DNA of 64,000 nt, taken from contig JAQWSN010000006.1 in NCBI GenBank assembly GCA_029243165.1, forward strand, positions 46,083-110,082. Direction: 5' to 3'. The position numbers were made by a program, and so were the translations under genes. Shown piece by piece: positions 1 through 64,000 of the stretch (positions are counted from its first letter, which is position 1; each line of letters starts with the position of its first letter). This DNA comes from Flavobacteriaceae bacterium. GTDB lineage: Bacteria > Bacteroidota > Bacteroidia > Flavobacteriales > Flavobacteriaceae. The notes beneath the pieces are model-generated. The model was given only the letters and a program-made list of their open reading frames with translations. It was not told the origin of the DNA and did no database searches.

Positions 1-2064
1 AACAATCACCGTCCCTCCTTGTTTTACGTATTCCCATAAAATTTTATTTTTAAAGGCTAAGTCTTTGTGTACATTAAAGGCTCGAATTCCTACTACTACT
101 GTCGGATAGGACTTTAAGCTTTCTAGGCGGAGTTCCTCTACATTAAATTCGGTTACTGCAATACCAATATTTCTTAAGCTCTGAGCGACTTTATCACCTG
201 CACCTTTTAAGTAGGCTATCTTTTTTACTTTAGTGTCAAAATCGATTTTCACCCCTTTAGATTCATTTGGAGCTACCAGATATTGTTTTGAAATATGAGG
301 GTATTCAATTTCTGTCAACTTCATAGTGTAATTTACTCCCTCCTTGTTTACACTAGAAAAAAATTGAGCTGTTGCATTTCCATCGGGTGGCGAAACTTCA
401 AAAATAAAATCGTCTGAGGCTCCCGCTTCTAATCGATTGATTTTTTGACTATTAGGAACTACTTTCCAACTTTCGGGAACGTGCAATTGCACGAGTCCAT
501 TTTGGATGGCAGCATGCGCTTGAACTTGAACTCGAATCTTTTTAGGAGCATTATTTTCAAACAAATAAATCTCGTTGCTCAATTGCGTGGTGAGTGTTGG
601 GAGTAATTGAAAATCTTCAACGACTTCTCCTACTACACGATCCGTAGTACGATAAGTTAAAGGTACACCAATAGGAAGGGTGGTTCCTTCAATAGTCAAA
701 TTAAATATTGCCTGAATTGGATTGGGTGTTTCTGGGAGGCCTTTTAAACTAACATCTGATACTTTGTAATTTCCCAATGTTCCTTTTTCCAAGAGCCAGT
801 AGGGTGTTGTGACTTTTTCGGGTAGGGTTAATGCGTGTGTTTTTTCCCACCTTTGATTAGTTTGCAAAGGCGTATTTGTTTTTAAAGTGACGGCCCCTTC
901 GATTTGATTTAGTGTGACTTGAATAGGGCTGGGATTGATTATTTTGAGTGAAGTATTTAACTTATTTCCAGCTACGCCAACGGGTACGCTACTGTTGAAT
1001 TGTAAACGTAAGCCAAGACAACTTTGAATGATATTGATGAGCTCTTTCGTTTTTATGTTTCTCCAGTGCTCATCTTTAACTGAACGAACCTCTTTGTAAA
1101 TTTCCAATAAAGCAGTGATGTTGTTGTAAGGTTTTTCATAGTCAAAATTGGAGAGGAGCTTTGCGGTTAGCTTTGCAAGGGTTGCTCCGTCAGAAATTCG
1201 ATTCCAGCTGGTATCTATTCCTGATAGAGGATCGTTCTGACTGGGTTTTTCTCCGTTAATCCATTCCAAATATTCCACTTGACTCCCTAGTTCAGGAGCA
1301 CTTCCAAACCCTTGGGATTTGTGTTGACTTCTACTTTTTGCTGCTACTTCTGCATTGGTTCTTCCCAATAAAAAGTCGGTTGGATTACTCTCCAATCGAA
1401 TCATATTGGATTTATCTGCTTTTTCGAACCGTTCACGGCTGCCGTAAGCCCACCAAGAGGTATTGTAAAATTCCCTTTTGGGTTGCCACAGGGAAACTTG
1501 GTCCAACTGTTCGGGGAAGGCCTTAGGATCATTTGCCAAACGAAAGGCTTCTTCACTTAGCATGGCGGAACTGGTATGGTGTCCATGGGTGCTGCCCGGT
1601 GTTCTGTGATCAAAACGGTGTATGATGATGTCCGGCTTAAACTGTCGAATTCTAAAAACAATTTGTGAAAGAATTTCTTCTTTATTCCAAATGTTTAGGG
1701 TTTCTTTTGGGTTTTTTGAGTAGCCGAAATCATTGGCTGTTGTAAAAAATTGTTGACCTCCATCTATTTTTCTTGCCTCCAAAAGCTCTTGAGTCCTGAT
1801 CAGACCCAAGCTTTCTCTTAATTCCGTACCAATCAGGTTTTGCCCCCCATCGCCTCGGGTCATGGAAAGATATGCCGTACGAGTGTTGTAGTGATTTGAA
1901 AAAAGAGAAATCAATCGGGTATTTTCATCATCGGGATGTGCTGCAACATACAAAACAGAACTTAGGGTATTGAATTTTTCAAGTTGTTTGTACAAATCCA
2001 CACTTGACTGTGAAAAGCTGAGTTGTATCCACAAAAAGAGAAATAAAATAAAGCGTTTTTTCAT
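1..2064 (-). CDS. PIG-L/LmbE-family deacetylase (large form), first 688 codons; C-terminus lies beyond window start
   Basis: Absent from the ORF track because it is truncated. My translation of the minus strand from ATG 2064..2062 gives MKKRFILFLFLWIQLSFSQ (signal-like), then VLYVAAHPDDENTRLIS and TRGDGGQNLIGTELRESLGL, the hallmark PIG-L motifs. The frame is open at positions 1-60 (..LAFKNKILWEYVKQGGTVIV). Confidence 0.8.
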   Translation of the reverse strand, partial: MKKRFILFLFLWIQLSFSQSSVDLYKQLEKFNTLSSVLYVAAHPDDENTRLISLFSNHYNTRTAYLSMTRGDGGQNLIGTELRESLGLIRTQELLEARKIDGGQQFFTTANDFGYSKNPKETLNIWNKEEILSQIVFRIRQFKPDIIIHRFDHRTPGSTHGHHTSSAMLSEEAFRLANDPKAFPEQLDQVSLWQPKREFYNTSWWAYGSRERFEKADKSNMIRLESNPTDFLLGRTNAEVAAKSRSQHKSQGFGSAPELGSQVEYLEWINGEKPSQNDPLSGIDTSWNRISDGATLAKLTAKLLSNFDYEKPYNNITALLEIYKEVRSVKDEHWRNIKTKELINIIQSCLGLRLQFNSSVPVGVAGNKLNTSLKIINPSPIQVTLNQIEGAVTLKTNTPLQTNQRWEKTHALTLPEKVTTPYWLLEKGTLGNYKVSDVSLKGLPETPNPIQAIFNLTIEGTTLPIGVPLTYRTTDRVVGEVVEDFQLLPTLTTQLSNEIYLFENNAPKKIRVQVQAHAAIQNGLVQLHVPESWKVVPNSQKINRLEAGASDDFIFEVSPPDGNATAQFFSSVNKEGVNYTMKLTEIEYPHISKQYLVAPNESKGVKIDFDTKVKKIAYLKGAGDKVAQSLRNIGIAVTEFNVEELRLESLKSYPTVVVGIRAFNVHKDLAFKNKILWEYVKQGGTVIV

Positions 2065-2069
2065 GTTTT

Positions 2070-2933
2070 TTAATTTAATCCCAGAGAGTCCCGAAAGCGT
2101 TCATCTCCTAAATGATTCAGTTTCCAATACGGTAATTTCAACGTCTTGACTCGATGGGCAGTAGTGGTTTTACTGGGGTCGTTTAAATCGATTTCCCTCC
2201 ATCCTAAGATTCGAAAAGGTTCTGTTTTTTCAAAATCAATAGAAAGTTTGCGATTTAAATCAGGATAATTTAAATGATAGGTTTGATACTGTCCTTCTGT
2301 TTCCAAAGTAGCAGTTGCTGAATAAAATTGAATGGGTTTATGATGCAATCTTAAAAATTCAAATGCGGGTAGAAGTTGCAATGTTCCTTGCGGGAGATTA
2401 GCAGGATTGGTTCTTATCTCATGCCAAAGCTCGTCCTCAGTGACTCCATTCCGTAGGTTTATTTTTTGATCTGCCTCTCCTTCAAAGTAGGAATGGCTTT
2501 CAATGTTTAAATTGTTTTTTTTATTGAGTTGAAGATAAGCTTGTCCACACCATTCCTGGATTGAGGTTGTAATTTTGGCTAGGGATTTTTTTTCCTCCAA
2601 ATAAGTAAAGGAACTATTCATGATGGAGTAGGGGTAGATTCCGGTAATGAAATTTTTAGTCCGATTTAATTTTAAAACTGTTTTTGATTGCTTTGATTTT
2701 TTGTTTGCCTTGACTTGCTCATTTCGTAAGAAATCTTCAGTAACATAAATTAATACGGCGCTTCCCTCTCGGGCTTCACCATAACGAGACTGTGTCAGTT
2801 TAAAGCTACTTATTTCAGCTGTTCCATCAAACCAATAGGTCTTAAACGAATCACTTAGGGTAAAATTTCCATTGTTATTAGGGGAATGGCAGCCTAAAAT
2901 CATTAGTACAGAACAGATGATAATGTGTTTCAT
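2070..2933 (-). CDS. hypothetical lipoprotein
   Basis: 287-aa ORF. N-terminus MKHIIICSVLMILGC has a lipobox (ILGC). No catalytic motif recognised. Lies 5 nt upstream of the PIG-L gene on the same strand. Confidence 0.6.
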   Translation of the reverse strand: MKHIIICSVLMILGCHSPNNNGNFTLSDSFKTYWFDGTAEISSFKLTQSRYGEAREGSAVLIYVTEDFLRNEQVKANKKSKQSKTVLKLNRTKNFITGIYPYSIMNSSFTYLEEKKSLAKITTSIQEWCGQAYLQLNKKNNLNIESHSYFEGEADQKINLRNGVTEDELWHEIRTNPANLPQGTLQLLPAFEFLRLHHKPIQFYSATATLETEGQYQTYHLNYPDLNRKLSIDFEKTEPFRILGWREIDLNDPSKTTTAHRVKTLKLPYWKLNHLGDERFRDSLGLN

Positions 2934-2958
2934 GTCTATGAAGGTATTGGATTTTTTA

Positions 2959-3549
2959 TTAGGATTTCAAATTCTTTAAAATTTCTTCAATTTTTCCCAG
3001 CACCTGTGCCACGGGTAGCCCAATGATGTTGGTGTAGCTTCCTTTAATACTATTGATATGGCACATTCCAAAAGAATCTTGAATGCCATATGCTCCTGCT
3101 TTGTCCATAGGTGAGCCAGTCGCAATGTAGTCCGTTATCGCTTTTTCACTCAGTGATTTAAAGCGGACTTCTGAAATGCAGTGCAAACTTTCCCATTTAT
3201 TTTTTTGTAAAAATCCTACGGCCGTAATGACCTGATGCGTGCTATCTGAAAGTTGGGAAAGCATCTGTTTGGCCTCGTGTTCATCAGCTGGTTTCCCTAA
3301 ACATTGGTTTTGATGCCAAACAATGGTATCAGCGGTAATGACCAATTGGTTATCCTCAATGCTAGATTCAAAGGCTTGAGCTTTAAGTTTGACAAGGTAT
3401 TCAACAATTGAAACACCAGAGAGAGCATTGGGGGATACCTCTTCCACAGGGATTACCTTTTGGGTAAAAGGGATTCCCATTTGTTCGAAGAAGGCTTTTC
3501 TTCTCGGAGATCCGGAGGCCAAAATGATTTGATAACCTTTGGTGTCCAT
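2959..3549 (-). CDS. maf: Maf-like nucleoside triphosphate pyrophosphatase (septum formation protein Maf)
   Basis: 196 aa with N-terminal ILASGSPRR and C-terminal DKAGAYGIQD motifs typical of Maf/YhdE. Confidence 0.9.
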   Translation of the reverse strand: MDTKGYQIILASGSPRRKAFFEQMGIPFTQKVIPVEEVSPNALSGVSIVEYLVKLKAQAFESSIEDNQLVITADTIVWHQNQCLGKPADEHEAKQMLSQLSDSTHQVITAVGFLQKNKWESLHCISEVRFKSLSEKAITDYIATGSPMDKAGAYGIQDSFGMCHINSIKGSYTNIIGLPVAQVLGKIEEILKNLKS

Positions 3550-3554
3550 AATTT

Positions 3555-4079
3555 TTAATCTTTACCTGCGCCAATATCTAGACTCCATTTTCCTTGAACT
3601 CTAAGGACTTGTTCAATGAGTTCCCGAACACACCCTTCTCCTCCTTTTTTGTGCGACACATAATTTGCAATTGCTTTAACGTCTGAGACTGCATCTGCAG
3701 GGCAGCATCCTAATCCTACCTTTTCCATAACGGGAATGTCAGGAACATCGTCTCCTATGTAAAGAATTTCCTCTGGATTGAGCTCGTAATTGTCAAGGAG
3801 GTCTTGGTAGGCTTCAAGCTTGTGATGTGCCCCAAGATAAATGTCAAAAATTCCAAGTTCCTCAAAGCGTTCGCGAACTGCTTCGTTACGTCCTCCAGTA
3901 ATGATGGCAACTTTGAATCCTTTGACTAAAGCGCATTTTATTGCATATCCATCTTTGGTGTCAAAAGAACGGAGCAGCTCTCCATCTGAATTAATTAAAA
4001 TTTTCCCGTCGGTCAGGACACCGTCAACATCAAAAATAAAAGTTTTGATTTGAGGTAAAAGCAGCTTATAATTTTTCAT
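3555..4079 (-). CDS. kdsC: HAD-IIIA phosphatase, KDO 8-phosphate phosphatase type
   Basis: 174 aa. HAD motif I FIFDVDGVLTDG, then DGYAIKCA..ITGG and motif IGDDVPDIPVM. Size and order match KdsC. Confidence 0.8.
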   Translation of the reverse strand: MKNYKLLLPQIKTFIFDVDGVLTDGKILINSDGELLRSFDTKDGYAIKCALVKGFKVAIITGGRNEAVRERFEELGIFDIYLGAHHKLEAYQDLLDNYELNPEEILYIGDDVPDIPVMEKVGLGCCPADAVSDVKAIANYVSHKKGGEGCVRELIEQVLRVQGKWSLDIGAGKD

Positions 4080-4824
4080 TCGAATGGTATGTCATTATTG
4101 TTTGTGATAAGAGGGAATAAATGCTCTTGAGTTCTTTGTTTTGAATTATTTTTGAATGGGCCTTTAAGGTTTCAGTGTCGTTGCGAAGTGCAGGTCCAGT
4201 TTGAGCTTCATAAGGGCTTAATTCATCTAATTTATTAATGGTTTCATGAATAAGAGGCTTGAGTAGATCAAAGGGGAGTTCGTTTTGACGACAAACTTGC
4301 GCAGCTTGAGTAAAGAGGTGATTTGTAAAATTATTGACTAAAACCGCAGCGAGATGAATTGCTTTACGTTGTTTAGAATCGAGATAAACTGTTTTCGCAT
4401 TCAGAGTTTTTACAAGCAGCTCCAAATGTTTTAAGTCATTTTTTTCAGAAGCTTCAATTCCTATGGGAAGTCCTGAAAAGTTTATTTTTCGTTCAGGGCT
4501 AAAACTTTGAATGGGGTAGAAAACTCCCCTTCTTTTATGACGGGATAGGGCTTCTATTTCGGTGCCACCAGAAGTGTGAATTACCAACGCATCTGTTGGA
4601 AGTTGTGAGGAGACGGAAGCTATGGATTCGTCATTTACTGCGATGAGGTAGCAGGCCGTTAGCCGAAGTTTTTGGGTAGCGTTGATTAATTCAATTCCTT
4701 CTGCAGTAATGGAAGTTGATGCCGAACGGCTCAACCATTGCGTCAGTTCAATCGAGGGATGTTTCACAAATTCGCGGTAGAGCTGTTTCCCAAGCTTACC
4801 CGCTCCGATTAATGTAAGTTTCAT
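4066..4824 (-). CDS. Rossmann-fold oxidoreductase-like protein (DUF2520-type C-terminus)
   Basis: 252 aa with N-terminal dinucleotide-binding LIGAGKLGKQL. Overlaps kdsC by 14 nt. Family assignment is from memory of similar Bacteroidota proteins. Confidence 0.55.
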   Translation of the reverse strand: MKLTLIGAGKLGKQLYREFVKHPSIELTQWLSRSASTSITAEGIELINATQKLRLTACYLIAVNDESIASVSSQLPTDALVIHTSGGTEIEALSRHKRRGVFYPIQSFSPERKINFSGLPIGIEASEKNDLKHLELLVKTLNAKTVYLDSKQRKAIHLAAVLVNNFTNHLFTQAAQVCRQNELPFDLLKPLIHETINKLDELSPYEAQTGPALRNDTETLKAHSKIIQNKELKSIYSLLSQTIMTYHSNEKL

Positions 4825-4972
4825 AGATTTTGAGTAAAAATAATAAAACCTCAGGGAGGAGTCTAAAATTTAAATCAATTTGTGTAGTGGAACATCTAAA
4901 TTTTGTGCTGTTTTATTTTTTCTAAATATTCAAAATTCATAGAGATTTTGAGATAATTTAGTTATTTTTAGG

Positions 4973-5275
4973 GTGCCTAATCTTACTGTTATGAAACTTT
5001 ACAAATCTATTGAAGAATTTTACCTAAGTCATTTTTATCTTGTTATCCCACTTGCTATTATTTTAATTGCCTGTGTGGGTTCTTTTGGTGCGTATTACAT
5101 TACAGTAAAAGGAATGACCGTTTTGAATTTCACCATGCTCTTTTTTTGTGTTGCTGGAGCGATGGCTTATTTGACTAGTATTTTGGGTCAATTAGCACGT
5201 AAAACAAGCTTTCAGATTTTCTTTTTCAGTTTCGTTTTAGAGGTTGTTTTATTGACAATCAATTTACTTTTTTAA
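4973..5275 (+). CDS. small hydrophobic membrane protein, unknown function
   Basis: 100-aa ORF (GTG at 4973; first ATG at 4991) with 3 predicted hydrophobic segments. Lies directly upstream of ccsBA. Confidence 0.4.
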   Translation: MPNLTVMKLYKSIEEFYLSHFYLVIPLAIILIACVGSFGAYYITVKGMTVLNFTMLFFCVAGAMAYLTSILGQLARKTSFQIFFFSFVLEVVLLTINLLF

Positions 5276-5287
5276 TCCAGGCATAAC

Positions 5288-5319
5288 TTGTTTTATTGGG
5301 TTGACAAGCTGTATATTTG
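5288..5319 (+). promoter_or_regulatory. candidate Bacteroidota sigma-A promoter (TTG ... TATATTTG) for ccsBA
   Basis: Exact TAnnTTTG match TATATTTG at 5312..5319, 12 nt before ATG 5331. TTG at 5288..5290 lies 21 nt upstream. Confidence 0.4.
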
Positions 5320-5330
5320 CAGCCTGAAAG

Positions 5331-8300
5331 ATGCCGTTTTTGATGAAAGATCGCCTAAGTAATTTCCTGTTTTCTACCCGCTTAACCGCCTTGTTATTCT
5401 TACTTTATCCCACAGCCATGGCATTTGGGACCTTCATAGAGACTTGGTACAGTACCGATACCGCAAAAATCTGGATTTACAATGCTTGGTGGTTTGAATT
5501 GCTTATGTCTTTGATGGCGATCAATTTTATTGGAAATATTTTTAAATATCGACTGCTTAGAAAAGAAAAATGGGCTGTATTGGCATTACACTTATCCTTT
5601 CTTCTCATCTTATTGGGTGCCTTTGTAACACGTTATTTTGGTTATGAAGGAGTCATGCCTATTCGAGAAGGTGTAACAGAAAATCAATTTCTTTCTGAAA
5701 AAACGTATCTCACTGTATTTGTTGATGGTGAAATTGATGGAACTCCAAGAAGAAAAAAATTAGAAGGAGATTTACTTCTTTCCGAACATGTGAATAACGA
5801 TTTTAGTTGGGAAAATAATTTCAATAATCAACCTTTTACGATTCGTTACATCGATTTTATGGAAAACGCTACGGAAGGTCTGGTTTTGGACGAAACCGGC
5901 GAGCGTTACCTCAAAATAGTTGAGGCGGGCGATGGGAACCGACACGATCATTATCTCAAAGAAGGAGAAATTGTAAACATCCATAACATACTTTTTTCCC
6001 TTAACAAAAAGCAGGAGGGTGCGATCAATATTAGGTTTAAAGAAGGTTTGTACACCATAGAATCACCATTTTCAGGCCAGTTTATGAGAATGGCAGATCA
6101 GTTTCAAGGAAGTTTAGAAGCTGATAAGGAAGTACCCTTGCAATTGCGTTCTTTGTACACCCTTCCTAATTTTCAGTTTGTAATTCCAGAGCCTGCTCTG
6201 AGAGGAAAGTTCGACATTGTAAAAGCAGATAACCAAGGAGAATCGGTTCAAAATGCCTTGCGCTTGGAAGTTACTTCTGGAGGTGAAAAAGAAACCCTTA
6301 CGCTCTTGGGTGGTAAAGGAGTAATCAATGATCCAAAAGAATTACGTGTAGGAGGATTGGATTTTTATTTACAATTTGGTTCTTTACCCATCGAATTACC
6401 TTTTGCTATTCGATTGAATGATTTTATTGCGGAAAAATATCCAGGTACAGAAAGTAGTTACGCTTCTTTTATGAGTAGAATTACAGTAGAAGATGACACC
6501 CCATTTGATTTTGATATTTACATGAATCATGTTTTAGATCATAAGGGCTATCGATTTTTTCAAGCTTCTTTTAATCCTGACGAAAAAGGGACAATTTTGT
6601 CTGTAAATCATGATTGGTGGGGTACTTGGCTGACTTACACAGGTTATTTCTTATTGTATTTGAGTATGATTGGTATTTTCTTTATTGGCAAAACTCGTTT
6701 TAAAGACCTTTCTCGTAGTTTGGACAAAATCAACTTAAAGAAAAGCTCTATGATCAGCTTGCTTTTGTTTTTTACCCTTGGAACAGTAACTAGTTTTGCT
6801 CAGGATCATGTTCATAATTCACAAGCTGTTTTGGATTTTGATTCAATTATCAAAGCAGATGCTTTTTCGTTGGATCACGCAGAAAAGTTTGGTACACTCA
6901 TTATTCAAGATGCGGGAGGGCGAATGAAACCTGCGAATACTTTTTCATCAGAATTGCTTCGAAAAGTTAGTAAATCTGATACTTACAATGGGCTTAATTC
7001 GGATCAAGTTTTGTTGTCTATTATGAACAATCCTGCCATTTGGTACAATGTACCCATGATTTATCTTAAGAGAGGAAACGACAGTCTAAGAAAAATTACA
7101 GGTTTGGGAACCAAAGAGAAGTATGCGCCTTTGATTTCCTTTTTTGATGCGGAAGGCAACTACAAAATAGGACCTCAGTTAGAAAAAGCCTATCGTGCTA
7201 GTGTTCCGAATCAGTTTCAAAAAGATTTCATAGAAGTTGACAAACGTGTCAATCTTTTGTATTCCGCTTTGGAAGGGAAAATCATGCGGATTTTTCCAAT
7301 TCCCAATGATTTGAACAACAAATGGGTTTCTTTTCCAGAGCTAAACGAAGCTAATTTCAAAGGGCAAGATTCGCTTTATGTCAAAAATATTTTACCCCTT
7401 TATTTTCAATCCCTACGTTTAGCAAAACAAGACAACGATTACAGTCAATCAGACAATTTATTGGAAAGCATCACAGGATTTCAGAAAAAATTTGGTAGTG
7501 AGGTGTTGCCCTCTGAGGAAAAAATTAAAGCAGAAATGCTTTACAACAAATACGATATTTTCAAAAAGCTCTTTAGTTGGTATCTCTATGCGGGGATTCT
7601 GTTTTTTATGACCCTTATTATTCAAATTTTTAAATCGAACAAATTCATTTCGTTTTTGGTAAGTGGATTTAAGATTATTCTTTTATTGCTTTTTCTTCTC
7701 CATACGGGAGGTTTGGCAGCAAGATGGTTTATTTCAGGTCATGCTCCGTGGAGTGATGCCTATGAATCCATGATTTACGTGGCTTGGTCCACTCAGTTTT
7801 TTGGGTTGATTTTTGGCCGAAAATCAGCACTTACGATGGCTTCTACTGCATTTGTAGCGGGAATGATTTTGATGATCGCCCATTGGAATTGGATGGATCC
7901 TGCCATCGCTAATTTGCAACCTGTGTTGGACAGTTATTGGCTGATGATCCATGTAGCCGTAATTGTAGGGAGTTATGGTCCTTTTGCCATAGGGATGATT
8001 ATTGGCGCAGTAACACTCCTACTGATGATACTAGCTCCTAACACTAAAGACAAGAAAAAAATTAAACTTCAGATCAAAGAATTGACCATCATTAATGAAC
8101 TTACTTTAACCGTTGGCTTAATTATGTTTACCATTGGGAATTTCTTAGGAGGTATGTGGGCCAATGAGAGTTGGGGACGGTATTGGGGATGGGATCCGAA
8201 AGAAACTTGGGCTTTGATCAGTATTATGGTTTATGCTTTTGTCATTCACATGCGTTTGATCCCCGGTCTTAGAGGACCATGGATTTTTAATCTCATGAGT

Positions 8301-8480
8301 GTTGTTGCCTTCGCCAGTATTTTAATGACTTATTTTGGTGTTAATTTTTATTTGGTAGGATTACACTCTTATGCCAGTGGCGATAAAATCATCACACCAG
8401 ACTTTGTTTACTATTCAATTGTAATTGTTTTCTTACTGGGATTGGCTTCCTATTTTAGATCCAAAAAATTAGAAGCATAA
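5331..8480 (+). CDS. ccsBA: fused cytochrome c biogenesis protein CcsB(ResB)-CcsA (system II synthetase)
   Basis: 1049 aa. ResB-like membrane N-terminus with a large periplasmic domain. The C-terminal polytopic part carries the Trp-rich haem-handling motif WGRYWGWDPKETWA. Confidence 0.85.
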   Translation: MPFLMKDRLSNFLFSTRLTALLFLLYPTAMAFGTFIETWYSTDTAKIWIYNAWWFELLMSLMAINFIGNIFKYRLLRKEKWAVLALHLSFLLILLGAFVTRYFGYEGVMPIREGVTENQFLSEKTYLTVFVDGEIDGTPRRKKLEGDLLLSEHVNNDFSWENNFNNQPFTIRYIDFMENATEGLVLDETGERYLKIVEAGDGNRHDHYLKEGEIVNIHNILFSLNKKQEGAINIRFKEGLYTIESPFSGQFMRMADQFQGSLEADKEVPLQLRSLYTLPNFQFVIPEPALRGKFDIVKADNQGESVQNALRLEVTSGGEKETLTLLGGKGVINDPKELRVGGLDFYLQFGSLPIELPFAIRLNDFIAEKYPGTESSYASFMSRITVEDDTPFDFDIYMNHVLDHKGYRFFQASFNPDEKGTILSVNHDWWGTWLTYTGYFLLYLSMIGIFFIGKTRFKDLSRSLDKINLKKSSMISLLLFFTLGTVTSFAQDHVHNSQAVLDFDSIIKADAFSLDHAEKFGTLIIQDAGGRMKPANTFSSELLRKVSKSDTYNGLNSDQVLLSIMNNPAIWYNVPMIYLKRGNDSLRKITGLGTKEKYAPLISFFDAEGNYKIGPQLEKAYRASVPNQFQKDFIEVDKRVNLLYSALEGKIMRIFPIPNDLNNKWVSFPELNEANFKGQDSLYVKNILPLYFQSLRLAKQDNDYSQSDNLLESITGFQKKFGSEVLPSEEKIKAEMLYNKYDIFKKLFSWYLYAGILFFMTLIIQIFKSNKFISFLVSGFKIILLLLFLLHTGGLAARWFISGHAPWSDAYESMIYVAWSTQFFGLIFGRKSALTMASTAFVAGMILMIAHWNWMDPAIANLQPVLDSYWLMIHVAVIVGSYGPFAIGMIIGAVTLLLMILAPNTKDKKKIKLQIKELTIINELTLTVGLIMFTIGNFLGGMWANESWGRYWGWDPKETWALISIMVYAFVIHMRLIPGLRGPWIFNLMSVVAFASILMTYFGVNFYLVGLHSYASGDKIITPDFVYYSIVIVFLLGLASYFRSKKLEA

Positions 8481-8535
8481 ACGTTCTAGATTGGCATAAT
8501 AATTGGTCTAGGTTTTTAAAAAACCCCATGATCCT

Positions 8536-8979
8536 ATGAAATATTCATACATTGCTTGGGTGCTTGTCGCGTTTAATTCCCTCACTTCTTGTGTTAAAAA
8601 TACCCTTATTCAAACAGAAGAAGAATTAAGCGTTGAAGCCCAAAAATGGAAATCTTTCGGATTTTCGGATTACGATTACACTCTTGAAATCATTTGTTTT
8701 TGCCCGATAGAGTACACTAAGCCCAAACGAATTTCCGTACGTAATAATAAAGTTGTCTCAATATCGAATAACACCGAAGACGTGTTTACTGATACTTCCT
8801 TTATGACCATCGATGGTTTTTTTGAATTCATTGAGGATCAGCGAAAACAGAATCCGGTAGTTGAAAAAATTGAATACGATCCAGAATACGGATTTCCAAC
8901 GTACATTTACTTTGATATCAGCGAAATGATTGCTGATGAGGAAATAGGGTACATTTTAACGAACTTTGTTTCGTATTAA
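8536..8979 (+). CDS. hypothetical lipoprotein
   Basis: 147 aa. Signal peptide plus lipobox (LTSC). No known motif recognised. Confidence 0.5.
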   Translation: MKYSYIAWVLVAFNSLTSCVKNTLIQTEEELSVEAQKWKSFGFSDYDYTLEIICFCPIEYTKPKRISVRNNKVVSISNNTEDVFTDTSFMTIDGFFEFIEDQRKQNPVVEKIEYDPEYGFPTYIYFDISEMIADEEIGYILTNFVSY

Positions 8980-8990
8980 ACGGCTTTACT

Positions 8991-9218
8991 ATGACAATTA
9001 TGGAACGAAAAAAAATTAAATTTCGCTGGTTATTTTTTTCAATAAGTGGAATGATGCTTTTGGGTCTAGGACTTTCTTTACTTGGAGAAGCGATCATATT
9101 TAAATCTCAAAAAGATTTTAACTGGTTTTACTGGGGTACAGCTGCATTAGCAACCTTTAACGCAGGGATAGGGCTTATTGGTGAAGCCATAGTGATGAAA
9201 ATAAAACTCGAAGGTTAA
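8991..9218 (+). CDS. small two-TM membrane protein
   Basis: 75 aa with two hydrophobic helices (FFSISGMMLLGLGLSLLG, ATFNAGIGLIGEAIV). Confidence 0.4.
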   Translation: MTIMERKKIKFRWLFFSISGMMLLGLGLSLLGEAIIFKSQKDFNWFYWGTAALATFNAGIGLIGEAIVMKIKLEG

Positions 9219-9221
9219 AAC

Positions 9222-9647
9222 TTATTTTGACTTAAAAGAAGCGATAAATTCTTCTTCGTCACTTCCTTTTTGAATTTCGATAAAAGATCTAGAAATGATG
9301 CTTTCAGCCTCTTCATGAGGAAACCCAAGCCCAACAACCAAACGATTCATCAGTTGTTTTTCCGCTTCTTCGGCAATTTTATCCGCAAAAACCATTCGTG
9401 CTAAATCAAATAGTCTTTCTAAACGGCGTTGTTCTGTATGGGGAGGATTGATGGGGTAGTTATCGATATTGGCTTTGATGGTCGCAACTTCATCATCTTC
9501 TATTTCTAGGTTGATTGCCGTTCGGCTAATGAAAGCTTCTTCTTCTTCGGAAATGACTCCGTCTGAAAGTGCTACTCTTACAATAGCAGCAAAGTGGTCT
9601 CTGTTTCGTTGTTTAAATCCAGAAGAGTACAAATTTGAAAAGGACAT
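9222..9647 (-). CDS. TerB-like (tellurite-resistance TerB family) protein
   Basis: 141 aa. Acidic helical protein with VALSDGVISEEEEAFI, resembling TerB-type repeats. Weak, memory-based call. Confidence 0.4.
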   Translation of the reverse strand: MSFSNLYSSGFKQRNRDHFAAIVRVALSDGVISEEEEAFISRTAINLEIEDDEVATIKANIDNYPINPPHTEQRRLERLFDLARMVFADKIAEEAEKQLMNRLVVGLGFPHEEAESIISRSFIEIQKGSDEEEFIASFKSK

Positions 9648-9733
9648 ATTTTTAAAATTTTCTCAAAGATAAAAAATGGAATCGGCAAAGGGTTTTATTT
9701 TTGATTGTAATTTTAATCAAAATTTAATTTGAA

Positions 9734-10672
9734 ATGAAACCGATTAAAGTTTTAAAAAATCGCTCTGATATTGGTGCAGGTACTAGAGGATCGGACATGG
9801 GGATTGATGCACTAGAAATCGCTGCGATCAACGCGGGGAGTGATTTTTTTAATCGATATCCACATGTGGATATTCAAACTCATAATGAGACCGTTTACAA
9901 CAAAGTTCAAAATTCTACAGCCAAACGAATCAATTTTGTGGCAAAACAATGTTTGCGATTGAGCAAAGCAATGGCCAAAGCTTTAGAGGATGGTTTTTTC
10001 CCCATGATTTTATCAGGTGATCATTCCTCTGCATTAGGATCTTTAGCGGGCATCAAAAGAGCTTTTCCCGATCGGACTTTGGGTGTCATTTGGATTGACG
10101 CTCATGCAGATTTACATTCCCCTTTCAGTACACCCTCTGGCAATGTTCATGGAATGCCCCTTGCAGCTGCTTTAGGGAATGACAATATTGAGTACAAACG
10201 AAATACTGTTGAACGACAAGCTTTGGAAGATTGGGAAGCTCTTAAAAACATGGGAGGCAAACCGATTTTAAGACCCGAACATCTCATCTATTTTGGAGTA
10301 CGGGATTATGAAGCTGAGGAAGCCGCTATCATGGATCAATATCAGATTAAAAATTATCCAGTGTATGAGATGCGACAAAGAAGTTTTCAGACCTGCCTAT
10401 CCGAAGCATTAGCAGTGTTTGCTGAGGTTGACCACATTTACATCACTTTTGATGTGGATGCCTTAGATTGTGATTTGATTTCCCACGGTACCGGTACACC
10501 CGTTTCAAAAGGATTTGATCCATCAGAGGTAGCTCAAATTGTAAATGGAATAAGGGCTAGTGGTAAAGTAGTTGCATTGGAGGTGTGCGAAATTAATCCG
10601 CTATTAGATGAAAAGGGCAATCGAATGGCAGAAGCTGCTTTTGAGGTAATCAATGCCGTCTTTGATCATTAA
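9734..10672 (+). CDS. arginase/formimidoylglutamase-family ureohydrolase
   Basis: 312 aa. Binuclear-Mn motifs SGDHSSALG, WIDAHADLH and TFDVDALD. Confidence 0.85.
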   Translation: MKPIKVLKNRSDIGAGTRGSDMGIDALEIAAINAGSDFFNRYPHVDIQTHNETVYNKVQNSTAKRINFVAKQCLRLSKAMAKALEDGFFPMILSGDHSSALGSLAGIKRAFPDRTLGVIWIDAHADLHSPFSTPSGNVHGMPLAAALGNDNIEYKRNTVERQALEDWEALKNMGGKPILRPEHLIYFGVRDYEAEEAAIMDQYQIKNYPVYEMRQRSFQTCLSEALAVFAEVDHIYITFDVDALDCDLISHGTGTPVSKGFDPSEVAQIVNGIRASGKVVALEVCEINPLLDEKGNRMAEAAFEVINAVFDH

Positions 10673-11700
10673 TTAATTCCAAATCGGATTCCTAGGGAAA
10701 CATTGTACAAGGACTCGGGTTGGTTTTTGAATAAAGGCGAGCGGTCAATTTTTGCATAAAGAGTCATTAAATAAGGGATTGAAACATAGCCGCTAAAACC
10801 ATACACAAAATTACTTAGATTTAAATTTTCATAGAGTTCATCTTTTCGATCGAAATAACGTACTCTTTGAATATCATTTAAATTGAAACCGCCATACACC
10901 CCTACACCAAAAATAAAAGCATTGCGGTTAAACCTAGAAAAGGAAGTGTTTCCATTTTTGAAAGTACGAACGTGTCTGTATCTTCTGGAACCAAATTCTA
11001 AATGAATGGGTAAAACTAGGTTAGTGTAGATGAGTTTAATACTTTTTTCTCCATCAATATTGGATGCTCGCTTACCTAATGTAACTATGTCATCCTCATC
11101 TGAATAAAAAAATTGATCTTTTTTTGGACTAAAAGAATTGATTTGATAGGAAATTCCATAGCGAAGATTTAGAAAATCACGATAGGGGATCAGATTCGTT
11201 TTCCAAGACCACCCCAATTCTAAAAATAATGATTTTGTAAACTCGTAATCCTCCTGAAAGGGTTCGTAATCGTCCATCAGGCTATTAAGCCCAAAAGCCA
11301 AGACCAAATCATTATTTACATGAAAAGGATATTTGCTAATATTGTTTCTAGAATTGACATAAGTCTCCCTTTCTGAAGTATTAAGTTGACTCTCTTCCGA
11401 CTTTAAATTTTGATAGAGCTCTGCTTCTCTTTCAAGGTATTTTTCTTCAATTTTTTTAGCGGTTTCTTCGGCATATTCAAGTTTCAAACTGTCCGCAACC
11501 ACCGAAGTAATTTCCTCATTTGAAAAGCGTGCATTCACTTCTTTGATCTTTTGTTTTAATGCTTCACGTTCTTTTTGTGTAATGCGTTCTCTTTCTTCTG
11601 ATAAGCGATTGGCTAGATATTGATTTTGAGCTTCTTGAGCCACTAGGGCAGTGATTGCGAAGACAGCAAACAGGATAAAAAATTTTGATTTAAAGTTCAT
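10669..11700 (-). CDS. outer-membrane beta-barrel-like protein with N-terminal coiled coil
   Basis: 343 aa. Signal peptide (FAITALVAQ), a charged roughly 90-aa coiled-coil segment, then alternating aromatic/hydrophobic beta-strand pattern ending in GIRFGIN. Last gene of the sigma/anti-sigma operon. Confidence 0.5.
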   Translation of the reverse strand: MNFKSKFFILFAVFAITALVAQEAQNQYLANRLSEERERITQKEREALKQKIKEVNARFSNEEITSVVADSLKLEYAEETAKKIEEKYLEREAELYQNLKSEESQLNTSERETYVNSRNNISKYPFHVNNDLVLAFGLNSLMDDYEPFQEDYEFTKSLFLELGWSWKTNLIPYRDFLNLRYGISYQINSFSPKKDQFFYSDEDDIVTLGKRASNIDGEKSIKLIYTNLVLPIHLEFGSRRYRHVRTFKNGNTSFSRFNRNAFIFGVGVYGGFNLNDIQRVRYFDRKDELYENLNLSNFVYGFSGYVSIPYLMTLYAKIDRSPLFKNQPESLYNVSLGIRFGIN

Positions 11701-11724
11701 GAGGTAGGGTTTTTAATCAGTTTT

Positions 11725-12510
11725 TTAATAGGAATAACGATAGGTTCTTGAACGTCTTCTTTTGTTGTGGGTTTTATCAGATGATCTAGTGCCTTGGATA
11801 TGCCCTCCAAAATTTCTAGAGGCATGAATTTCTTTAGGGCTTCCATAAAGATGAATGTACCCTCCGAAGGATACTCGAGCGGAGACTTTATTTTCCGAAT
11901 AAACCTTTCCAGTTCCTCCAGCAAAAACGGCTACATTAGATTGATCCGTGATCAGGTCTTGAGCTTTACAGACTCCTCCAGTTCGGATTTTTAAAAAGTG
12001 TTTGTCAACTTTTCCGGATAGGGTAATTAGACTTCCAGTGTGCACTTTAGAAATTAACTCTGTGCCCATTATCTCTCCTGAAAACTCACTTCCTTCATGT
12101 GTTTTTAGAATCAACTTTTCACTTTTTAACGGGCGTAGCGCTTCTACTAGGGCACCTTGATGAATTTTAATACCTTCTAAATCCTCAGAATAGTAAAGAT
12201 CAACATAAGGCTGATCAAAATTGACAAGCTCTGATAAACGTATTTTGAGTTTTAAAGTAGCCCCTTTTTCTTTGATTATTACTCCATTGTACCGATCGCC
12301 ATAAATCACTATTTTATTTTCTTCAGAGGGAATCAAATTCACGATAATTCCTGAATTTACCTTAAGTACCCTAAAAGGATTTACAGAAAATGTTCTGGGT
12401 TTATCGAGTAGGTCATTTCCATAATTTTGAGCTTTTAAACTTCCTGCAGTTAAGCACAGGAGTAATAAAAAAATAAGGGTTAAGCGTTGGGTATGTAGAG
12501 TTGTTTTCAT
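11725..12510 (-). CDS. GIN-domain (DUF2807) beta-helix protein, exported
   Basis: 261 aa. Signal peptide. C-terminal region aligns by eye with the paralog at 26926..27627 (..YGSPKEIHASRNFGGHIQ versus ..YGNPKIQQTKMTGSGDIN). The unusual basic 25-aa tail is unverified. Confidence 0.6.
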   Translation of the reverse strand: MKTTLHTQRLTLIFLLLLCLTAGSLKAQNYGNDLLDKPRTFSVNPFRVLKVNSGIIVNLIPSEENKIVIYGDRYNGVIIKEKGATLKLKIRLSELVNFDQPYVDLYYSEDLEGIKIHQGALVEALRPLKSEKLILKTHEGSEFSGEIMGTELISKVHTGSLITLSGKVDKHFLKIRTGGVCKAQDLITDQSNVAVFAGGTGKVYSENKVSARVSFGGYIHLYGSPKEIHASRNFGGHIQGTRSSDKTHNKRRRSRTYRYSY

Positions 12511-12530
12511 GATATTATTATTTTTTGAGG

Positions 12531-13232
12531 TTAATTTTCGTTTTGAGCTACATTGGCTCTACTGTAACTGCTTTTCAGAATATCCAAAACCTTACGTTTA
12601 AAATAGATTTCAGAGTTTAGTTCCTCTTCAACTGAACGCAATAAATTCAATGCCTGCTTTTTTCTCCTAGCTTCTTCAGATTTGTTAATTTCTAAATGTT
12701 CAAAAGCCAAATTCATGAGTGAATCAATTTCTAAATTCAAAAGATTTTCTTCTAGGGAAGCAGACCAGACTTTGTCATTCAGTTTGTCTTTAAGTTCAAT
12801 TTGAACAATTTTTTTGTCAAAATTTGGACGCACAATAAATGGAATGATCGCCTGTTTTTCTGTAAAAGTTAAGACAGTCTCCCTCCGAAGTTTTTTTATC
12901 GATTCGGTTTTTGGGAGAACTGTCTCTTCCTCAAGGACAAAAGGTTTATTATCCAGTTCATTGAGTATTTCTTTTGAGGAGGGGCTTTCAAAGCTGACAC
13001 CCTCCGTATTTTGAAATTCTAGAAGTGAGGACTTTTGAATTGTAAAAAAGGCTGCTGTACCGAGAGCAAGAACAAAGATTGCAGCCGTACTCCAAATTAT
13101 TTTTTTCGAACGAATTTTACTTTGATCTTTTGCAAGTCGTGTTGAAAGAGTGTCCCAAAGTTCAGGAGTAGGCGTTACCCTTTGAGACTCTAGTTTTTCT
13201 TTAATTAAGGAATCAATTTTATGCTTTTTCAT
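12531..13232 (-). CDS. putative anti-sigma factor (single-pass membrane protein)
   Basis: 233 aa. Cytoplasmic N-terminus and one TM (IIWSTAAIFVLALGTAAFFTI). Overlaps the upstream ECF sigma gene by 14 nt. Confidence 0.6.
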   Translation of the reverse strand: MKKHKIDSLIKEKLESQRVTPTPELWDTLSTRLAKDQSKIRSKKIIWSTAAIFVLALGTAAFFTIQKSSLLEFQNTEGVSFESPSSKEILNELDNKPFVLEEETVLPKTESIKKLRRETVLTFTEKQAIIPFIVRPNFDKKIVQIELKDKLNDKVWSASLEENLLNLEIDSLMNLAFEHLEINKSEEARRKKQALNLLRSVEEELNSEIYFKRKVLDILKSSYSRANVAQNEN

Positions 13233-13785
13233 TTTTTTTTAAATGATTTTCGTTTATTTTTTTTTGCAGTTTTACCCTTGCTCTGGACAAATCGGACTTT
13301 GAAGTTCCTACTGGAATATTTAAAGTTTGTGCAATTTCCTTGTGAGCTAGTCCCTCAATTGCATAGAGAATAAAAACCACTTTCTGATTTTCAGGCAATT
13401 GATCAATCCAAAGCTGTACGTTTTCTTGTAACCCATCGTATGACGGTATTTCATGAAACTGTTTTTGTTCAAACACCTCTTCCGTATCCGTAAAGATCAA
13501 TTGGTTATTGAGTCTTAGAAATGATAGGGATTCATTGACAATTATTTTTCTGAGCCAACCCTCAAAATTGGAGGTGTTTTTAAATTGATTCAATTTGCTA
13601 AAGGCTTTGTAGAATGCCTTCATTAAAACATCCTCTGCATGCTGTAAGTCTTTAATGTAGTAACGAGCTACTGCTAGCATTTTAGGAGCATGCTGGTTGT
13701 AAAGCATTAATTGAGCTACTCGATCATTAGCCTTTGCTTTTTTGATGAGTTCTGTTTCTTCTGGAAATAATGCTCTAATTGTCAA
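13219..13785 (-). CDS. RNA polymerase ECF-type sigma-70 factor
   Basis: 188 aa. Region 2 (..FEGWLRKIIVNESLSFLR) and region 4 HTH (HKEIAQTLNIPVGTSKSDLSRARVKL). Confidence 0.9.
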   Translation of the reverse strand: MTIRALFPEETELIKKAKANDRVAQLMLYNQHAPKMLAVARYYIKDLQHAEDVLMKAFYKAFSKLNQFKNTSNFEGWLRKIIVNESLSFLRLNNQLIFTDTEEVFEQKQFHEIPSYDGLQENVQLWIDQLPENQKVVFILYAIEGLAHKEIAQTLNIPVGTSKSDLSRARVKLQKKINENHLKKNEKA

Positions 13786-13859
13786 AATACTTTTGGTGTT
13801 CTTCTGATAAGACGCACACTTTTACAAAAAGGTTGCAGTTAGGCGTATTTTTTTTTAAA

Positions 13860-16196
13860 TCAATGGGTTTGAGATTCAATCCTTTTTATCAAAGATTCAA
13901 AATGATTTTGGTGAATTTGATCTCCATTGTTTCTTTTTTTTCTCGCCTTTTTAAGGATTTGATCTAAGAAAGCATCGACGGTGGCAATGATCCTTGGATT
14001 TAATTTTTCATCTGCTTTAAGATTCTGGAGATGACTCGTGAAATAGGACTGCAGTACCATAATAGAGTCATCTAAGGGTAGTAGTTTCTCAAATAGCGAT
14101 TGATACAAAAGGCTTATGAGTTCATCTGGACTCAGGCCTTCCCCTAGCAGTTGGGTTTGATTGAAAAGCATGCTATTGAGTTTTTTTGTACTCAACATTC
14201 GGTTCAGAGCGGCACGCTGTAGGGCTTGCATTTTTTCGAGTGCATTATGGTCTTTGAGTTTGGAGAGTAAATTTTTATCCATCAACCAATTTTGAGTAGT
14301 CCATAAATTACGGTCTAAAAAATTCAATGCCTTCAATTGATCAGATTTGAGCACATTTTTAAAGGGAATATTTTCTTGTCCCTTTCGCATTAGCGTTTCA
14401 TTGACCCCTCCAACAACTCGGATTACATGATAAACATACCTGCGATACACTCCGATCATTTCTTTGTAGAGTTCTTCAAGGTCTTGATAGGTCTGACCCT
14501 CTTTGGTAGTCCATTGATCTAAGTTTTGTGCAACAATTTTTAGATTTTTAAGTCCGTATTTACTTGCTTTTATGGGATCGTCTCCTATATTTTCGGTTTG
14601 AGTATTGGGATCAAAACCATTGTAGCCAAACATAAACATGGGATCCATACTTTTTTCATTGACCATTTGCACTAAGAAAACTTTTTCAGTTTCTGAAGTT
14701 TCCTCAGGGAAATAACGATACCCCCATTCAATGGCATAGTCATCGTATGGACCTAATTGTCTAACGAATCGAATATTGGTATCATCGGGTTGAGCCACAT
14801 AATTGAAACGTGCATAATCCATAATTGTGGTTGCTATTCCCATTTTTTGAGTAAAACCTCCCGAACGCAGGGAATCAACAGGATAGGCTGAACTCGCTTT
14901 CATATTGTGTGGCAAGCCTAAGGCATGACCCACTTCATGTGAAATTACGCGTCGCATCATTTCTCCGATTTCCTCTTCAGGGGTGTCGAGCGTCCGTGCT
15001 TTGGGATTGGCAGCACCCGTTTCTAGAAGATATCTATTCCGATAAGAGCGCAGATGATTATGGTACCAAATGATATCGCTTTCAATAATTTCACCTGTAC
15101 GTGGGTCGGCAACGCTTGGACCTGTTGCATTTCGAGTAGTAGAGGCAACATAGCGCACCGTAGAATAGCGACTGTCTTCTGGACTAAATTCTGGATCTTC
15201 TTCTTGGGTAGGAGGATCTTTAGCGATAATGGCATTTTTAAATCCAGCTTTTTCGAAGGCTTGGTTCCAATCTTCAATTCCCTTTTTGAAATAGGGTCTC
15301 CATTTTAGGGGAGTGGCAGGATCTAGATAATAAACGATGGGTTTTATGGGTGTTACCAATTCTCCCTTTTGGTATGCCTCCATATCGGAGGGAACCAAGC
15401 GCCAACGCCGAATTAGGTAAACATCATCTGATTTTAATGCATCAGAACTGTAATTGTATTGTTTAAGCGTAAACCACCCCACACGAGAATCTTCATAACG
15501 GACTTGCATGGGTTTTTCAGGCAGTGCAATAATGGAATGATTCATTTGAAAACTCAGTGTTCCAGCTTGATTTCCTCTTGGTGGAGAAGAAGCACCAAAA
15601 GTTAATGTGTGTCGGATTTCCGTGTTTCTTGGAAAACTTTTAACTCGATCAATAAAGCTTCGTTTTTTATCCACGCTACTTAGTCCAAATTGTTTTTTTA
15701 GACTTTTTCGGACAACATTAAATCCGGGTGCATCGGAGTTAAAATAATCACTTACCTCGATAAGATTACGGTCGGGTTCTTTATTTTTTATTTCAAAAGC
15801 GGCTAAAATGGGAGGAAAATTATTTTGCTCAACGCTTAAGCTGATGGGATCACTTGATTCAGCAGTGTTGATAAAAGAGTGCTGGGTGAGTAAAATACGA
15901 TCTTCTTTTTTGGTGAATCGAATAAGAAGTTGACTCGATTTAGAACCCGCATTGGTGTAGGCGTTAAAATTTGAGGGAAGTTTCACATAGCGTGTTACCA
16001 TGAGTAAGTCTTTACCCAGTAAACTGTCATGGAGTTCAAGATACAATTGGTCTCCTTTGATGTAAGTTGTCAAGAGCCCTTGGTCGGAATCGTATCCAGT
16101 TACTAGGGAATCCAAAGGTTTTTTGTCCTGACCCGACAAGACTGTCGTTGCAGCAAAGAAGGAGATGAGAAGAATTGAAGAAATTTTTTTACACAT
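13860..16196 (-). CDS. secreted zinc-dependent metalloprotease (DUF5117/DUF5118-type)
   Basis: 778 aa. Signal peptide. Zincin motif HEVGHALGLPHN. Confidence 0.8.
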   Translation of the reverse strand: MCKKISSILLISFFAATTVLSGQDKKPLDSLVTGYDSDQGLLTTYIKGDQLYLELHDSLLGKDLLMVTRYVKLPSNFNAYTNAGSKSSQLLIRFTKKEDRILLTQHSFINTAESSDPISLSVEQNNFPPILAAFEIKNKEPDRNLIEVSDYFNSDAPGFNVVRKSLKKQFGLSSVDKKRSFIDRVKSFPRNTEIRHTLTFGASSPPRGNQAGTLSFQMNHSIIALPEKPMQVRYEDSRVGWFTLKQYNYSSDALKSDDVYLIRRWRLVPSDMEAYQKGELVTPIKPIVYYLDPATPLKWRPYFKKGIEDWNQAFEKAGFKNAIIAKDPPTQEEDPEFSPEDSRYSTVRYVASTTRNATGPSVADPRTGEIIESDIIWYHNHLRSYRNRYLLETGAANPKARTLDTPEEEIGEMMRRVISHEVGHALGLPHNMKASSAYPVDSLRSGGFTQKMGIATTIMDYARFNYVAQPDDTNIRFVRQLGPYDDYAIEWGYRYFPEETSETEKVFLVQMVNEKSMDPMFMFGYNGFDPNTQTENIGDDPIKASKYGLKNLKIVAQNLDQWTTKEGQTYQDLEELYKEMIGVYRRYVYHVIRVVGGVNETLMRKGQENIPFKNVLKSDQLKALNFLDRNLWTTQNWLMDKNLLSKLKDHNALEKMQALQRAALNRMLSTKKLNSMLFNQTQLLGEGLSPDELISLLYQSLFEKLLPLDDSIMVLQSYFTSHLQNLKADEKLNPRIIATVDAFLDQILKKARKKRNNGDQIHQNHFESLIKRIESQTH

Positions 16197-16255
16197 ACCC
16201 TTGTTTTTTCTACAATATCGTAAAAAATGTCCTCCTTCTCTAGTGTTGAGTCGTT

Positions 16256-16711
16256 TTAAGTAACTTCAAAAAAGTAACGTTCTTTGGATTTTGACTTTCC
16301 TCCAATTCGGTCGTAAAATTTAATTGCACGTGTATTGAAGGTTGGAGTTTGCCATTGTATTTCTTTAATGCCTAATTTTTTTGCTTCCAGCTGAATTCGT
16401 TCGATCAGTTGTTGTCCGATTCCAAAACCTCGATACTCTTCGAGTAAATAAAGACAATCCATGTAAACATATGGGCAGGCATCCCAGGTAGAAAATTGAA
16501 TCATGTAAGATGCGTAGCCAATAATTTTCTCATTTTTTACTGCAACCAAACAAAAAAGGGCAGGGGATTCTGAAAATAAAAAATGCCTGAGATTTTCTTC
16601 TTTCCCTTTGGCATCAAAGGGAACTCTTTCATATTCCGAATGCAGTGCACAAAGAGGAATCAGTTGGGGTACAGCATCTTTTTTTATGAAATCAATAGAA
16701 AAGGGTTCCAT
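16256..16711 (-). CDS. GNAT-family N-acetyltransferase
   Basis: 151 aa. Acetyl-CoA motif A EEYRGFGIGQQLI. Confidence 0.8.
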   Translation of the reverse strand: MEPFSIDFIKKDAVPQLIPLCALHSEYERVPFDAKGKEENLRHFLFSESPALFCLVAVKNEKIIGYASYMIQFSTWDACPYVYMDCLYLLEEYRGFGIGQQLIERIQLEAKKLGIKEIQWQTPTFNTRAIKFYDRIGGKSKSKERYFFEVT

Positions 16712-16813
16712 GGTTTTAGTTTTTTAAATTGATCTAAAAATACTATTCCCAGTTGGATAGGGTGTTTTTTGTTTCAAAAAAAATTAACTAATGGGAGGTT
16801 ACTTTTTTGGGCT

Positions 16814-17227
16814 TTATTTTTTTCGAGACTGTTCGTAAAGTCGAATCCAATCTTGAGCACTCATTTTAGTGCAAAGTTCCCCAACCAATTCAAAAGGAAT
16901 TTCATTCATTTTTTTAAAGCGAACACAACATTTACCGACATCGGGCTTACGATTTAGCTGTTTGATGTATTTCTTTTCAAACCACGTCAATAATTTTGTA
17001 TTGGCATAAAGTCCCATATGATAGAATGAGATGTATTTTTTTTGAGAAGCCAAGTTGATAAAGGGTAGGGGTAGTTTAGGATTGCAATGGTACCCTTTAG
17101 GATAAATACTGTGCGGAATGACATAGCCAATCATTCCATAGCTTAAGGTTTCTTCAAAACCTTTAGGAAGGTTTTTTAAAATGGTTTGCCTCAAACGTTC
17201 GATCAAGGGTTTACGTTCAGTACTCAA
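16814..17227 (-). CDS. DUF1801 (YdhG-like) domain protein; true start probably upstream of 17227
   Basis: 137-aa ORF from TTG 17227. The in-frame upstream sequence ..NNTLEAYIAQL continues the YdhG-like N-terminal pattern (see finding). Confidence 0.55.
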   Translation of the reverse strand: MSTERKPLIERLRQTILKNLPKGFEETLSYGMIGYVIPHSIYPKGYHCNPKLPLPFINLASQKKYISFYHMGLYANTKLLTWFEKKYIKQLNRKPDVGKCCVRFKKMNEIPFELVGELCTKMSAQDWIRLYEQSRKK

Positions 17228-17321
17228 CTGTGCGATGTATGCTTCAAGAGTATTATTTTTGAAACCATCTGGGGTAGATTTGTGGGGTTCGACTTCTAGG
17301 TTTCTTCCAAAGATATGTTTA

Positions 17322-18107
17322 TTAAAATGATTTTAGCAATCCACCATCTACGGGGATGTTTGTTCCTGTAATGTAGCTGGCTTGTTCGGAAGCTAAAAAA
17401 CATACCGCATTGGCGTATTCTTCGGGTCTGCCGATTCGTTTCAGAGGAACAGCGGCTTCCATAGCAGCTCTGACTTCAGAGGTTGGGATGCCCATTTTTT
17501 CAGCTTTTTGAGCATTGAGTTGCGCAATACGTTCGGTATCGAAATATCCAGTCAGTGTATTGTTGATGGTAATGTTATCAGGGGCAATATCTACGGATAA
17601 GCTTTTTGCCCAGGTTACCAAAGCTGCCCGAAGCGTGTTTGATAGAGCCAAATAGTTTAGCGGTTCTCGAACGGAAACGGAAGCTACGTTGATAATGCGT
17701 CCCCATTTTTGCTGTTGCATATGAGGAAGTGCAAGAAGGGTGGTGTGAACAGCACATTTGAAAAGTAGATCAAAGGCGGTTTGGTAATCGCTGAGATTTT
17801 TTTCCAAGGCACCTCCTGCTGTTGGACCTTGGGTATTATTTATTAAAATATCTACCGTATTGTTTTTAAAATAAGCCTCTATTTTTTTAGCGAAAGCATT
17901 AAAATTAGAGAAATCCACTACCAAGTATTGATGGTGTTGTCCTTTGCTTTGGTCAAGTTGTTTTGTTAGCTCTTGAAGTAAAGTTTCATTTCGAGCCATA
18001 ATGGTGACATTGGCTCCTGAATTGGCAAGTCGTTCTGCAATAGCCCGACCGATTCCTTTACTGCTTCCCCCCACAAGGGCATTTTTTCCGTTTAATTTGA
18101 TTTCCAT
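17322..18107 (-). CDS. short-chain dehydrogenase/reductase (SDR) family oxidoreductase
   Basis: 261 aa. Rossmann motif VGGSSKGIGRAIA and NNTQGP segment. Typical SDR length. Confidence 0.8.
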   Translation of the reverse strand: MEIKLNGKNALVGGSSKGIGRAIAERLANSGANVTIMARNETLLQELTKQLDQSKGQHHQYLVVDFSNFNAFAKKIEAYFKNNTVDILINNTQGPTAGGALEKNLSDYQTAFDLLFKCAVHTTLLALPHMQQQKWGRIINVASVSVREPLNYLALSNTLRAALVTWAKSLSVDIAPDNITINNTLTGYFDTERIAQLNAQKAEKMGIPTSEVRAAMEAAVPLKRIGRPEEYANAVCFLASEQASYITGTNIPVDGGLLKSF

Positions 18108-18110
18108 AAA

Positions 18111-18458
18111 TTATCTGTATTCTTCTCGTACTGGACTGAACACATCCATTAGGTTACAGGGGCTAAGGGCTTTTCCTGAATGGGGAATGTTTGATGGAAT
18201 GGGAACAATGTCTCCAGAGTTGTAAACTTTTGTTTCGCCATTTAGAGTAAATTCAAATTTCCCCGATACTACATGCATGATTTGTTCATGAGGGTGCTGG
18301 TGTTCGGGTATGGACGCTCCCTTTTCAACGGTCCAAAAGGCCCAAGTTAATTGATTTCCGTGGACCATTTTGCCGTGAAAACCGGGGACTAGTTCTTTGC
18401 TTTGAAGTGTTGCTAGATTCACAAGTATTTTTTTTCTAAAATACAATAAATGAATCAA
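18111..18458 (-). CDS. cupin-domain protein
   Basis: Cupin motif 1 PEHQHPHEQIMHVVSG and motif 2 GDIVPIPSNIPH. The start may be GTG at 18422 rather than 18458. Confidence 0.75.
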   Translation of the reverse strand: MIHLLYFRKKILVNLATLQSKELVPGFHGKMVHGNQLTWAFWTVEKGASIPEHQHPHEQIMHVVSGKFEFTLNGETKVYNSGDIVPIPSNIPHSGKALSPCNLMDVFSPVREEYR

Positions 18459-18504
18459 TTGTGCTTTTGGAGTATTTTACAGAATGGTGTTAAAAAAGGG
18501 ATGA

Positions 18505-19221
18505 TTACGAAATACTTACATTAAATAAATAACCCACTAGGGCCGTTAGTCCCATAGCAACTGTTCCCCAAAACGTAATTCGAATTACAGCTTTTACCAT
18601 ACTTGACCCTCCTGTTTTAGCTGATAGTGCACCCAAAAGAATTAAGGAGAGTGTTGTGATTCCATAGATGTAATATTCCATACCATTTAACGGGAAGAAT
18701 AATGCTACCAAAAAGGGGAGTAGCCCTCCTGCTGTAAAGGCAGCACCTGAGGCTAAGGCAGCCTGTAGCGGATTTGCCTGACTGATTTCATTGATTCCCA
18801 ATTCGTCACGTACGTGTGCTTCTAGGGCATTGTGTTCGGTGAGTTCTTGAGCTACAGTAAGTGCCGTTTCCTTTTTTAATCCTCTATTTTCATAAATAGC
18901 TGCGAGTCTTTGCAGTTCCAGTTCGGGCATGGTTTCTAACTCTTGTTTTTCACGTTCAATATCGGCTTGCTCAATATCGGTTTGAGAACTGACCGAAACA
19001 AATTCTCCCGCTGCCATGGATAAGGCTCCTGCTACCAAGCCTGCAAGGGTAGCCAAAATTAAAGATTCGCGTGTATCACTAGCAGCTGCCACACCAATTG
19101 CAATACTTGCAGTAGAAAGGATGCCGTCATTGGCTCCCAATACTGCAGCACGCAACCAATTTGTGCGATGGATGTAGTGGTTTTCTAAATAAGCATCTAA
19201 TTCAGGATTTTCTTTTTTCAT
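18505..19221 (-). CDS. VIT1/CCC1-family Fe/Mn transporter
   Basis: 238 aa. N-terminal LRAAVLGANDGILSTASIAIGVA, an acidic cytoplasmic helix region and C-terminal TM bundle, as in VIT-family proteins. Confidence 0.8.
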   Translation of the reverse strand: MKKENPELDAYLENHYIHRTNWLRAAVLGANDGILSTASIAIGVAAASDTRESLILATLAGLVAGALSMAAGEFVSVSSQTDIEQADIEREKQELETMPELELQRLAAIYENRGLKKETALTVAQELTEHNALEAHVRDELGINEISQANPLQAALASGAAFTAGGLLPFLVALFFPLNGMEYYIYGITTLSLILLGALSAKTGGSSMVKAVIRITFWGTVAMGLTALVGYLFNVSIS

Positions 19222-19281
19222 GGGGCTGGATTTAATAGTTTAAAATTAAGACTTTTACCTAACTGTAAAACAATGTTTTAC

Positions 19282-19839
19282 TTATTTTAAATCTTCTGTA
19301 AAAGATCCACTGTGTTTGCCTTTTGAAAATTTTTGTTGATTAAACTTTTTTGATGCTCCTTTAGCAATGCTTAGGGTTTTCCAATTTCTGCCTTGTACCA
19401 TCCGACCGATAAAGACGATTTGTCCTACGTGATATGCATAATGTGCGACCTGCCTATTGACGGCTTCCAGAATGCTGTGCTCTTGATTTCGGATTAAAAC
19501 ACGAGTATTTGTATGGGTTTCGTCTAAGGTTTCCAAGGCATTAAAAACACAAAGCCAACCCGTTTCCCAATGATCCAAGACCGCTTCTTTTGTTTGAAGC
19601 TTCTTTTCAAATTCTTGATCGCGGTTTCGCCAAGGTTTTTCTCCATCGGTGGACAAAAAATCCGTCCATCTAGATCGCATGTTGCCGTGCAAGTGATTCA
19701 CAAGGATCGCAATGGAGTTGGATTCAGCATTGAACTGCCAAAAGAAATCGTCCTCCTCCAGCTGAGAAAACGTTTTTTCTCCTAGGGTTTTGTAGTGTTT
19801 AAAATCTCTTAGGGCTGTATTTAAGTACTGAAGTAACAT
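19282..19839 (-). CDS. DinB-like (DUF1572) family protein
   Basis: 185 aa. Four-helix-bundle-type histidines (LVNHLHGN, AHYAYHVGQI). Confidence 0.55.
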   Translation of the reverse strand: MLLQYLNTALRDFKHYKTLGEKTFSQLEEDDFFWQFNAESNSIAILVNHLHGNMRSRWTDFLSTDGEKPWRNRDQEFEKKLQTKEAVLDHWETGWLCVFNALETLDETHTNTRVLIRNQEHSILEAVNRQVAHYAYHVGQIVFIGRMVQGRNWKTLSIAKGASKKFNQQKFSKGKHSGSFTEDLK

Positions 19840-19857
19840 ATTTTTTTGGACGCTTTT

Positions 19858-20670
19858 TCAGTTGTGTTCAAATAAAATTGGATTAAGAGGCGAATTGACC
19901 ACACTTCCAATTTCCACACCCGGGCACCAAGTTTCCCAGTCGTTTTGTTGTCCATCGTTTTCAGGGGCTTTTAGGGTAACGTCTTTATCCATGTAAATTA
20001 CGGTCATTACTTTACGTGTTTGTTCTGTGGTATTGGCTCCTGCACGGTGAAAAACCCATCCTGAGTGAAAGCTAACCTCACCCAGATCAAAAGCCTCAAT
20101 ACTGTGGGGAAAATCGTTGATCCTTAAATTTTTTTGAATGACTTGTTCACTGGTATCACTGATGGAAAGATCACGTCCCTTGAGTATCTTATGGCTCCCT
20201 GCGCTAAATTCCAAAGGTCCCATTTCTAGCGGAGTGGCTTGAAGGGGAATCCAGACAGTAATGGTTTTGGAACTGGACAAAGGCCAGTAATACTGATCTG
20301 CGTGCCAAGGCGTAATGCCCCCGCCAGCTTCTTTAAAAAGGGCTTGGTCGTGATACATTCGTACCCCGTCAACCTCCATTAAGTCAGCAGCTAACCGTGC
20401 CAGTCTTTTACTAAAAGTGAATGTTTTGATTTGCGGATCTTCCCGCCACAAATTAAACAATTGTACAAAAGCTTTACCATAGGTATCTCGTTCTTGAAGT
20501 GGGACTGCTTGCCGATTTAACTCATCCACCTTGTCGGTAATGATCTTGTTGTAATAAGCAAGCGTTTCTGCATCCAATACCTCTTTAAGTTTGATAAAGG
20601 CATTTTTTTTGTAAAAATCGATTTGATTTTGACTGAGAGGATAAGCTTGTTCTAAAATAGGAAAGCGCAT
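19858..20670 (-). CDS. phytanoyl-CoA dioxygenase (PhyH) family Fe(II)/2-OG oxygenase
   Basis: 270 aa. HxD facial-triad context TPWHADQYYW and distal FHSGWVFHRAG. Confidence 0.7.
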   Translation of the reverse strand: MRFPILEQAYPLSQNQIDFYKKNAFIKLKEVLDAETLAYYNKIITDKVDELNRQAVPLQERDTYGKAFVQLFNLWREDPQIKTFTFSKRLARLAADLMEVDGVRMYHDQALFKEAGGGITPWHADQYYWPLSSSKTITVWIPLQATPLEMGPLEFSAGSHKILKGRDLSISDTSEQVIQKNLRINDFPHSIEAFDLGEVSFHSGWVFHRAGANTTEQTRKVMTVIYMDKDVTLKAPENDGQQNDWETWCPGVEIGSVVNSPLNPILFEHN

Positions 20671-20814
20671 AATAGTTAAACCATTTTTTGTTTTCCTAAA
20701 GATACAAAGAGTTGAGGAGATGAAGTCAAATGCTTAAATGAGGATACAATTTAGAGTCGGTAAAGATTTAGATTTCTAGATATTCAGATTTTCCAGTTGA
20801 TTTCCTATGAGTAA

Positions 20815-21375
20815 TTAACCCCCTGTTTCTCCTTCCTTTTTGACTATTTCGTAGCAATAATGTTTTTTAAGTTCGGGACGTATGATGCCATCTGGGTGAT
20901 CAAAAACACCTATTTTTTTCATGCCAATTTTCTTCATGACATTTTCGGATTTAATGTTCTTTAGGTTGCAGACCGAGATTATCCGGGTTAACCCCAACTC
21001 ATTAAATGCATATTCTAGGCATCTTTGTGCGCCTTCGGTAGCATAGCCTTTTCCCCAGGCCTTTTTTTTCAATCTCCAGCCCATGTCAATGGCGGGAGTG
21101 AAATCGGATTTGTAATCTTGGTGTGCAAGACCAATCATTCCAATAAATTCCTGTGTTTCCAAAATTTCTGTTGCATAGTAGGTAAAACCCTTTTTTAAAA
21201 AATGATTTTGAAGTTTTTCCATTAAAGATTTGACTTCCTTTTTTGACAAAGTTTTTGGGAAGTGTTCCATCACATCTACATCTGAATTTAGCAAAGAAAA
21301 TTCTTTAAAATCTTCATTTTTCCAATTTCGAAATCCCAGTCTTTTCGATTTGAAAATATATTGGCTTGTATTCAT
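20815..21375 (-). CDS. GNAT acetyltransferase, RimJ/RimL-like
   Basis: Track ORF starts at TTG 21420; I prefer ATG 21375 (MNTSQYIF..). Motif A KKAWGKGYATEGA. Confidence 0.75.
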   Translation of the reverse strand: MNTSQYIFKSKRLGFRNWKNEDFKEFSLLNSDVDVMEHFPKTLSKKEVKSLMEKLQNHFLKKGFTYYATEILETQEFIGMIGLAHQDYKSDFTPAIDMGWRLKKKAWGKGYATEGAQRCLEYAFNELGLTRIISVCNLKNIKSENVMKKIGMKKIGVFDHPDGIIRPELKKHYCYEIVKKEGETGG

Positions 21376-21461
21376 TTGTTGATTTTTATTTTCTTCCAAT
21401 TTCAGGAATCTCCCTTGCAATGCAAAATCAATTTTTTCTTGTAATTGTTATGCAAGATAGC

Positions 21462-22058
21462 TCATAATGCGTTTATTTTTTTTTGAACCGCACTGGGCTG
21501 TCTTTTTAATAATTCTGCAACTTTATCAATCCGTCCAAATACATCATAGGCTCTTTTCATTAAACGTATTTCTTTGTCACTCCACCTTTCATAGGCTCTT
21601 TCATAGAGTTTTCTGGTTTCTAATTGTGAGAAGCTAAATTTTGACTCCTCTTTGCGGGGAAGATTTGCAACATATTTTTTTCCTTTTTGTATGAGTTGGT
21701 TAATCTCTTCTTCCGTTAATTTTGGTGCGATCAATTCTTTTTTTTCATTAACAAAATTGGATTGAACAGTTTCTGTTTTTGTTCTGTAAAAGTGCCACTC
21801 AAGATGCTCAGGGTTTGTTTTACTGTATTGAAATTTGCATTGAGGTATGAGATGGAGCCCTCCTTTTTCTTTTAGGTTTTTTAAAAATCTCCGAAAATGA
21901 CTTCCGTTGTTTTTATCCCTTTCTATCAGTTTTTTTCTAGCCAAAATAGGATACAAATCGGTACTTCTCAGGTCATCTTTATTGATATCCTCAAGATGTT
22001 TTTGAATAGCTCTGCTAATTCTTCTTGCTTTTTGAAATTCTTCGTGGCTGATTTTCAT
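21462..22058 (-). CDS. orphan basic protein with Myb/SANT-like C-terminal helix bundle
   Basis: 198 aa, Lys/Arg-rich. C-terminus WSDKEIRLMKRAYDVFGRIDKVAELLKRQPSAVQKKI resembles a Myb/SANT repeat. No other family recognised. Confidence 0.35.
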   Translation of the reverse strand: MKISHEEFQKARRISRAIQKHLEDINKDDLRSTDLYPILARKKLIERDKNNGSHFRRFLKNLKEKGGLHLIPQCKFQYSKTNPEHLEWHFYRTKTETVQSNFVNEKKELIAPKLTEEEINQLIQKGKKYVANLPRKEESKFSFSQLETRKLYERAYERWSDKEIRLMKRAYDVFGRIDKVAELLKRQPSAVQKKINAL

Positions 22059-22283
22059 TTGAATACATAAAATTTTACCCGTAGCATTTACGTCAATAGG
22101 GAGTCAAATCAATACAAGAGATTTTTAAATGTGGAACATTCCATTTCACTTTTCCAAAAATAAATGGCTTATTCAATGAAGAAGTCATCCAAATAGTCAT
22201 CTGCTGTTTCCCTGAAAAAGCTGTAGAGTGTAGGTTTTTCATTTTAAATTTCTGATTTGGTAGTTGGGTAAACCAAATGTAAT

Positions 22284-22310
22284 AAAAAAAGCCTTCACTA
22301 GGAAGGCTTT
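22284..22310 (-). terminator. rho-independent terminator after lpdA
   Basis: Minus strand reads AAAGCCTTC-CTAGT-GAAGGCTTT followed by T7, starting about 23 nt after the lpdA stop. Confidence 0.75.
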
Positions 22311-22332
22311 AAATCATTTAAAAGGGGTTTGC

Positions 22333-23721
22333 TTACAGATGAATCACTTCATCATAAGCATCGGCAACAGCTTCCATTACTGCCTCGCTCATGGTCGGGT
22401 GGGGGTGAACAGCTTTAAGGACTTCGTGTCCTGTGGTTTCCAATTTCCGACCCAAGACCGCTTCTGCAATCATGTCCGTTACTCCTGTACCAATCATGTG
22501 GCAGCCAAGCCATTCGCCGTATTTGGCATCAAAAATTACTTTGACAAAGCCTTCGGAGTTTCCACCTGCTTGGGCTTTACCCGATGCAGAAAAGGGAAAT
22601 TTTCCAACTTTAATATCAAAGCCTTTTTCTTTGGCTTGAGCTTCAGTAAGTCCTACGGAAGCAATTTCGGGAGAACAATACGTACAGCCGGGTACGTTTC
22701 CGTAATCCAGCGGTTCTACATGGTGTCCCGCAATTTTTTCTACACAAAGAATACCCTCGGCTGAGGCAACGTGAGCCAGCGCTTGTCCTTGAGTTACATC
22801 ACCAATGGCGTAGTAACCCGGTAGGTTGGTTTGATAAAAGTCATTGACTAAAATCTTGTCTCGATCCACCACAATTCCAACTTCTTCTAAGCCGATATTT
22901 TCAATATTGGTTTTAATTCCTACGGCAGAAAGTACGATATCCGCATGCAGTACTTCTTCGCCTTTGGAGGTTTTTACAGTAGCTTTAACTCCCTTTCCTT
23001 TGGTGTCAACGCCCGTCACTTCGGCATGGGTTAAAATTTTAATACCACTCTTTTTAAAAGAACGTTCCAATTGTTTGGACACTTCTTCGTCTTCAACGGG
23101 AACGATACGGTCTAAATATTCAACGATGGTTACTTCCGTTCCCATGGCATTGTAGAAATAGGCAAACTCAATTCCGATGGCACCCGATCCTACTACGATT
23201 AATTTTTTAGGTTGTTTGGGGAGGGTCATGGCCTCACGATAACCGATTACCTTTTTACCGTCTTGCGGTAGGCTAGGCAATTCGCGCGAACGTGCACCTG
23301 TAGCGATGATGATATGTTGAGCTTGGTATTCTTCCGTTTTTTTGCCTTGAGTTACGGCTACCTTTTTACCGGCAAGGATTTTACCAAAACCGTCAAGTAC
23401 ATCGATTTTATTTTTTTTCATCAAAAACTGAACGCCCTTGCTCATGCCTCCAGCTACGTTTCTACTCCGATTTACAACTGCATCAAAGTCTTTATCGTAT
23501 TCTTTTACCGTAAGTCCGTAATCTCCTGCATGTTTGAGGTATTCAAACACTTGGGCTGATTTTAATAAGGCTTTGGTAGGAATACACCCCCAATTGAGAC
23601 ATACGCCTCCGAGGCTTTCTTTTTCAACGATGGCGGTTTTAAAACCCAATTGTGAAGCACGAATCGCAGTGACGTATCCTCCGGGTCCGCTTCCTAAAAC
23701 TATGATGTCATATGCAGTCAT
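22333..23721 (-). CDS. lpdA: dihydrolipoyl dehydrogenase (E3)
   Basis: 462 aa. FAD motif VLGSGPGGY, redox-active disulfide GGVCLNWGCIPTK and C-terminal HPHPTMSE. Confidence 0.95.
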   Translation of the reverse strand: MTAYDIIVLGSGPGGYVTAIRASQLGFKTAIVEKESLGGVCLNWGCIPTKALLKSAQVFEYLKHAGDYGLTVKEYDKDFDAVVNRSRNVAGGMSKGVQFLMKKNKIDVLDGFGKILAGKKVAVTQGKKTEEYQAQHIIIATGARSRELPSLPQDGKKVIGYREAMTLPKQPKKLIVVGSGAIGIEFAYFYNAMGTEVTIVEYLDRIVPVEDEEVSKQLERSFKKSGIKILTHAEVTGVDTKGKGVKATVKTSKGEEVLHADIVLSAVGIKTNIENIGLEEVGIVVDRDKILVNDFYQTNLPGYYAIGDVTQGQALAHVASAEGILCVEKIAGHHVEPLDYGNVPGCTYCSPEIASVGLTEAQAKEKGFDIKVGKFPFSASGKAQAGGNSEGFVKVIFDAKYGEWLGCHMIGTGVTDMIAEAVLGRKLETTGHEVLKAVHPHPTMSEAVMEAVADAYDEVIHL

Positions 23722-23778
23722 GAAATGCTGTTTAAATTCTGTGCAAAGTTACAAAACTGAGTGCAATTTTTAGGTATT

Positions 23779-24189
23779 TTATTTTTCCTTGGGTTGAAAA
23801 CGAATACTGGCAGAGTTTACACAGTAACGTTCTCCCGTTGGGGTAGGACCGTCTTGAAATACGTGACCCTGATGACCTCCACAATGGGCACAAATAATTT
23901 CTGTACGGATCATGCCGTGGGTTGTGTCACGAATGTATTCCAAGGCACCCTCTATTGCTGCATCATAACTGGGCCAACCACAGCTACTGTCAAACTTATT
24001 GGTAGAATTGTAAAGAGGCGTACCACAGCCTTTACATTCGTAAATACCTTCTTCAAAATGCGTATTGTATTTTCCGCTAAAGGGATATTCGGTTCCTTTT
24101 TCTCTTAAAATACGATAGGATTCTGTGTCCAGTTCTGATTTCCATTCGTCCTCTGTTTTTTGAAGGGGAAAGGGCTTAAGGTTTTTCAT
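23779..24189 (-). CDS. msrB: peptide-methionine (R)-S-oxide reductase MsrB, cytoplasmic
   Basis: 136 aa. Two CxxC zinc motifs (CKGCGTPL, CAHCGGHQGH) and catalytic RYCVNS. Confidence 0.9.
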   Translation of the reverse strand: MKNLKPFPLQKTEDEWKSELDTESYRILREKGTEYPFSGKYNTHFEEGIYECKGCGTPLYNSTNKFDSSCGWPSYDAAIEGALEYIRDTTHGMIRTEIICAHCGGHQGHVFQDGPTPTGERYCVNSASIRFQPKEK

Positions 24190-24667
24190 CTGTAGGAATA
24201 AAATTTAACGCTGCGGAATTGATACAATGGCGCATTCCCGTGGTTTCTCGTGGACCGTCATTAAAGGCATGACCCAAATGACCCCCGCATTTGTTGCATT
24301 TGAGTTCGGTTCGGGGATACCCGATTTTGTAATCCACGTCGTATTCCAAATTGGCATCAATACCACGATCAAAAGAGGGCCAACCACTTTTAGAATCGTA
24401 TTTGTACTGAGACTGGTACAGTGGAGCCTGACAGCCAGCACAAACATAAGTCCCCGCTTTTTTATTGTCATTTAAAGGCCCTGTAAAAGCGCGTTCAGTA
24501 CCTGATTTCCGCAAAACATAATAAGCCATATCGGGCAGGGCTTCCTTCCATTCGGCATCGGTTTTGGTAACTGCGTAGGTTTTTGTTTTTTGTTCTTTCT
24601 TTTCTTGTGAATTTCCTTTGCATCCAACAAGCAGCATCAACAGAAGGACATAGGTATAGGTTTTCAT
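24176..24667 (-). CDS. msrB: MsrB paralog with lipoprotein signal peptide (exported)
   Basis: 163 aa. Lipobox in MKTYTYVLLLMLLVGC. CAGCQAPL, CNKCGGHLGH and catalytic RHCINS. Its last 14 nt overlap the start of the downstream msrB. Confidence 0.85.
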   Translation of the reverse strand: MKTYTYVLLLMLLVGCKGNSQEKKEQKTKTYAVTKTDAEWKEALPDMAYYVLRKSGTERAFTGPLNDNKKAGTYVCAGCQAPLYQSQYKYDSKSGWPSFDRGIDANLEYDVDYKIGYPRTELKCNKCGGHLGHAFNDGPRETTGMRHCINSAALNFIPTDEKP

Positions 24668-24751
24668 TTCTCAAATTTTTATCAAAGCTAATTAAACTTT
24701 TCGAGGAGTAAAAAAAGGTTTTGTACATTTAAAATTCGAAACCCCATTCTT

Positions 24752-25555
24752 ATGAAAAAAACCATTCTTTTACTTTTCGTTTTTTTACTCAGCAGTTGTA
24801 AAGTCAATCAACTCACGGGCAAAAAAACATTCAATGCCTTTTCGAATAAACAATTTTTTCCAATGGCTTTAACCCAGTACCAAAATTTTTTAAAAGAGCA
24901 TACGGTTGTAAAAAATACAGCTAGCAGCAGAGAAATAAAAAACATTGGTGAGCGTATTGCAAAGGCAGCTCAAGACTTTTTTGAATACAAAGGAGCCCCA
25001 GAATACTTAAAAGACTATGCGTGGGAGTACAATTTGGTCAAGGATAATCAAAAAAATGCCTGGTGCATGCCGGGAGGTAAAATTGTGTTTTACACGGGCA
25101 TACTTCCCATAGCCAAAAACGTGGACGGCATCGCTGCTATTATGGGGCATGAAGTAGCCCATGCATTATTGGATCACGGAGGGCAGCGCATGACTTTGAG
25201 TTTAGCACAACAAGGTTTGAGCTTAGTAGCACTAAAGACCACAGAAAATCAACCTGAAAAGAAACGAAAAGCCATCATGACGGCTTATGGTATTGGCAGT
25301 ACCGTAGGGGCTGTGTTGCCCTTTAGTAGAAAACACGAGACCGAAGCCGACCGAATTGGTCTAGAGTTAATGGCCATTGCAGGATTTAATTCTGAAGAAG
25401 CACCCAAGCTGTGGGAACGAATGCAAGCTGCCTCGGGAGGAAAAACCCAGCCTGAAATTTTAAGTACTCACCCATCCAATCAGCGAAGAATCAATGACTT
25501 AACACTATGGATTCCTGAAGCGAAAAAACGCGCCAAGCAAATCAACAGAAATTGA
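24752..25555 (+). CDS. M48-family zinc metallopeptidase lipoprotein
   Basis: 267 aa. Lipobox LLSSC. HEVAHAL zinc motif and downstream ETEADRIG. Confidence 0.85.
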   Translation: MKKTILLLFVFLLSSCKVNQLTGKKTFNAFSNKQFFPMALTQYQNFLKEHTVVKNTASSREIKNIGERIAKAAQDFFEYKGAPEYLKDYAWEYNLVKDNQKNAWCMPGGKIVFYTGILPIAKNVDGIAAIMGHEVAHALLDHGGQRMTLSLAQQGLSLVALKTTENQPEKKRKAIMTAYGIGSTVGAVLPFSRKHETEADRIGLELMAIAGFNSEEAPKLWERMQAASGGKTQPEILSTHPSNQRRINDLTLWIPEAKKRAKQINRN

Positions 25556-25606
25556 AATGGATTAATCGATTTGATTTTGTTACATTGGTGGTATTAAACA
25601 ATCATA

Positions 25607-26929
25607 ATGCCATCACTAAGAGTTCCTTTAGAAAAAGGAAGTAAAAAATTAATCAATGCTTGGGCTTTTTACGACTGGGCAAATTCAGTTTACACACTCG
25701 TTATTTCATCTGCAATTTTCCCCATTTACTTCGGAGCTTTATTTACTGATGTCAATACCATTTCTTTTTTTAATTACGATATTAAAAACACTGCAGTAAT
25801 TAGTTTTGTTACTGCTTTTGCCTTTGTTATTGTCGCTTTTATTTCTCCCCTTTTGTCAGGAATTGCCGATTACATAGGAAATAAGAAAAAGTTTATGAAA
25901 ATCTTCGTTTACTTAGGTTCTTTGTCTTGTGTTGGCCTTTATTTTTTTGAGCTAGAAACAATTTACATGGGCTTGTTCTTTTACTTTTTAGCCATGATTG
26001 GAATTTGGGCCAGTTTGGTGTTTTACAATTCTTATTTGCCTGATATTGCCTATCCGGAACAACAAGATCGTGCTAGTGCACGTGGGTTTTCCATGGGATA
26101 CATTGGTAGTGTACTTCTTTTATTGGTAAATCTTGCCATGGTTATGGAACCTCATTGGTTTGGAATTTCAGGAAGTCCTAAAGAAGCCTCGATGGAAGCA
26201 ATGCGATATTCTTTTGTTTCCGTAGGAATTTGGTGGTCTTTTTTTAGCCAGTATTCCTTTTATTACCTTCCAAAGGGTAATCATGAAGTCAAGGTTACTA
26301 AAGATATTTTTTGGAACGGGTTTAGGGAGCTTAGATCAGTTTGGAATCAATTAGAACATCATTTGGGTATCAAACGCTTCTTACCCGCTTTTTTCTTGTA
26401 CAGTATGGCTTTACAAACCGTCTTGCTTGTGGCTGCCTATTACGGTGAACAAGAAATTGCTTGGGCCAGTTCCAGTGAAAAAACCATTGGCTTAATAGTC
26501 AGTATTTTATTAATTCAAATTGTAGCAATTTTTGGTGCCATACTCACCGCACGTGCTTCAGAACGTTTTGGTAATATTCCTGTTTTGATCGTGATCAATG
26601 GGATTTGGGCGATTCTTTGCGTGGTGGCTTATTACACCCAGACCCCTATGCAGTTTTACATTGTGGCTGGTTTTGTCGGATTGGTGATGGGAGGCATGCA
26701 ATCACTCTCCCGATCAACGTATTCCAAACTCTTGCCCGAGACCCAAGATACAACCTCATTTTTTAGTTTTTATGACGTTACCGAAAAAATCGGTATCGTG
26801 ATAGGAATGTTGTGCTTTGGTTTAATCGATCATATTTCAGGCAGTATGCGCAACAGTATTTTGTTTTTTATTGTGTTTTTTATTTTGGGGGGTGTCATGC
26901 TGATGCGCATCCCGCTAAAACGGACTTAA
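25607..26929 (+). CDS. MFS transporter (UMF1/Atg22-like)
   Basis: 440 aa with about 12 hydrophobic segments. N-terminus WAFYDWANSVY is typical of the UMF1 family. Confidence 0.7.
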   Translation: MPSLRVPLEKGSKKLINAWAFYDWANSVYTLVISSAIFPIYFGALFTDVNTISFFNYDIKNTAVISFVTAFAFVIVAFISPLLSGIADYIGNKKKFMKIFVYLGSLSCVGLYFFELETIYMGLFFYFLAMIGIWASLVFYNSYLPDIAYPEQQDRASARGFSMGYIGSVLLLLVNLAMVMEPHWFGISGSPKEASMEAMRYSFVSVGIWWSFFSQYSFYYLPKGNHEVKVTKDIFWNGFRELRSVWNQLEHHLGIKRFLPAFFLYSMALQTVLLVAAYYGEQEIAWASSSEKTIGLIVSILLIQIVAIFGAILTARASERFGNIPVLIVINGIWAILCVVAYYTQTPMQFYIVAGFVGLVMGGMQSLSRSTYSKLLPETQDTTSFFSFYDVTEKIGIVIGMLCFGLIDHISGSMRNSILFFIVFFILGGVMLMRIPLKRT

Positions 26930-27627
26930 TTTCGAATGTTAATATCTCCTGATCCCGTCATTTTGGTTTGCTGGATTTTAGGATTTCCATAACAGACAAT
27001 ATCTCCGGAACCTGTCACGCTTGCGTTAAGTGTACTTCGTGCGTGCATTTCAATATCTCCTGAGCCAGTAACCCTAGCATGAGCACTTTCTGCTTCAAAC
27101 TCTTCTGCATTGATATCCCCAGAGCCTGTAATTTTATAAGAAACATGGGAAGCCTTACCTTGCAGACTGATGTCACCCGATCCTGTGAGTACGCCTTCAA
27201 ATTCTTCTGTATCGATTTCTAAGTCAATTTCTCCTGAACCGGAAAGCGTGACATCAAAATTATCTGAACGCAGTAAATGATTGGAACTGATGCTTCCCGA
27301 TCCGCTGAGTACGACCTTATCAATATCTTCAACAGGTAGATTGATGGTGACGCGTCCTGAGTCCCAATTGCTAAACCAGGATGTTTTTTCTTGTTTGATG
27401 ATTAGTACACCATTTTTTACATAGGTTTCAATTTTTTCTAAATCATCAGGATCACCGTTTAGGGTAATGGTTCCTTCTGAGCCTTGAGTCAGCGTAACAT
27501 CATAATGTCCCGCAACACTGACCCCATCAAAAGAGCTAATTTTTCGAGTTTCAGTTTGCGCAAAAAGGAGGCTGGAGGCAAAAAATAGACTTGCAAGCGG
27601 GAGGGTAAATAGGTTAATTGATTTCAT
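26926..27627 (-). CDS. GIN-domain (DUF2807) beta-helix protein with seven (T/S)GSG(D/E/S)I repeats, exported
   Basis: 233 aa. Signal peptide. Periodic SGSGSI/SGSGEI/TGSGDI motifs roughly every 17-25 residues. Confidence 0.75.
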   Translation of the reverse strand: MKSINLFTLPLASLFFASSLLFAQTETRKISSFDGVSVAGHYDVTLTQGSEGTITLNGDPDDLEKIETYVKNGVLIIKQEKTSWFSNWDSGRVTINLPVEDIDKVVLSGSGSISSNHLLRSDNFDVTLSGSGEIDLEIDTEEFEGVLTGSGDISLQGKASHVSYKITGSGDINAEEFEAESAHARVTGSGDIEMHARSTLNASVTGSGDIVCYGNPKIQQTKMTGSGDINIRN

Positions 27628-27650
27628 GAGTAGTTAAGATTAATGTTTGG

Positions 27651-28718
27651 TTAAAAAAGAGTTTTATTTAATTTGACCACACCAAATTCAGAGTTGATGT
27701 GTAAACGGTTTGTTGAGTTTTCATTAGTAAAATAGCCTTTGTATTTTTTGTTGGTATGATCTTCCCTTTGAATTAGATGTTGAAGCGGAAAACTAGTTTT
27801 TAAACTAGCAAATTCTAGTGCGATGTCATAGGTAAAATCCCAGTCGGGATCTATTCCAATATGAACTCCCGTGTATTCAGAGTTAATGCTAAGTGTGGTT
27901 GCAGACGGATTGATATGGGCGATGCGTATGGAACCAAAATTTTGATTGAGATCTAATTTTTGAAAGAGGGTTTCTACACGAAGGGTGAGAAAATCACCTA
28001 CACCGTTAAGTTCATTGATTTTATCCACATTCAGTTTTCCATAATCGTTACGAAATTTTAATTTTTCCAAAGTGTTAAAACGGGAGTTGGAATAATCCGC
28101 TACCAAGGAAATTGCTCCTGCTTCTAAAACTTCAAAGTCTGAAAAATCGGCACGTATTTCGCCTCCCTTAATAAAGTCAATGGTCGAATTTTTAGTGTAA
28201 TCAAAAGAGATCAAATTATCCTCATGATGTAAGTCGCCTAGGACAAGTTTTCCAAAATCACAACTGATTTCAGCTCGACCCGCTAATTCATTGAGCAAAA
28301 TAGCTCCGTAGTCGTTTTCCAGATCAACCGAACTGGAGCGGGGAAGTTTTACCGTGTAATCGATTCGAAAGTGCAGCTTTGATCCTTTAAACCATTTAAA
28401 CCCCCAGTCTTTATCAATTAAAGTTTCTGCGCTAACACGCTCAGGGGAGAGACTAAAATCCACGTCAATTTGATCCAGTTTTTCATTGATGCGTTTCTGA
28501 TTGCTTCCTTTTACTGAAATTACCACATCAATAACTACTTTGTTTTCTTCCCAACTGCTGATCTTGACATCACCAAATTGGTTATTGATTTTAACCAAAA
28601 CGTTAGAATTAACATTTACTTCTTTATGGATTTCTTTGCTTGTGTATTGGATTGCGAAGGATGAAAGACACATCCCTAGAATAAAAAGTGAGGATAATTT
28701 AAATTTTAAAGTCTTCAT
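27651..28718 (-). CDS. DUF4097-like putative adhesin / beta-helix protein, exported
   Basis: 355 aa. Signal peptide. Repeated N-x-(F/Y)G-x-(I/V/L) strand pattern (NQFGDVKI, NDYGAILL, CDFGKLVL, NDYGKLNV, QNFGSIRI). Confidence 0.6.
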   Translation of the reverse strand: MKTLKFKLSSLFILGMCLSSFAIQYTSKEIHKEVNVNSNVLVKINNQFGDVKISSWEENKVVIDVVISVKGSNQKRINEKLDQIDVDFSLSPERVSAETLIDKDWGFKWFKGSKLHFRIDYTVKLPRSSSVDLENDYGAILLNELAGRAEISCDFGKLVLGDLHHEDNLISFDYTKNSTIDFIKGGEIRADFSDFEVLEAGAISLVADYSNSRFNTLEKLKFRNDYGKLNVDKINELNGVGDFLTLRVETLFQKLDLNQNFGSIRIAHINPSATTLSINSEYTGVHIGIDPDWDFTYDIALEFASLKTSFPLQHLIQREDHTNKKYKGYFTNENSTNRLHINSEFGVVKLNKTLF

Positions 28719-29217
28719 AATTTGTGTTTTGAATGGTTTTGAGGGTTGTGTTGATTTCAGTAAGCAGGTTGATTTGAATATTTAAATTATTGATCAGCGC
28801 ATGAATAAGTTGCGATTGATTGGGGTTAATTTCCCATTGTTCGTAGAGTTTGTGATAATCGTTTTGAATGGATTTGAGTTTGCTTTTGCTTCGTTCCAAT
28901 ATTTCTTTTGTAGCTGGGCTACTGTTGTACTCGAAGGAGTTCATTTGTTCTTCTATGAGTTGCATCAGATGAGTTTCTGCTTTTTGGAATCGAATGATTT
29001 CAGGTGTAGTTTGTTCTTGAGAAAGTTGGAAAACACCACCCAAACCAATAAATACAAGGGCTGCCGCCGCCCATTGCATAAAATATCTTTGTTGTCTTCT
29101 TTTTTTACGTTTGCTAAGCTGGGTAAAAAAATGAGTTGCATGATCGGGTTCAAGTGGGGGAGCTATTTGCGTTTGTTCCCACTTGCGAAATTGTTCTTTA
29201 AGCTCTTGTTCTTTCAT
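28699..29217 (-). CDS. putative anti-sigma factor (single-pass membrane protein)
   Basis: 172 aa. One TM (WAAAALVFIGLGGVF) after a basic stretch. Overlaps the upstream ECF sigma gene by 20 nt. Confidence 0.55.
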   Translation of the reverse strand: MKEQELKEQFRKWEQTQIAPPLEPDHATHFFTQLSKRKKRRQQRYFMQWAAAALVFIGLGGVFQLSQEQTTPEIIRFQKAETHLMQLIEEQMNSFEYNSSPATKEILERSKSKLKSIQNDYHKLYEQWEINPNQSQLIHALINNLNIQINLLTEINTTLKTIQNTNYEDFKI

Positions 29218-29770
29218 TGAGTTCTTTTTTTAACTGATTTTTTGCACGAGAGAGAAGCGTTCTGCAACTGCCGTAACTGCATTCAAGAATCTCACTAATT
29301 TCTTCATGGGTGTAGCCTTCCAGATAGTAAAGTTTTAAAATAAGACGGTAACGATGATGTAAGTTATCTAGTGCCTGACCCAGTTGATCCGAAGTGAAGT
29401 TTGGGAATTTCTCTTCACTTTCTTCTGGATTTTCGCTCAATTCCTTTCGGTTTTCAAGAGGAACATCATTCACGATGCGCTTGTTGTAATGGTAAAAAGC
29501 AATACTTTTTCTTATCACAATCTTTCGGAGCCATCCACCAAAATTTCCTTCTCCTTGAAATTGATCCAACTTTTCAAAAGCATTAATCATTCCTTCTTGC
29601 ATAGCATCTTGAGCATCATCGCGATTTTTTAAAATCCCGTAGGCTGCTTGATACAAAGACTGGTGATAGCGTTGATACAATTCCATTTGTGCGATTTGAT
29701 CCTTTTTCTTACAAGCTAGGAGTAAGCGATTAATATTTAATTCTTTGAAGTTCAATGACGGCTTCTTCAT
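29198..29770 (-). CDS. RNA polymerase ECF-type sigma-70 factor
   Basis: 190 aa. Region 2 (FGGWLRKIVIRKSIAFY) and region 4 HTH (HEEISEILECSYGSCRTLLSRAKNQL). Confidence 0.9.
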   Translation of the reverse strand: MKKPSLNFKELNINRLLLACKKKDQIAQMELYQRYHQSLYQAAYGILKNRDDAQDAMQEGMINAFEKLDQFQGEGNFGGWLRKIVIRKSIAFYHYNKRIVNDVPLENRKELSENPEESEEKFPNFTSDQLGQALDNLHHRYRLILKLYYLEGYTHEEISEILECSYGSCRTLLSRAKNQLKKELNERTRA

Positions 29771-29941
29771 GGATATGAGACTAAAATTTGGGAATTGTTA
29801 CACTTTAGATTGGTTTTTTTTTGTGGCACAACTATTGTCTTTACATAGTTGAAGTTATTTTTAAACGCTGAAGACGCAAGTAATTGTAATTTGTAATCTT
29901 TAGCCTTTTTTAAAAATGACAAGATGACCTAAAAAAATAAT

Positions 29942-32407
29942 ATGGCGCGTTCCTTTTTTAATTCAATTGACAACTTGTCACTGCAAGATATTGAATCTGA
30001 TGCAGATTTAATACCCCTAATGACCACTGAAGACGAGGAGGCATTGGAAAGTGAATCACTACCTAGTGCAGTTCCTATTCTTCCCCTGCGCAATACGGTG
30101 CTTTTTCCTGGTGTGGTTATTCCGATAACTGCGGGTCGAGATAAGTCGATCAAACTCATTAAAGACGCAAATAAAGCCGATAAAATTATCGGTGTGGTTG
30201 CCCAGCGAAATGAGGAGGTCGAAAATCCAGGAGCTCAAGATATTCATCACATGGGGACCGTTGCACAAATTCTTCGAGTTCTGAAAATGCCCGATGGAAA
30301 CACAACAATTATTATTCAAGGGAAAAAGCGTTTTAAAATCAAAACCATACTTGAAGAGCAGCCCTATTTGAAAGCAGAAATTGAGTCGGTACAAGATGAA
30401 CGCCCTGATAAAGAGAGTAAAGAATTTCTAGCAACAATTGATTCTATTAAAGACCTCGCTTTACAGATCATTCAAGAAAACCCAAACATCCCCACAGAAG
30501 CTGCCTTTGCGATTAAAAATATTCAAACCGCTTCTTTTTTGATCAATTTTGTGGCTTCCAATATGAATGTTTCAGTAAAGGAAAAACAAAAAATTCTTAC
30601 AGAGATAAATTTACATCAACGTGCTTTACTATGTTTAAAGCATATGAATGATGAATATCAAAAGTTGGCATTAAAAAACGACATTCAGTCCAGAGTGCGT
30701 TCTGAAATGGATAGTCAACAGCGTGAATATTACCTTCATCAACAAATGAAAACCATTCAAGAGGAATTGGGAGGAGTTTCTTACGAAGAGGAAATTGATG
30801 AAATGCGAAGCCGTGCTGTAGAAAAAAAATGGGGCGATGAAGTGGGGAAGCATTTTGATAAAGAATTGATGAAACTTCAACGCATGAATCCTCAGGTGGC
30901 AGAATATTCAGTACAGAGAAATTATTTGGATCTGTTTTTAGATTTGCCTTGGGAAGAATTCTCGAAAGATAATTTTGATTTAAAACGTGCGCAAAAAATT
31001 CTTGATCGCGATCATTTTGGGCTTGAAGAAGTGAAAAAAAGAGTGATTGAATACCTAGCGGTTCTCAAATTGAGGAATGATATGAAATCTCCGATTTTAT
31101 GTCTTTATGGACCTCCAGGAGTGGGAAAAACTTCTCTAGGTAAGTCCATAGCCGAAGCCTTAGGCAGAGAATATATTCGGATTTCATTAGGTGGCATGCG
31201 AGATGAAGCAGAGATACGCGGTCATCGTAAAACCTACATCGGGGCCTTGCCCGGTAGAATCATTCAGAGTTTGAAAAAAGCTGGAACTTCGAATCCAGTA
31301 TTTGTTTTAGATGAAATTGATAAACTGTCAACTGGTGCACAGGGTGATCCTGCCTCTGCACTTCTAGAAGTTTTAGATCCTGAGCAAAACACCAATTTTT
31401 ATGACAACTTTTTGGAAATGGGATATGATTTATCCAAAGTAATGTTTATTGCAACAGCCAATAGTTTGGCTCCCATTCACAGAGCTTTGAGGGATCGAAT
31501 GGAAATGATAAATGTAAGTGGTTACACCATTGAAGAGAAAACAGCTATTGGTCAAAAGTTCTTATTACCCAAGCAGTTAAAAGAACATGGGATGAAACGA
31601 ACCCAACTCAATCTTAAGAAAACGGTTTTAGAAAAAATTGTAGAAGGATACACGCGTGAATCGGGAGTTCGTGGACTGGAAAAACAAATTGCAAAAGCAG
31701 TGCGCTACGCCGCCAAGTCTATTGCCATGGGAGAAGATTACAACCTTTCTCCAGAAATTGAGGATTTAGTTACCCTCCTAGGGCCCCAAAAAGTTCATCG
31801 TGACCTTTATGAAAACAATCATGTAGCCGGAGTCGTTACTGGACTCGCATGGACCGCTGTCGGGGGAGACATTTTATTTATCGAATCCGCAATTTCCAGA
31901 GGTAAAGGCGGATTAAGTATTACAGGGAATTTAGGTAAAATCATGAAAGAATCTGCCACCATAGCCCTGGAGTACATCAAGGCAAATGCAGAATTTATGG
32001 GGCTTTCAGAATTTAAATTCGAAAACTACAACATCCACATTCACGTTCCTGAAGGGGCAACACCCAAGGACGGACCTAGTGCAGGTATTACCATGCTCAC
32101 GTCATTGGTTTCTCTGTTTACCCAAAAGCGGGTCAAGAAAAACTTGGCCATGACGGGTGAAATAACTTTAAGAGGAAAAGTATTGCCTGTAGGAGGAATT
32201 AAAGAAAAGATCTTAGCTGCCAAGCGTTCCAAAATCAAAGAGATCATTTTATGTCAGGAAAACAAAAAAGATATTGATGAAATTAATCCTAAGTATTTGA
32301 AAGGACTTAGGTTTCATTACGTTTCTGAAATGCATGAAGTAGTTTCGTTGGCGGTAACCTCACAAAAGGTTGTCAACGCAAAGAATTTGCTGGTTTCGCA
32401 AAATTAA
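29942..32407 (+). CDS. lon: ATP-dependent Lon protease
   Basis: 821 aa. LON N-domain, Walker [10 protein letters not shown], and protease Ser in [11 protein letters not shown]. Confidence 0.97.
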
Positions 32408-32423
32408 ATGCTATTTTTAAATC

Positions 32424-33101
32424 ATGAATAAACTGATCATTGCCATAGATGGGTTGGCTTCTACAGGAAAAAGTACGCAAGCCAAACGTCTAGCCAAAAC
32501 CTTGAATTACATTTATGTAGATTCAGGAGCAATGTATCGAGCGGTAACTTTATTTGGTTTAAAACAACAACCCGAAGGACGTCTTGACTTAGGAGTACTC
32601 ACCCAATCTTTAGATCAAATCAAGATTCATTTTGAGGGAGGGGCTGAGGCTCAACAAACCTTTTTAAATGGCGAAAATGTTACCAGTGCCCTTCGCGATC
32701 CAAAGATCAATGAGTATGTGAGCGAGGTAGCTGCTCTTGAAGCTGTTCGTTCTTTTTTAGGCGAACAACAAAAAAGAATGGGTACAGATAAAGGAGTTGT
32801 CATGGACGGTCGAGACATTGGGACGGTAATTTTTCCTCAAGCGGATTGCAAATTTTTTTTAACAGCCTCAGCAGAAGTTCGAGCTCAAAGAAGGCATCAA
32901 GAGCAATTGGAAGCGGGTCATGAAGAGTCTTTTGAAGAGGTATTTGCCAATGTTGTAGCTCGTGACCAACAGGACAGCAGTCGTACGGTCGCTCCTCTAG
33001 AAAAAGCTCATGACGCTGTTGAAATCGATGTAAGTGAGATGACCCTTGATGAGGTGTTTGATTTATTGTATGTTACAGTCTTAAAAAAGCTTAAATCTTA
33101 G
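32424..33101 (+). CDS. cmk: cytidylate kinase
   Basis: 225 aa. IAIDGLASTGKST P-loop and DSGAMYRA motif. Confidence 0.95.
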   Translation: MNKLIIAIDGLASTGKSTQAKRLAKTLNYIYVDSGAMYRAVTLFGLKQQPEGRLDLGVLTQSLDQIKIHFEGGAEAQQTFLNGENVTSALRDPKINEYVSEVAALEAVRSFLGEQQKRMGTDKGVVMDGRDIGTVIFPQADCKFFLTASAEVRAQRRHQEQLEAGHEESFEEVFANVVARDQQDSSRTVAPLEKAHDAVEIDVSEMTLDEVFDLLYVTVLKKLKS

Positions 33102-33124
33102 CGCATTAAAAAGCAGATAAATTA

Positions 33125-33155
33125 TTTGTTTATCAACTCATTAGAAGTATATTTG
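33125..33155 (+). promoter_or_regulatory. candidate Bacteroidota sigma-A promoter for rpsA (TTTG-N19-TATATTTG)
   Basis: TTTG at 33125..33128, a 19-nt spacer, and exact TAnnTTTG (TATATTTG) at 33148..33155. Implies a leader of about 100 nt before ATG 33263. Confidence 0.5.
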
Positions 33156-33262
33156 CAAGCTTTTTGTTGGTAGGAAAAACCGAAGAGCACACAACAAACA
33201 AATAACATCTTCTGTAATTGCAACTAAGTTTTTCCCGTTTACAGAATACAAAACCCTCGGAA

Positions 33263-35314
33263 ATGGCGAAGAAACCAACCGAAAATTCAGCTGCTGAAGA
33301 AAGCACTGAAGCTAAAAAACCCGCAGCAAAGAAGGCAACTGCTAAAAAAGCTGCTCCCAAAAAAACAACCGCAAAAAAAGAAACTGCAACTACAAAAGCT
33401 AAAAAAGCAACTCCCAAAAAGGTAGACGCTGAAATAGAAAAAGTAGAAGCACCCAAAGAAGAAGTAACTGCAGAAGCAACTGAAACTGTTGCTGAAGTTC
33501 AGGTTGCTGACACTACTGAAGACGTTGCGGTAAAAGAAGATAAAAAACCTTCTGCTGAAGAAACGGAAGCTGCACAAGCTGAATTTTTATCCAACTTCAA
33601 TTGGCACAATTACCAAGAAGGAATTGATGTAATTGAAGACAAGCAATTGGATGAATTTGAAAAATTAGTAAAAGATAATTTTGTTGATACTGCCGATGAT
33701 GATGTTATCGAAGGAGAAGTTGTTTACATGACGGACCGAGAAGCTATCATTGATATTAACGCAAAATCTGAAGGAGTCATTTCACTTAATGAATTCCGAT
33801 ACAACCCTAACCTTAAAGTAGGAGATAAGGTTGAAGTGATCGTAGACATGCGAGAAGACCGTACAGGTCAATTGGTTTTATCTCACCGAAAAGCTCGTGT
33901 TATTAAAGCATGGGATCGAGTAAACAATGCGCACGACAATGGTGAAATCGTTAGTGGTTTTGTAAAATGTAGAACTAAAGGAGGTATGATTGTTGATGTT
34001 TTTGGAATCGAGGCGTTCTTGCCAGGTTCTCAAATCGATGTGAAACCTATTCGCGATTACGATCAATACGTCAATAAAACCATGGAATTCAAAGTTGTTA
34101 AAATCAACCATGAGTTTAAAAACGTGGTGGTTTCTCACAAAGCACTTATCGAAGCCGATATTGAGGAACAGAAAAAAGAAATTATTGGCCAGTTAGAAAA
34201 AGGTCAGGTATTGGAAGGTACAGTGAAAAACATCACTTCATACGGAGTCTTTATTGACCTTGGAGGGGTAGATGGATTAATTCACATTACGGACCTGTCT
34301 TGGAGTCGTATTAATCATCCAAGTGAGATTTTAGAATTGGATCAAAAATTAAATGTTGTAATTCTTGATTTTGACGATAATAAATCTAGAATTCAGCTTG
34401 GTCTGAAACAACTCAGTGCGCACCCTTGGGATCAGCTTTCTGATACGTTGAAAGAAGGAGATAAGGTAAAAGGAAAAGTTGTTGTAATAGCAGATTACGG
34501 AGCTTTTGTTGAAATCGAAGAAGGAGTAGAGGGATTGATTCACGTATCTGAAATGTCTTGGTCTACACACTTAAGATCTGCCCAAGATTTTGTTAATGTG
34601 GGCGATGAGGTTGAAGCAGTAGTTTTAACTCTTGATCGTGAATCCAGAAAAATGTCTCTAGGGATCAAGCAAATTACTCCTGATCCATGGACTGATATTA
34701 CTTCAAAATACCCCATTGGTTCAAAGCATTCAGGCTTGGTAAGAAACTTTACCAACTTCGGTGTCTTTATTGAATTAGAGGAAGGCATAGATGGATTGGT
34801 TTACATATCAGACCTTTCATGGACTAAAAAAGTAAAGCATCCTTCGGAAGTACTTACCTTAGGTGATAAAATCGACGTTATCGTTCTTGAATTGGATGTT
34901 GAAGGCCGTAAATTGAGTTTGGGTCATAAGCAAACCATGGAAAATCCATGGGACAAGTACGAAAAAGAATTTGGAGTGGATACATTACACACTGCTGCAA
35001 TTACTGAAATCGTGGACAAAGGGGCAACCATTCATTTTAATGAAGATATTGTAGCTTTTATTCCGTCACGTCATCTTGAAAAAGAAGACGGGAATAAGCT
35101 CAATAAAGGAGAAGAAGCTGCATTTAAAATCATTGAATTCAGTAAAGAATTTAAAAGAGTAGTAGCTTCTCATACGGTTACCTTTAGAGAGCAAGAGATG
35201 AAAAATGTCAAGCGTGCTGCAAAGAAAGTTGCAGCCTCTAATGCTGACAAAGCAACTCTCGGAGATCTTGATGCGTTGGCCAACTTGAAAGAAAAAATGG
35301 ACAACGATAAGTAG
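33263..35314 (+). CDS. rpsA: 30S ribosomal protein S1 with a Lys/Ala-rich then acidic N-terminal extension of about 105 aa
   Basis: Track ORF starts at TTG 33218; the first ATG is 33263 (MAKKPTEN..). Canonical S1 begins near FLSNFNWHNYQEGI and is followed by six S1-domain repeats. Confidence 0.93.
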   Translation: MAKKPTENSAAEESTEAKKPAAKKATAKKAAPKKTTAKKETATTKAKKATPKKVDAEIEKVEAPKEEVTAEATETVAEVQVADTTEDVAVKEDKKPSAEETEAAQAEFLSNFNWHNYQEGIDVIEDKQLDEFEKLVKDNFVDTADDDVIEGEVVYMTDREAIIDINAKSEGVISLNEFRYNPNLKVGDKVEVIVDMREDRTGQLVLSHRKARVIKAWDRVNNAHDNGEIVSGFVKCRTKGGMIVDVFGIEAFLPGSQIDVKPIRDYDQYVNKTMEFKVVKINHEFKNVVVSHKALIEADIEEQKKEIIGQLEKGQVLEGTVKNITSYGVFIDLGGVDGLIHITDLSWSRINHPSEILELDQKLNVVILDFDDNKSRIQLGLKQLSAHPWDQLSDTLKEGDKVKGKVVVIADYGAFVEIEEGVEGLIHVSEMSWSTHLRSAQDFVNVGDEVEAVVLTLDRESRKMSLGIKQITPDPWTDITSKYPIGSKHSGLVRNFTNFGVFIELEEGIDGLVYISDLSWTKKVKHPSEVLTLGDKIDVIVLELDVEGRKLSLGHKQTMENPWDKYEKEFGVDTLHTAAITEIVDKGATIHFNEDIVAFIPSRHLEKEDGNKLNKGEEAAFKIIEFSKEFKRVVASHTVTFREQEMKNVKRAAKKVAASNADKATLGDLDALANLKEKMDNDK

Positions 35315-35345
35315 AAATTCATAAAGAGTTTAATTATCTAAAAAC

Positions 35346-35367
35346 CCTCCATTCGGAGGTTTTTTTT
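35346..35367 (+). terminator. rho-independent terminator after rpsA
   Basis: CCTCC-ATTC-GGAGG hairpin followed by T8, 32 nt after the rpsA stop. Confidence 0.75.
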
Positions 35368-35383
35368 ATCGTGAAGAAACTCC

Positions 35384-35391
35384 TACTTTTG
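35384..35391 (+). promoter_or_regulatory. candidate -7 box (TACTTTTG) for the pyrR-pyrB operon
   Basis: Exact TAnnTTTG match 17 nt upstream of ATG 35408. No clean -33 TTTG. Confidence 0.3.
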
Positions 35392-35407
35392 TACCATTAC
35401 TTAGAAG

Positions 35408-35950
35408 ATGGAGCCAAAAGTGCTACTTAGCGACAAAAAAATCAGTATCATTTTAAACCGTCTTTGTTTTCAACTTATTGAACAACACGGTGATTTTTCA
35501 AATGCAGTACTGGTAGGCTTGCAGCCTAGAGGCACTTTATTGCTAGATCGATTGGTGGAATTACTAACCCAATCAGGAATAAAAGAACTAAAAACGGGAA
35601 AATTAGACACCACTTTTTTCCGTGATGATTTTAGGAGAAGTGAACGCCCTCATAGTGCCAATGCTACAATAATGAATCAATCTGTTGAAGGGAAAGATGT
35701 TGTACTCATTGATGATGTATTGTTTACCGGAAGAAGCATACGTGCGGCACTCACTGCAATAGATACTTACGGCAGACCAAAGTCTGTAGAATTGTTGGTT
35801 CTTGTGGACAGAAGATTCAGTCGCCATTTACCCATTCAACCGGATTATCTTGGAGCTCAGATAGATGCTCTTCAAGGAGATAAGGTGAAAGTGGTATGGT
35901 CTGAAGGCGAAATAAAAAATACAGTGTACCTAGAAAAACACCTTGAATGA
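35408..35950 (+). CDS. pyrR: bifunctional pyr operon regulator / uracil phosphoribosyltransferase PyrR
   Basis: 180 aa. PRPP-binding loop VVLIDDVLFTGRSIRAAL. Confidence 0.9.
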   Translation: MEPKVLLSDKKISIILNRLCFQLIEQHGDFSNAVLVGLQPRGTLLLDRLVELLTQSGIKELKTGKLDTTFFRDDFRRSERPHSANATIMNQSVEGKDVVLIDDVLFTGRSIRAALTAIDTYGRPKSVELLVLVDRRFSRHLPIQPDYLGAQIDALQGDKVKVVWSEGEIKNTVYLEKHLE

Positions 35951-36885
35951 AAACATTAAGTGTTTCACATCTTTTGGGAATTAAATATCTTCAGCAAGAG
36001 GACCTGCAATTGATTTTTGAAACGGCTAAACACTTTAAAGAAGTCATCAACAGACCCATTAAGAAAGTTCCCAGTTTGCGAGACATTAACATTGCAAATT
36101 TATTTTTTGAAAATAGTACCCGAACAAAACTATCTTTTGAATTGGCCGAAAAAAGATTAAGTGCGGATGTGTTAAATTTTTCAGCCAATCAATCCTCCCT
36201 TAAAAAGGGAGAGACCCTAGTCGATACGGTAAATAACATTTTAGCAATGAAAGTGGATATGGTCGTCATTCGGCATCCTCATCCTGGAGCGGCTCATTTT
36301 CTTTCAAAACGAGTTGATTCTTGCATTATCAATGCGGGAGATGGAACTCATGAACACCCCTCACAAGCTTTGTTGGATGCTTTTTCTCTTCAAGAAAAAT
36401 TTGGTGAACTAAAAGGAAAACGCATTGCAATTGTTGGCGATATTTTACATTCTCGAGTTGCGTTATCTAATATTTACGCTCTGAAAATGTTGGGTGCCGA
36501 AGTTCAAGTTTGTGCACCAAAATCCTTACTACCCAAGCATATTAAATCTTTAGGGGTTGATGTCTCTTCTGACTTTACAAAGACCCTGAAGTGGTGTGAT
36601 GCTGTAAACATGCTCCGAGTACAAAATGAACGTATGGATTTGAATTATTTCCCTTCCACTAGAGAATACAGTCAGAACTTTGGACTTACTAACGAACGTT
36701 TAAAACCTCTGCGAAAAGAAATTGTAATTCTTCATCCGGGTCCAATCAACAGAGGTGTTGAGATATCTAGTGAGGTTGCTGATTCAGATCAGGCTATTAT
36801 TTTAGATCAGGTTGAAAACGGTGTTGCCATACGCATGGCAATCATCTATCTTTTAGCATCAAAACTCAATATCCCCATAGCATGA
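35947..36885 (+). CDS. pyrB: aspartate carbamoyltransferase catalytic subunit
   Basis: 312 aa. STRTKLSFE carbamoyl-phosphate motif, HEHPSQALLD and HPGPINRG. ATGA overlap with pyrR. Confidence 0.95.
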   Translation: MKTLSVSHLLGIKYLQQEDLQLIFETAKHFKEVINRPIKKVPSLRDINIANLFFENSTRTKLSFELAEKRLSADVLNFSANQSSLKKGETLVDTVNNILAMKVDMVVIRHPHPGAAHFLSKRVDSCIINAGDGTHEHPSQALLDAFSLQEKFGELKGKRIAIVGDILHSRVALSNIYALKMLGAEVQVCAPKSLLPKHIKSLGVDVSSDFTKTLKWCDAVNMLRVQNERMDLNYFPSTREYSQNFGLTNERLKPLRKEIVILHPGPINRGVEISSEVADSDQAIILDQVENGVAIRMAIIYLLASKLNIPIA

Positions 36886-37196
36886 TTTGCTTTGATGAAA
36901 ATGAGATTGGAAGTTTATCAGCAGATCATTTCATTGCTGAAAAAGAGGATTGTATGGAACAGTTGAAAAGTAGAAAATCTTTTGATTTGATACTTGATTG
37001 TAGTAAGCTCCTTTTACCAATGACAGATTTGGAAACCATTAATGACTTGCAAAAAGTAAAAGAAAGGGTTATGGTTGTAGTTGTTTCTACGGATCAAATT
37101 GATTCATTACCGATGGATTGGAATGCGGTTCCCACTCAAGAGGAAGCTTTTGATTTTATTTCTTTTGAACGCATGCAACGCGATTTAGGTTTTTAA
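36882..37196 (+). CDS. small acidic protein of unknown function, translationally coupled to pyrB
   Basis: 104 aa. ATGA overlap with the pyrB stop; ends 2 nt before rnz. No family recognised (faint STAS-like pattern FDLILDCSKL). Confidence 0.45.
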   Translation: MICFDENEIGSLSADHFIAEKEDCMEQLKSRKSFDLILDCSKLLLPMTDLETINDLQKVKERVMVVVVSTDQIDSLPMDWNAVPTQEEAFDFISFERMQRDLGF

Positions 37197-37198
37197 TC

Positions 37199-38107
37199 AT
37201 GATGAAACTGACCATTTTAGGATGCCACTCTGCAACTCCCAGAGAAAACAAACACACCACTTCTCAGTTGTTGGAGACCAAGGGGAACTTATTCCTGATT
37301 GATTGTGGAGAGGGAACACAGATGCAGTTGAGACGTTCTAAAATTAAGTTTTCTCGTATTCAACATGTTTTTATTTCTCATTTGCATGGGGATCATTTTT
37401 ATGGATTAATTGGATTGATTAGTACTTTTCGTTTGTTGGGTAGAACTGCACCGATGACAATCTATGGGCCAAAAGGAATTAAGGAAATCATCACACTTCA
37501 ATTAAAATTGGCAAAGTCTTGGACTAACTATGAACTTCATTTTAGAGAACTCGATGCAACAATTCCTGAACTTCTTTATGAGGATGAAAATGTAAGCGTA
37601 AGTACGCTGCCTCTAGATCACAGAGTGTACACCAATGGATTTCTCTTTAACACAAAGTCTTTAAAAAGAAAAATCAATACGGAAGCCCTAGGAACATTGA
37701 ATTTAAAACCATTTCATTACGATCAATTGCAAAAAGGATTGTCTATTGAGCTTGAGAATGGGGAAACCATAGAAAATCATATTCTAACACTCCCTCCAGA
37801 TCCTCCAAAAAAGTATGCTTTTTGCAGTGATACCGCTTTTCACGAAGCACTTATTCCAGAGATAAAAGGTGTAGATTTATTGTACCATGAGGCTACCTTT
37901 TTGGAACAACACAAAGATCTAGCAAAAAAAACCAAACACAGTACAGCCAAAGAGGCTGCAGTAATAGCCAAAAAAGCTGAAGTAAAACAATTGATGTTAG
38001 GACATTACTCAAACCGCTACAGCGATAAAAATGAATTTGTAAAGGAGGCCTCATCAATTTTTGAAAATGTAATTTTATCGGAAGATCTTAAAAGCTTTTC
38101 CATATGA
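37199..38107 (+). CDS. rnz: ribonuclease Z (tRNA 3' endonuclease)
   Basis: 302 aa. Metallo-beta-lactamase motif HLHGDH and N-terminal LGCHSATP. Confidence 0.9.
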   Translation: MMKLTILGCHSATPRENKHTTSQLLETKGNLFLIDCGEGTQMQLRRSKIKFSRIQHVFISHLHGDHFYGLIGLISTFRLLGRTAPMTIYGPKGIKEIITLQLKLAKSWTNYELHFRELDATIPELLYEDENVSVSTLPLDHRVYTNGFLFNTKSLKRKINTEALGTLNLKPFHYDQLQKGLSIELENGETIENHILTLPPDPPKKYAFCSDTAFHEALIPEIKGVDLLYHEATFLEQHKDLAKKTKHSTAKEAAVIAKKAEVKQLMLGHYSNRYSDKNEFVKEASSIFENVILSEDLKSFSI

Positions 38108-38135
38108 CTAAAATGGATTGTAAATTGTAACTCAA

Positions 38136-38783
38136 ATGAAAGAAAAAGACTTAGGAAATTTAAGGAAATCATACACAAAGAATGAGTTAAAAGCAGCGGA
38201 TATTGCCAACGATCCGATGGCATTTTTTGGAAGTTGGTTTAACGAAGCAGAACACCATCCTGAAATTGACGAAGCCAATGCAATGACTCTTGCCACTCTT
38301 GGTTTGGATGACTATCCAAAAGCTCGAGTTGTGTTGCTTAAAGCAATCAATGAAAAGGGTTTTGTTTTTTACACGAATTATCAGAGTGAGAAAGGGCTTT
38401 CCATTGCGCATCACGCCAAGGTAGGGCTTAGTTTTTTTTGGCCTGCTTTGGAACGACAAGTAATCATTAAAGGTACAGCAGAACAATTGAAGCCTGAGGT
38501 TTCTAATGCTTATTTTAATAGCCGTCCCAAAGGAAGTCAGTTGGGTGCCTTAGTTTCAGAGCAGAGCAAAGTAATTACCGACCGTTCTATTTTAGAAGCT
38601 AAATTAGAAGCCCTAGAGAATGAATATCAAGACAAATCGGTTGATCGTCCTGAGCATTGGGGAGGGTATGTAGTAGTGCCAAAGTGTATTGAGTTTTGGC
38701 AGGGTCGTCCTAATCGATTACACGATCGTATCCGTTGCCAGTGGCAAGGAAGTTTTTGGAATATTGAACGTTTAGCACCCTAA
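38136..38783 (+). CDS. pdxH: pyridoxamine 5'-phosphate oxidase
   Basis: 215 aa. RVVLLK, FVFYTNYQSEKG and C-terminal EFWQGRPNRLHDR motifs. Confidence 0.95.
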   Translation: MKEKDLGNLRKSYTKNELKAADIANDPMAFFGSWFNEAEHHPEIDEANAMTLATLGLDDYPKARVVLLKAINEKGFVFYTNYQSEKGLSIAHHAKVGLSFFWPALERQVIIKGTAEQLKPEVSNAYFNSRPKGSQLGALVSEQSKVITDRSILEAKLEALENEYQDKSVDRPEHWGGYVVVPKCIEFWQGRPNRLHDRIRCQWQGSFWNIERLAP

Positions 38784-39271
38784 TGATGAAAGAATTATTG
38801 TTATTGCGACATGCGAAGTCCTCTTGGGAATTTCTGGTTGAGGACCGCAACCGAACTTTGACCGAAGGAGGAATTCAAAGAGCTATTGCAATGGCAACCG
38901 CATCGAAAGATGTTTTGAACGAGTTTGAGATCGTATATTCTAGTCCAGCCAATAGAGCTCTGCATACAGCCTGTATCATGATGCACGAAATTCAAAAACC
39001 CTTTGAACAATTAAATGTAAGAGAACCCCTTTATACTTTTGAAACCTCTCAATTAATTCAATTTATTAAATCTTTACCTGATCAATATGCTAAGGTTATT
39101 TGTGTGGGGCATAACCCCGCCTTTACACAGGCGGTAACTGTTTTGTCCACCACCGACTTGGATCACCTGCCAACTGCCGCTTGGGCTCGAATACAATTTG
39201 AGCAAGAAGAGTGGAAGAATGTTCAAAACGGCAAAGCAAGCCTCGGATTACCTAAAGAAATATTGAAATGA
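38783..39271 (+). CDS. SixA-like histidine phosphatase family protein
   Basis: 162 aa. RHAKS catalytic motif near the N-terminus and GHNP motif. TAATG overlap with pdxH and ATGA overlap with ppk. Confidence 0.75.
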   Translation: MMKELLLLRHAKSSWEFLVEDRNRTLTEGGIQRAIAMATASKDVLNEFEIVYSSPANRALHTACIMMHEIQKPFEQLNVREPLYTFETSQLIQFIKSLPDQYAKVICVGHNPAFTQAVTVLSTTDLDHLPTAAWARIQFEQEEWKNVQNGKASLGLPKEILK

Positions 39272-41334
39272 ATAAAAAACAGCAGCCTCGGTTTATTAAT
39301 CGAGAATTAAGTTGGTTAGATTTTAATGCACGAGTACTTCAAGAAGCAGCACATCACAGTGTTCCTTTACTGGATCGCCTTCGCTTTATTGGTATTTTTT
39401 CTAACAATTTAGATGAATTTTTTCAAGTCCGCTACGCTACAGTTCAGCGAATTGCTCAATCTGAAAAAACAGGGAAAAAAGTATTTGGAGGTGAAAGTGC
39501 TACTGAGTTATTAAAAATCATTACCCAAAAGGTAATTGAACAGCAAAAAGAAAGTGCCCAAATTCTGAGTAGTATCGAAAAAGAATTGGAAAAAGAGCAA
39601 ATTTATTTTGTCAATGAAAAACAGGTATTAGAGGAGCATAAAGCCTTTTTAAAAGAATATTTTATTCAAAAAGTTAGTCCTGCACTAATGACCATCATGA
39701 TTTCTGAGGATCAGATCCAGGATTTTTCAGCCAATCAAGCCTTTCTTGCTGTAAAACTTTTCGTGGAATCTAAAGAGTCTTCTACCAATCAGTACGCACT
39801 TATTGAAATCCCAAAAGAACTGGATCGGTTTATCGTACTACCACAGCTTGGAGACAAACAGTATGTTATGTTTTTGGATGATTTGATTCGCTATCATTTT
39901 CATCTCATCTTTAATTTTTATGAGTTTACAACCATTACTTCTCATATGATCAAGGTCACAAGAGATGCTGAACTTGATATGGAGGGTGATGTTTCAAAAA
40001 GTTACATAAACAAAATTGTTGAGAGTGTTCGAGAACGTATTTTGGCAGAGCCAGTACGTTTGGTTTACGACAAGGATATTTCTGAGGATGCATTGAATGT
40101 TTTTAAGCATATTCTAGGGATGGATTCTACGGATAGTTTAATTCCAGGGGGACGCTATCATCATCGAAGAGATTACATGAATTTTCCTCAATTAAAAAAC
40201 ACCAATCTCCAATATGAAAAAGTTGATCCTGTGACCATACCAGGACTTTCTTTTGAAAAGAGTATCATTAAAGTCATTGACAAAAAAGATTTTTTACTTT
40301 ACACTCCCTACCATAGCTTTTCTTATTTGATTAAATTTTTAAGAGAGGCAGCATTGGACCCTGAAGTTACGACCATAAAAATTACAATTTATCGTTTGTC
40401 AAAACTATCCAATGTAGCAAGTGCTTTGATTAATGCAGCTAAAAATGGAAAGAAAGTTTTGGTTCAAATAGAACTTCAAGCTCGTTTTGACGAAACTAAC
40501 AACATTACCTACGCAGAGCAAATGCAAGCTGCTGGGGTTCAACTTATTTTTGGGATCCCAGGACTGAAAGTGCATTCAAAAATTGGTGTAATTGAAAAAA
40601 ATGTAAAAGGCAATAAGAAAAAGCGATACGGTTTTATTAGTACAGGTAATTTTAATGAAGATACTGCTAAAATTTACACAGATTACACACTCTTAACTTC
40701 AAATCAAAAAATTTTAAAAGAGGTAAACAAGGTTTTTAATTTCCTTCAGGTTCATTACAAACTAAAGAAATACAAGCATCTAATAGTATCTCCACATTAC
40801 ACACACAACGCTGTTGTACGAATGATCAATCAAGAAATTGAAAATCATAAAGCGGGCTTGCCTAGTGGAATTCGGTTAAAGTTAAATGCCATTACAAATT
40901 TTAAAATGATCGAAAAACTGTATGAGGCAAGCAATCATGGAGTTTCTATTCAAATGATCGTTAGGGGGATCTGTTGTCTGATACCAGGAATCAAAGGAAT
41001 GAGTGAAAATATTGAAGTCATTAGCATTGTGGATAAGTACTTAGAGCATCCAAGAGTTTATGTTTTTGAAAATGCTGGTGACCCAAAAGTGTACCTTTCA
41101 TCAGCCGATTTTATGACAAGAAATATCGAAAATAGGGTAGAGGTAGCGGTACCTATTTACGATAAAAATTTACAAAATGAGATTTTAGATGTTTTTGAAA
41201 TTGCTTGGAATGACAACGTAAAAGCAAGAAAAATAAACGGATCCCAGCAAAATACTTTTGTCGAAAACAACGGTATTGATTTACGATCTCAATGGAAAAT
41301 TCATGATTATTACAAAGGAAAAAGTCTGGAATGA
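39268..41334 (+). CDS. ppk: polyphosphate kinase 1
   Basis: 688 aa. N-terminal FINRELSWLDFNARVL and two PLD-like C-terminal domains (VHSKIGVI). Confidence 0.95.
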   Translation: MNKKQQPRFINRELSWLDFNARVLQEAAHHSVPLLDRLRFIGIFSNNLDEFFQVRYATVQRIAQSEKTGKKVFGGESATELLKIITQKVIEQQKESAQILSSIEKELEKEQIYFVNEKQVLEEHKAFLKEYFIQKVSPALMTIMISEDQIQDFSANQAFLAVKLFVESKESSTNQYALIEIPKELDRFIVLPQLGDKQYVMFLDDLIRYHFHLIFNFYEFTTITSHMIKVTRDAELDMEGDVSKSYINKIVESVRERILAEPVRLVYDKDISEDALNVFKHILGMDSTDSLIPGGRYHHRRDYMNFPQLKNTNLQYEKVDPVTIPGLSFEKSIIKVIDKKDFLLYTPYHSFSYLIKFLREAALDPEVTTIKITIYRLSKLSNVASALINAAKNGKKVLVQIELQARFDETNNITYAEQMQAAGVQLIFGIPGLKVHSKIGVIEKNVKGNKKKRYGFISTGNFNEDTAKIYTDYTLLTSNQKILKEVNKVFNFLQVHYKLKKYKHLIVSPHYTHNAVVRMINQEIENHKAGLPSGIRLKLNAITNFKMIEKLYEASNHGVSIQMIVRGICCLIPGIKGMSENIEVISIVDKYLEHPRVYVFENAGDPKVYLSSADFMTRNIENRVEVAVPIYDKNLQNEILDVFEIAWNDNVKARKINGSQQNTFVENNGIDLRSQWKIHDYYKGKSLE

Positions 41335-42217
41335 AAATTAAGAAGTACGCTGCCATTGATGTAGGTTCCAACGCAATTCGGATGCTGGTTTCAAATGTAA
41401 TTAATCACAAAGGAAAAAGAACCATTTTGAAAAATGCACTGGTTCGTGTTCCTATTCGTCTTGGTGAAGATTCATTTACTAGTGGTAGCATATCAAAAAA
41501 AATAAGAAACGCATCGTTAAATCGATGAAAGCCTTTAAAATGTTAATGAAGGTTCATGGAGTCAAAGATTACATGGCTTATGCAACTTCTGCACTACGAG
41601 AGGCTAAAAATGGCTCAAAAGTAGTCAAGGAAGTTTTGAGTAAATCGGGAATTCAGATTGAAATAATTGACGGTAAAAAAGAAGCGAAAATAATTTCCAA
41701 TACCAATGTTTTTGATGTAGTAGGGAAAGAGAAGACCTTTTTGTATGTTGATGTAGGGGGCGGTAGTACGGAATTTAGTATTCTTAAAAACGGTAAGAGA
41801 ATTCATTCCAAATCATTTAAAATTGGAACAGTAAGACTTTTAAACAATGGTGTGTCTGATGAGATGTGGGAACACGCTCAAAAGTGGGTGAAAGAGAAAA
41901 CTAAGGAATACAATAAAATTTACTTGCTGGGTACAGGAGGAAATATTAACAAACTACATAAAATAGCAGGAATCAAAGACAACCGACCGATTACTTTTTT
42001 AACGCTAAACGCAATCTATGCCCGTCTGAGTAAAATGACGTATGAGGAACGAATCGTTGAATTGGGTTTGAATCCCGATCGGTCAGATGTGATCTTGCCT
42101 GCGGCAAAACTCTTTCTAAGAACACTTAATTGGAGTGGTGCCAAAGTAGTTTACGTTCCTAAAGTGGGACTTTCAGACGGAATGATTCGTGAACTTTGTA
42201 AAAAGAAAAAAAATTAA
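41331..42217 (+). pseudogene. ppx: exopolyphosphatase Ppx/GppA-family gene interrupted by a -1 frame break in an A8 run
   Basis: ORFs 41331..41528 (AAIDVGSNAIRML actin-like phosphate-1 motif) and 41525..42217 (ATSALREAKNG.., DVGGGSTEF) are the two halves of one Ppx. The frame changes at 41495..41502. Confidence 0.85.
41495..41502 (+). other. A8 homopolymer, slippery A_AAA_AAA in the ppx zero frame
   Basis: Zero-frame codons TCA AAA AAA ATA. The -1 frame continues AAT AAG AAA CGC ATC GTT AAA TCG ATG (NKKRIVKSM), joining the downstream ORF. Confidence 0.9.
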
Positions 42218-42798
42218 CCGTGAATGGTTTCCTGATTTCCCAAAGTTCCCATTAGTGTTGCTTCATATTTTAAAAGTGCTTCCCATTTTTCGTCAACTTT
42301 TTGTCTCGAAGTACCATATTGACGTGCAAATCCCAAAAACAAAGTGTAATGATTGGCTTCACTGACCATTAATTTACGATAAAAATTGCGCAGTTTAGAA
42401 TCTTCCAATTCTTCAGAAAGTATTCTAAAACGCTCACAACTTCTTGCCTCAATAAGCGCAGCATAAAGCAATTTGTGTACTAGATGGTCCGTTTTTGAAC
42501 CCCCTTTTGGAAAAAATTTACGTAGTTGGATTACGTAAAAATCTTTTCGTTCTCGCCCTAATTTTAATCCTCTTTCAAGAATCAAGTCATGAACCATTTT
42601 AAAGTGGCTCATTTCTTCTTGTGCTAGATCGGTCATTGCTGATACAAGTTCTGTAAGATGAGGGAAACCAATGATCATTGAAATTGCAGTACTAGCAGCC
42701 TTTTGTTCACAATAAGCATGATCGGTAAGTATTTCTTGAATATTCTTTTGGGCAATGTTGGCCCATCGAGGATCGGTAGGTAATTTAAGTCCAAGCAT
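42214..42798 (-). CDS. miaE: tRNA-(ms2io6A)-hydroxylase MiaE-like di-iron protein
   Basis: 194 aa. LTDHAYCEQKAAS, EEMSHF and EARSCERF ferritin-like motifs characteristic of MiaE. Confidence 0.75.
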   Translation of the reverse strand: MLGLKLPTDPRWANIAQKNIQEILTDHAYCEQKAASTAISMIIGFPHLTELVSAMTDLAQEEMSHFKMVHDLILERGLKLGRERKDFYVIQLRKFFPKGGSKTDHLVHKLLYAALIEARSCERFRILSEELEDSKLRNFYRKLMVSEANHYTLFLGFARQYGTSRQKVDEKWEALLKYEATLMGTLGNQETIHG

Positions 42799-42803
42799 AA
42801 TTT

Positions 42804-43520
42804 TTAGAAGTCAAGGTCAAATTTTTTCCGAAGAGTATCCAAAGCTGGATTAATTTTTACCAGATGTTTGTATTTTTCTGGAGCTGAAAACACTGCTTCT
42901 TCTTTTATGGATTCTGTGATTTTGAATTCGATTTGTATTCCGTAGTGGTTTAATTGTTTTCTCAAAAAGGGAAGTAACTCATCCGCTTCCCGCTTCATTT
43001 CAACCTTATTCATATCATTGGCTACGGTAAAGAGAAGGGTTGACGGATCTTTTAGGTCTGGTTCGCGCATGCGCATAATGGATGCTATGTTTTGTTTCCC
43101 CTCGCGCTTTATTTTTTCTGCATACTCATTCCAAAGTTGTAGAAGGGTACTTTTTTCAAAAGACTCTTCGGGTAGATTTTCTTCTATTACTTTAGGTTGA
43201 TTGATTTTTTTTGCTTCCTTTTTAAGAGCAATACTGGAAAGGGAGAATCCAGAAACTTTACGATTTAAGTGCTCTTGTTTGTTTTCTTCAGTTTTCTTTT
43301 TGTATTGACTTTTTTGATCAGCGACTTCGGTACTTGTCTTTTCGGATTTACTGTAGGTTTTTGGTTCTATTACAGAGGATTGTTCTTTGGCAACAGGATT
43401 TGAATTTTGATCGGGGATTAAATTTGATTCAGGGAAGTTTTTTACTTTTTGTTGTGTATGAAACTTGGCAAGTGAGGGATCCATTTCATTGGCTAATTTT
43501 GCTGGTATTATGTAGTCTTT
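42804..43520 (-). CDS. dnaX: tau-specific C-terminal part of DNA polymerase III DnaX, in the -1 frame relative to the N-terminal ORF
   Basis: The frame of ORF 42804..43484 stays open upstream to at least 43538 (FQWRKKKDYIIPAKLANEMDPS..). It contains a low-complexity linker followed by a conserved-looking C-terminal domain. Confidence 0.7.
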   Translation of the reverse strand, partial: KDYIIPAKLANEMDPSLAKFHTQQKVKNFPESNLIPDQNSNPVAKEQSSVIEPKTYSKSEKTSTEVADQKSQYKKKTEENKQEHLNRKVSGFSLSSIALKKEAKKINQPKVIEENLPEESFEKSTLLQLWNEYAEKIKREGKQNIASIMRMREPDLKDPSTLLFTVANDMNKVEMKREADELLPFLRKQLNHYGIQIEFKITESIKEEAVFSAPEKYKHLVKINPALDTLRKKFDLDF

Positions 43521-44590
43521 TTTTTTTCTCCATTGAAATTGAGCGAAGCAAGTTGCATCATAGAGAGTTCTACATGAACTCGCTTGTTGTTTACACTTTT
43601 GTAATTAATTTCAAATGAATTGATTAAGGCAATAGCATCAAGTAAATATTCAGTTGTAAGAGGCTCTGTTGCTTCTTGATAGTTTTTTTTAACATCTTCT
43701 CCTAATTCCATAAGAGCCAACGTATTTGGGTCTTTTGCTAGCATGAGATTCCTGAAAAAATCGCCTAAGCCTTTTATGAATTGTAAAGGGTCAATACCCC
43801 TTTTGAGAAGATCGTTGTAGGCAGTTAGAATACCTGGAATATCATTTTTGAAAATGATTTTTCCCAATTCATTGTAGGTTTGGTGATCCAGTAAGTTAAG
43901 ATTGTCAGCCACGGCTTTAGCAGATAAATTCCCTTGAGTAAAACTTACCATCCGATCAAAAATAGATAAGGCGTCACGTAAAGCTCCTTCAGCTTTCTGG
44001 GCAATTAGGTAAAGTGCAGTTTCCTCAAATTGTAAATTTCTGTCTTTTGCTATTTTAACCAAGTAATGTTGAATATCGTTGACGGAGATTCTTTTAAAGT
44101 CATAAACTTGACATCTGGAAAGTACAGTAGGAATAATTTTATTTTTCTCTGTAGTTGCTAAAATAAAAATGACATGTTTTGGTGGTTCTTCCAACGTTTT
44201 TAAAAAGGCATTAAAAGCTGCATTGGAGAGCATGTGTGCCTCATCGATAATGTAAATTTTATGCGAACCTACCTGTGGGGGAATCCGGACTTGCTCATTG
44301 ATTTTTCGAATGTCTTCAACGGAATTATTCGAAGCGGCATCAAGTTCAAAAATATTAAAGGCAAAGTCGTCATCGGTACTTTCTTTTTGAGAAGACTTAT
44401 TGATTTGTTTTGCAAGGATTCTCGCACAAGATGTTTTTCCAACACCACGAGGGCCGCAAAACAGTAATGCTTGTGCCAGTTGTTCAGTTTCTAGGCTATT
44501 TTTTAAGGTTTGAGTAATACTTTGTTGCCCGACTACCTCTTCAAAAGTAGTGGGTCTGTATTTCAAAGCAGAAACAACAAATGACTCCAT
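43508..44590 (-). CDS. dnaX: DNA polymerase III subunit gamma/tau, N-terminal gamma-length ORF (360 aa)
   Basis: Walker A GPRGVGKTS, Walker B IYIIDEAHML and sensor SRCQVYDF. Terminates ..GEKKKTT* two codons after the A10 run. Confidence 0.95.
   Translation of the reverse strand: MESFVVSALKYRPTTFEEVVGQQSITQTLKNSLETEQLAQALLFCGPRGVGKTSCARILAKQINKSSQKESTDDDFAFNIFELDAASNNSVEDIRKINEQVRIPPQVGSHKIYIIDEAHMLSNAAFNAFLKTLEEPPKHVIFILATTEKNKIIPTVLSRCQVYDFKRISVNDIQHYLVKIAKDRNLQFEETALYLIAQKAEGALRDALSIFDRMVSFTQGNLSAKAVADNLNLLDHQTYNELGKIIFKNDIPGILTAYNDLLKRGIDPLQFIKGLGDFFRNLMLAKDPNTLALMELGEDVKKNYQEATEPLTTEYLLDAIALINSFEINYKSVNNKRVHVELSMMQLASLNFNGEKKKTT
43518..43527 (-). other. A10 homopolymer (mRNA sense) containing an in-frame A_AAA_AAG slippery heptamer
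   Basis: Minus strand reads GGA GAA AAA AAA AAG ACT ACA TAA. The heptamer A(43523) AAA(43522-20) AAG(43519-17) is in the same phase as the E. coli dnaX site. Confidence 0.9.
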
Positions 44591-44680
44591 TAGAACAAAT
44601 ATAAAAAATCAGTTTCCGGATTCATTCCTAAGATAGAAGATATTCCCTGTAAATTATCAACAAATAGCTAACTTAGCACC

Positions 44681-44970
44681 GCAGGCCATCTTATCGCTTT
44701 TTTTTCGTAAAGAAGAGGAAAGTCCGGACACCCTAGAGCAGCATAGCGGGTAACACCCGTCCTCCGTTTCGGCGGAGCGGACCAGTGCAACAGAAAGCAA
44801 GTACAGTTCGGCTGTAGTGAAATCAGGTAAACTCTATGCGGTGCAACGCCAAGTAGTTCTACAATTAAGGGTAGCTCGCCCAATGTAGACGGGTAGGCGG
44901 CTAGAATGCAAGAGTAATTTTGCATCAAGATAAATGATAAGACTCGACAGAATCCGGCTTATCGGCCTGC
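44681..44970 (+). ncRNA. rnpB: RNase P RNA (bacterial type A-like), compact at about 290 nt
   Basis: P1 GCAGGCC/GGCCTGC. P4 strands GAGGAAAGTCCGGAC (44715..44729) and ACAGAATCCGGCTTATC (44947..44963). Conserved ACCAGTGCAACAGAAAGCAAG and GGTAAACTC. Followed by T8. Confidence 0.9.
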
Positions 44971-44976
44971 TTTTTT

Positions 44977-45507
44977 TTAACTATTAAAAAAGGAAAAAGT
45001 AGCACTTCCGTAATTTCTGCTAGAGTCATAGCCTTCTAGGCCTGTGAGATCTACTTTGTTGAAGTGTTCGATAATGATTTGTCCCTGGGGGCTTATTTTT
45101 TTTTGTGCTAGAGCTATGATTTTTTTGTAAGTTTCTGTATCAAAATCGTAGGGAGGATCAGCAAAAATCAAATCGTAGCTACTTTTTTCTTCTTCTAAAA
45201 ATGTGATACAATCTTTTTGAACAACTCTAATTTCAAAAGAGAGCAATTTTGCTGTGGATTGAATGAATTGAATGCAATGTCTGTTTTTGTCTACAGCCGT
45301 AAGCAAGGGAACACCTCGAGAGGCAAATTCATAACTAATACTCCCTGTACCCGAAAATAAATCCAAAACCGTGAGTTCAGAGAAATCGATTTGATGTTGT
45401 AAAATGTTGAAAAGGGCTTCCTTAGAACGATCTGTGGTGGGACGAACAGGGAGTTTTTTGGGAGCTAGAATTCTTCTACCCTTATGAATACCTGAAATGA
45501 TACGCAT
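44977..45507 (-). CDS. rsmD: 16S rRNA (guanine966-N2)-methyltransferase RsmD
   Basis: 176 aa. MRIISG..RPTTDR..EALFN N-terminus, SAM motif LDLFSGTGS and DPPY. Confidence 0.9.
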   Translation of the reverse strand: MRIISGIHKGRRILAPKKLPVRPTTDRSKEALFNILQHQIDFSELTVLDLFSGTGSISYEFASRGVPLLTAVDKNRHCIQFIQSTAKLLSFEIRVVQKDCITFLEEEKSSYDLIFADPPYDFDTETYKKIIALAQKKISPQGQIIIEHFNKVDLTGLEGYDSSRNYGSATFSFFNS

Positions 45508-46307
45508 TACTTAAAAGATTGGGCAAAAAATGGAGCAGGATGTTGTTCCAAGTCCAATATTGAACAGGTTTTACTTGCCTCAAAATGAACTGAAGGATGG
45601 TATTGTTTTATCGCGTGATAGTACGTTTCAAAAAAAGGAATTTCACCAAAAAATAGCATTTCAAATTGATCAGAAGAAAGCTCGTATTGTTCTACTACAA
45701 AAAATGTGTAATAAAGAAATTCGTCTTCATTTTTTATTTCAAAATGATTTTGAAAAACGATTGTAGAATGTTGTTTTAAATACAAATCCACAGAACCTTT
45801 TTGAAGGTGAATAAAAAGTTGAAATTCTTTATCCTCTGATTTCGATCGTTCACTTACTTCTCGATACAGTAGTGTATTAAAGTGATAAAAATTGGCAGTA
45901 GGAATTTGTTGGTGAATGATTTCCAACTCTTTTTTAGGATAGGCGTGAATATTTACCTGGTTTACATCTTCTAAAACATCAAAAGAAAGATTAAAATCTT
46001 TTGGAATTTTTCCTTGAAAACGAAGGTAGTTGGGTAGGAGTTTTTTATCAAAAAAAGCGTTGGGCACAAAAGTAGAAGGCTGGTGGTAGGAAATAATTTG
46101 TGTTTTGTCAAATGTTTCTTTAGGGTAAAAAGCGAGCAAATCAATTAATCCCGTCTTAAAATCATCAGTACCACTAGGAGTTGGAACGAATTCAGTTTTG
46201 GAAGGGGTACAAAAAGAAAATCCATTCACGAAAAGGTGAATGGATGATCCAGCAAATGCTATGCTATTATTCTTGTTTGGCATCAAATATGGTCGGCCAG
46301 TTTCCAT
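45507..46307 (-). CDS. DUF3822-like hypothetical protein
   Basis: 266 aa. N-terminal ..LFVNGFSFCT pattern recalled from DUF3822 proteins next to rsmD in Bacteroidota. The alternative ATG at 46283 reduces the overlap with the upstream gene. Confidence 0.45.
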   Translation of the reverse strand: METGRPYLMPNKNNSIAFAGSSIHLFVNGFSFCTPSKTEFVPTPSGTDDFKTGLIDLLAFYPKETFDKTQIISYHQPSTFVPNAFFDKKLLPNYLRFQGKIPKDFNLSFDVLEDVNQVNIHAYPKKELEIIHQQIPTANFYHFNTLLYREVSERSKSEDKEFQLFIHLQKGSVDLYLKQHSTIVFQNHFEIKNEDEFLYYTFFVVEQYELSSDQFEMLFFGEIPFFETYYHAIKQYHPSVHFEASKTCSILDLEQHPAPFFAQSFK

Positions 46308-46917
46308 TTGTACTCACATTACTTAATGAACCCAAAATAATTTCAGAACCGTTAACTCCATCTACAGAAACTGTTTCATTTTCTTGCTTGACCAAATCTT
46401 TATCTTGATCAAAGAGGATAATGTTTTTTGAAACTTTTACTTCAAAAACGGGTACGTTGTAACCATTTTTATTGATGACTTCAGCATTAATTTTAAACAT
46501 ACTATCCTGAACGCCCTGAATTGGGATGTAGGCCATGTTTTTGTAACGATCAGTATTACTAAAGAGAGAGTCTTTTACAGGAACAGTACCTAAGGTATCA
46601 ATGACAATAACTTCTCGAAGCATGTCGATACGATAAGTTCTGTCGTATTCAAGATAGGAAGAGTCTCGTTTTTCAATAAGGGTAAAAATACCCTCGTCAA
46701 CAAATTTGACCAAGCTGTCAAAGTTATTGGCAAAAACGCCCTTGACGTCTTTGTGAGCAATTTGGGCCTTGCGAATGTCTTTTAAACGGTCTATGACTTG
46801 AGCATAGCGCTCGTTTTTAGTCTGATTGAATTTGATAGGTCCATTGATAGAGTCATAAATTTTGTAAGCAAAAAAGATTGACGCTAACCATAAAACGATT
46901 TGAATGCCTAATTTCAT
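46267..46917 (-). CDS. membrane-anchored hypothetical protein
   Basis: 216 aa with a single N-terminal TM (IQIVLWLASIFFAYKI). No motif recognised. Confidence 0.5.
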   Translation of the reverse strand: MKLGIQIVLWLASIFFAYKIYDSINGPIKFNQTKNERYAQVIDRLKDIRKAQIAHKDVKGVFANNFDSLVKFVDEGIFTLIEKRDSSYLEYDRTYRIDMLREVIVIDTLGTVPVKDSLFSNTDRYKNMAYIPIQGVQDSMFKINAEVINKNGYNVPVFEVKVSKNIILFDQDKDLVKQENETVSVDGVNGSEIILGSLSNVSTNGNWPTIFDAKQE

Positions 46918-47010
46918 TGTATTATTTTAATTGATAAAAACAAAACTACAATTTTTTTTGAATCACAAAAGTATTTAAAATGAATTATATTTAGCCACTT
47001 GATAGAATCC

Positions 47011-48441
47011 ATGACTCCAGAAAATTTCTGCAAACGACTTGAAGCAAATTTTGCTTTTAAACCTACTGAATCTCAGCAGCTATGGTTTACAGCCATTACA
47101 GATTTTATTTTTTCAAAAAAACCGAATACGGCATTTTTACTTAAGGGATATGCAGGGACCGGTAAAACCACCCTAGTTAGTTCATTGGTCAACGATATTC
47201 GTAATGCGGGTTACAAGGCGGTACTAATGGCTCCTACAGGCCGAGCTGCTAAAGTTATGGCTACCTATTCCAAAGTTTCAGCGAAGACCATTCACAAACA
47301 AATTTATTATCCCAAAGCTGAAAAAGGAGGTAAGATGAGTTTTCAGCTCAAGCCCAATAAATATAAAAAAACACTTTTTGTTATTGATGAGGCTTCAATG
47401 ATCGGTGATGATCGTCAAAATACTAAGCTGTTTGAAAACGGTTCTTTACTCCACGATGTGGTTCAGTACGTAAGCCAAGGAACTGATTGTAAACTTTTGT
47501 TTGTTGGTGATCAAGCGCAATTGCCCCCCGTACATTTAGACCTTAGTCCAGCATTGGACGAAGAAGAATTGCGTCAATTTCATTTTGATCAAGTTTTTAG
47601 TATTGAATTGGAAGGGGTGGTCCGTCAAAAAAAAGACTCGGGAATTTTAAAAAATGCGACACAACTGCGTGTTGATTTAAACCATAAAGTTTACGATCAA
47701 TTTAAGTTTGATATTGAAGGAACTAAGGATATTAGTTACACCAACAACGGAATGGATGTTTTTGAAGCCATAGAGTCTACTTTTTCAGAAGCAGGAGTGG
47801 ATCAAACTGTTTTTATCGTGAGATCGAACAAGCGTGCGAATATTTACAACGAAAATATTAGAAGACGGATACTGGGATTGGAAGATGAATTATCTGTAGG
47901 TGACCAGTTGATGGTTGTGAAAAATAATTATTTCTGGTTGGCTCCAGATTCAGCTCCCGGATTTATTGCTAATGGCGATGTTGTAAAAATTTTGTCGATT
48001 CACACAAGAAAAGAATTGTATGGATTTTCATTTGCTGAGGTAAGCGTTCAATTGGTGGACTACCCAGAGGAGAAACCATTTGATACAGTTTTATTATTAG
48101 ATACACTTCAAGCAGAAACAGCCTCGCTCTCTTATGAAGAAGGAAACCGATTGTATCAGTCTGTGATGGAAGATTATGCATCAGAGCGTTCCAAATTCAA
48201 GCAATTTTTAAAAGTGAAAAATAATCGTTTTTTCAATGCATTACAAGTGAAGTATTCTTATGCGGTAACCTGTCATAAATCTCAAGGAGGACAATGGGAA
48301 CACGTTTTTATTGAAAAACCTTACCTTGCCGAGGGGCCCAACAAAGATTATTTGCGCTGGTTGTACACAGCAATGACACGTTCGACCAAGCATCTCTATC
48401 TTTTAGGTTTTCCCAATGAAGACTTTATCAATTTAGAATAA
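47011..48441 (+). CDS. RecD-like SF1 ATP-dependent DNA helicase
   Basis: Track start is TTG 46999; the first ATG is 47011. Walker A GYAGTGKTT, Walker B FVIDEASM, and C-terminal helicase motif YAVTCHKSQG. Confidence 0.8.
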   Translation: MTPENFCKRLEANFAFKPTESQQLWFTAITDFIFSKKPNTAFLLKGYAGTGKTTLVSSLVNDIRNAGYKAVLMAPTGRAAKVMATYSKVSAKTIHKQIYYPKAEKGGKMSFQLKPNKYKKTLFVIDEASMIGDDRQNTKLFENGSLLHDVVQYVSQGTDCKLLFVGDQAQLPPVHLDLSPALDEEELRQFHFDQVFSIELEGVVRQKKDSGILKNATQLRVDLNHKVYDQFKFDIEGTKDISYTNNGMDVFEAIESTFSEAGVDQTVFIVRSNKRANIYNENIRRRILGLEDELSVGDQLMVVKNNYFWLAPDSAPGFIANGDVVKILSIHTRKELYGFSFAEVSVQLVDYPEEKPFDTVLLLDTLQAETASLSYEEGNRLYQSVMEDYASERSKFKQFLKVKNNRFFNALQVKYSYAVTCHKSQGGQWEHVFIEKPYLAEGPNKDYLRWLYTAMTRSTKHLYLLGFPNEDFINLE

Positions 48442-48443
48442 CT

Positions 48444-48986
48444 ATGGGAAATTTGTTTTCTCGGTTTGTTTTCTACAAACTTTTGAATTGGAAAATGATA
48501 GGTCAATTTCCTTCTTTTCCAAAATACATTGTAGCTGTTGTACCCCATACAAGTTGGGTGGACTTTTTCATCGGACTAATGGTACGCAGTATTTCGAAAG
48601 AGCAAATAAATTTTTTAGGAAAAAAAGAATTGTTTACACCCCTTACTGCTTGGTTTTTTAGAGGACTTGGTGGGGCACCTGTTGATCGATCAGGGAAACT
48701 CGGTACTGTAGAGGCTATTGCAAATGTATTTGATTCTCATGAAAAATTTAGAATTGCTTTAGCTCCTGAGGGGACACGGAAAAAAGTCAATGTGCTCCGA
48801 ACAGGATATTATCATTTGGCTAAAAAGTTGCAAATCCCTATTGTTCCAGTAGCTTTTGATTACAAAAACAAAAAAGTTGTAGTACATCAGCCATTTCATA
48901 CCACAGAAAATGAATCTGAAGATTTAAAAGCTTTGGAAAAACAGTTTAAAGGAGTAGAGGGGTATTCAAAAGAGAAAAGTTTCTAA
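48444..48986 (+). CDS. PlsC-like 1-acyl-sn-glycerol-3-phosphate acyltransferase family protein
   Basis: 180 aa. HxxxxD motif HTSWVD and APEGTR motif. Confidence 0.7.
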   Translation: MGNLFSRFVFYKLLNWKMIGQFPSFPKYIVAVVPHTSWVDFFIGLMVRSISKEQINFLGKKELFTPLTAWFFRGLGGAPVDRSGKLGTVEAIANVFDSHEKFRIALAPEGTRKKVNVLRTGYYHLAKKLQIPIVPVAFDYKNKKVVVHQPFHTTENESEDLKALEKQFKGVEGYSKEKSF

Positions 48987-49705
48987 GTCTCTTCTTTTAT
49001 TTCAAGGGTATGGTAAACGTTTTGAACGTCGTCGTCTTCTTCAATCTTTTCAATGAGTTGAAGAACCTCTTCTTGGGCATCTTGTACTAAGGCTTTTGTA
49101 GTTTGAGGAATACGTTCAAAACCAGAAGAAAGAATTTCAAAATTGCGTTTTTCAAGTTCTTTTTGAACCTCTCCAAAACTTTCAAACGGAGCATAGAGTA
49201 GCATGCCGTCGTCATCTAAGAAAACTTCTTCAACGCCAAAATCAATGAATTCTAATTCAATTTCCTCTGGGTCTAAATCGGTAGCATCAATTCTAAAATT
49301 ACAACTGTGATCAAACATAAACTCTACAGAACCTGCAGTGCCTAAATTTCCATTGGCTTTATTAAAATAAGATCGAATATTGGCTACAGTCCTGTTGTTA
49401 TTGTCTGTAGCTGTTTCCACCAAAACTGCAATTCCATGGGGTGCATAACCTTCAAAAAGGACTTCTTTAAAATCACCAGAGTCTTTGTCAGAGGCTTTTT
49501 TAATAGCTCGCTCCACATTTTCCTTAGGCATGTTTGCTGCCTTGGCGTTTTGAATTACTGCACGGAGTCTGGAGTTGTTATCGGTGTCGGGTCCACCTTC
49601 TTTTACTGCCATGACAATGTCTTTACCGATTCGGGTAAAGGTTTTTGCCATTGCGGACCAACGCTTCATTTTCCTTGCTTTTCTAAACTCAAATGCTCTT
49701 CCCAT
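48983..49705 (-). CDS. YebC/PmpR-family transcriptional regulator
   Basis: 240 aa. MGRAFEFRKARKMKRW N-terminus, diagnostic of the YebC family. Confidence 0.93.
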   Translation of the reverse strand: MGRAFEFRKARKMKRWSAMAKTFTRIGKDIVMAVKEGGPDTDNNSRLRAVIQNAKAANMPKENVERAIKKASDKDSGDFKEVLFEGYAPHGIAVLVETATDNNNRTVANIRSYFNKANGNLGTAGSVEFMFDHSCNFRIDATDLDPEEIELEFIDFGVEEVFLDDDGMLLYAPFESFGEVQKELEKRNFEILSSGFERIPQTTKALVQDAQEEVLQLIEKIEEDDDVQNVYHTLEIKEET

Positions 49706-49741
49706 AATTTTGTATTGCGTTGCTAAAATAAAAAATTAGAA

Positions 49742-50566
49742 TTATTTTTTGGGTAGCTTTAAAGTCAGATCATCGAGAACATCTAAGTAGGAGGGCAAAA
49801 TGTGATTTGGAAGCCTATTTTCTTTTGGAAGAGTAGCTATGTAGCGAATGGTATTTGATGTGAATACCTGCTTGTAAATACCTGGCTTTTGGTGGCGTCT
49901 TTCTACAATGTTTTTGATAAAATCAAAATGGGAAATTAAATCCGTACTTCCCAAATGGAATACTCCTGTTTTTTTGTGGTTAATCAAATAATGGATTTGC
50001 TGACTCAAACGAATATCACTGTTCACATTAATGATGGAATTTGGAAAAACCTCTAGGGCAGTATTTTCATTAATAGCCTGGTCTATCTGTAGTGTTCTCG
50101 GTGCATTTAACCCAAAAATCATTGGGAGTCTAGCTACAACATATTTCCCTGTAGGTAAACGCATCAATTGATTTTCTATTTTGATTTTAAAACGTCCGAA
50201 GGTACTCTCTGAAAATGTTTTGTCATATTCATAGGAGGGATAGTGTTCGAATGAATCAAATACATTGGCAGAGGAAAGAAACAGAATTCTACAATTACTT
50301 TTTTGGATGAGCTTAATCAAAAAGTCGTGGGTTTCCAGTTGAGCGTTGAAATTTCCTCTTAGGGCTGAAATAATCAACCTTGGTTTTACATCTTTTAAGA
50401 TGTCTTCAAGCCCCCCTTGTTCGAGATTAAAATAAAAAAAATGTTGATTTTTTTGATACCCTTTGGCAGTATTGTAGGTAGCGAAAGTGTTGTAATAAGG
50501 AGCCAATTCTTTGTACAAGCAATTGCCAATAAATCCACTTCCACCTAAAATGAGAATTGACTTCAA
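49742..50566 (-). CDS. NAD(P)-dependent epimerase/dehydratase-fold (RmlD-like) protein
   Basis: 274 aa with N-terminal ILGGSGFIGNCL Rossmann motif. Confidence 0.65.
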   Translation of the reverse strand: MKSILILGGSGFIGNCLYKELAPYYNTFATYNTAKGYQKNQHFFYFNLEQGGLEDILKDVKPRLIISALRGNFNAQLETHDFLIKLIQKSNCRILFLSSANVFDSFEHYPSYEYDKTFSESTFGRFKIKIENQLMRLPTGKYVVARLPMIFGLNAPRTLQIDQAINENTALEVFPNSIINVNSDIRLSQQIHYLINHKKTGVFHLGSTDLISHFDFIKNIVERRHQKPGIYKQVFTSNTIRYIATLPKENRLPNHILPSYLDVLDDLTLKLPKK

Positions 50567-50569
50567 AAT

Positions 50570-51655
50570 TTAGGATTTTATGAAGGGCAGCTTGACGATC
50601 TTGCCAGTACAATTTTTCTCACGAATAAAGACACCAATTGAAGAATCTGTTTTGGCAAATTTTGAATTTACATAGCCCAAACCAATACCTTTTGAAAGGA
50701 TCGGTGATTGCGTTCCTGATGTAACCCTACCGATTACGGCATTATTTTCATCAACGATATCGTGTCCTGATCTTGGAATCGCTCGATCATCCATAACGAA
50801 GGCAATCAATTTTTGTTCAGTTCCGTGATCAATTTCACTTTTAATTTGCTTTGCATTAATGCACCCTTTTTCAGGTTTGCTAATCCATTTTAAACCTGCT
50901 GCAATAGGTGAGGTTGTGTCATTAATTTCATTTCCGTAAAGACAGTATCCCATTTCAGTTCTTAGGGTATCCCTTGCTGCTAGTCCAACAGGGGCAATGT
51001 CATACTCCTTGCCGGCTTCTAGAATTGCATCCCAAATTTGAATAGCTTTCGTTGCGGGAAAATAAATTTCAATCCCGCCAGCACCCGTGTAACCGGTTGT
51101 GGCGATTAAAGTATTCTCACACCCTGCAAATGTTCCACTCGTATGACTGTAAAAAGGGAGTTTGTCTAAATCACTTGAAGTAAGTTTTTGCATGGCCTTA
51201 ATCGCTTTAGGACCTTGTATGGCGAGCAAAGCGGTTTCTTCACTTCGGTTTTCTAATTGAGCACCAAAATTAATATTGTGTTTCTGAATCCATTCCCAGT
51301 CTTTTGAAATATTGGAGGCATTAACAACAAGAAGATAGGTAGATTCATCTAAACGATAAACAATCAAGTCATCTACAATTCCTCCCGTTTCATTAGGGAA
51401 ATAGTTGTATTGAGCCTTTCCAACGGATATTTTGGAAATGTCATTACTGCAAACGTATTGAAGCAGAGAAAGTGCTTGGGGTCCAGAGACATAAAATTCA
51501 CCCATGTGGGAAACATCAAATACTCCCAGATTATTTCGAACAGTGAGATGTTCTTTTTTGACCCCTGAATATTGGATCGGCATCTCGTAACCTCCAAACG
51601 AAGTCATTTTTGCATTCAATTCTAGATGTTTATTGTAGAGTGTTGTTTTTTTCAT
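50570..51655 (-). CDS. gcvT: glycine cleavage system aminomethyltransferase T
   Basis: Track start is TTG 51667; ATG at 51655 (MKKTTLY..). GGYEMPIQY, FDVSHMGE and TGYTGAGG motifs. Confidence 0.95.
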   Translation of the reverse strand: MKKTTLYNKHLELNAKMTSFGGYEMPIQYSGVKKEHLTVRNNLGVFDVSHMGEFYVSGPQALSLLQYVCSNDISKISVGKAQYNYFPNETGGIVDDLIVYRLDESTYLLVVNASNISKDWEWIQKHNINFGAQLENRSEETALLAIQGPKAIKAMQKLTSSDLDKLPFYSHTSGTFAGCENTLIATTGYTGAGGIEIYFPATKAIQIWDAILEAGKEYDIAPVGLAARDTLRTEMGYCLYGNEINDTTSPIAAGLKWISKPEKGCINAKQIKSEIDHGTEQKLIAFVMDDRAIPRSGHDIVDENNAVIGRVTSGTQSPILSKGIGLGYVNSKFAKTDSSIGVFIREKNCTGKIVKLPFIKS

Positions 51656-51677
51656 AAGTTCATACAAAAATTAGTTT

Positions 51678-53312
51678 ATGTATTTAGTTCTGGAAAGCAA
51701 ATTGTACAATACACTTTTTTTAGCCTTATTTTTTTTGGCTTACTCCCCAAACATCAATGGACAAAAGTCGGAACTTTCCTCCGATTTTCATAAAAATAGA
51801 CGTGTTGAATTACAACAAAAGTTACCGAGTAATAGTGTTGCTGTTTTCTTTTCATCTCCAGTAAGAAATCGCGCTAATGACGTTGATTATGTCTATCATC
51901 CCGATCCAAATTTTTTTTACTTGACAGGATGGAATGAGCCCCACGCAGTTTTACTTGTTTTCAATGTACCGCAAGAGGATGAAGAGGGGATTTACTATGA
52001 AAAATTATACGTACGCGAACGCGACGCTCGAAACGAGATGTGGAATGGAAAACAATTGGGGATTCAGGGTGCAGAAACAATGGGTTTTGATCGCGTGGCT
52101 AGTAAAAAAGAATTTGTTAATACCTCTTTAAAACTGGATCGTTTTGATTCGGTTTTGATGTTTGATTTTGAAAATGATGTACGTGATGATAAATCAGATG
52201 CAAGTGATTTGTTCAATTTGCAGGAGCATTTTAAAAATGCTGTTAATTATCCAGAAGATTTTGATGCCGATCGATATCGCTTGTACCAAAGGATTAGAAC
52301 AGCAGAGGAAGAGGAGATTCCTTCTCTGAAACGCATGATTTCTTTTTATGCTCAACAAGATGAAACTCTTATGGTGGATCCCGTAATTAAAGATTTTATG
52401 AATCCTGATGATAATACTCCATTGATTGATTTACAATCGCGTACGGCATATTTAGTAAGAGATTATAATTTTGACATCGACCAACTCCCATACTTGATGG
52501 CCAGTTTGAGGGAAAAAAAGCAACCCGAAGAAATAAAATTGCTCAAAAAAGCAATCCAAATTTCAGCCCAAGGGCAAATTGAAGTCATGAAAGCAATTCA
52601 CCCTGAAATGACTGAGCGCGAGGTCCAAGGAATTCATCAGCTTGTTTATAAAAAATACGGTGCAGCTCATGAAGGATATCCCTCCATTGTAGGAGCGGGA
52701 GAAAATGCTTGTGTTTTACATTACATCACAAACGATAAAACAGATCTTAAAAATCAGCTAATTCTAATGGATTTAGGTGCTGAATACAATGGATATACTG
52801 CCGATGTAACTAGAACAATTCCAGTCTCAGGTAAATTTACTCCTGAACAAAAAGCTTTGTACCAAATTGTTTATGATGCTCAGAACGCAGGGATTCTTGC
52901 GGCTCAAAAAGGGGCTAGTTTTAGAGCAATTACAGATGCTGCTAATGAGGAAGTGAAAAAAGGTCTACTCGCACTAGGTCTTATTGAGAATCCTGAAGAA
53001 TTTAGACGGTACCTACCTCACGGAGTAGCTCATCACATTGGGCTGGATGTTCATGATCCTGGCTTGTATGAAAATTTAGACATCGATATGGTGATTACTG
53101 TTGAGCCTGGTATTTATGTTCCCCAAGACAGCCCTTGTGATCCAAAATGGTGGAATATTGGCATTCGTATTGAGGACGATATACTAATTACAGAAGAGGG
53201 ACCTGTAAATTTATCTGCTGCCGCGCCCAGAGCATGGGAAGAAATTGAAAAAATGATGTCCAAAACAAGCCCTTTAGATGATTTTAAACTGCCGGAACTA
53301 GTAATTGATTAA
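51678..53312 (+). CDS. pepP: Xaa-Pro aminopeptidase (M24B), exported
   Basis: 544 aa. Signal peptide. AMP_N segment FFYLTGWNEPHAVLL. Metal ligands in DLGAEYNGYTADVTRT, HGVAHHIGLDVHD, EPGIY and RIEDD. Confidence 0.8.
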   Translation: MYLVLESKLYNTLFLALFFLAYSPNINGQKSELSSDFHKNRRVELQQKLPSNSVAVFFSSPVRNRANDVDYVYHPDPNFFYLTGWNEPHAVLLVFNVPQEDEEGIYYEKLYVRERDARNEMWNGKQLGIQGAETMGFDRVASKKEFVNTSLKLDRFDSVLMFDFENDVRDDKSDASDLFNLQEHFKNAVNYPEDFDADRYRLYQRIRTAEEEEIPSLKRMISFYAQQDETLMVDPVIKDFMNPDDNTPLIDLQSRTAYLVRDYNFDIDQLPYLMASLREKKQPEEIKLLKKAIQISAQGQIEVMKAIHPEMTEREVQGIHQLVYKKYGAAHEGYPSIVGAGENACVLHYITNDKTDLKNQLILMDLGAEYNGYTADVTRTIPVSGKFTPEQKALYQIVYDAQNAGILAAQKGASFRAITDAANEEVKKGLLALGLIENPEEFRRYLPHGVAHHIGLDVHDPGLYENLDIDMVITVEPGIYVPQDSPCDPKWWNIGIRIEDDILITEEGPVNLSAAAPRAWEEIEKMMSKTSPLDDFKLPELVID

Positions 53313-54613
53313 CGCTCCAGCAAGTAATTTTTTAATGCTTTGTAATCACTAATAGGAATACTTAGCTTGGGTTTATCAAGAATTTTTATTACTTGATTGG
53401 GAAGCTCAAGTTTGAGCTTAAGGGTTGCCTCCACAGTAGGGGCAAATTTGATGGGGTGTGCCGTTTCTAAAAAAATGCCCTGAACATTATTTCCCTCTTG
53501 AGTATCAAGGTAGTCTTTGAGTCCGAGATAACTTACAGCACCATGGGGATCGGCGATATACTTACTTTCACCATATATTTCTTTAAGAGCCCTTTTGGTT
53601 TGTGAATCCGAATAAGCATAACCACTTACAACTTTCTTTAGTTTGTAAAAATCATTGTTGAATAATTTTTGAATTCGAATAAAATTACTTGGGTCACCAA
53701 CGTCCATTGCATTGGAAAGGGTAGACACTGATTTTTTTGGTTCGTAATTTCCTGAATTTAAATAACTAGGAACAGTATCGTTAATGTTTGTACTTGCAAT
53801 AAAGTGTTTTATTGGGAGGCCCATCTGATGAGCGACTAAACCCGCACAAAGATTTCCAAAATTACCACTGGGTACAGAGATGATTAAATCCTTATCGGGA
53901 TGGGGTCTATTTTTATAGGCAATAAAGTAATAGAACATTTGTGCAAGCCAGCGTGCAATATTAATTGAATTTGCCGAGGTAAGAGGGACACTGTTGGTGA
54001 GTTCAGGATCAATAAAGGCAGACTTTACCATATTTTGACAGTCGTCAAAGGTTCCCTCTACTTCAAGAGCAGTTATGTTTTCTCCTAAGGTTGTAAGTTG
54101 CTTTTCTTGTACTTCACTCACTTTTCCTTTTGGATAAAGAATTACGACATCAATTCCTTCGACCTTGTAAAAGCCGTCAGCAACCGCCCCACCAGTATCT
54201 CCAGAGGTAGCTACTAAAATGGTTAATTTTTTTTGTTCTTTAATTTCGTGTGCGTAAGAGAGACAGCGAGCCATAAAACGAGCCCCTACATCTTTAAAAG
54301 CAAGAGTAGGCCCGTGGAATAACTCTAAGCTGGCAATGGAGCTAGTAATAGGGACAATTGGGAAGTCAAAATTCAAAGTTTCCTCAACGATTGATTCTAA
54401 TCGTTCTTCTGGAATGTCATCACCTACAAAGGTTCGGATGGCTGTCAAAGCCAGTTCATGATTACTTAAATTGGGGATATTTTCAATAAACTCTTTTGAG
54501 AGGACTGGTATTTTTTCAGGAAAATACAAGCCTCGATCTGGAGCAAGTCCCTTGCATACTGCTTCAAGAAAGCCTACTGTGGAAGAGTTAAAATTTAAAC
54601 TGAAGTAGTTCAT
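53309..54613 (-). CDS. thrC: threonine synthase
   Basis: 434 aa. PLP-lysine context GPTLAFKDVGARF and TSGDTGGA. Confidence 0.92.
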   Translation of the reverse strand: MNYFSLNFNSSTVGFLEAVCKGLAPDRGLYFPEKIPVLSKEFIENIPNLSNHELALTAIRTFVGDDIPEERLESIVEETLNFDFPIVPITSSIASLELFHGPTLAFKDVGARFMARCLSYAHEIKEQKKLTILVATSGDTGGAVADGFYKVEGIDVVILYPKGKVSEVQEKQLTTLGENITALEVEGTFDDCQNMVKSAFIDPELTNSVPLTSANSINIARWLAQMFYYFIAYKNRPHPDKDLIISVPSGNFGNLCAGLVAHQMGLPIKHFIASTNINDTVPSYLNSGNYEPKKSVSTLSNAMDVGDPSNFIRIQKLFNNDFYKLKKVVSGYAYSDSQTKRALKEIYGESKYIADPHGAVSYLGLKDYLDTQEGNNVQGIFLETAHPIKFAPTVEATLKLKLELPNQVIKILDKPKLSIPISDYKALKNYLLER

Positions 54614-55539
54614 GACCGATCTAAAATTTTGATTCCTTCAGTATTGATTTTTGAAAGGTGTAATTGGTAGTCTAAGTTTAAATTTTTGTAAATACTTTCC
54701 ATAGCAATTCCAACTTTTTCAGCGGTTTGTCTTCCTTTTGATAAAGCAAATATCGAAGGACCAGACCCTGAAATACCACTACCAAGGGCTCCTGCTTTTA
54801 GGGCAGCCTGACGTGTTTCTTCAAACTTAGGAATCAACATCGCTCTGTAAGGTTCAATAACTTTATCTTCCATACTTCTGGAGAGTAAGTCGTAATCGTC
54901 TGTGTACAATGCGCTTACGAAAGCTCCAAGATTTCCCCATTGTTCAATAGCCTTGTTCAGAGGTATCGTTGGTTTTAAAATTGATCTGGAATGCAATGTT
55001 TTTAGTTCAATTTTGGGATGTATTACGGTAGCTACTAATTCTGTGGGGTTTGGAAGTTTAATGACGTCTAAGGTTTCATTACTTCGGACAAGGGTAAAAC
55101 CACCTAAAAGAACTGGTGCTAGATTATCAGCATGCGCAGCACCACTAGCAATCGCTTCTCCTGCCATTGCAAATCGAATTAATTCCTTGCTGCTGTATGG
55201 ATTGCCAAGTAATTCATTAATTCCAAAAACAGCTCCGGCAGCGCTAGCAGCACTACTTCCAATTCCACTTCCCGGCTTAATTTTTTTGTCAATATCAATT
55301 TGGAAACCGAATTCACTGGATGTTTCTTTTAGAAGTGCAAGACCAGCCACACTAGCTACATTTTTTTGAGGATCTTTTGGAAGAGTTTGCCCTGATACAT
55401 TTCCGATGGTAACCCCAGGGGTATTTGTTTTCGAAATCCGCATAATATCTCCAATTGGATCCAAGCAAAATCCCAATACATCAAAACCACAAGATACATT
55501 TGCTACACTAGCTGGGGCAAAAAGTTCTATTTGGTTCAT
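54610..55539 (-). CDS. thrB: homoserine kinase
   Basis: 309 aa. GHMP kinase motif PGSGIGSSAASAA. ATGA overlap with thrC. Confidence 0.92.
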   Translation of the reverse strand: MNQIELFAPASVANVSCGFDVLGFCLDPIGDIMRISKTNTPGVTIGNVSGQTLPKDPQKNVASVAGLALLKETSSEFGFQIDIDKKIKPGSGIGSSAASAAGAVFGINELLGNPYSSKELIRFAMAGEAIASGAAHADNLAPVLLGGFTLVRSNETLDVIKLPNPTELVATVIHPKIELKTLHSRSILKPTIPLNKAIEQWGNLGAFVSALYTDDYDLLSRSMEDKVIEPYRAMLIPKFEETRQAALKAGALGSGISGSGPSIFALSKGRQTAEKVGIAMESIYKNLNLDYQLHLSKINTEGIKILDRS

Positions 55540-55541
55540 AA

Positions 55542-57998
55542 TTATCCTTTTCCAATTCTGATGATATCACCAAAAATACCTCCAGCGGTGACTTCTGCAC
55601 CTGCTCCAGCACCTTTGACAATAAGCGGTTGATTTTTATACCGATTGGTGTAAAATAAAATAATATTGTCACTTCCTTCCAGATTAAAAAAATCATGCGA
55701 AGGATCAATTTCTTGAAGTCCCACACTGGCTTTTCCTGATTCTAATTGCGCGACATATTTAAGTCTGCAATTTTTATCGTTTGCCCTTTTAAGAATGGAT
55801 TGGAAATGATTTTCATGTTTTTTTAGTGCTGCAAAAAAGGCTTCATTATTTGTGGTTTCCAAAACTTCATTTGGGAGAAAGGAATTGTTTTCAATAGCTT
55901 CTAGATCTAGTTCTAATCCGCTCTCACGGGCAAGAATTAAAATTTTTCTTGCTACGTCAACACCACTTAAATCAATCTTAGGATCGGGTTCTGTAAATCC
56001 TTCTTTTTGCGCGTTTAAAACAACACTTTCAAAGCTGGTTTCTAAAGTAAAATTATTAAATACAAAATTTAAACTTCCCGAAAGAATTGCTTGTATTTTA
56101 TGAATTTCATCACCTGAAGCAATAAGATTATTTAAGGTATCGATTACAGGAAGTCCAGCGCCTACATTGGTTTCAAAAAGAAAAGGAGTACTGAATTTCC
56201 TTGCTGTTTTTTTAAGTTCTTTGTAGTTGCTAAGTGTACTGGCGCATGCTATTTTATTGCAGGTAACCACTCCAATATTGTGTTCTAAAAAACGATTGTA
56301 TTCGCTTGCAATCTCTTCATTAGCTGTATTGTCAACAAAAATACTGTTTCTTAAATTCAAGTTCTTGATATGTTCAAAAAAGTGTTCTCTATCAGCATCA
56401 ACAGAACTTGAATGAAGTTTCTCTTCCCATGTGTCTAAATCTAATGGAGCGTTGCCCAGTATCATTTTTCTGGAGTTGGAGAGTGCTATGACACGAACTT
56501 TTAAGCGAAGGTTTTCAAGCAAATAGTTCTGTTGTTGGTTGATTTGCTCTAAGAGCTTGCTTCCAACATTGCCTACTCCTGTAACAAATAAGTTTAATTC
56601 TTTGGTTTGTGTTTCGAAAAAGCTTTCGTGTATTGTATTTAACGCTTTTTGAGTATTTCTTTCATCAATAATAATAGAGATATTTCGCTCTGAGGCTCCT
56701 TGAGCGATAGCTCTTATGTTGATGTTGTTCGCTCCTAAACTGCTGAAAAGTTTCCCGCTAATTCCTTGGTGTTTTTTCATATGATCTCCCACAACAGCAA
56801 TATTGGTCATATTCAATTCTACTTTTGCAGGATCGACACGTGATAAACTGATTTCAAATTCAAACTGCGAATCAATTGCTTTTTTGGCTTCAGCAGCGTC
56901 TTCCATTCGAACTCCGATACAAATAGAATGTTCTGATGAGGCCTGAGTAATCATGATGATGTTGATTTGTTTGAGAGATAAACATTCAAACAAGCGTTTA
57001 GAAAATCCAGGGATACCGATCATGCCACTACCTTCAAGATTAATGAGGGCAACTTTTTCAATATGACTTACACCTTTGACTACTGTTCCATTTCCACCTT
57101 CACTCGTTCCGCTTTTATCAATTCGAGTTCCTTCAGCTTCCGGATCAAAAGTGTTTTTAATCACGAGAGGAATTTCTTTTTCTATTAGGGGTTGCAGTGT
57201 AGGAGGGTAAATTACTTTAGCACCAAAATGGGATAACTCCATGGCTTCATGATAAGAAAGTCTAGGAATAGGAAGTGCTTGAGAGACTAAGTTGGGATGC
57301 GCTGTGTACATTCCGCTGACGTCCGTCCAAATTTCCAGTAGGGAAACATTCAAATAGCTTGCAATTAGAGAGGCAGTAAAATCCGACCCTCCTCTTCCCA
57401 AGGTTGTGATTTTCCCGTCTTGATCACTAGCAATAAAACCTGGAATTAAAATGATCTTCGATGAATTATTAGAAACAAAATCAACACAAGCTTCTTTACT
57501 TTTAGTGTGATTAACGACCTCACGATCGTTCAGTTCGTGGGTAAAAAGAAGCTCACGAGAATCTTTTAGCTCAATATCAAGTCCCTGATGTTTGAGTATG
57601 TAATAGATGATTTTACTTGAAAGTATTTCACCATAACTAGAAACTTTAGCCAAACTTTTAGGGGTAAGCTCTCTTAAAGTGTACAGGGATTCAATAAGTT
57701 CTTCAAGCTTGTTTAGTTGTGATTTTAAATAGCTTACAACTTCGCTCTGATGGGTTAGTGGGATAAAATGAAGAATGGGATTGAGATGACGTTTTTCAAT
57801 TGCTTCAAGGGTTTCTTGAAAATCAGTTTTGCCAGAACTTGCATTTTCAGCCATCTGAATCAATAGATTCGTTATTCCACCAAGAGCTGAAACAACAACT
57901 AGACTCTGTTGATCACTTGATTTTTTTACAATATCTAAAACATGAGTTAGGCTCTGTGAGTCAGCCACCGAAGTCCCTCCAAACTTTAAAACTTTCAT
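55542..57998 (-). CDS. thrA: bifunctional aspartokinase I / homoserine dehydrogenase I
   Basis: Track ORF starts at 58058; I prefer ATG 57998 (MKVLKFGGTSV). ACT region, and NAD motif VTGVGNVGS in the homoserine dehydrogenase half. Confidence 0.93.
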   Translation of the reverse strand: MKVLKFGGTSVADSQSLTHVLDIVKKSSDQQSLVVVSALGGITNLLIQMAENASSGKTDFQETLEAIEKRHLNPILHFIPLTHQSEVVSYLKSQLNKLEELIESLYTLRELTPKSLAKVSSYGEILSSKIIYYILKHQGLDIELKDSRELLFTHELNDREVVNHTKSKEACVDFVSNNSSKIILIPGFIASDQDGKITTLGRGGSDFTASLIASYLNVSLLEIWTDVSGMYTAHPNLVSQALPIPRLSYHEAMELSHFGAKVIYPPTLQPLIEKEIPLVIKNTFDPEAEGTRIDKSGTSEGGNGTVVKGVSHIEKVALINLEGSGMIGIPGFSKRLFECLSLKQINIIMITQASSEHSICIGVRMEDAAEAKKAIDSQFEFEISLSRVDPAKVELNMTNIAVVGDHMKKHQGISGKLFSSLGANNINIRAIAQGASERNISIIIDERNTQKALNTIHESFFETQTKELNLFVTGVGNVGSKLLEQINQQQNYLLENLRLKVRVIALSNSRKMILGNAPLDLDTWEEKLHSSSVDADREHFFEHIKNLNLRNSIFVDNTANEEIASEYNRFLEHNIGVVTCNKIACASTLSNYKELKKTARKFSTPFLFETNVGAGLPVIDTLNNLIASGDEIHKIQAILSGSLNFVFNNFTLETSFESVVLNAQKEGFTEPDPKIDLSGVDVARKILILARESGLELDLEAIENNSFLPNEVLETTNNEAFFAALKKHENHFQSILKRANDKNCRLKYVAQLESGKASVGLQEIDPSHDFFNLEGSDNIILFYTNRYKNQPLIVKGAGAGAEVTAGGIFGDIIRIGKG

Positions 57999-58153
57999 AC
58001 AATTAATTTCACCCGAGATAAAATGAACCCTTAGCCGTGTTCTTTTAAAACAGCCCAAAAATAGTACTATTTGATTAGCAGAGAAAACAAATGCACAATA
58101 AAAAAGAAGTTATCCCTTAGTAGGAAACGTCTTTTTTTAAAAGGAAATATGTT

Positions 58154-60703
58154 TTAGGAAGAAGCTTCGGTTTTTTGATTGATTTCAAGTTCTAATGCTT
58201 TCTCCTTTTCATTACGATTGACTACAATTTCGTCTCCTTCTTTAATCGTGTTGTTAACAACGTGTTCTGCAATGAGATCTTCAACGTGTTTTTGAATCGC
58301 TCTGTTGAGTGGTCTAGCACCGTATTTACTATCAAAACCTTCTTCAGAAAGGAAATCTTTTGCGTCTTCTGAAATATCAATTTGATACCCCAATTTTTGA
58401 ATTCTCAAAATGAGATCTTTCAGTTCAATATCGACAATTTTACGAATGTCTTTTTGGTCTAATGAATTGAAAATGACGATATCATCAATTCTATTGAGAA
58501 ATTCTGGAGAAAAAGTTTTTTTCAATTCTTTTTCGATTACTCCCTTTTCAATATCTGATGTTTGTGCCTTTTGAGCTGCAGTTTCGAATCCAAGTCCTCT
58601 ACCAAAATCTTTAACTTGACGTGCACCAATATTGGAAGTCATGATAATGATGGTGTTTTGAAAGTTGACTTTTCGTCCGAGACTATCTGTTAAAAACCCA
58701 TCGTCAAGTACCTGAAGTAACATGTTGAAAATATCGGGATGAGCTTTTTCTACTTCGTCAAGTAAAATGACTGAGTACGGACGCTGTCTTACTTTTTCAC
58801 TCAATTGACCACCTTCTTCATAGCCAACATAGCCAGGGGGTGCTCCTATCAATCTTGAGATGGCAAATTTTTCCATGTATTCGCTCATGTCAATACGGAT
58901 TAAATTTTCTTCAGAATCAAAAATTTCTGATGCCAGGATTTTAGCAAGTTGTGTTTTACCAACTCCAGTTTGTCCTAAAAAGATAAAGGAACCAATGGGT
59001 TTGTCAGGCGCTTTTAAGCCCGCACGGTTTCTTTGAATGGCCTTAACTACCTTTTCTATGGCATCTTTCTGTCCGATAAGTTTCTCTCCAATGACATTTG
59101 AAAGTTTGGATAATTTATTTTTTTCAGACTTAACAATTTTATTCACCGGGATATTGGTCATCATGGATACTACATCAGCAATATCATTTTCGTTTACAGT
59201 AACCCGATTAATTTTAGAGTCTTCTTGCCAGCGTTCTTGTGCTTCAATAAGGGAACGTTCCACTCTTTTTTCATCATCTCGAAGCTTGGCAGCCTCTTCA
59301 TACTTTTGTTTTTTAACCACTGAGTTTTTAAGATCGCGTACTTGATCTAACTGTGCTTCTAAGTCCACAACTTCTTGTGGGACACTCATATTGTTGATAT
59401 GAACTCTGGAACCTGCTTCATCTAAAGCATCAATTGCTTTGTCCGGAAGAAAACGACTGGACATGTAACGATCTGTTAGATCTACACAGGCTTTTAGTGC
59501 GTCATCAGTGTAATTGACATTATGATGATTTTCATAACGTTCTTTAATGTTAACAAGAATTTCAAGTGTTTCTTCTGGATTGGTTTGTTCCACTAAAACT
59601 TTTTGAAATCTTCGTTCCAAAGCTCCATCTTTTTCAATGTGTTGTCTGTATTCATCAAGTGTAGTTGCCCCAATACATTGAATCTCACCTCGAGCTAATG
59701 CTGGTTTGAACATGTTTGATGCATCTAAACTCCCTGTAGCGCCACCTGCACCTACTATGGTATGGATTTCGTCAATAAAGAGAATGATGTCGTCATTTTT
59801 TTCTAATTCATTCATCACAGCCTTCATGCGTTCTTCGAACTGTCCTCTGTATTTGGTACCTGCCACCAAACTAGCTAAGTCAAGGGTGATAACTCTTTTA
59901 TTGTACAAAACACGAGAAACTCTTTTCTGAACGATTCTCAAAGCCAATCCCTCTGCAATTGCGGACTTACCAACTCCAGGTTCTCCAATAAGAAGGGGAT
60001 TGTTCTTTTTACGACGACTTAGGATTTGAGAAACACGTTCAATTTCTTTTTCTCTACCTACGACGGGATCCAGTTTTTCTTGTTCTGCAAGACCAGTAAC
60101 ATCTCTTCCAAAATTGTCTAATACAGGTGTTTTTGTTTTTTTAGATCCTTTGGACTCTGAGGTTGGAATGAAAGGGTTTTCTTTACCCTCTCCTTCGTTT
60201 TCTTTTTCATCGGAAAAAGAAGCTGAAGTGGGTAGCTCCTCATATGAGTCAGCGTCATTAGCAAGCATGAGTTTAAACTGCTCTTTTACAATATCGTAAT
60301 CAATATTTTGTTGTGAGAGTAATTTGGTTGTAGGATCATTCTCATTTCGAAGTATGCAGAGAAGCAAATGGACCGTATTGATGAGTTCACTTTGAAAAAG
60401 TTTTGCTTCTAAAAAAGTTGTTTTTAGTGCTCTTTCAGCTTGTCGTGTTAAGTGAAGGTTTTTTTTATCGTTGAGGGCTTGGGAGTTTTCTAAAGTTGCT
60501 GGGTTCAGAATCTCAACTTTACGTCTTAATTCTTCCAAATTTACTTCGATAGCATTCAAAATTGTGATCGCTTTACCTCCTCCATCTCTTAAAATACCTA
60601 GCATTAAGTGTTCCGTCCCAATAAAGTTGTGACCCAAACGAAGAGCTTCTTCTTTACTAAAGGCGATTACATCCTTTACGCGAGGTGAAAAATTATCATC
60701 CAT
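58154..60703 (-). CDS. clpC: ATP-dependent Clp protease ATP-binding subunit, ClpC type
   Basis: 849 aa. Clp_N repeats, Walker [10 protein letters not shown] and GQTGVGKTQ, and a UVR-like linker [14 protein letters not shown]. Confidence 0.88.
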
Positions 60704-60838
60704 AGCTTTCTATTTTGTGTTTGTCGAGCAAAAAACAGACCAGAGTTCTCTACACATTGCTAATAGACAAAAAAATATCAATATTTCAAAAATTGAAGAC
60801 CTATTATTTATAACAAATTTTGATCGGTTTAATGTTAA

Positions 60839-60846
60839 TAATTTTG
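60839..60846 (+). promoter_or_regulatory. candidate -7 box (TAATTTTG) upstream of gyrA
   Basis: Exact TAnnTTTG match 72 nt before ATG 60918. The nearest TTTG (60819..60822) is only 16 nt away, so the spacing is not ideal. Confidence 0.3.
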
Positions 60847-60917
60847 CTAATTCTCCATTAATTTATCGCCTATTTTCAGGGCTTATTCCTTATTTTAGCC
60901 ACTAATAAATTTAAACT

Positions 60918-63413
60918 ATGAGCGAAGCAGATAAAGTCATTCCGATTAACATCGAGGATGAAATGAAGTCAGCCTACATTGATTACTCTATGTCTGTCAT
61001 TGTGTCACGTGCATTACCCGACGTACGCGATGGATTAAAACCAGTGCACCGTAGAGTGCTTTTCGGAATGCACGAATTGGGAATTCGTTCAAACACAGCC
61101 TATAAAAAGTCGGCTCGTATTGTGGGAGAAGTATTGGGGAAATACCATCCACATGGAGACAGTTCGGTTTATGATACGATGGTGCGGATGGCACAGGAGT
61201 GGAGTTTAAGATACTTATTGGTAGATGGGCAAGGTAATTTTGGATCTGTAGATGGAGATAGTCCTGCTGCTATGCGATATACCGAAGCTAGAATGCGTAA
61301 AATGTCTGAAGATTTAATGGCAGATATCGACAAAGAAACAGTTGATCTCCAATTAAATTTTGATGATACGCTTAAAGAGCCAACGGTTCTCCCTACTAGG
61401 GTACCTAATCTCTTGATTAACGGCGCTTCGGGAATTGCTGTTGGGATGGCGACCAACATGCCTCCTCATAACTTAACCGAAGTGGTTGATGGTACGATTC
61501 AGTACATTGACAATAACGAGATTACAATTGAAGAACTGATCAAAACAATAAAAGCTCCCGATTTTCCTACAGGTGGAATCATCTATGGATATGAAGGAGT
61601 ACGAGAAGCTTTTCTAACAGGAAGAGGGCGAATTGTAATGCGAGCGAAAGCTGTCATTGAAGAAGTTAACGGAAGAGAGTGTATTATTGTAACTGAGATT
61701 CCTTATCAGGTTAATAAAGCTGAAATGATTCGTAAAACAGCGGAATTAGTTAATGATAAGAAACTGGAAGGCATTAGTAATATTCGCGACGAGTCAGACA
61801 GAAATGGAATGCGAGTTGTTTATATTTTGAAACGTGACGCCATACCGAACATCGTACTAAATAAACTTTACAAATACACCGCTTTACAATCCTCTTTTAG
61901 TGTTAACAATATTGCATTGGTCAACGGAAGACCTCAAATGTTGAATCTCAAAGAGATGATTCATTATTTTGTTGAACATCGCCACGATGTTGTCGTTCGA
62001 AGAACAACTTATGAACTGAGAAAAGCCGAAGAACGAGCTCATATTTTAGAAGGACTCATTATTGCTTCAGATAATATTGACGAAGTAATTGCTATCATAA
62101 GAGCATCAGAAAATGCAGATGCAGCTCGAGCAAATTTGATAAAGCGATTTGAACTTTCTGATGTCCAAGCCAAGGCTATTGTTGAAATGCGATTGCGCCA
62201 ATTAACAGGTCTCGAACAAGATAAATTGCGTTCTGAATATGAAGAACTCATGAAGACCATTGCTGATCTTAAGGACATTTTAGACAAGAAAGATCGAAGA
62301 ATGGAAATCATTAAGGATGAATTGTTGGAGGTTCAAAGTAAATATGGTGACGAACGAAGATCTTCAATTGAATACGCAGGAGGCGATCTTAGCATAGAAG
62401 ACATGATTCCAGATGAAAAAGTTGTAATTACTATTTCTCATGCTGGTTACATCAAGCGCACGCCTTTGGCGGAGTACAAGACCCAGAATAGGGGAGGTGT
62501 AGGACAAAAGGCTTCCACAACCCGAGACGAAGACTTTTTGCAAGACTTATTCGTAGGAACCAACCATCAATACATGCTCTTTTTTACTCAAAAAGGGAAA
62601 TGTTTTTGGATGCGGGTTTACGAAATTCCAGAAGGATCTAAAACAGCAAAAGGTCGTGCAATTCAAAACCTGATCAATATTGAGCAAGATGACAAGGTTA
62701 TGGCTTTTATTTGTACTCAGGATTTAAAAGACGAGGATTACATCAACAGTCATTATGTCATTATGGCAACCAAGAAGGGACAAGTCAAAAAAACTTCATT
62801 GGAACAATACTCTAGACCTCGAGCAAATGGAATTAATGCCATTACCATTCGTGAAGAAGATGAATTGCTCGAAGCAAAGTTAACTAACGGAAACTCCCAT
62901 GTAATTCTTGCAGTTAAGTCAGGTAAAGCCATTCGATTTGAAGAAAGTAAAACCAGACCCATGGGCCGAGGTGCATCAGGAGTTAGAGGGATTACGCTGG
63001 CAAATGAATCCGATGAAGTGATAGGTATGGTTTCAGTAAATGATATGGATGCCAACATACTTGTAGTTTCTGAAAACGGTTATGGCAAACGGTCTAGTCT
63101 TGAAGATTATCGTGTAACGAATCGAGGAGGGAAAGGTGTAAAAACCATTTCAATTACCGAGAAAACTGGGAGATTGGTTTCTATTAAAACAGTAAGTGAT
63201 CTTGATGACTTGATGATCATTAATAAATCAGGTATTGCGATTCGTATGGAAGTAGCTGCTCTTAGAGTCATGGGAAGAGCTACGCAAGGAGTTCGACTTA
63301 TCAACCTCAAGGGAGACGATACTATTGCAGCTGTTGCAAAAGTGATGAAAGATGAAGAAACCATTGAAGATGTAAATGATCTTGATGTAAACGATGGCAC
63401 TATTATTGAATAA
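60918..63413 (+). CDS. gyrA: DNA gyrase subunit A
   Basis: 831 aa. [16 protein letters not shown], active-site Tyr context [10 protein letters not shown], and C-terminal beta-pinwheel repeats. Confidence 0.97.
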
Positions 63414-63444
63414 CCTAATAAAACAAACCTTTTATAATTTAACA

Positions 63445-64000
63445 ATGAAAACACTTTTACCTTTACTTTTTAGTTTGTTTCTGACCTTCTCTTTTGCTCA
63501 GAAAAAGGAAATTAAAAAGGCGATCAAATTATTTGATTCAGGAGATGTGCAGGGAGCTACTGCCATGTTAGAATCTAGTGCAGCTCTTTTTGATGCAGCT
63601 GATCAAAAAATCTTAAATCAAAAAACCTACTTAGAAGGACAAATTGCTCAATCCAATAAAGATTTTAATCTAGCTTACGAAAAGTTCATAGCATTTAAAG
63701 ATGCTGGTGGAGCCAATCCCAACTTTGACACCCAGTTAAATTCTTTAACATCAGATATTGTAAATGAAGCCATAGGGGATAATGAAGAAAAGCGTTTTGC
63801 TGTAGCAGCTGGAAAACTTCATCTCGCATATCAGATCAATCCTGAAGGCAATCAAGATTACCTTTACTATGCCGCTTCAAGTGCAGTAAATGGATCAAAT
63901 TTTGAACTAGCTTTGGAATATTACGATGAACTTAAAAAAATCAAGTACACTGGAATTACAACTCAATATTTTGCAATATCTGCCGATTCAGGTGAAGAGG
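63445..64000 (+). CDS. exported TPR-like repeat protein, N-terminal part (runs off window end)
   Basis: Own translation from ATG 63445: MKTLLPLLFSLFLTFSFAQKKEIKKAIKLFDSGD.., with helical repeats (..ALEYYDELKKI..). Not in the track because it is truncated. Confidence 0.5.
   Translation, partial: MKTLLPLLFSLFLTFSFAQKKEIKKAIKLFDSGDVQGATAMLESSAALFDAADQKILNQKTYLEGQIAQSNKDFNLAYEKFIAFKDAGGANPNFDTQLNSLTSDIVNEAIGDNEEKRFAVAAGKLHLAYQINPEGNQDYLYYAASSAVNGSNFELALEYYDELKKIKYTGITTQYFAISADSGEE

Follow-up and report, generated by a model that had tools for sequence, protein, structure and literature searches.

The two-ORF organization of dnaX was described by Antonov, Coakley, Atkins, Baranov and Borodovsky (2013, NAR 41:6514; PMC3711429) in 17 genes from 12 genera. 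Flavobacterium johnsoniae, F. psychrophilum, Cytophaga hutchinsonii, Capnocytophaga ochracea, Chlorobium spp. and Coraliomargarita are included in that set, and transcriptional realignment was inferred by the same authors for dnaX genes of this reversed layout. In the dnaX gene of Thermus thermophilus, transcriptional slippage on a run of nine A (A9) was demonstrated (Larsen et al. 2000, PNAS 97:1683). In addition, as summarised in PMC5009743, slippage in an IS630-family element of Roseiflexus is stimulated by a stem-loop (Penno et al. 2015, PNAS). No experimental tests of dnaX recoding in Bacteroidota were found in the literature searched.

The dnaX gene analyzed here is located in a 64-kb stretch of DNA (the window) from an uncultured marine lineage of Flavobacteriaceae that is absent from the set of Antonov et al. 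It consists of an upstream ORF encoding domains I–III and a downstream ORF encoding the tau C-terminus in the -1 frame, with a conserved frame transition and poly-A run, and belongs by these features to the type described in 2013. The gene itself, the position of the split at the end of domain III, the A10-G run and the early zero-frame stop are common to both; so is the class Flavobacteriia, and the published alignment contains the same A10-G motif in Flavobacterium spp. The reversed layout itself is not new, having been described in that work. Compared with that work, the dense interleaving of split and fused genes among close relatives is new, and a hairpin adjoining the run is possibly so.

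As read from the nucleotide sequence, dnaX is split at the A10 run, and the C-terminal part of tau can be joined to the upstream part only via a net -1 change of frame at this site (Table 1). On the minus strand, the 360-aa ORF ends with AAT TTC AAT GGA GAA AAA AAA AAG ACT ACA TAA, in which the run begins at codon position 2 of GAA and the stop follows two codons on, 7 nt past the run. The Pfam analysis found the DNA_pol3_delta2, DNAX_ATPase_lid and DNA_pol3_gamma3 domains in this ORF; in NCBIfam it matches positions 1–370 of 614 of NF011531 and also TIGR02397 (dnaX_nterm), and the NCBI protein MDG2386369.1 is identical to it. The 226-aa downstream ORF matches positions 406–612 of 614 of the same NCBIfam entry, NF011531 (E 5.5e-23). 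On the minus strand, the -1 frame stays open between 43604 and 42804, and shifting by one base within the run yields a predicted product of 595 aa reading ..NFNGEKKKDYIIPAKLANEMDPS... The first-pass annotation had proposed a dnaX gene split at A10, with a gamma-length product in the zero frame and the tau C-terminus in the -1 frame, and the sequence, the ORFs and the NF011531 matches agree with this. Its claims that an A_AAA_AAG heptamer occupies the zero-frame phase of E. coli dnaX, that the -1 frame has no stop as far as the downstream ORF and that a one-base shift would give a product of about 595 aa were also found to be correct.

Table 1. Positions of the dnaX features in the window
Feature	Position	Strand	Remark
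dnaX zero-frame ORF, gamma-length clamp-loader subunit (domains I–III), 360 aa	43508..44590	-	ends ..GEKKKTT, then stop
A10 run (T10 on the template strand), proposed recoding site	43518..43527	-	followed by G at 43517
A_AAA_AAG heptamer in zero-frame phase, candidate secondary site for -1 ribosomal frameshifting	43517..43523	-	
Zero-frame TAA stop, end of the gamma-length product	43508..43510	-	lies within ATA ATA (Ile-Ile) of the -1 frame
TGA stop of the third (+1) frame	43486..43488	-	29 nt past the A10 run
tau-specific extension in the -1 frame	42804..43517	-	DYIIPAKLANE junction, disordered Lys/Ser/Glu-rich linker and folded C-terminal domain
Downstream ORF, 226 aa	42804..43484	-	annotated as MDG2386368.1, 'hypothetical protein'
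ATG taken by gene callers as the start of MDG2386368.1	43482..43484	-	33 nt past the A10 run
Folded C-terminal domain of tau, residues 84–222 of the 226-aa ORF	42819..43235	-	corresponds to DUF8439, KH-like alpha/beta fold
Candidate nascent-RNA hairpin adjoining the A-run	43528..43543	-	candidate slippage stimulator

As for the C-terminal ORF, it was identified via NCBIfam, via precomputed PF28557 (DUF8439) assignments recorded on homologues, and via a fold search; a Pfam-A scan of the 226-aa ORF and a PDB sequence search with it gave no match. The AlphaFold2 model of this ORF shows pLDDT above 90 for residues 111–190. The top PDB fold matches of the C-terminal domain were DnaA domain I and the DciA N-terminal domain, with weak E-values of 0.1–0.4. 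Domain V of DnaX tau belongs to the same fold class as these matches (PMC8216460). By analogy with E. coli tau, the domain would tether the polymerase and the helicase.

The layout was compared among homologues. All 27 homologue clusters (82–99% identity in the N-terminal part) have a length of 356–401 aa, and in 26 of them the C-terminus is GEKKK plus two or six residues; the exception, cluster P0019, reads on via a longer Lys run. A peptide scan of genome contigs with the 360-aa ORF was swamped by generic AAA+ patterns and yielded five useful Flavobacteriia loci, better sources being look-ups of the encoding contigs and a metagenome scan with the C-terminal ORF. The close relatives examined carry GGAG-A10-G in many independent assemblies (one has GGA-A12-G), and this motif is kept in ENA, JGI and NCBI assembly loci that have diverged to 79–83% nucleotide identity. 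In the split Flavobacteriaceae loci, the run is invariably followed by G. GAA and AAA are preferred codons in these AT-rich genomes, so the invariance of A10 is weaker evidence for the requirement of a long run than it appears; given this codon bias, the constancy of the GAA and AAA codons carries no information. In the relatives, a zero-frame stop follows the run at a distance of 7 or 22 nt, and in most of them a TAA closes the -1 frame 8 nt before it; the change of frame must therefore occur at the run itself. From the run to the tau stop, the -1 frame extends over 693–729 nt. A comparison of the A-run and the two-frame layout in related loci had been proposed at the outset, and both were conserved in every close relative examined.

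It is extremely improbable that the split arose as an artefact or through a recent inactivating mutation, i.e., that the true sequence is an A11 single ORF or that the gene is a decaying pseudogene. The A10 two-frame layout is present in all close relatives from independent assemblies, and a 360-aa variant of the same species is recorded on 87 contigs. The layout persists at the above level of DNA divergence, with the -1 frame open over about 700 nt and encoding a conserved domain; dnaX is an essential single-copy gene, and the same layout was found in finished isolate genomes (Antonov et al. 2013). On the other side, homopolymers are error-prone, and in one contig of the same species, with 98.8% identity to the window, the run is A11 and the gene a single ORF, which means that either DNA-level heterogeneity exists or homopolymer calls are imperfect; A11 also occurs in several sister lineages. 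The caveat of the first-pass annotation, that a single-base undercall in the run would produce the same picture, is largely removed by the A10 layout of the relatives. DNA-level phase variation as a means of regulation was also considered and appears unlikely in view of the essential nature of dnaX, low-level heterogeneity in the population being possible.

Gene callers and NCBI annotate the locus as two proteins, the second of which (MDG2386368.1) begins at an ATG located shortly after the run in the window. Accordingly, a 360-aa DnaX acting alone could be assumed together with a free tau-C-terminal protein, translated from this ATG and associated with DnaX non-covalently. However, apart from the window, only L087, a relative with 99% identity, has this ATG; in other relatives the -1 frame reaches its first ATG 330–441 nt downstream of the run, and gene callers choose differing starts in different relatives. 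Since the first ATG is so far downstream, yet the -1 frame is open from the run, the downstream ORF lacks an independent start. In the relatives this frame is open back to the run and closes only upstream of it, and the conserved residues [DG][YF]I[IL]P that follow the run agree with the contiguous protein of the fused relatives. Uninterrupted relatives read GEKKK[DG][YF][IL]IPA at the junction, and the predicted trans-frame peptide GEKKKDYIIPA matches this pattern. The existence of two separate proteins is thus very unlikely, and the ATG probably codes for an internal Met of tau and nothing more.

Split (A10G) and fused (A11G, A10T, A10C) layouts were found to be interleaved on the tree. For example, locus L100 with A10 shares 92.7% identity with L104, which has A11, and L110 and L111 form a sister pair. 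A run of A9–A11 is located at the same place in those Bacteroidota dnaX genes that carry one, several lineages having no run. In the fused relatives the run is followed by G, C or T, and stops in both other frames occur within 0–53 nt, mostly under 15 nt. The split gene of Paludibacteraceae contains A10-C, with the heptamer A_AAA_AAC. All Bacteroidota homologues have the run in the same phase (codon position 2 of GAA), the E-K-K-K motif being homologous, and the phase therefore cannot discriminate between mechanisms. In close relatives with A11, tau is encoded in the templated (zero) frame, as in Thermus. The A10 and A11 states thus replace each other repeatedly, which is expected if both frames are made at comparable levels from either template.

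Judging from these comparisons, the locus is a genuine and evolutionarily maintained two-frame dnaX gene, the tau of which would be made via a -1 change at A10, most likely by programmed transcriptional realignment. Standard decoding of the templated A10 mRNA would give the 360-aa gamma-like clamp-loader subunit, and tau (about 595 aa, ..GEKKKDYIIPAK..) would be made only if the reading frame moves by -1 at the run. On the T10 template, the whole 9–10 bp RNA–DNA hybrid would consist of rA:dT, and RNA polymerase would slip, producing a mixed mRNA population. A11 and A14 transcripts would encode tau, and A10, A13, A9 and A12 transcripts would encode gamma-length proteins, since both other frames stop within 7–29 nt; with one A fewer or two more, the gamma-length product would end at the TGA of the third frame. 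The extra-Lys tau peptide GEKKKKDYIIPAK, expected from the A14 mRNA, could be produced by slippage alone; the predicted junction peptide is identical by slippage and by ribosomal frameshifting.

Slippage is favored over ribosomal frameshifting because the fused relatives keep an A9–A11 run with G, C or T next to it and stops nearby, which is the pattern of Thermus. The interleaving of split and fused genes, the A_AAA_AAC heptamer, the lack of a conserved downstream structure and the position of GGAG only 3 nt from the heptamer argue in the same direction. The sequences show the gene anatomy and its conservation, the lack of an independent start and the interleaved layouts; slippage itself, as well as its efficiency, is inferred. 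The efficiency would need to be very high, since gamma is in the templated frame and tau is essential. With respect to the options given in the first-pass annotation, RNA polymerase slippage is the one favored by the comparison, and the emphasis placed there on the A_AAA_AAG heptamer was probably misplaced.

Like Thermus dnaX, the locus has an A-run of 9 nt or more where gamma and tau diverge (A9 in Thermus, A10 here), with GGAG or GAG in front of it and stops near the run in both non-tau frames (+7 and +29 nt here). In both, two products would arise from one gene through a heterogeneous mRNA population, the slippage being demonstrated in Thermus and putative here. Unlike here, the templated frame of Thermus encodes tau and slipped transcripts encode gamma, whereas in the window the templated frame encodes gamma and transcripts with one added A would encode tau. 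The mxiE gene of Shigella flexneri is similar in that overlapping ORFs are fused by a non-templated nucleotide at a homopolymer and recoding leads to the long product; it differs in gene and function and in having a T-run in the sense strand.

Programmed -1 ribosomal frameshifting of the E. coli type on A_AAA_AAG, acting on mRNA that is a faithful copy of A10, would be an unlikely main route to tau. The window shares with E. coli dnaX the heptamer and its phase and the formation of two clamp-loader subunits that have domains I–III in common. In the split Flavobacteriaceae loci the heptamer is exactly in the required phase, with its invariable G after the run, and A_AAA_AAG is the most shift-prone bacterial heptamer, with about 14–16% frameshifting in E. 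coli systems without stimulators. However, for a subunit that is essential, about 15% without stimulators appears low, and the high shiftiness of AAG depends on the absence of tRNA-Lys(CUU); in the E. coli type, one tRNA-Lys with the UUU anticodon reads AAA as well as AAG. In addition, the split Paludibacteraceae gene with A_AAA_AAC and the fused A10C and A10T genes with stops in both other frames fit slippage better. Differences from E. coli dnaX include the reversed polarity (gamma is made in the shifted frame of E. coli) and the lack of both the downstream stem-loop, located about 5–7 nt after the heptamer, and the SD-like element about 10 nt 5' of it. An additional contribution of a -1 ribosomal slip on the in-phase heptamer to the tau yield is conceivable and may accompany transcriptional slippage.

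Consensus folding and single-sequence folding of seven loci revealed no conserved or unusually stable downstream stimulator, which upholds the initial impression that a convincing downstream hairpin is lacking. Folds of the 70 nt downstream were no more stable than those of shuffled sequences (z-scores from about -1.3 to +0.5). GGAG is the sole SD-like element and precedes the heptamer by 3 nt instead of the expected distance of about 10 nt; this is the wrong spacing for ribosomal frameshifting, and alignment A1 shows no conserved purine-rich SD-like motif at -10. SD pairing is little used in Bacteroidota, which also counts against ribosomal frameshifting. In the Rfam scan of the window at gathering thresholds, RNase P RNA alone reached the threshold, and no tRNA genes were found in the 64 kb.

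The A10 run exceeds every other A/T homopolymer of the window in length. The run-extension ratio of A/T runs in the window decreases from about 0.42 to 0.19 at a length of at least 9 and to 0.14 at a length of at least 10; this depletion of long runs suggests that slippage matters in this organism. A9 runs are present in other coding regions of the window, and the RNA polymerase of this bacterium thus may not slip strongly on such runs.

A candidate hairpin was found directly 5' of the run. In the relatives it has the sequence CUCCAU-UUYR-AUGGAG, with 5–6 bp and a folding energy of about -5 to -6 kcal/mol; in the window it reads CUCAAU-UUCA-AUGGAG, with a single mismatch inside the stem, and no folding is predicted (0 kcal/mol). 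The hairpin of the relatives is 94.8% paired and shows one compensatory change of C-G to U-A, 31 of 500 shuffles doing as well. Its stability is in the top 0.2–5% of sequence windows within its own gene. A re-registered hairpin of 8 bp is present in Lutibacter, and the hairpin is absent in the REKKN and SEKKN clades. The Roseiflexus element likewise has a short nascent-RNA hairpin, GC-containing and immediately preceding the slippage motif, with terminator-like geometry; its motif is T5C5, one base is deleted and the hairpin was experimentally required. In contrast, the hairpin described here is weak, is supported by a single compensatory change, is missing in some clades and is mismatched in the window. 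It is suggested only tentatively, and with considerable doubt, that CUCCAU-UUYR-AUGGAG, which adjoins the A-run in most Flavobacteriaceae dnaX genes, could be a selected terminator-like stimulator of slippage. Hairpins with other sequences, putatively equivalent in function, occur in Lutibacter, Flavobacteriales UBA1986 and Paludibacteraceae. If this is true, a high efficiency of slippage would explain the free flips between A11, with tau templated, and A10, with gamma templated, and these genes would illustrate, for a housekeeping gene, transcriptional recoding that is stimulated by RNA structure.

The general understanding of dnaX recoding is unchanged by this analysis. The annotation of the locus is corrected in that the 360-aa MDG2386369.1 ('gamma/tau') and the 226-aa MDG2386368.1 ('hypothetical protein') are both parts of a single recoded dnaX gene; MAGs of related marine Flavobacteriaceae contain this mis-annotation as well. 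Many independent natural replicates are added to the reversed dnaX class, and this clade is a good natural system for studying the efficiency of slippage in Bacteroidota and its possible tuning by a hairpin beside the run.

The minus-strand dnaX gene of the window is divided at an A10 run, where the boundary reads ...AAT TTC AAT GGA GAA AAA AAA AAG ACT ACA TAA. Both the 360-aa ORF ending at this run and the E. coli-like zero-frame phase of the heptamer A_AAA_AAG, the final seven bases of the tract, had been described in the first-pass annotation and were found again in the sequence and the ORF listing. The -1 frame, previously read as open into the downstream ORF, contains no stop from 43604 down to 42804. 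According to the domain search, the upstream ORF includes the clamp-loader domains DNA_pol3_delta2, DNAX_ATPase_lid and DNA_pol3_gamma3 and covers positions 1–370 of the Bacteroidota DnaX model NF011531 (614 positions). Positions 406–612 are matched by the downstream ORF (E 5.5e-23), in agreement with the tau-like C-terminal end proposed earlier, and the product fused across the run is 595 aa long, the size estimated for a one-base shift. The 64-kb window contains no A/T homopolymer longer than this run, with a depletion that grows with run length. All factual points of the first-pass annotation were confirmed.

Features of the dnaX region and further A9 runs (window coordinates)
Feature	Position	Strand	Remark
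MiaE gene	42214-42798	-	begins only 5 nt past the tau stop
Downstream ORF, 226 aa	43484..42804	-	ORF listing
Zero-frame stop TAA	43510..43508	-	read in sequence
A10 run	43527..43518	-	followed by G at 43517
Hairpin site	43528-43543	-	directly 5' of the run
dnaX zero-frame ORF, 360 aa	44590..43508	-	ORF listing
Spurious ORFs	44657-44928		within the RNase P RNA gene
RNase P RNA, class A	44678-44977	+	Rfam RF00010, 199 bits; just upstream of dnaX, opposite strand
A9 run	45096-45104	-	in ORF 44977-45507
A9 run	13232-13265		coding region
A9 run	21476-21484		coding region

The gene order DUF3822, RsmD-like methyltransferase, RNase P RNA, dnaX, MiaE-like hydroxylase, Ppx/GppA and polyphosphate kinase is kept in relatives, in which the RNase P RNA region likewise separates dnaX from the methyltransferase gene.

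In most relatives, TAA shuts the -1 frame 8 nt upstream of the run. The zero-frame stop lies 7 nt past the run (TAA within the Ile-Ile codons ATA ATA) or 22 nt past it (codons ATC ATC), the third-frame stop follows at 14–38 nt, and the -1 frame extends 693–729 nt from the run to the tau stop. The A-run is the sole slippery element within the roughly 25–40 nt where the frame must change. The gene-caller ATG at 43484 is present only in the window and its 99% relative; in other relatives the first -1-frame ATG is located 330–441 nt downstream, and the start choices of the callers differ. In addition, the -1-frame residues right after the run, [DG][YF]I[IL]P..., are conserved and identical to what uninterrupted relatives encode in a single frame (GEKKK[DG][YF][IL]IPA or GEKKNYIIPAS). 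The ATG pattern and these residues indicate that the downstream ORF is the continuation of dnaX. A separate gene translated independently from ATG 43484, which the first-pass annotation had named as contrary to its reading, is made very unlikely by the non-conserved ATG, the frame open from the run and the conserved junction residues. In the NCBI database, the two window proteins (Flavobacteriaceae MAG) are entered as 'DNA polymerase III subunit gamma/tau' (MDG2386369.1) and 'hypothetical protein' (MDG2386368.1); the recoded dnaX is mis-annotated in public records.

The AlphaFold2 model (29 homologues) predicts disorder for residues 1–81 of the 226-aa part and a confident alpha/beta domain for residues 84–222. 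In the PDB, the fold of this domain is matched best by DnaA domain I (4TPS, 2E0G) and by the DciA N-terminal domain (8A3V, 7YKM), with weak E-values of 0.1–0.4 and Foldseek probabilities of 0.87–0.97. A type-II KH fold is common to DnaA domain I, the DciA N-terminal domain and DnaX tau domain V (Marsin et al. 2021, PMC8216460). The modelled extension fits a tau-type C-terminus, which does not in itself prove polymerase binding.

When the fused product served as query in a protein search, there were 27 clusters with 82–99% N-terminal identity, each 356–401 aa long, whereas full-length proteins (570–598 aa) appeared only at 54–70% identity. The C-terminus is ...GEKKK plus 2 or 6 residues in 26 of the 27; the exception, cluster P0019, continues through a longer Lys run. 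At the DNA level, relatives L001, L081–L100 and L110 from ENA, JGI and NCBI assemblies, with identity to the window down to 79–83%, carry GGAG-A10-G, save one GGA-A12-G that arose from a G-to-A change with the length kept. The A-run and two-frame layout, whose conservation had been proposed as a check, are retained in these relatives. Same-species variants of the 360-aa and 226-aa proteins are recorded on 87 and 71 contigs, respectively. One contig with 98.8% identity to the window (L112; JGI 3300046734, Ga0494541_0052248, 1.9 kb) has A11 at 451–461 and a single uninterrupted dnaX ORF reading GEKKKDYIIPAK; this is either a real minority same-species allele or a homopolymer miscall. Rare A11 alleles or opposite-direction miscalls therefore exist, but A10 is the dominant state. 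The earlier caveat of a base-calling error is largely removed by recurrence of the A10 split across assemblies and retains the single A11 contig on its side. These comparisons indicate that the split is not a sequencing error, and non-recoding explanations, taken together, are very improbable. Judged from sequence conservation, the essential dnaX gene carries a real, conserved and programmed recoding site.

Antonov et al. 2013 (PMC3711429) reported 17 dnaX genes of this two-ORF type, in which tau requires recoding, from 12 genera, nine with A10, and inferred transcriptional realignment for them. Their Figure S3 aligns to the Thermus A9 site the genes of Flavobacterium johnsoniae, F. psychrophilum, Cytophaga hutchinsonii, Capnocytophaga ochracea, Chlorobium spp. 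and Coraliomargarita; the Atkins 2016 review restates the result. Since the window locus has all the defining features and comes from the same bacterial class, it is a member of this already described class. No experimental test of Bacteroidota-type dnaX recoding was found in the literature searched.

Many other Bacteroidota dnaX genes, split or fused, have an A9–A11 run at the same codon position. Fused genes include those of Lutibacter (A10-C), Flavobacteriales UBA1986 (A10-G), Prevotellaceae (A10-C), loci L003 (A11-T) and L011 (A9-G), and close relatives with A11-G (L104, L105, L106, L111) or A10-T (L107, L108, L109); the Paludibacteraceae gene (A10-C) is split. L006, L007, L010 and L012 lack a run at this site. 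In fused genes both alternative frames end 0–53 nt from the run, mostly <15 nt, and Thermus dnaX likewise has stops close to the run in both. In the neighbour-joining tree, split loci are interspersed among fused ones: L110 has L111 as its sister, L100 (A10) and L104 (A11) share 92.7% DNA identity, and the split L001 and L014 stand on separate branches. This pattern implies at least four layout switches.

Several loci depart from this arrangement. In L013 (Bacteroidales bacterium KA00251), at about nt 1286 of dnaX, a zero-frame stop lies 8 nt past A8 and the -1 frame is open for 451 nt, which may represent a second, independent split site deeper in the linker. L109 (SEKKN clade) has extra A10 and A9 runs in the tau linker (dnaX nt 1144 and 1220), and P0019 reads GEKKKKKF, which implies that its boundary A-run is much longer; several or longer slippage-prone tracts are therefore present in some lineages. 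In L010 and L012 (Lentimicrobiaceae, Bacteroidales MAGs) dnaX seems to end at about codon 360–375, and the stretch inspected shows no obvious frame that carries on; the genes may encode a gamma-length product only, or the arrangement may differ.

The hairpin site was surveyed in the window and in relatives L001, L003 and L081–L111. Most relatives have a CUCCAU-UUYR-AUGGAG hairpin (5–6 bp, -4.9 to -6.1 kcal/mol) ending at the base preceding the first A and ranking in the top 0.2–5% of 24-nt windows within its own gene. The stem codons are fixed (Leu CTC in 14/14, Gly GGA in 15/15) and the loop third position varies, against 6.4% invariant columns among the informative codons of the whole gene. 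In L111 the stem reads CTTCAT...ATGAAG, a compensatory C-G to U-A change made by a synonymous Leu change and a Gly-to-Glu change. This is the single compensatory event, and 31/500 shuffles do equally well. Lutibacter (L002) has lost the Leu-His codons and has a re-registered 8-bp hairpin (-8.1 kcal/mol), and UBA1986 and Paludibacteraceae have unrelated 4–5 bp hairpins ending 1–2 nt upstream of their runs. Folding found no hairpin in the REKKN and SEKKN clades; in the window a His-to-Asn change (CTCAAT; CUCAAU in RNA) creates a stem mismatch, and no fold is predicted. The geometry recalls a Roseiflexus IS element in which a stem-loop stimulates slippage (PMC5009743), and the hairpin is a candidate lead, possibly a new detail, on thin support.

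On the comparative evidence, RNA polymerase slippage at the run is probably the main route to tau. Ribosomal -1 frameshifting would agree with the heptamer being in phase in all split Flavobacteriaceae loci, but it is an unlikely main route: the base past the run varies (G, C, T), giving for example A_AAA_AAC, and such heptamers are poor bacterial shift sites (Atkins et al. 2016); the SD-like GGAG lies 3 nt from the heptamer rather than ~10 nt; and folding found no conserved or unusually stable downstream structure, as the first-pass annotation had also noted. Free layout switching would be expected if either template, A10 or A11, yielded both frames at useful levels, a point made for dnaX by Atkins et al. 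2016. Against a firm slippage call, GAA and AAA would persist through codon bias alone, and A9 runs are present in other genes of the window. Three of these other runs lie ≤ ~50 nt from the 3' end of their ORFs, and in the RsmD-like methyltransferase gene one lies ~120 nt short of the end; the C-termini of the encoded proteins would be truncated or altered by slippage at such runs.
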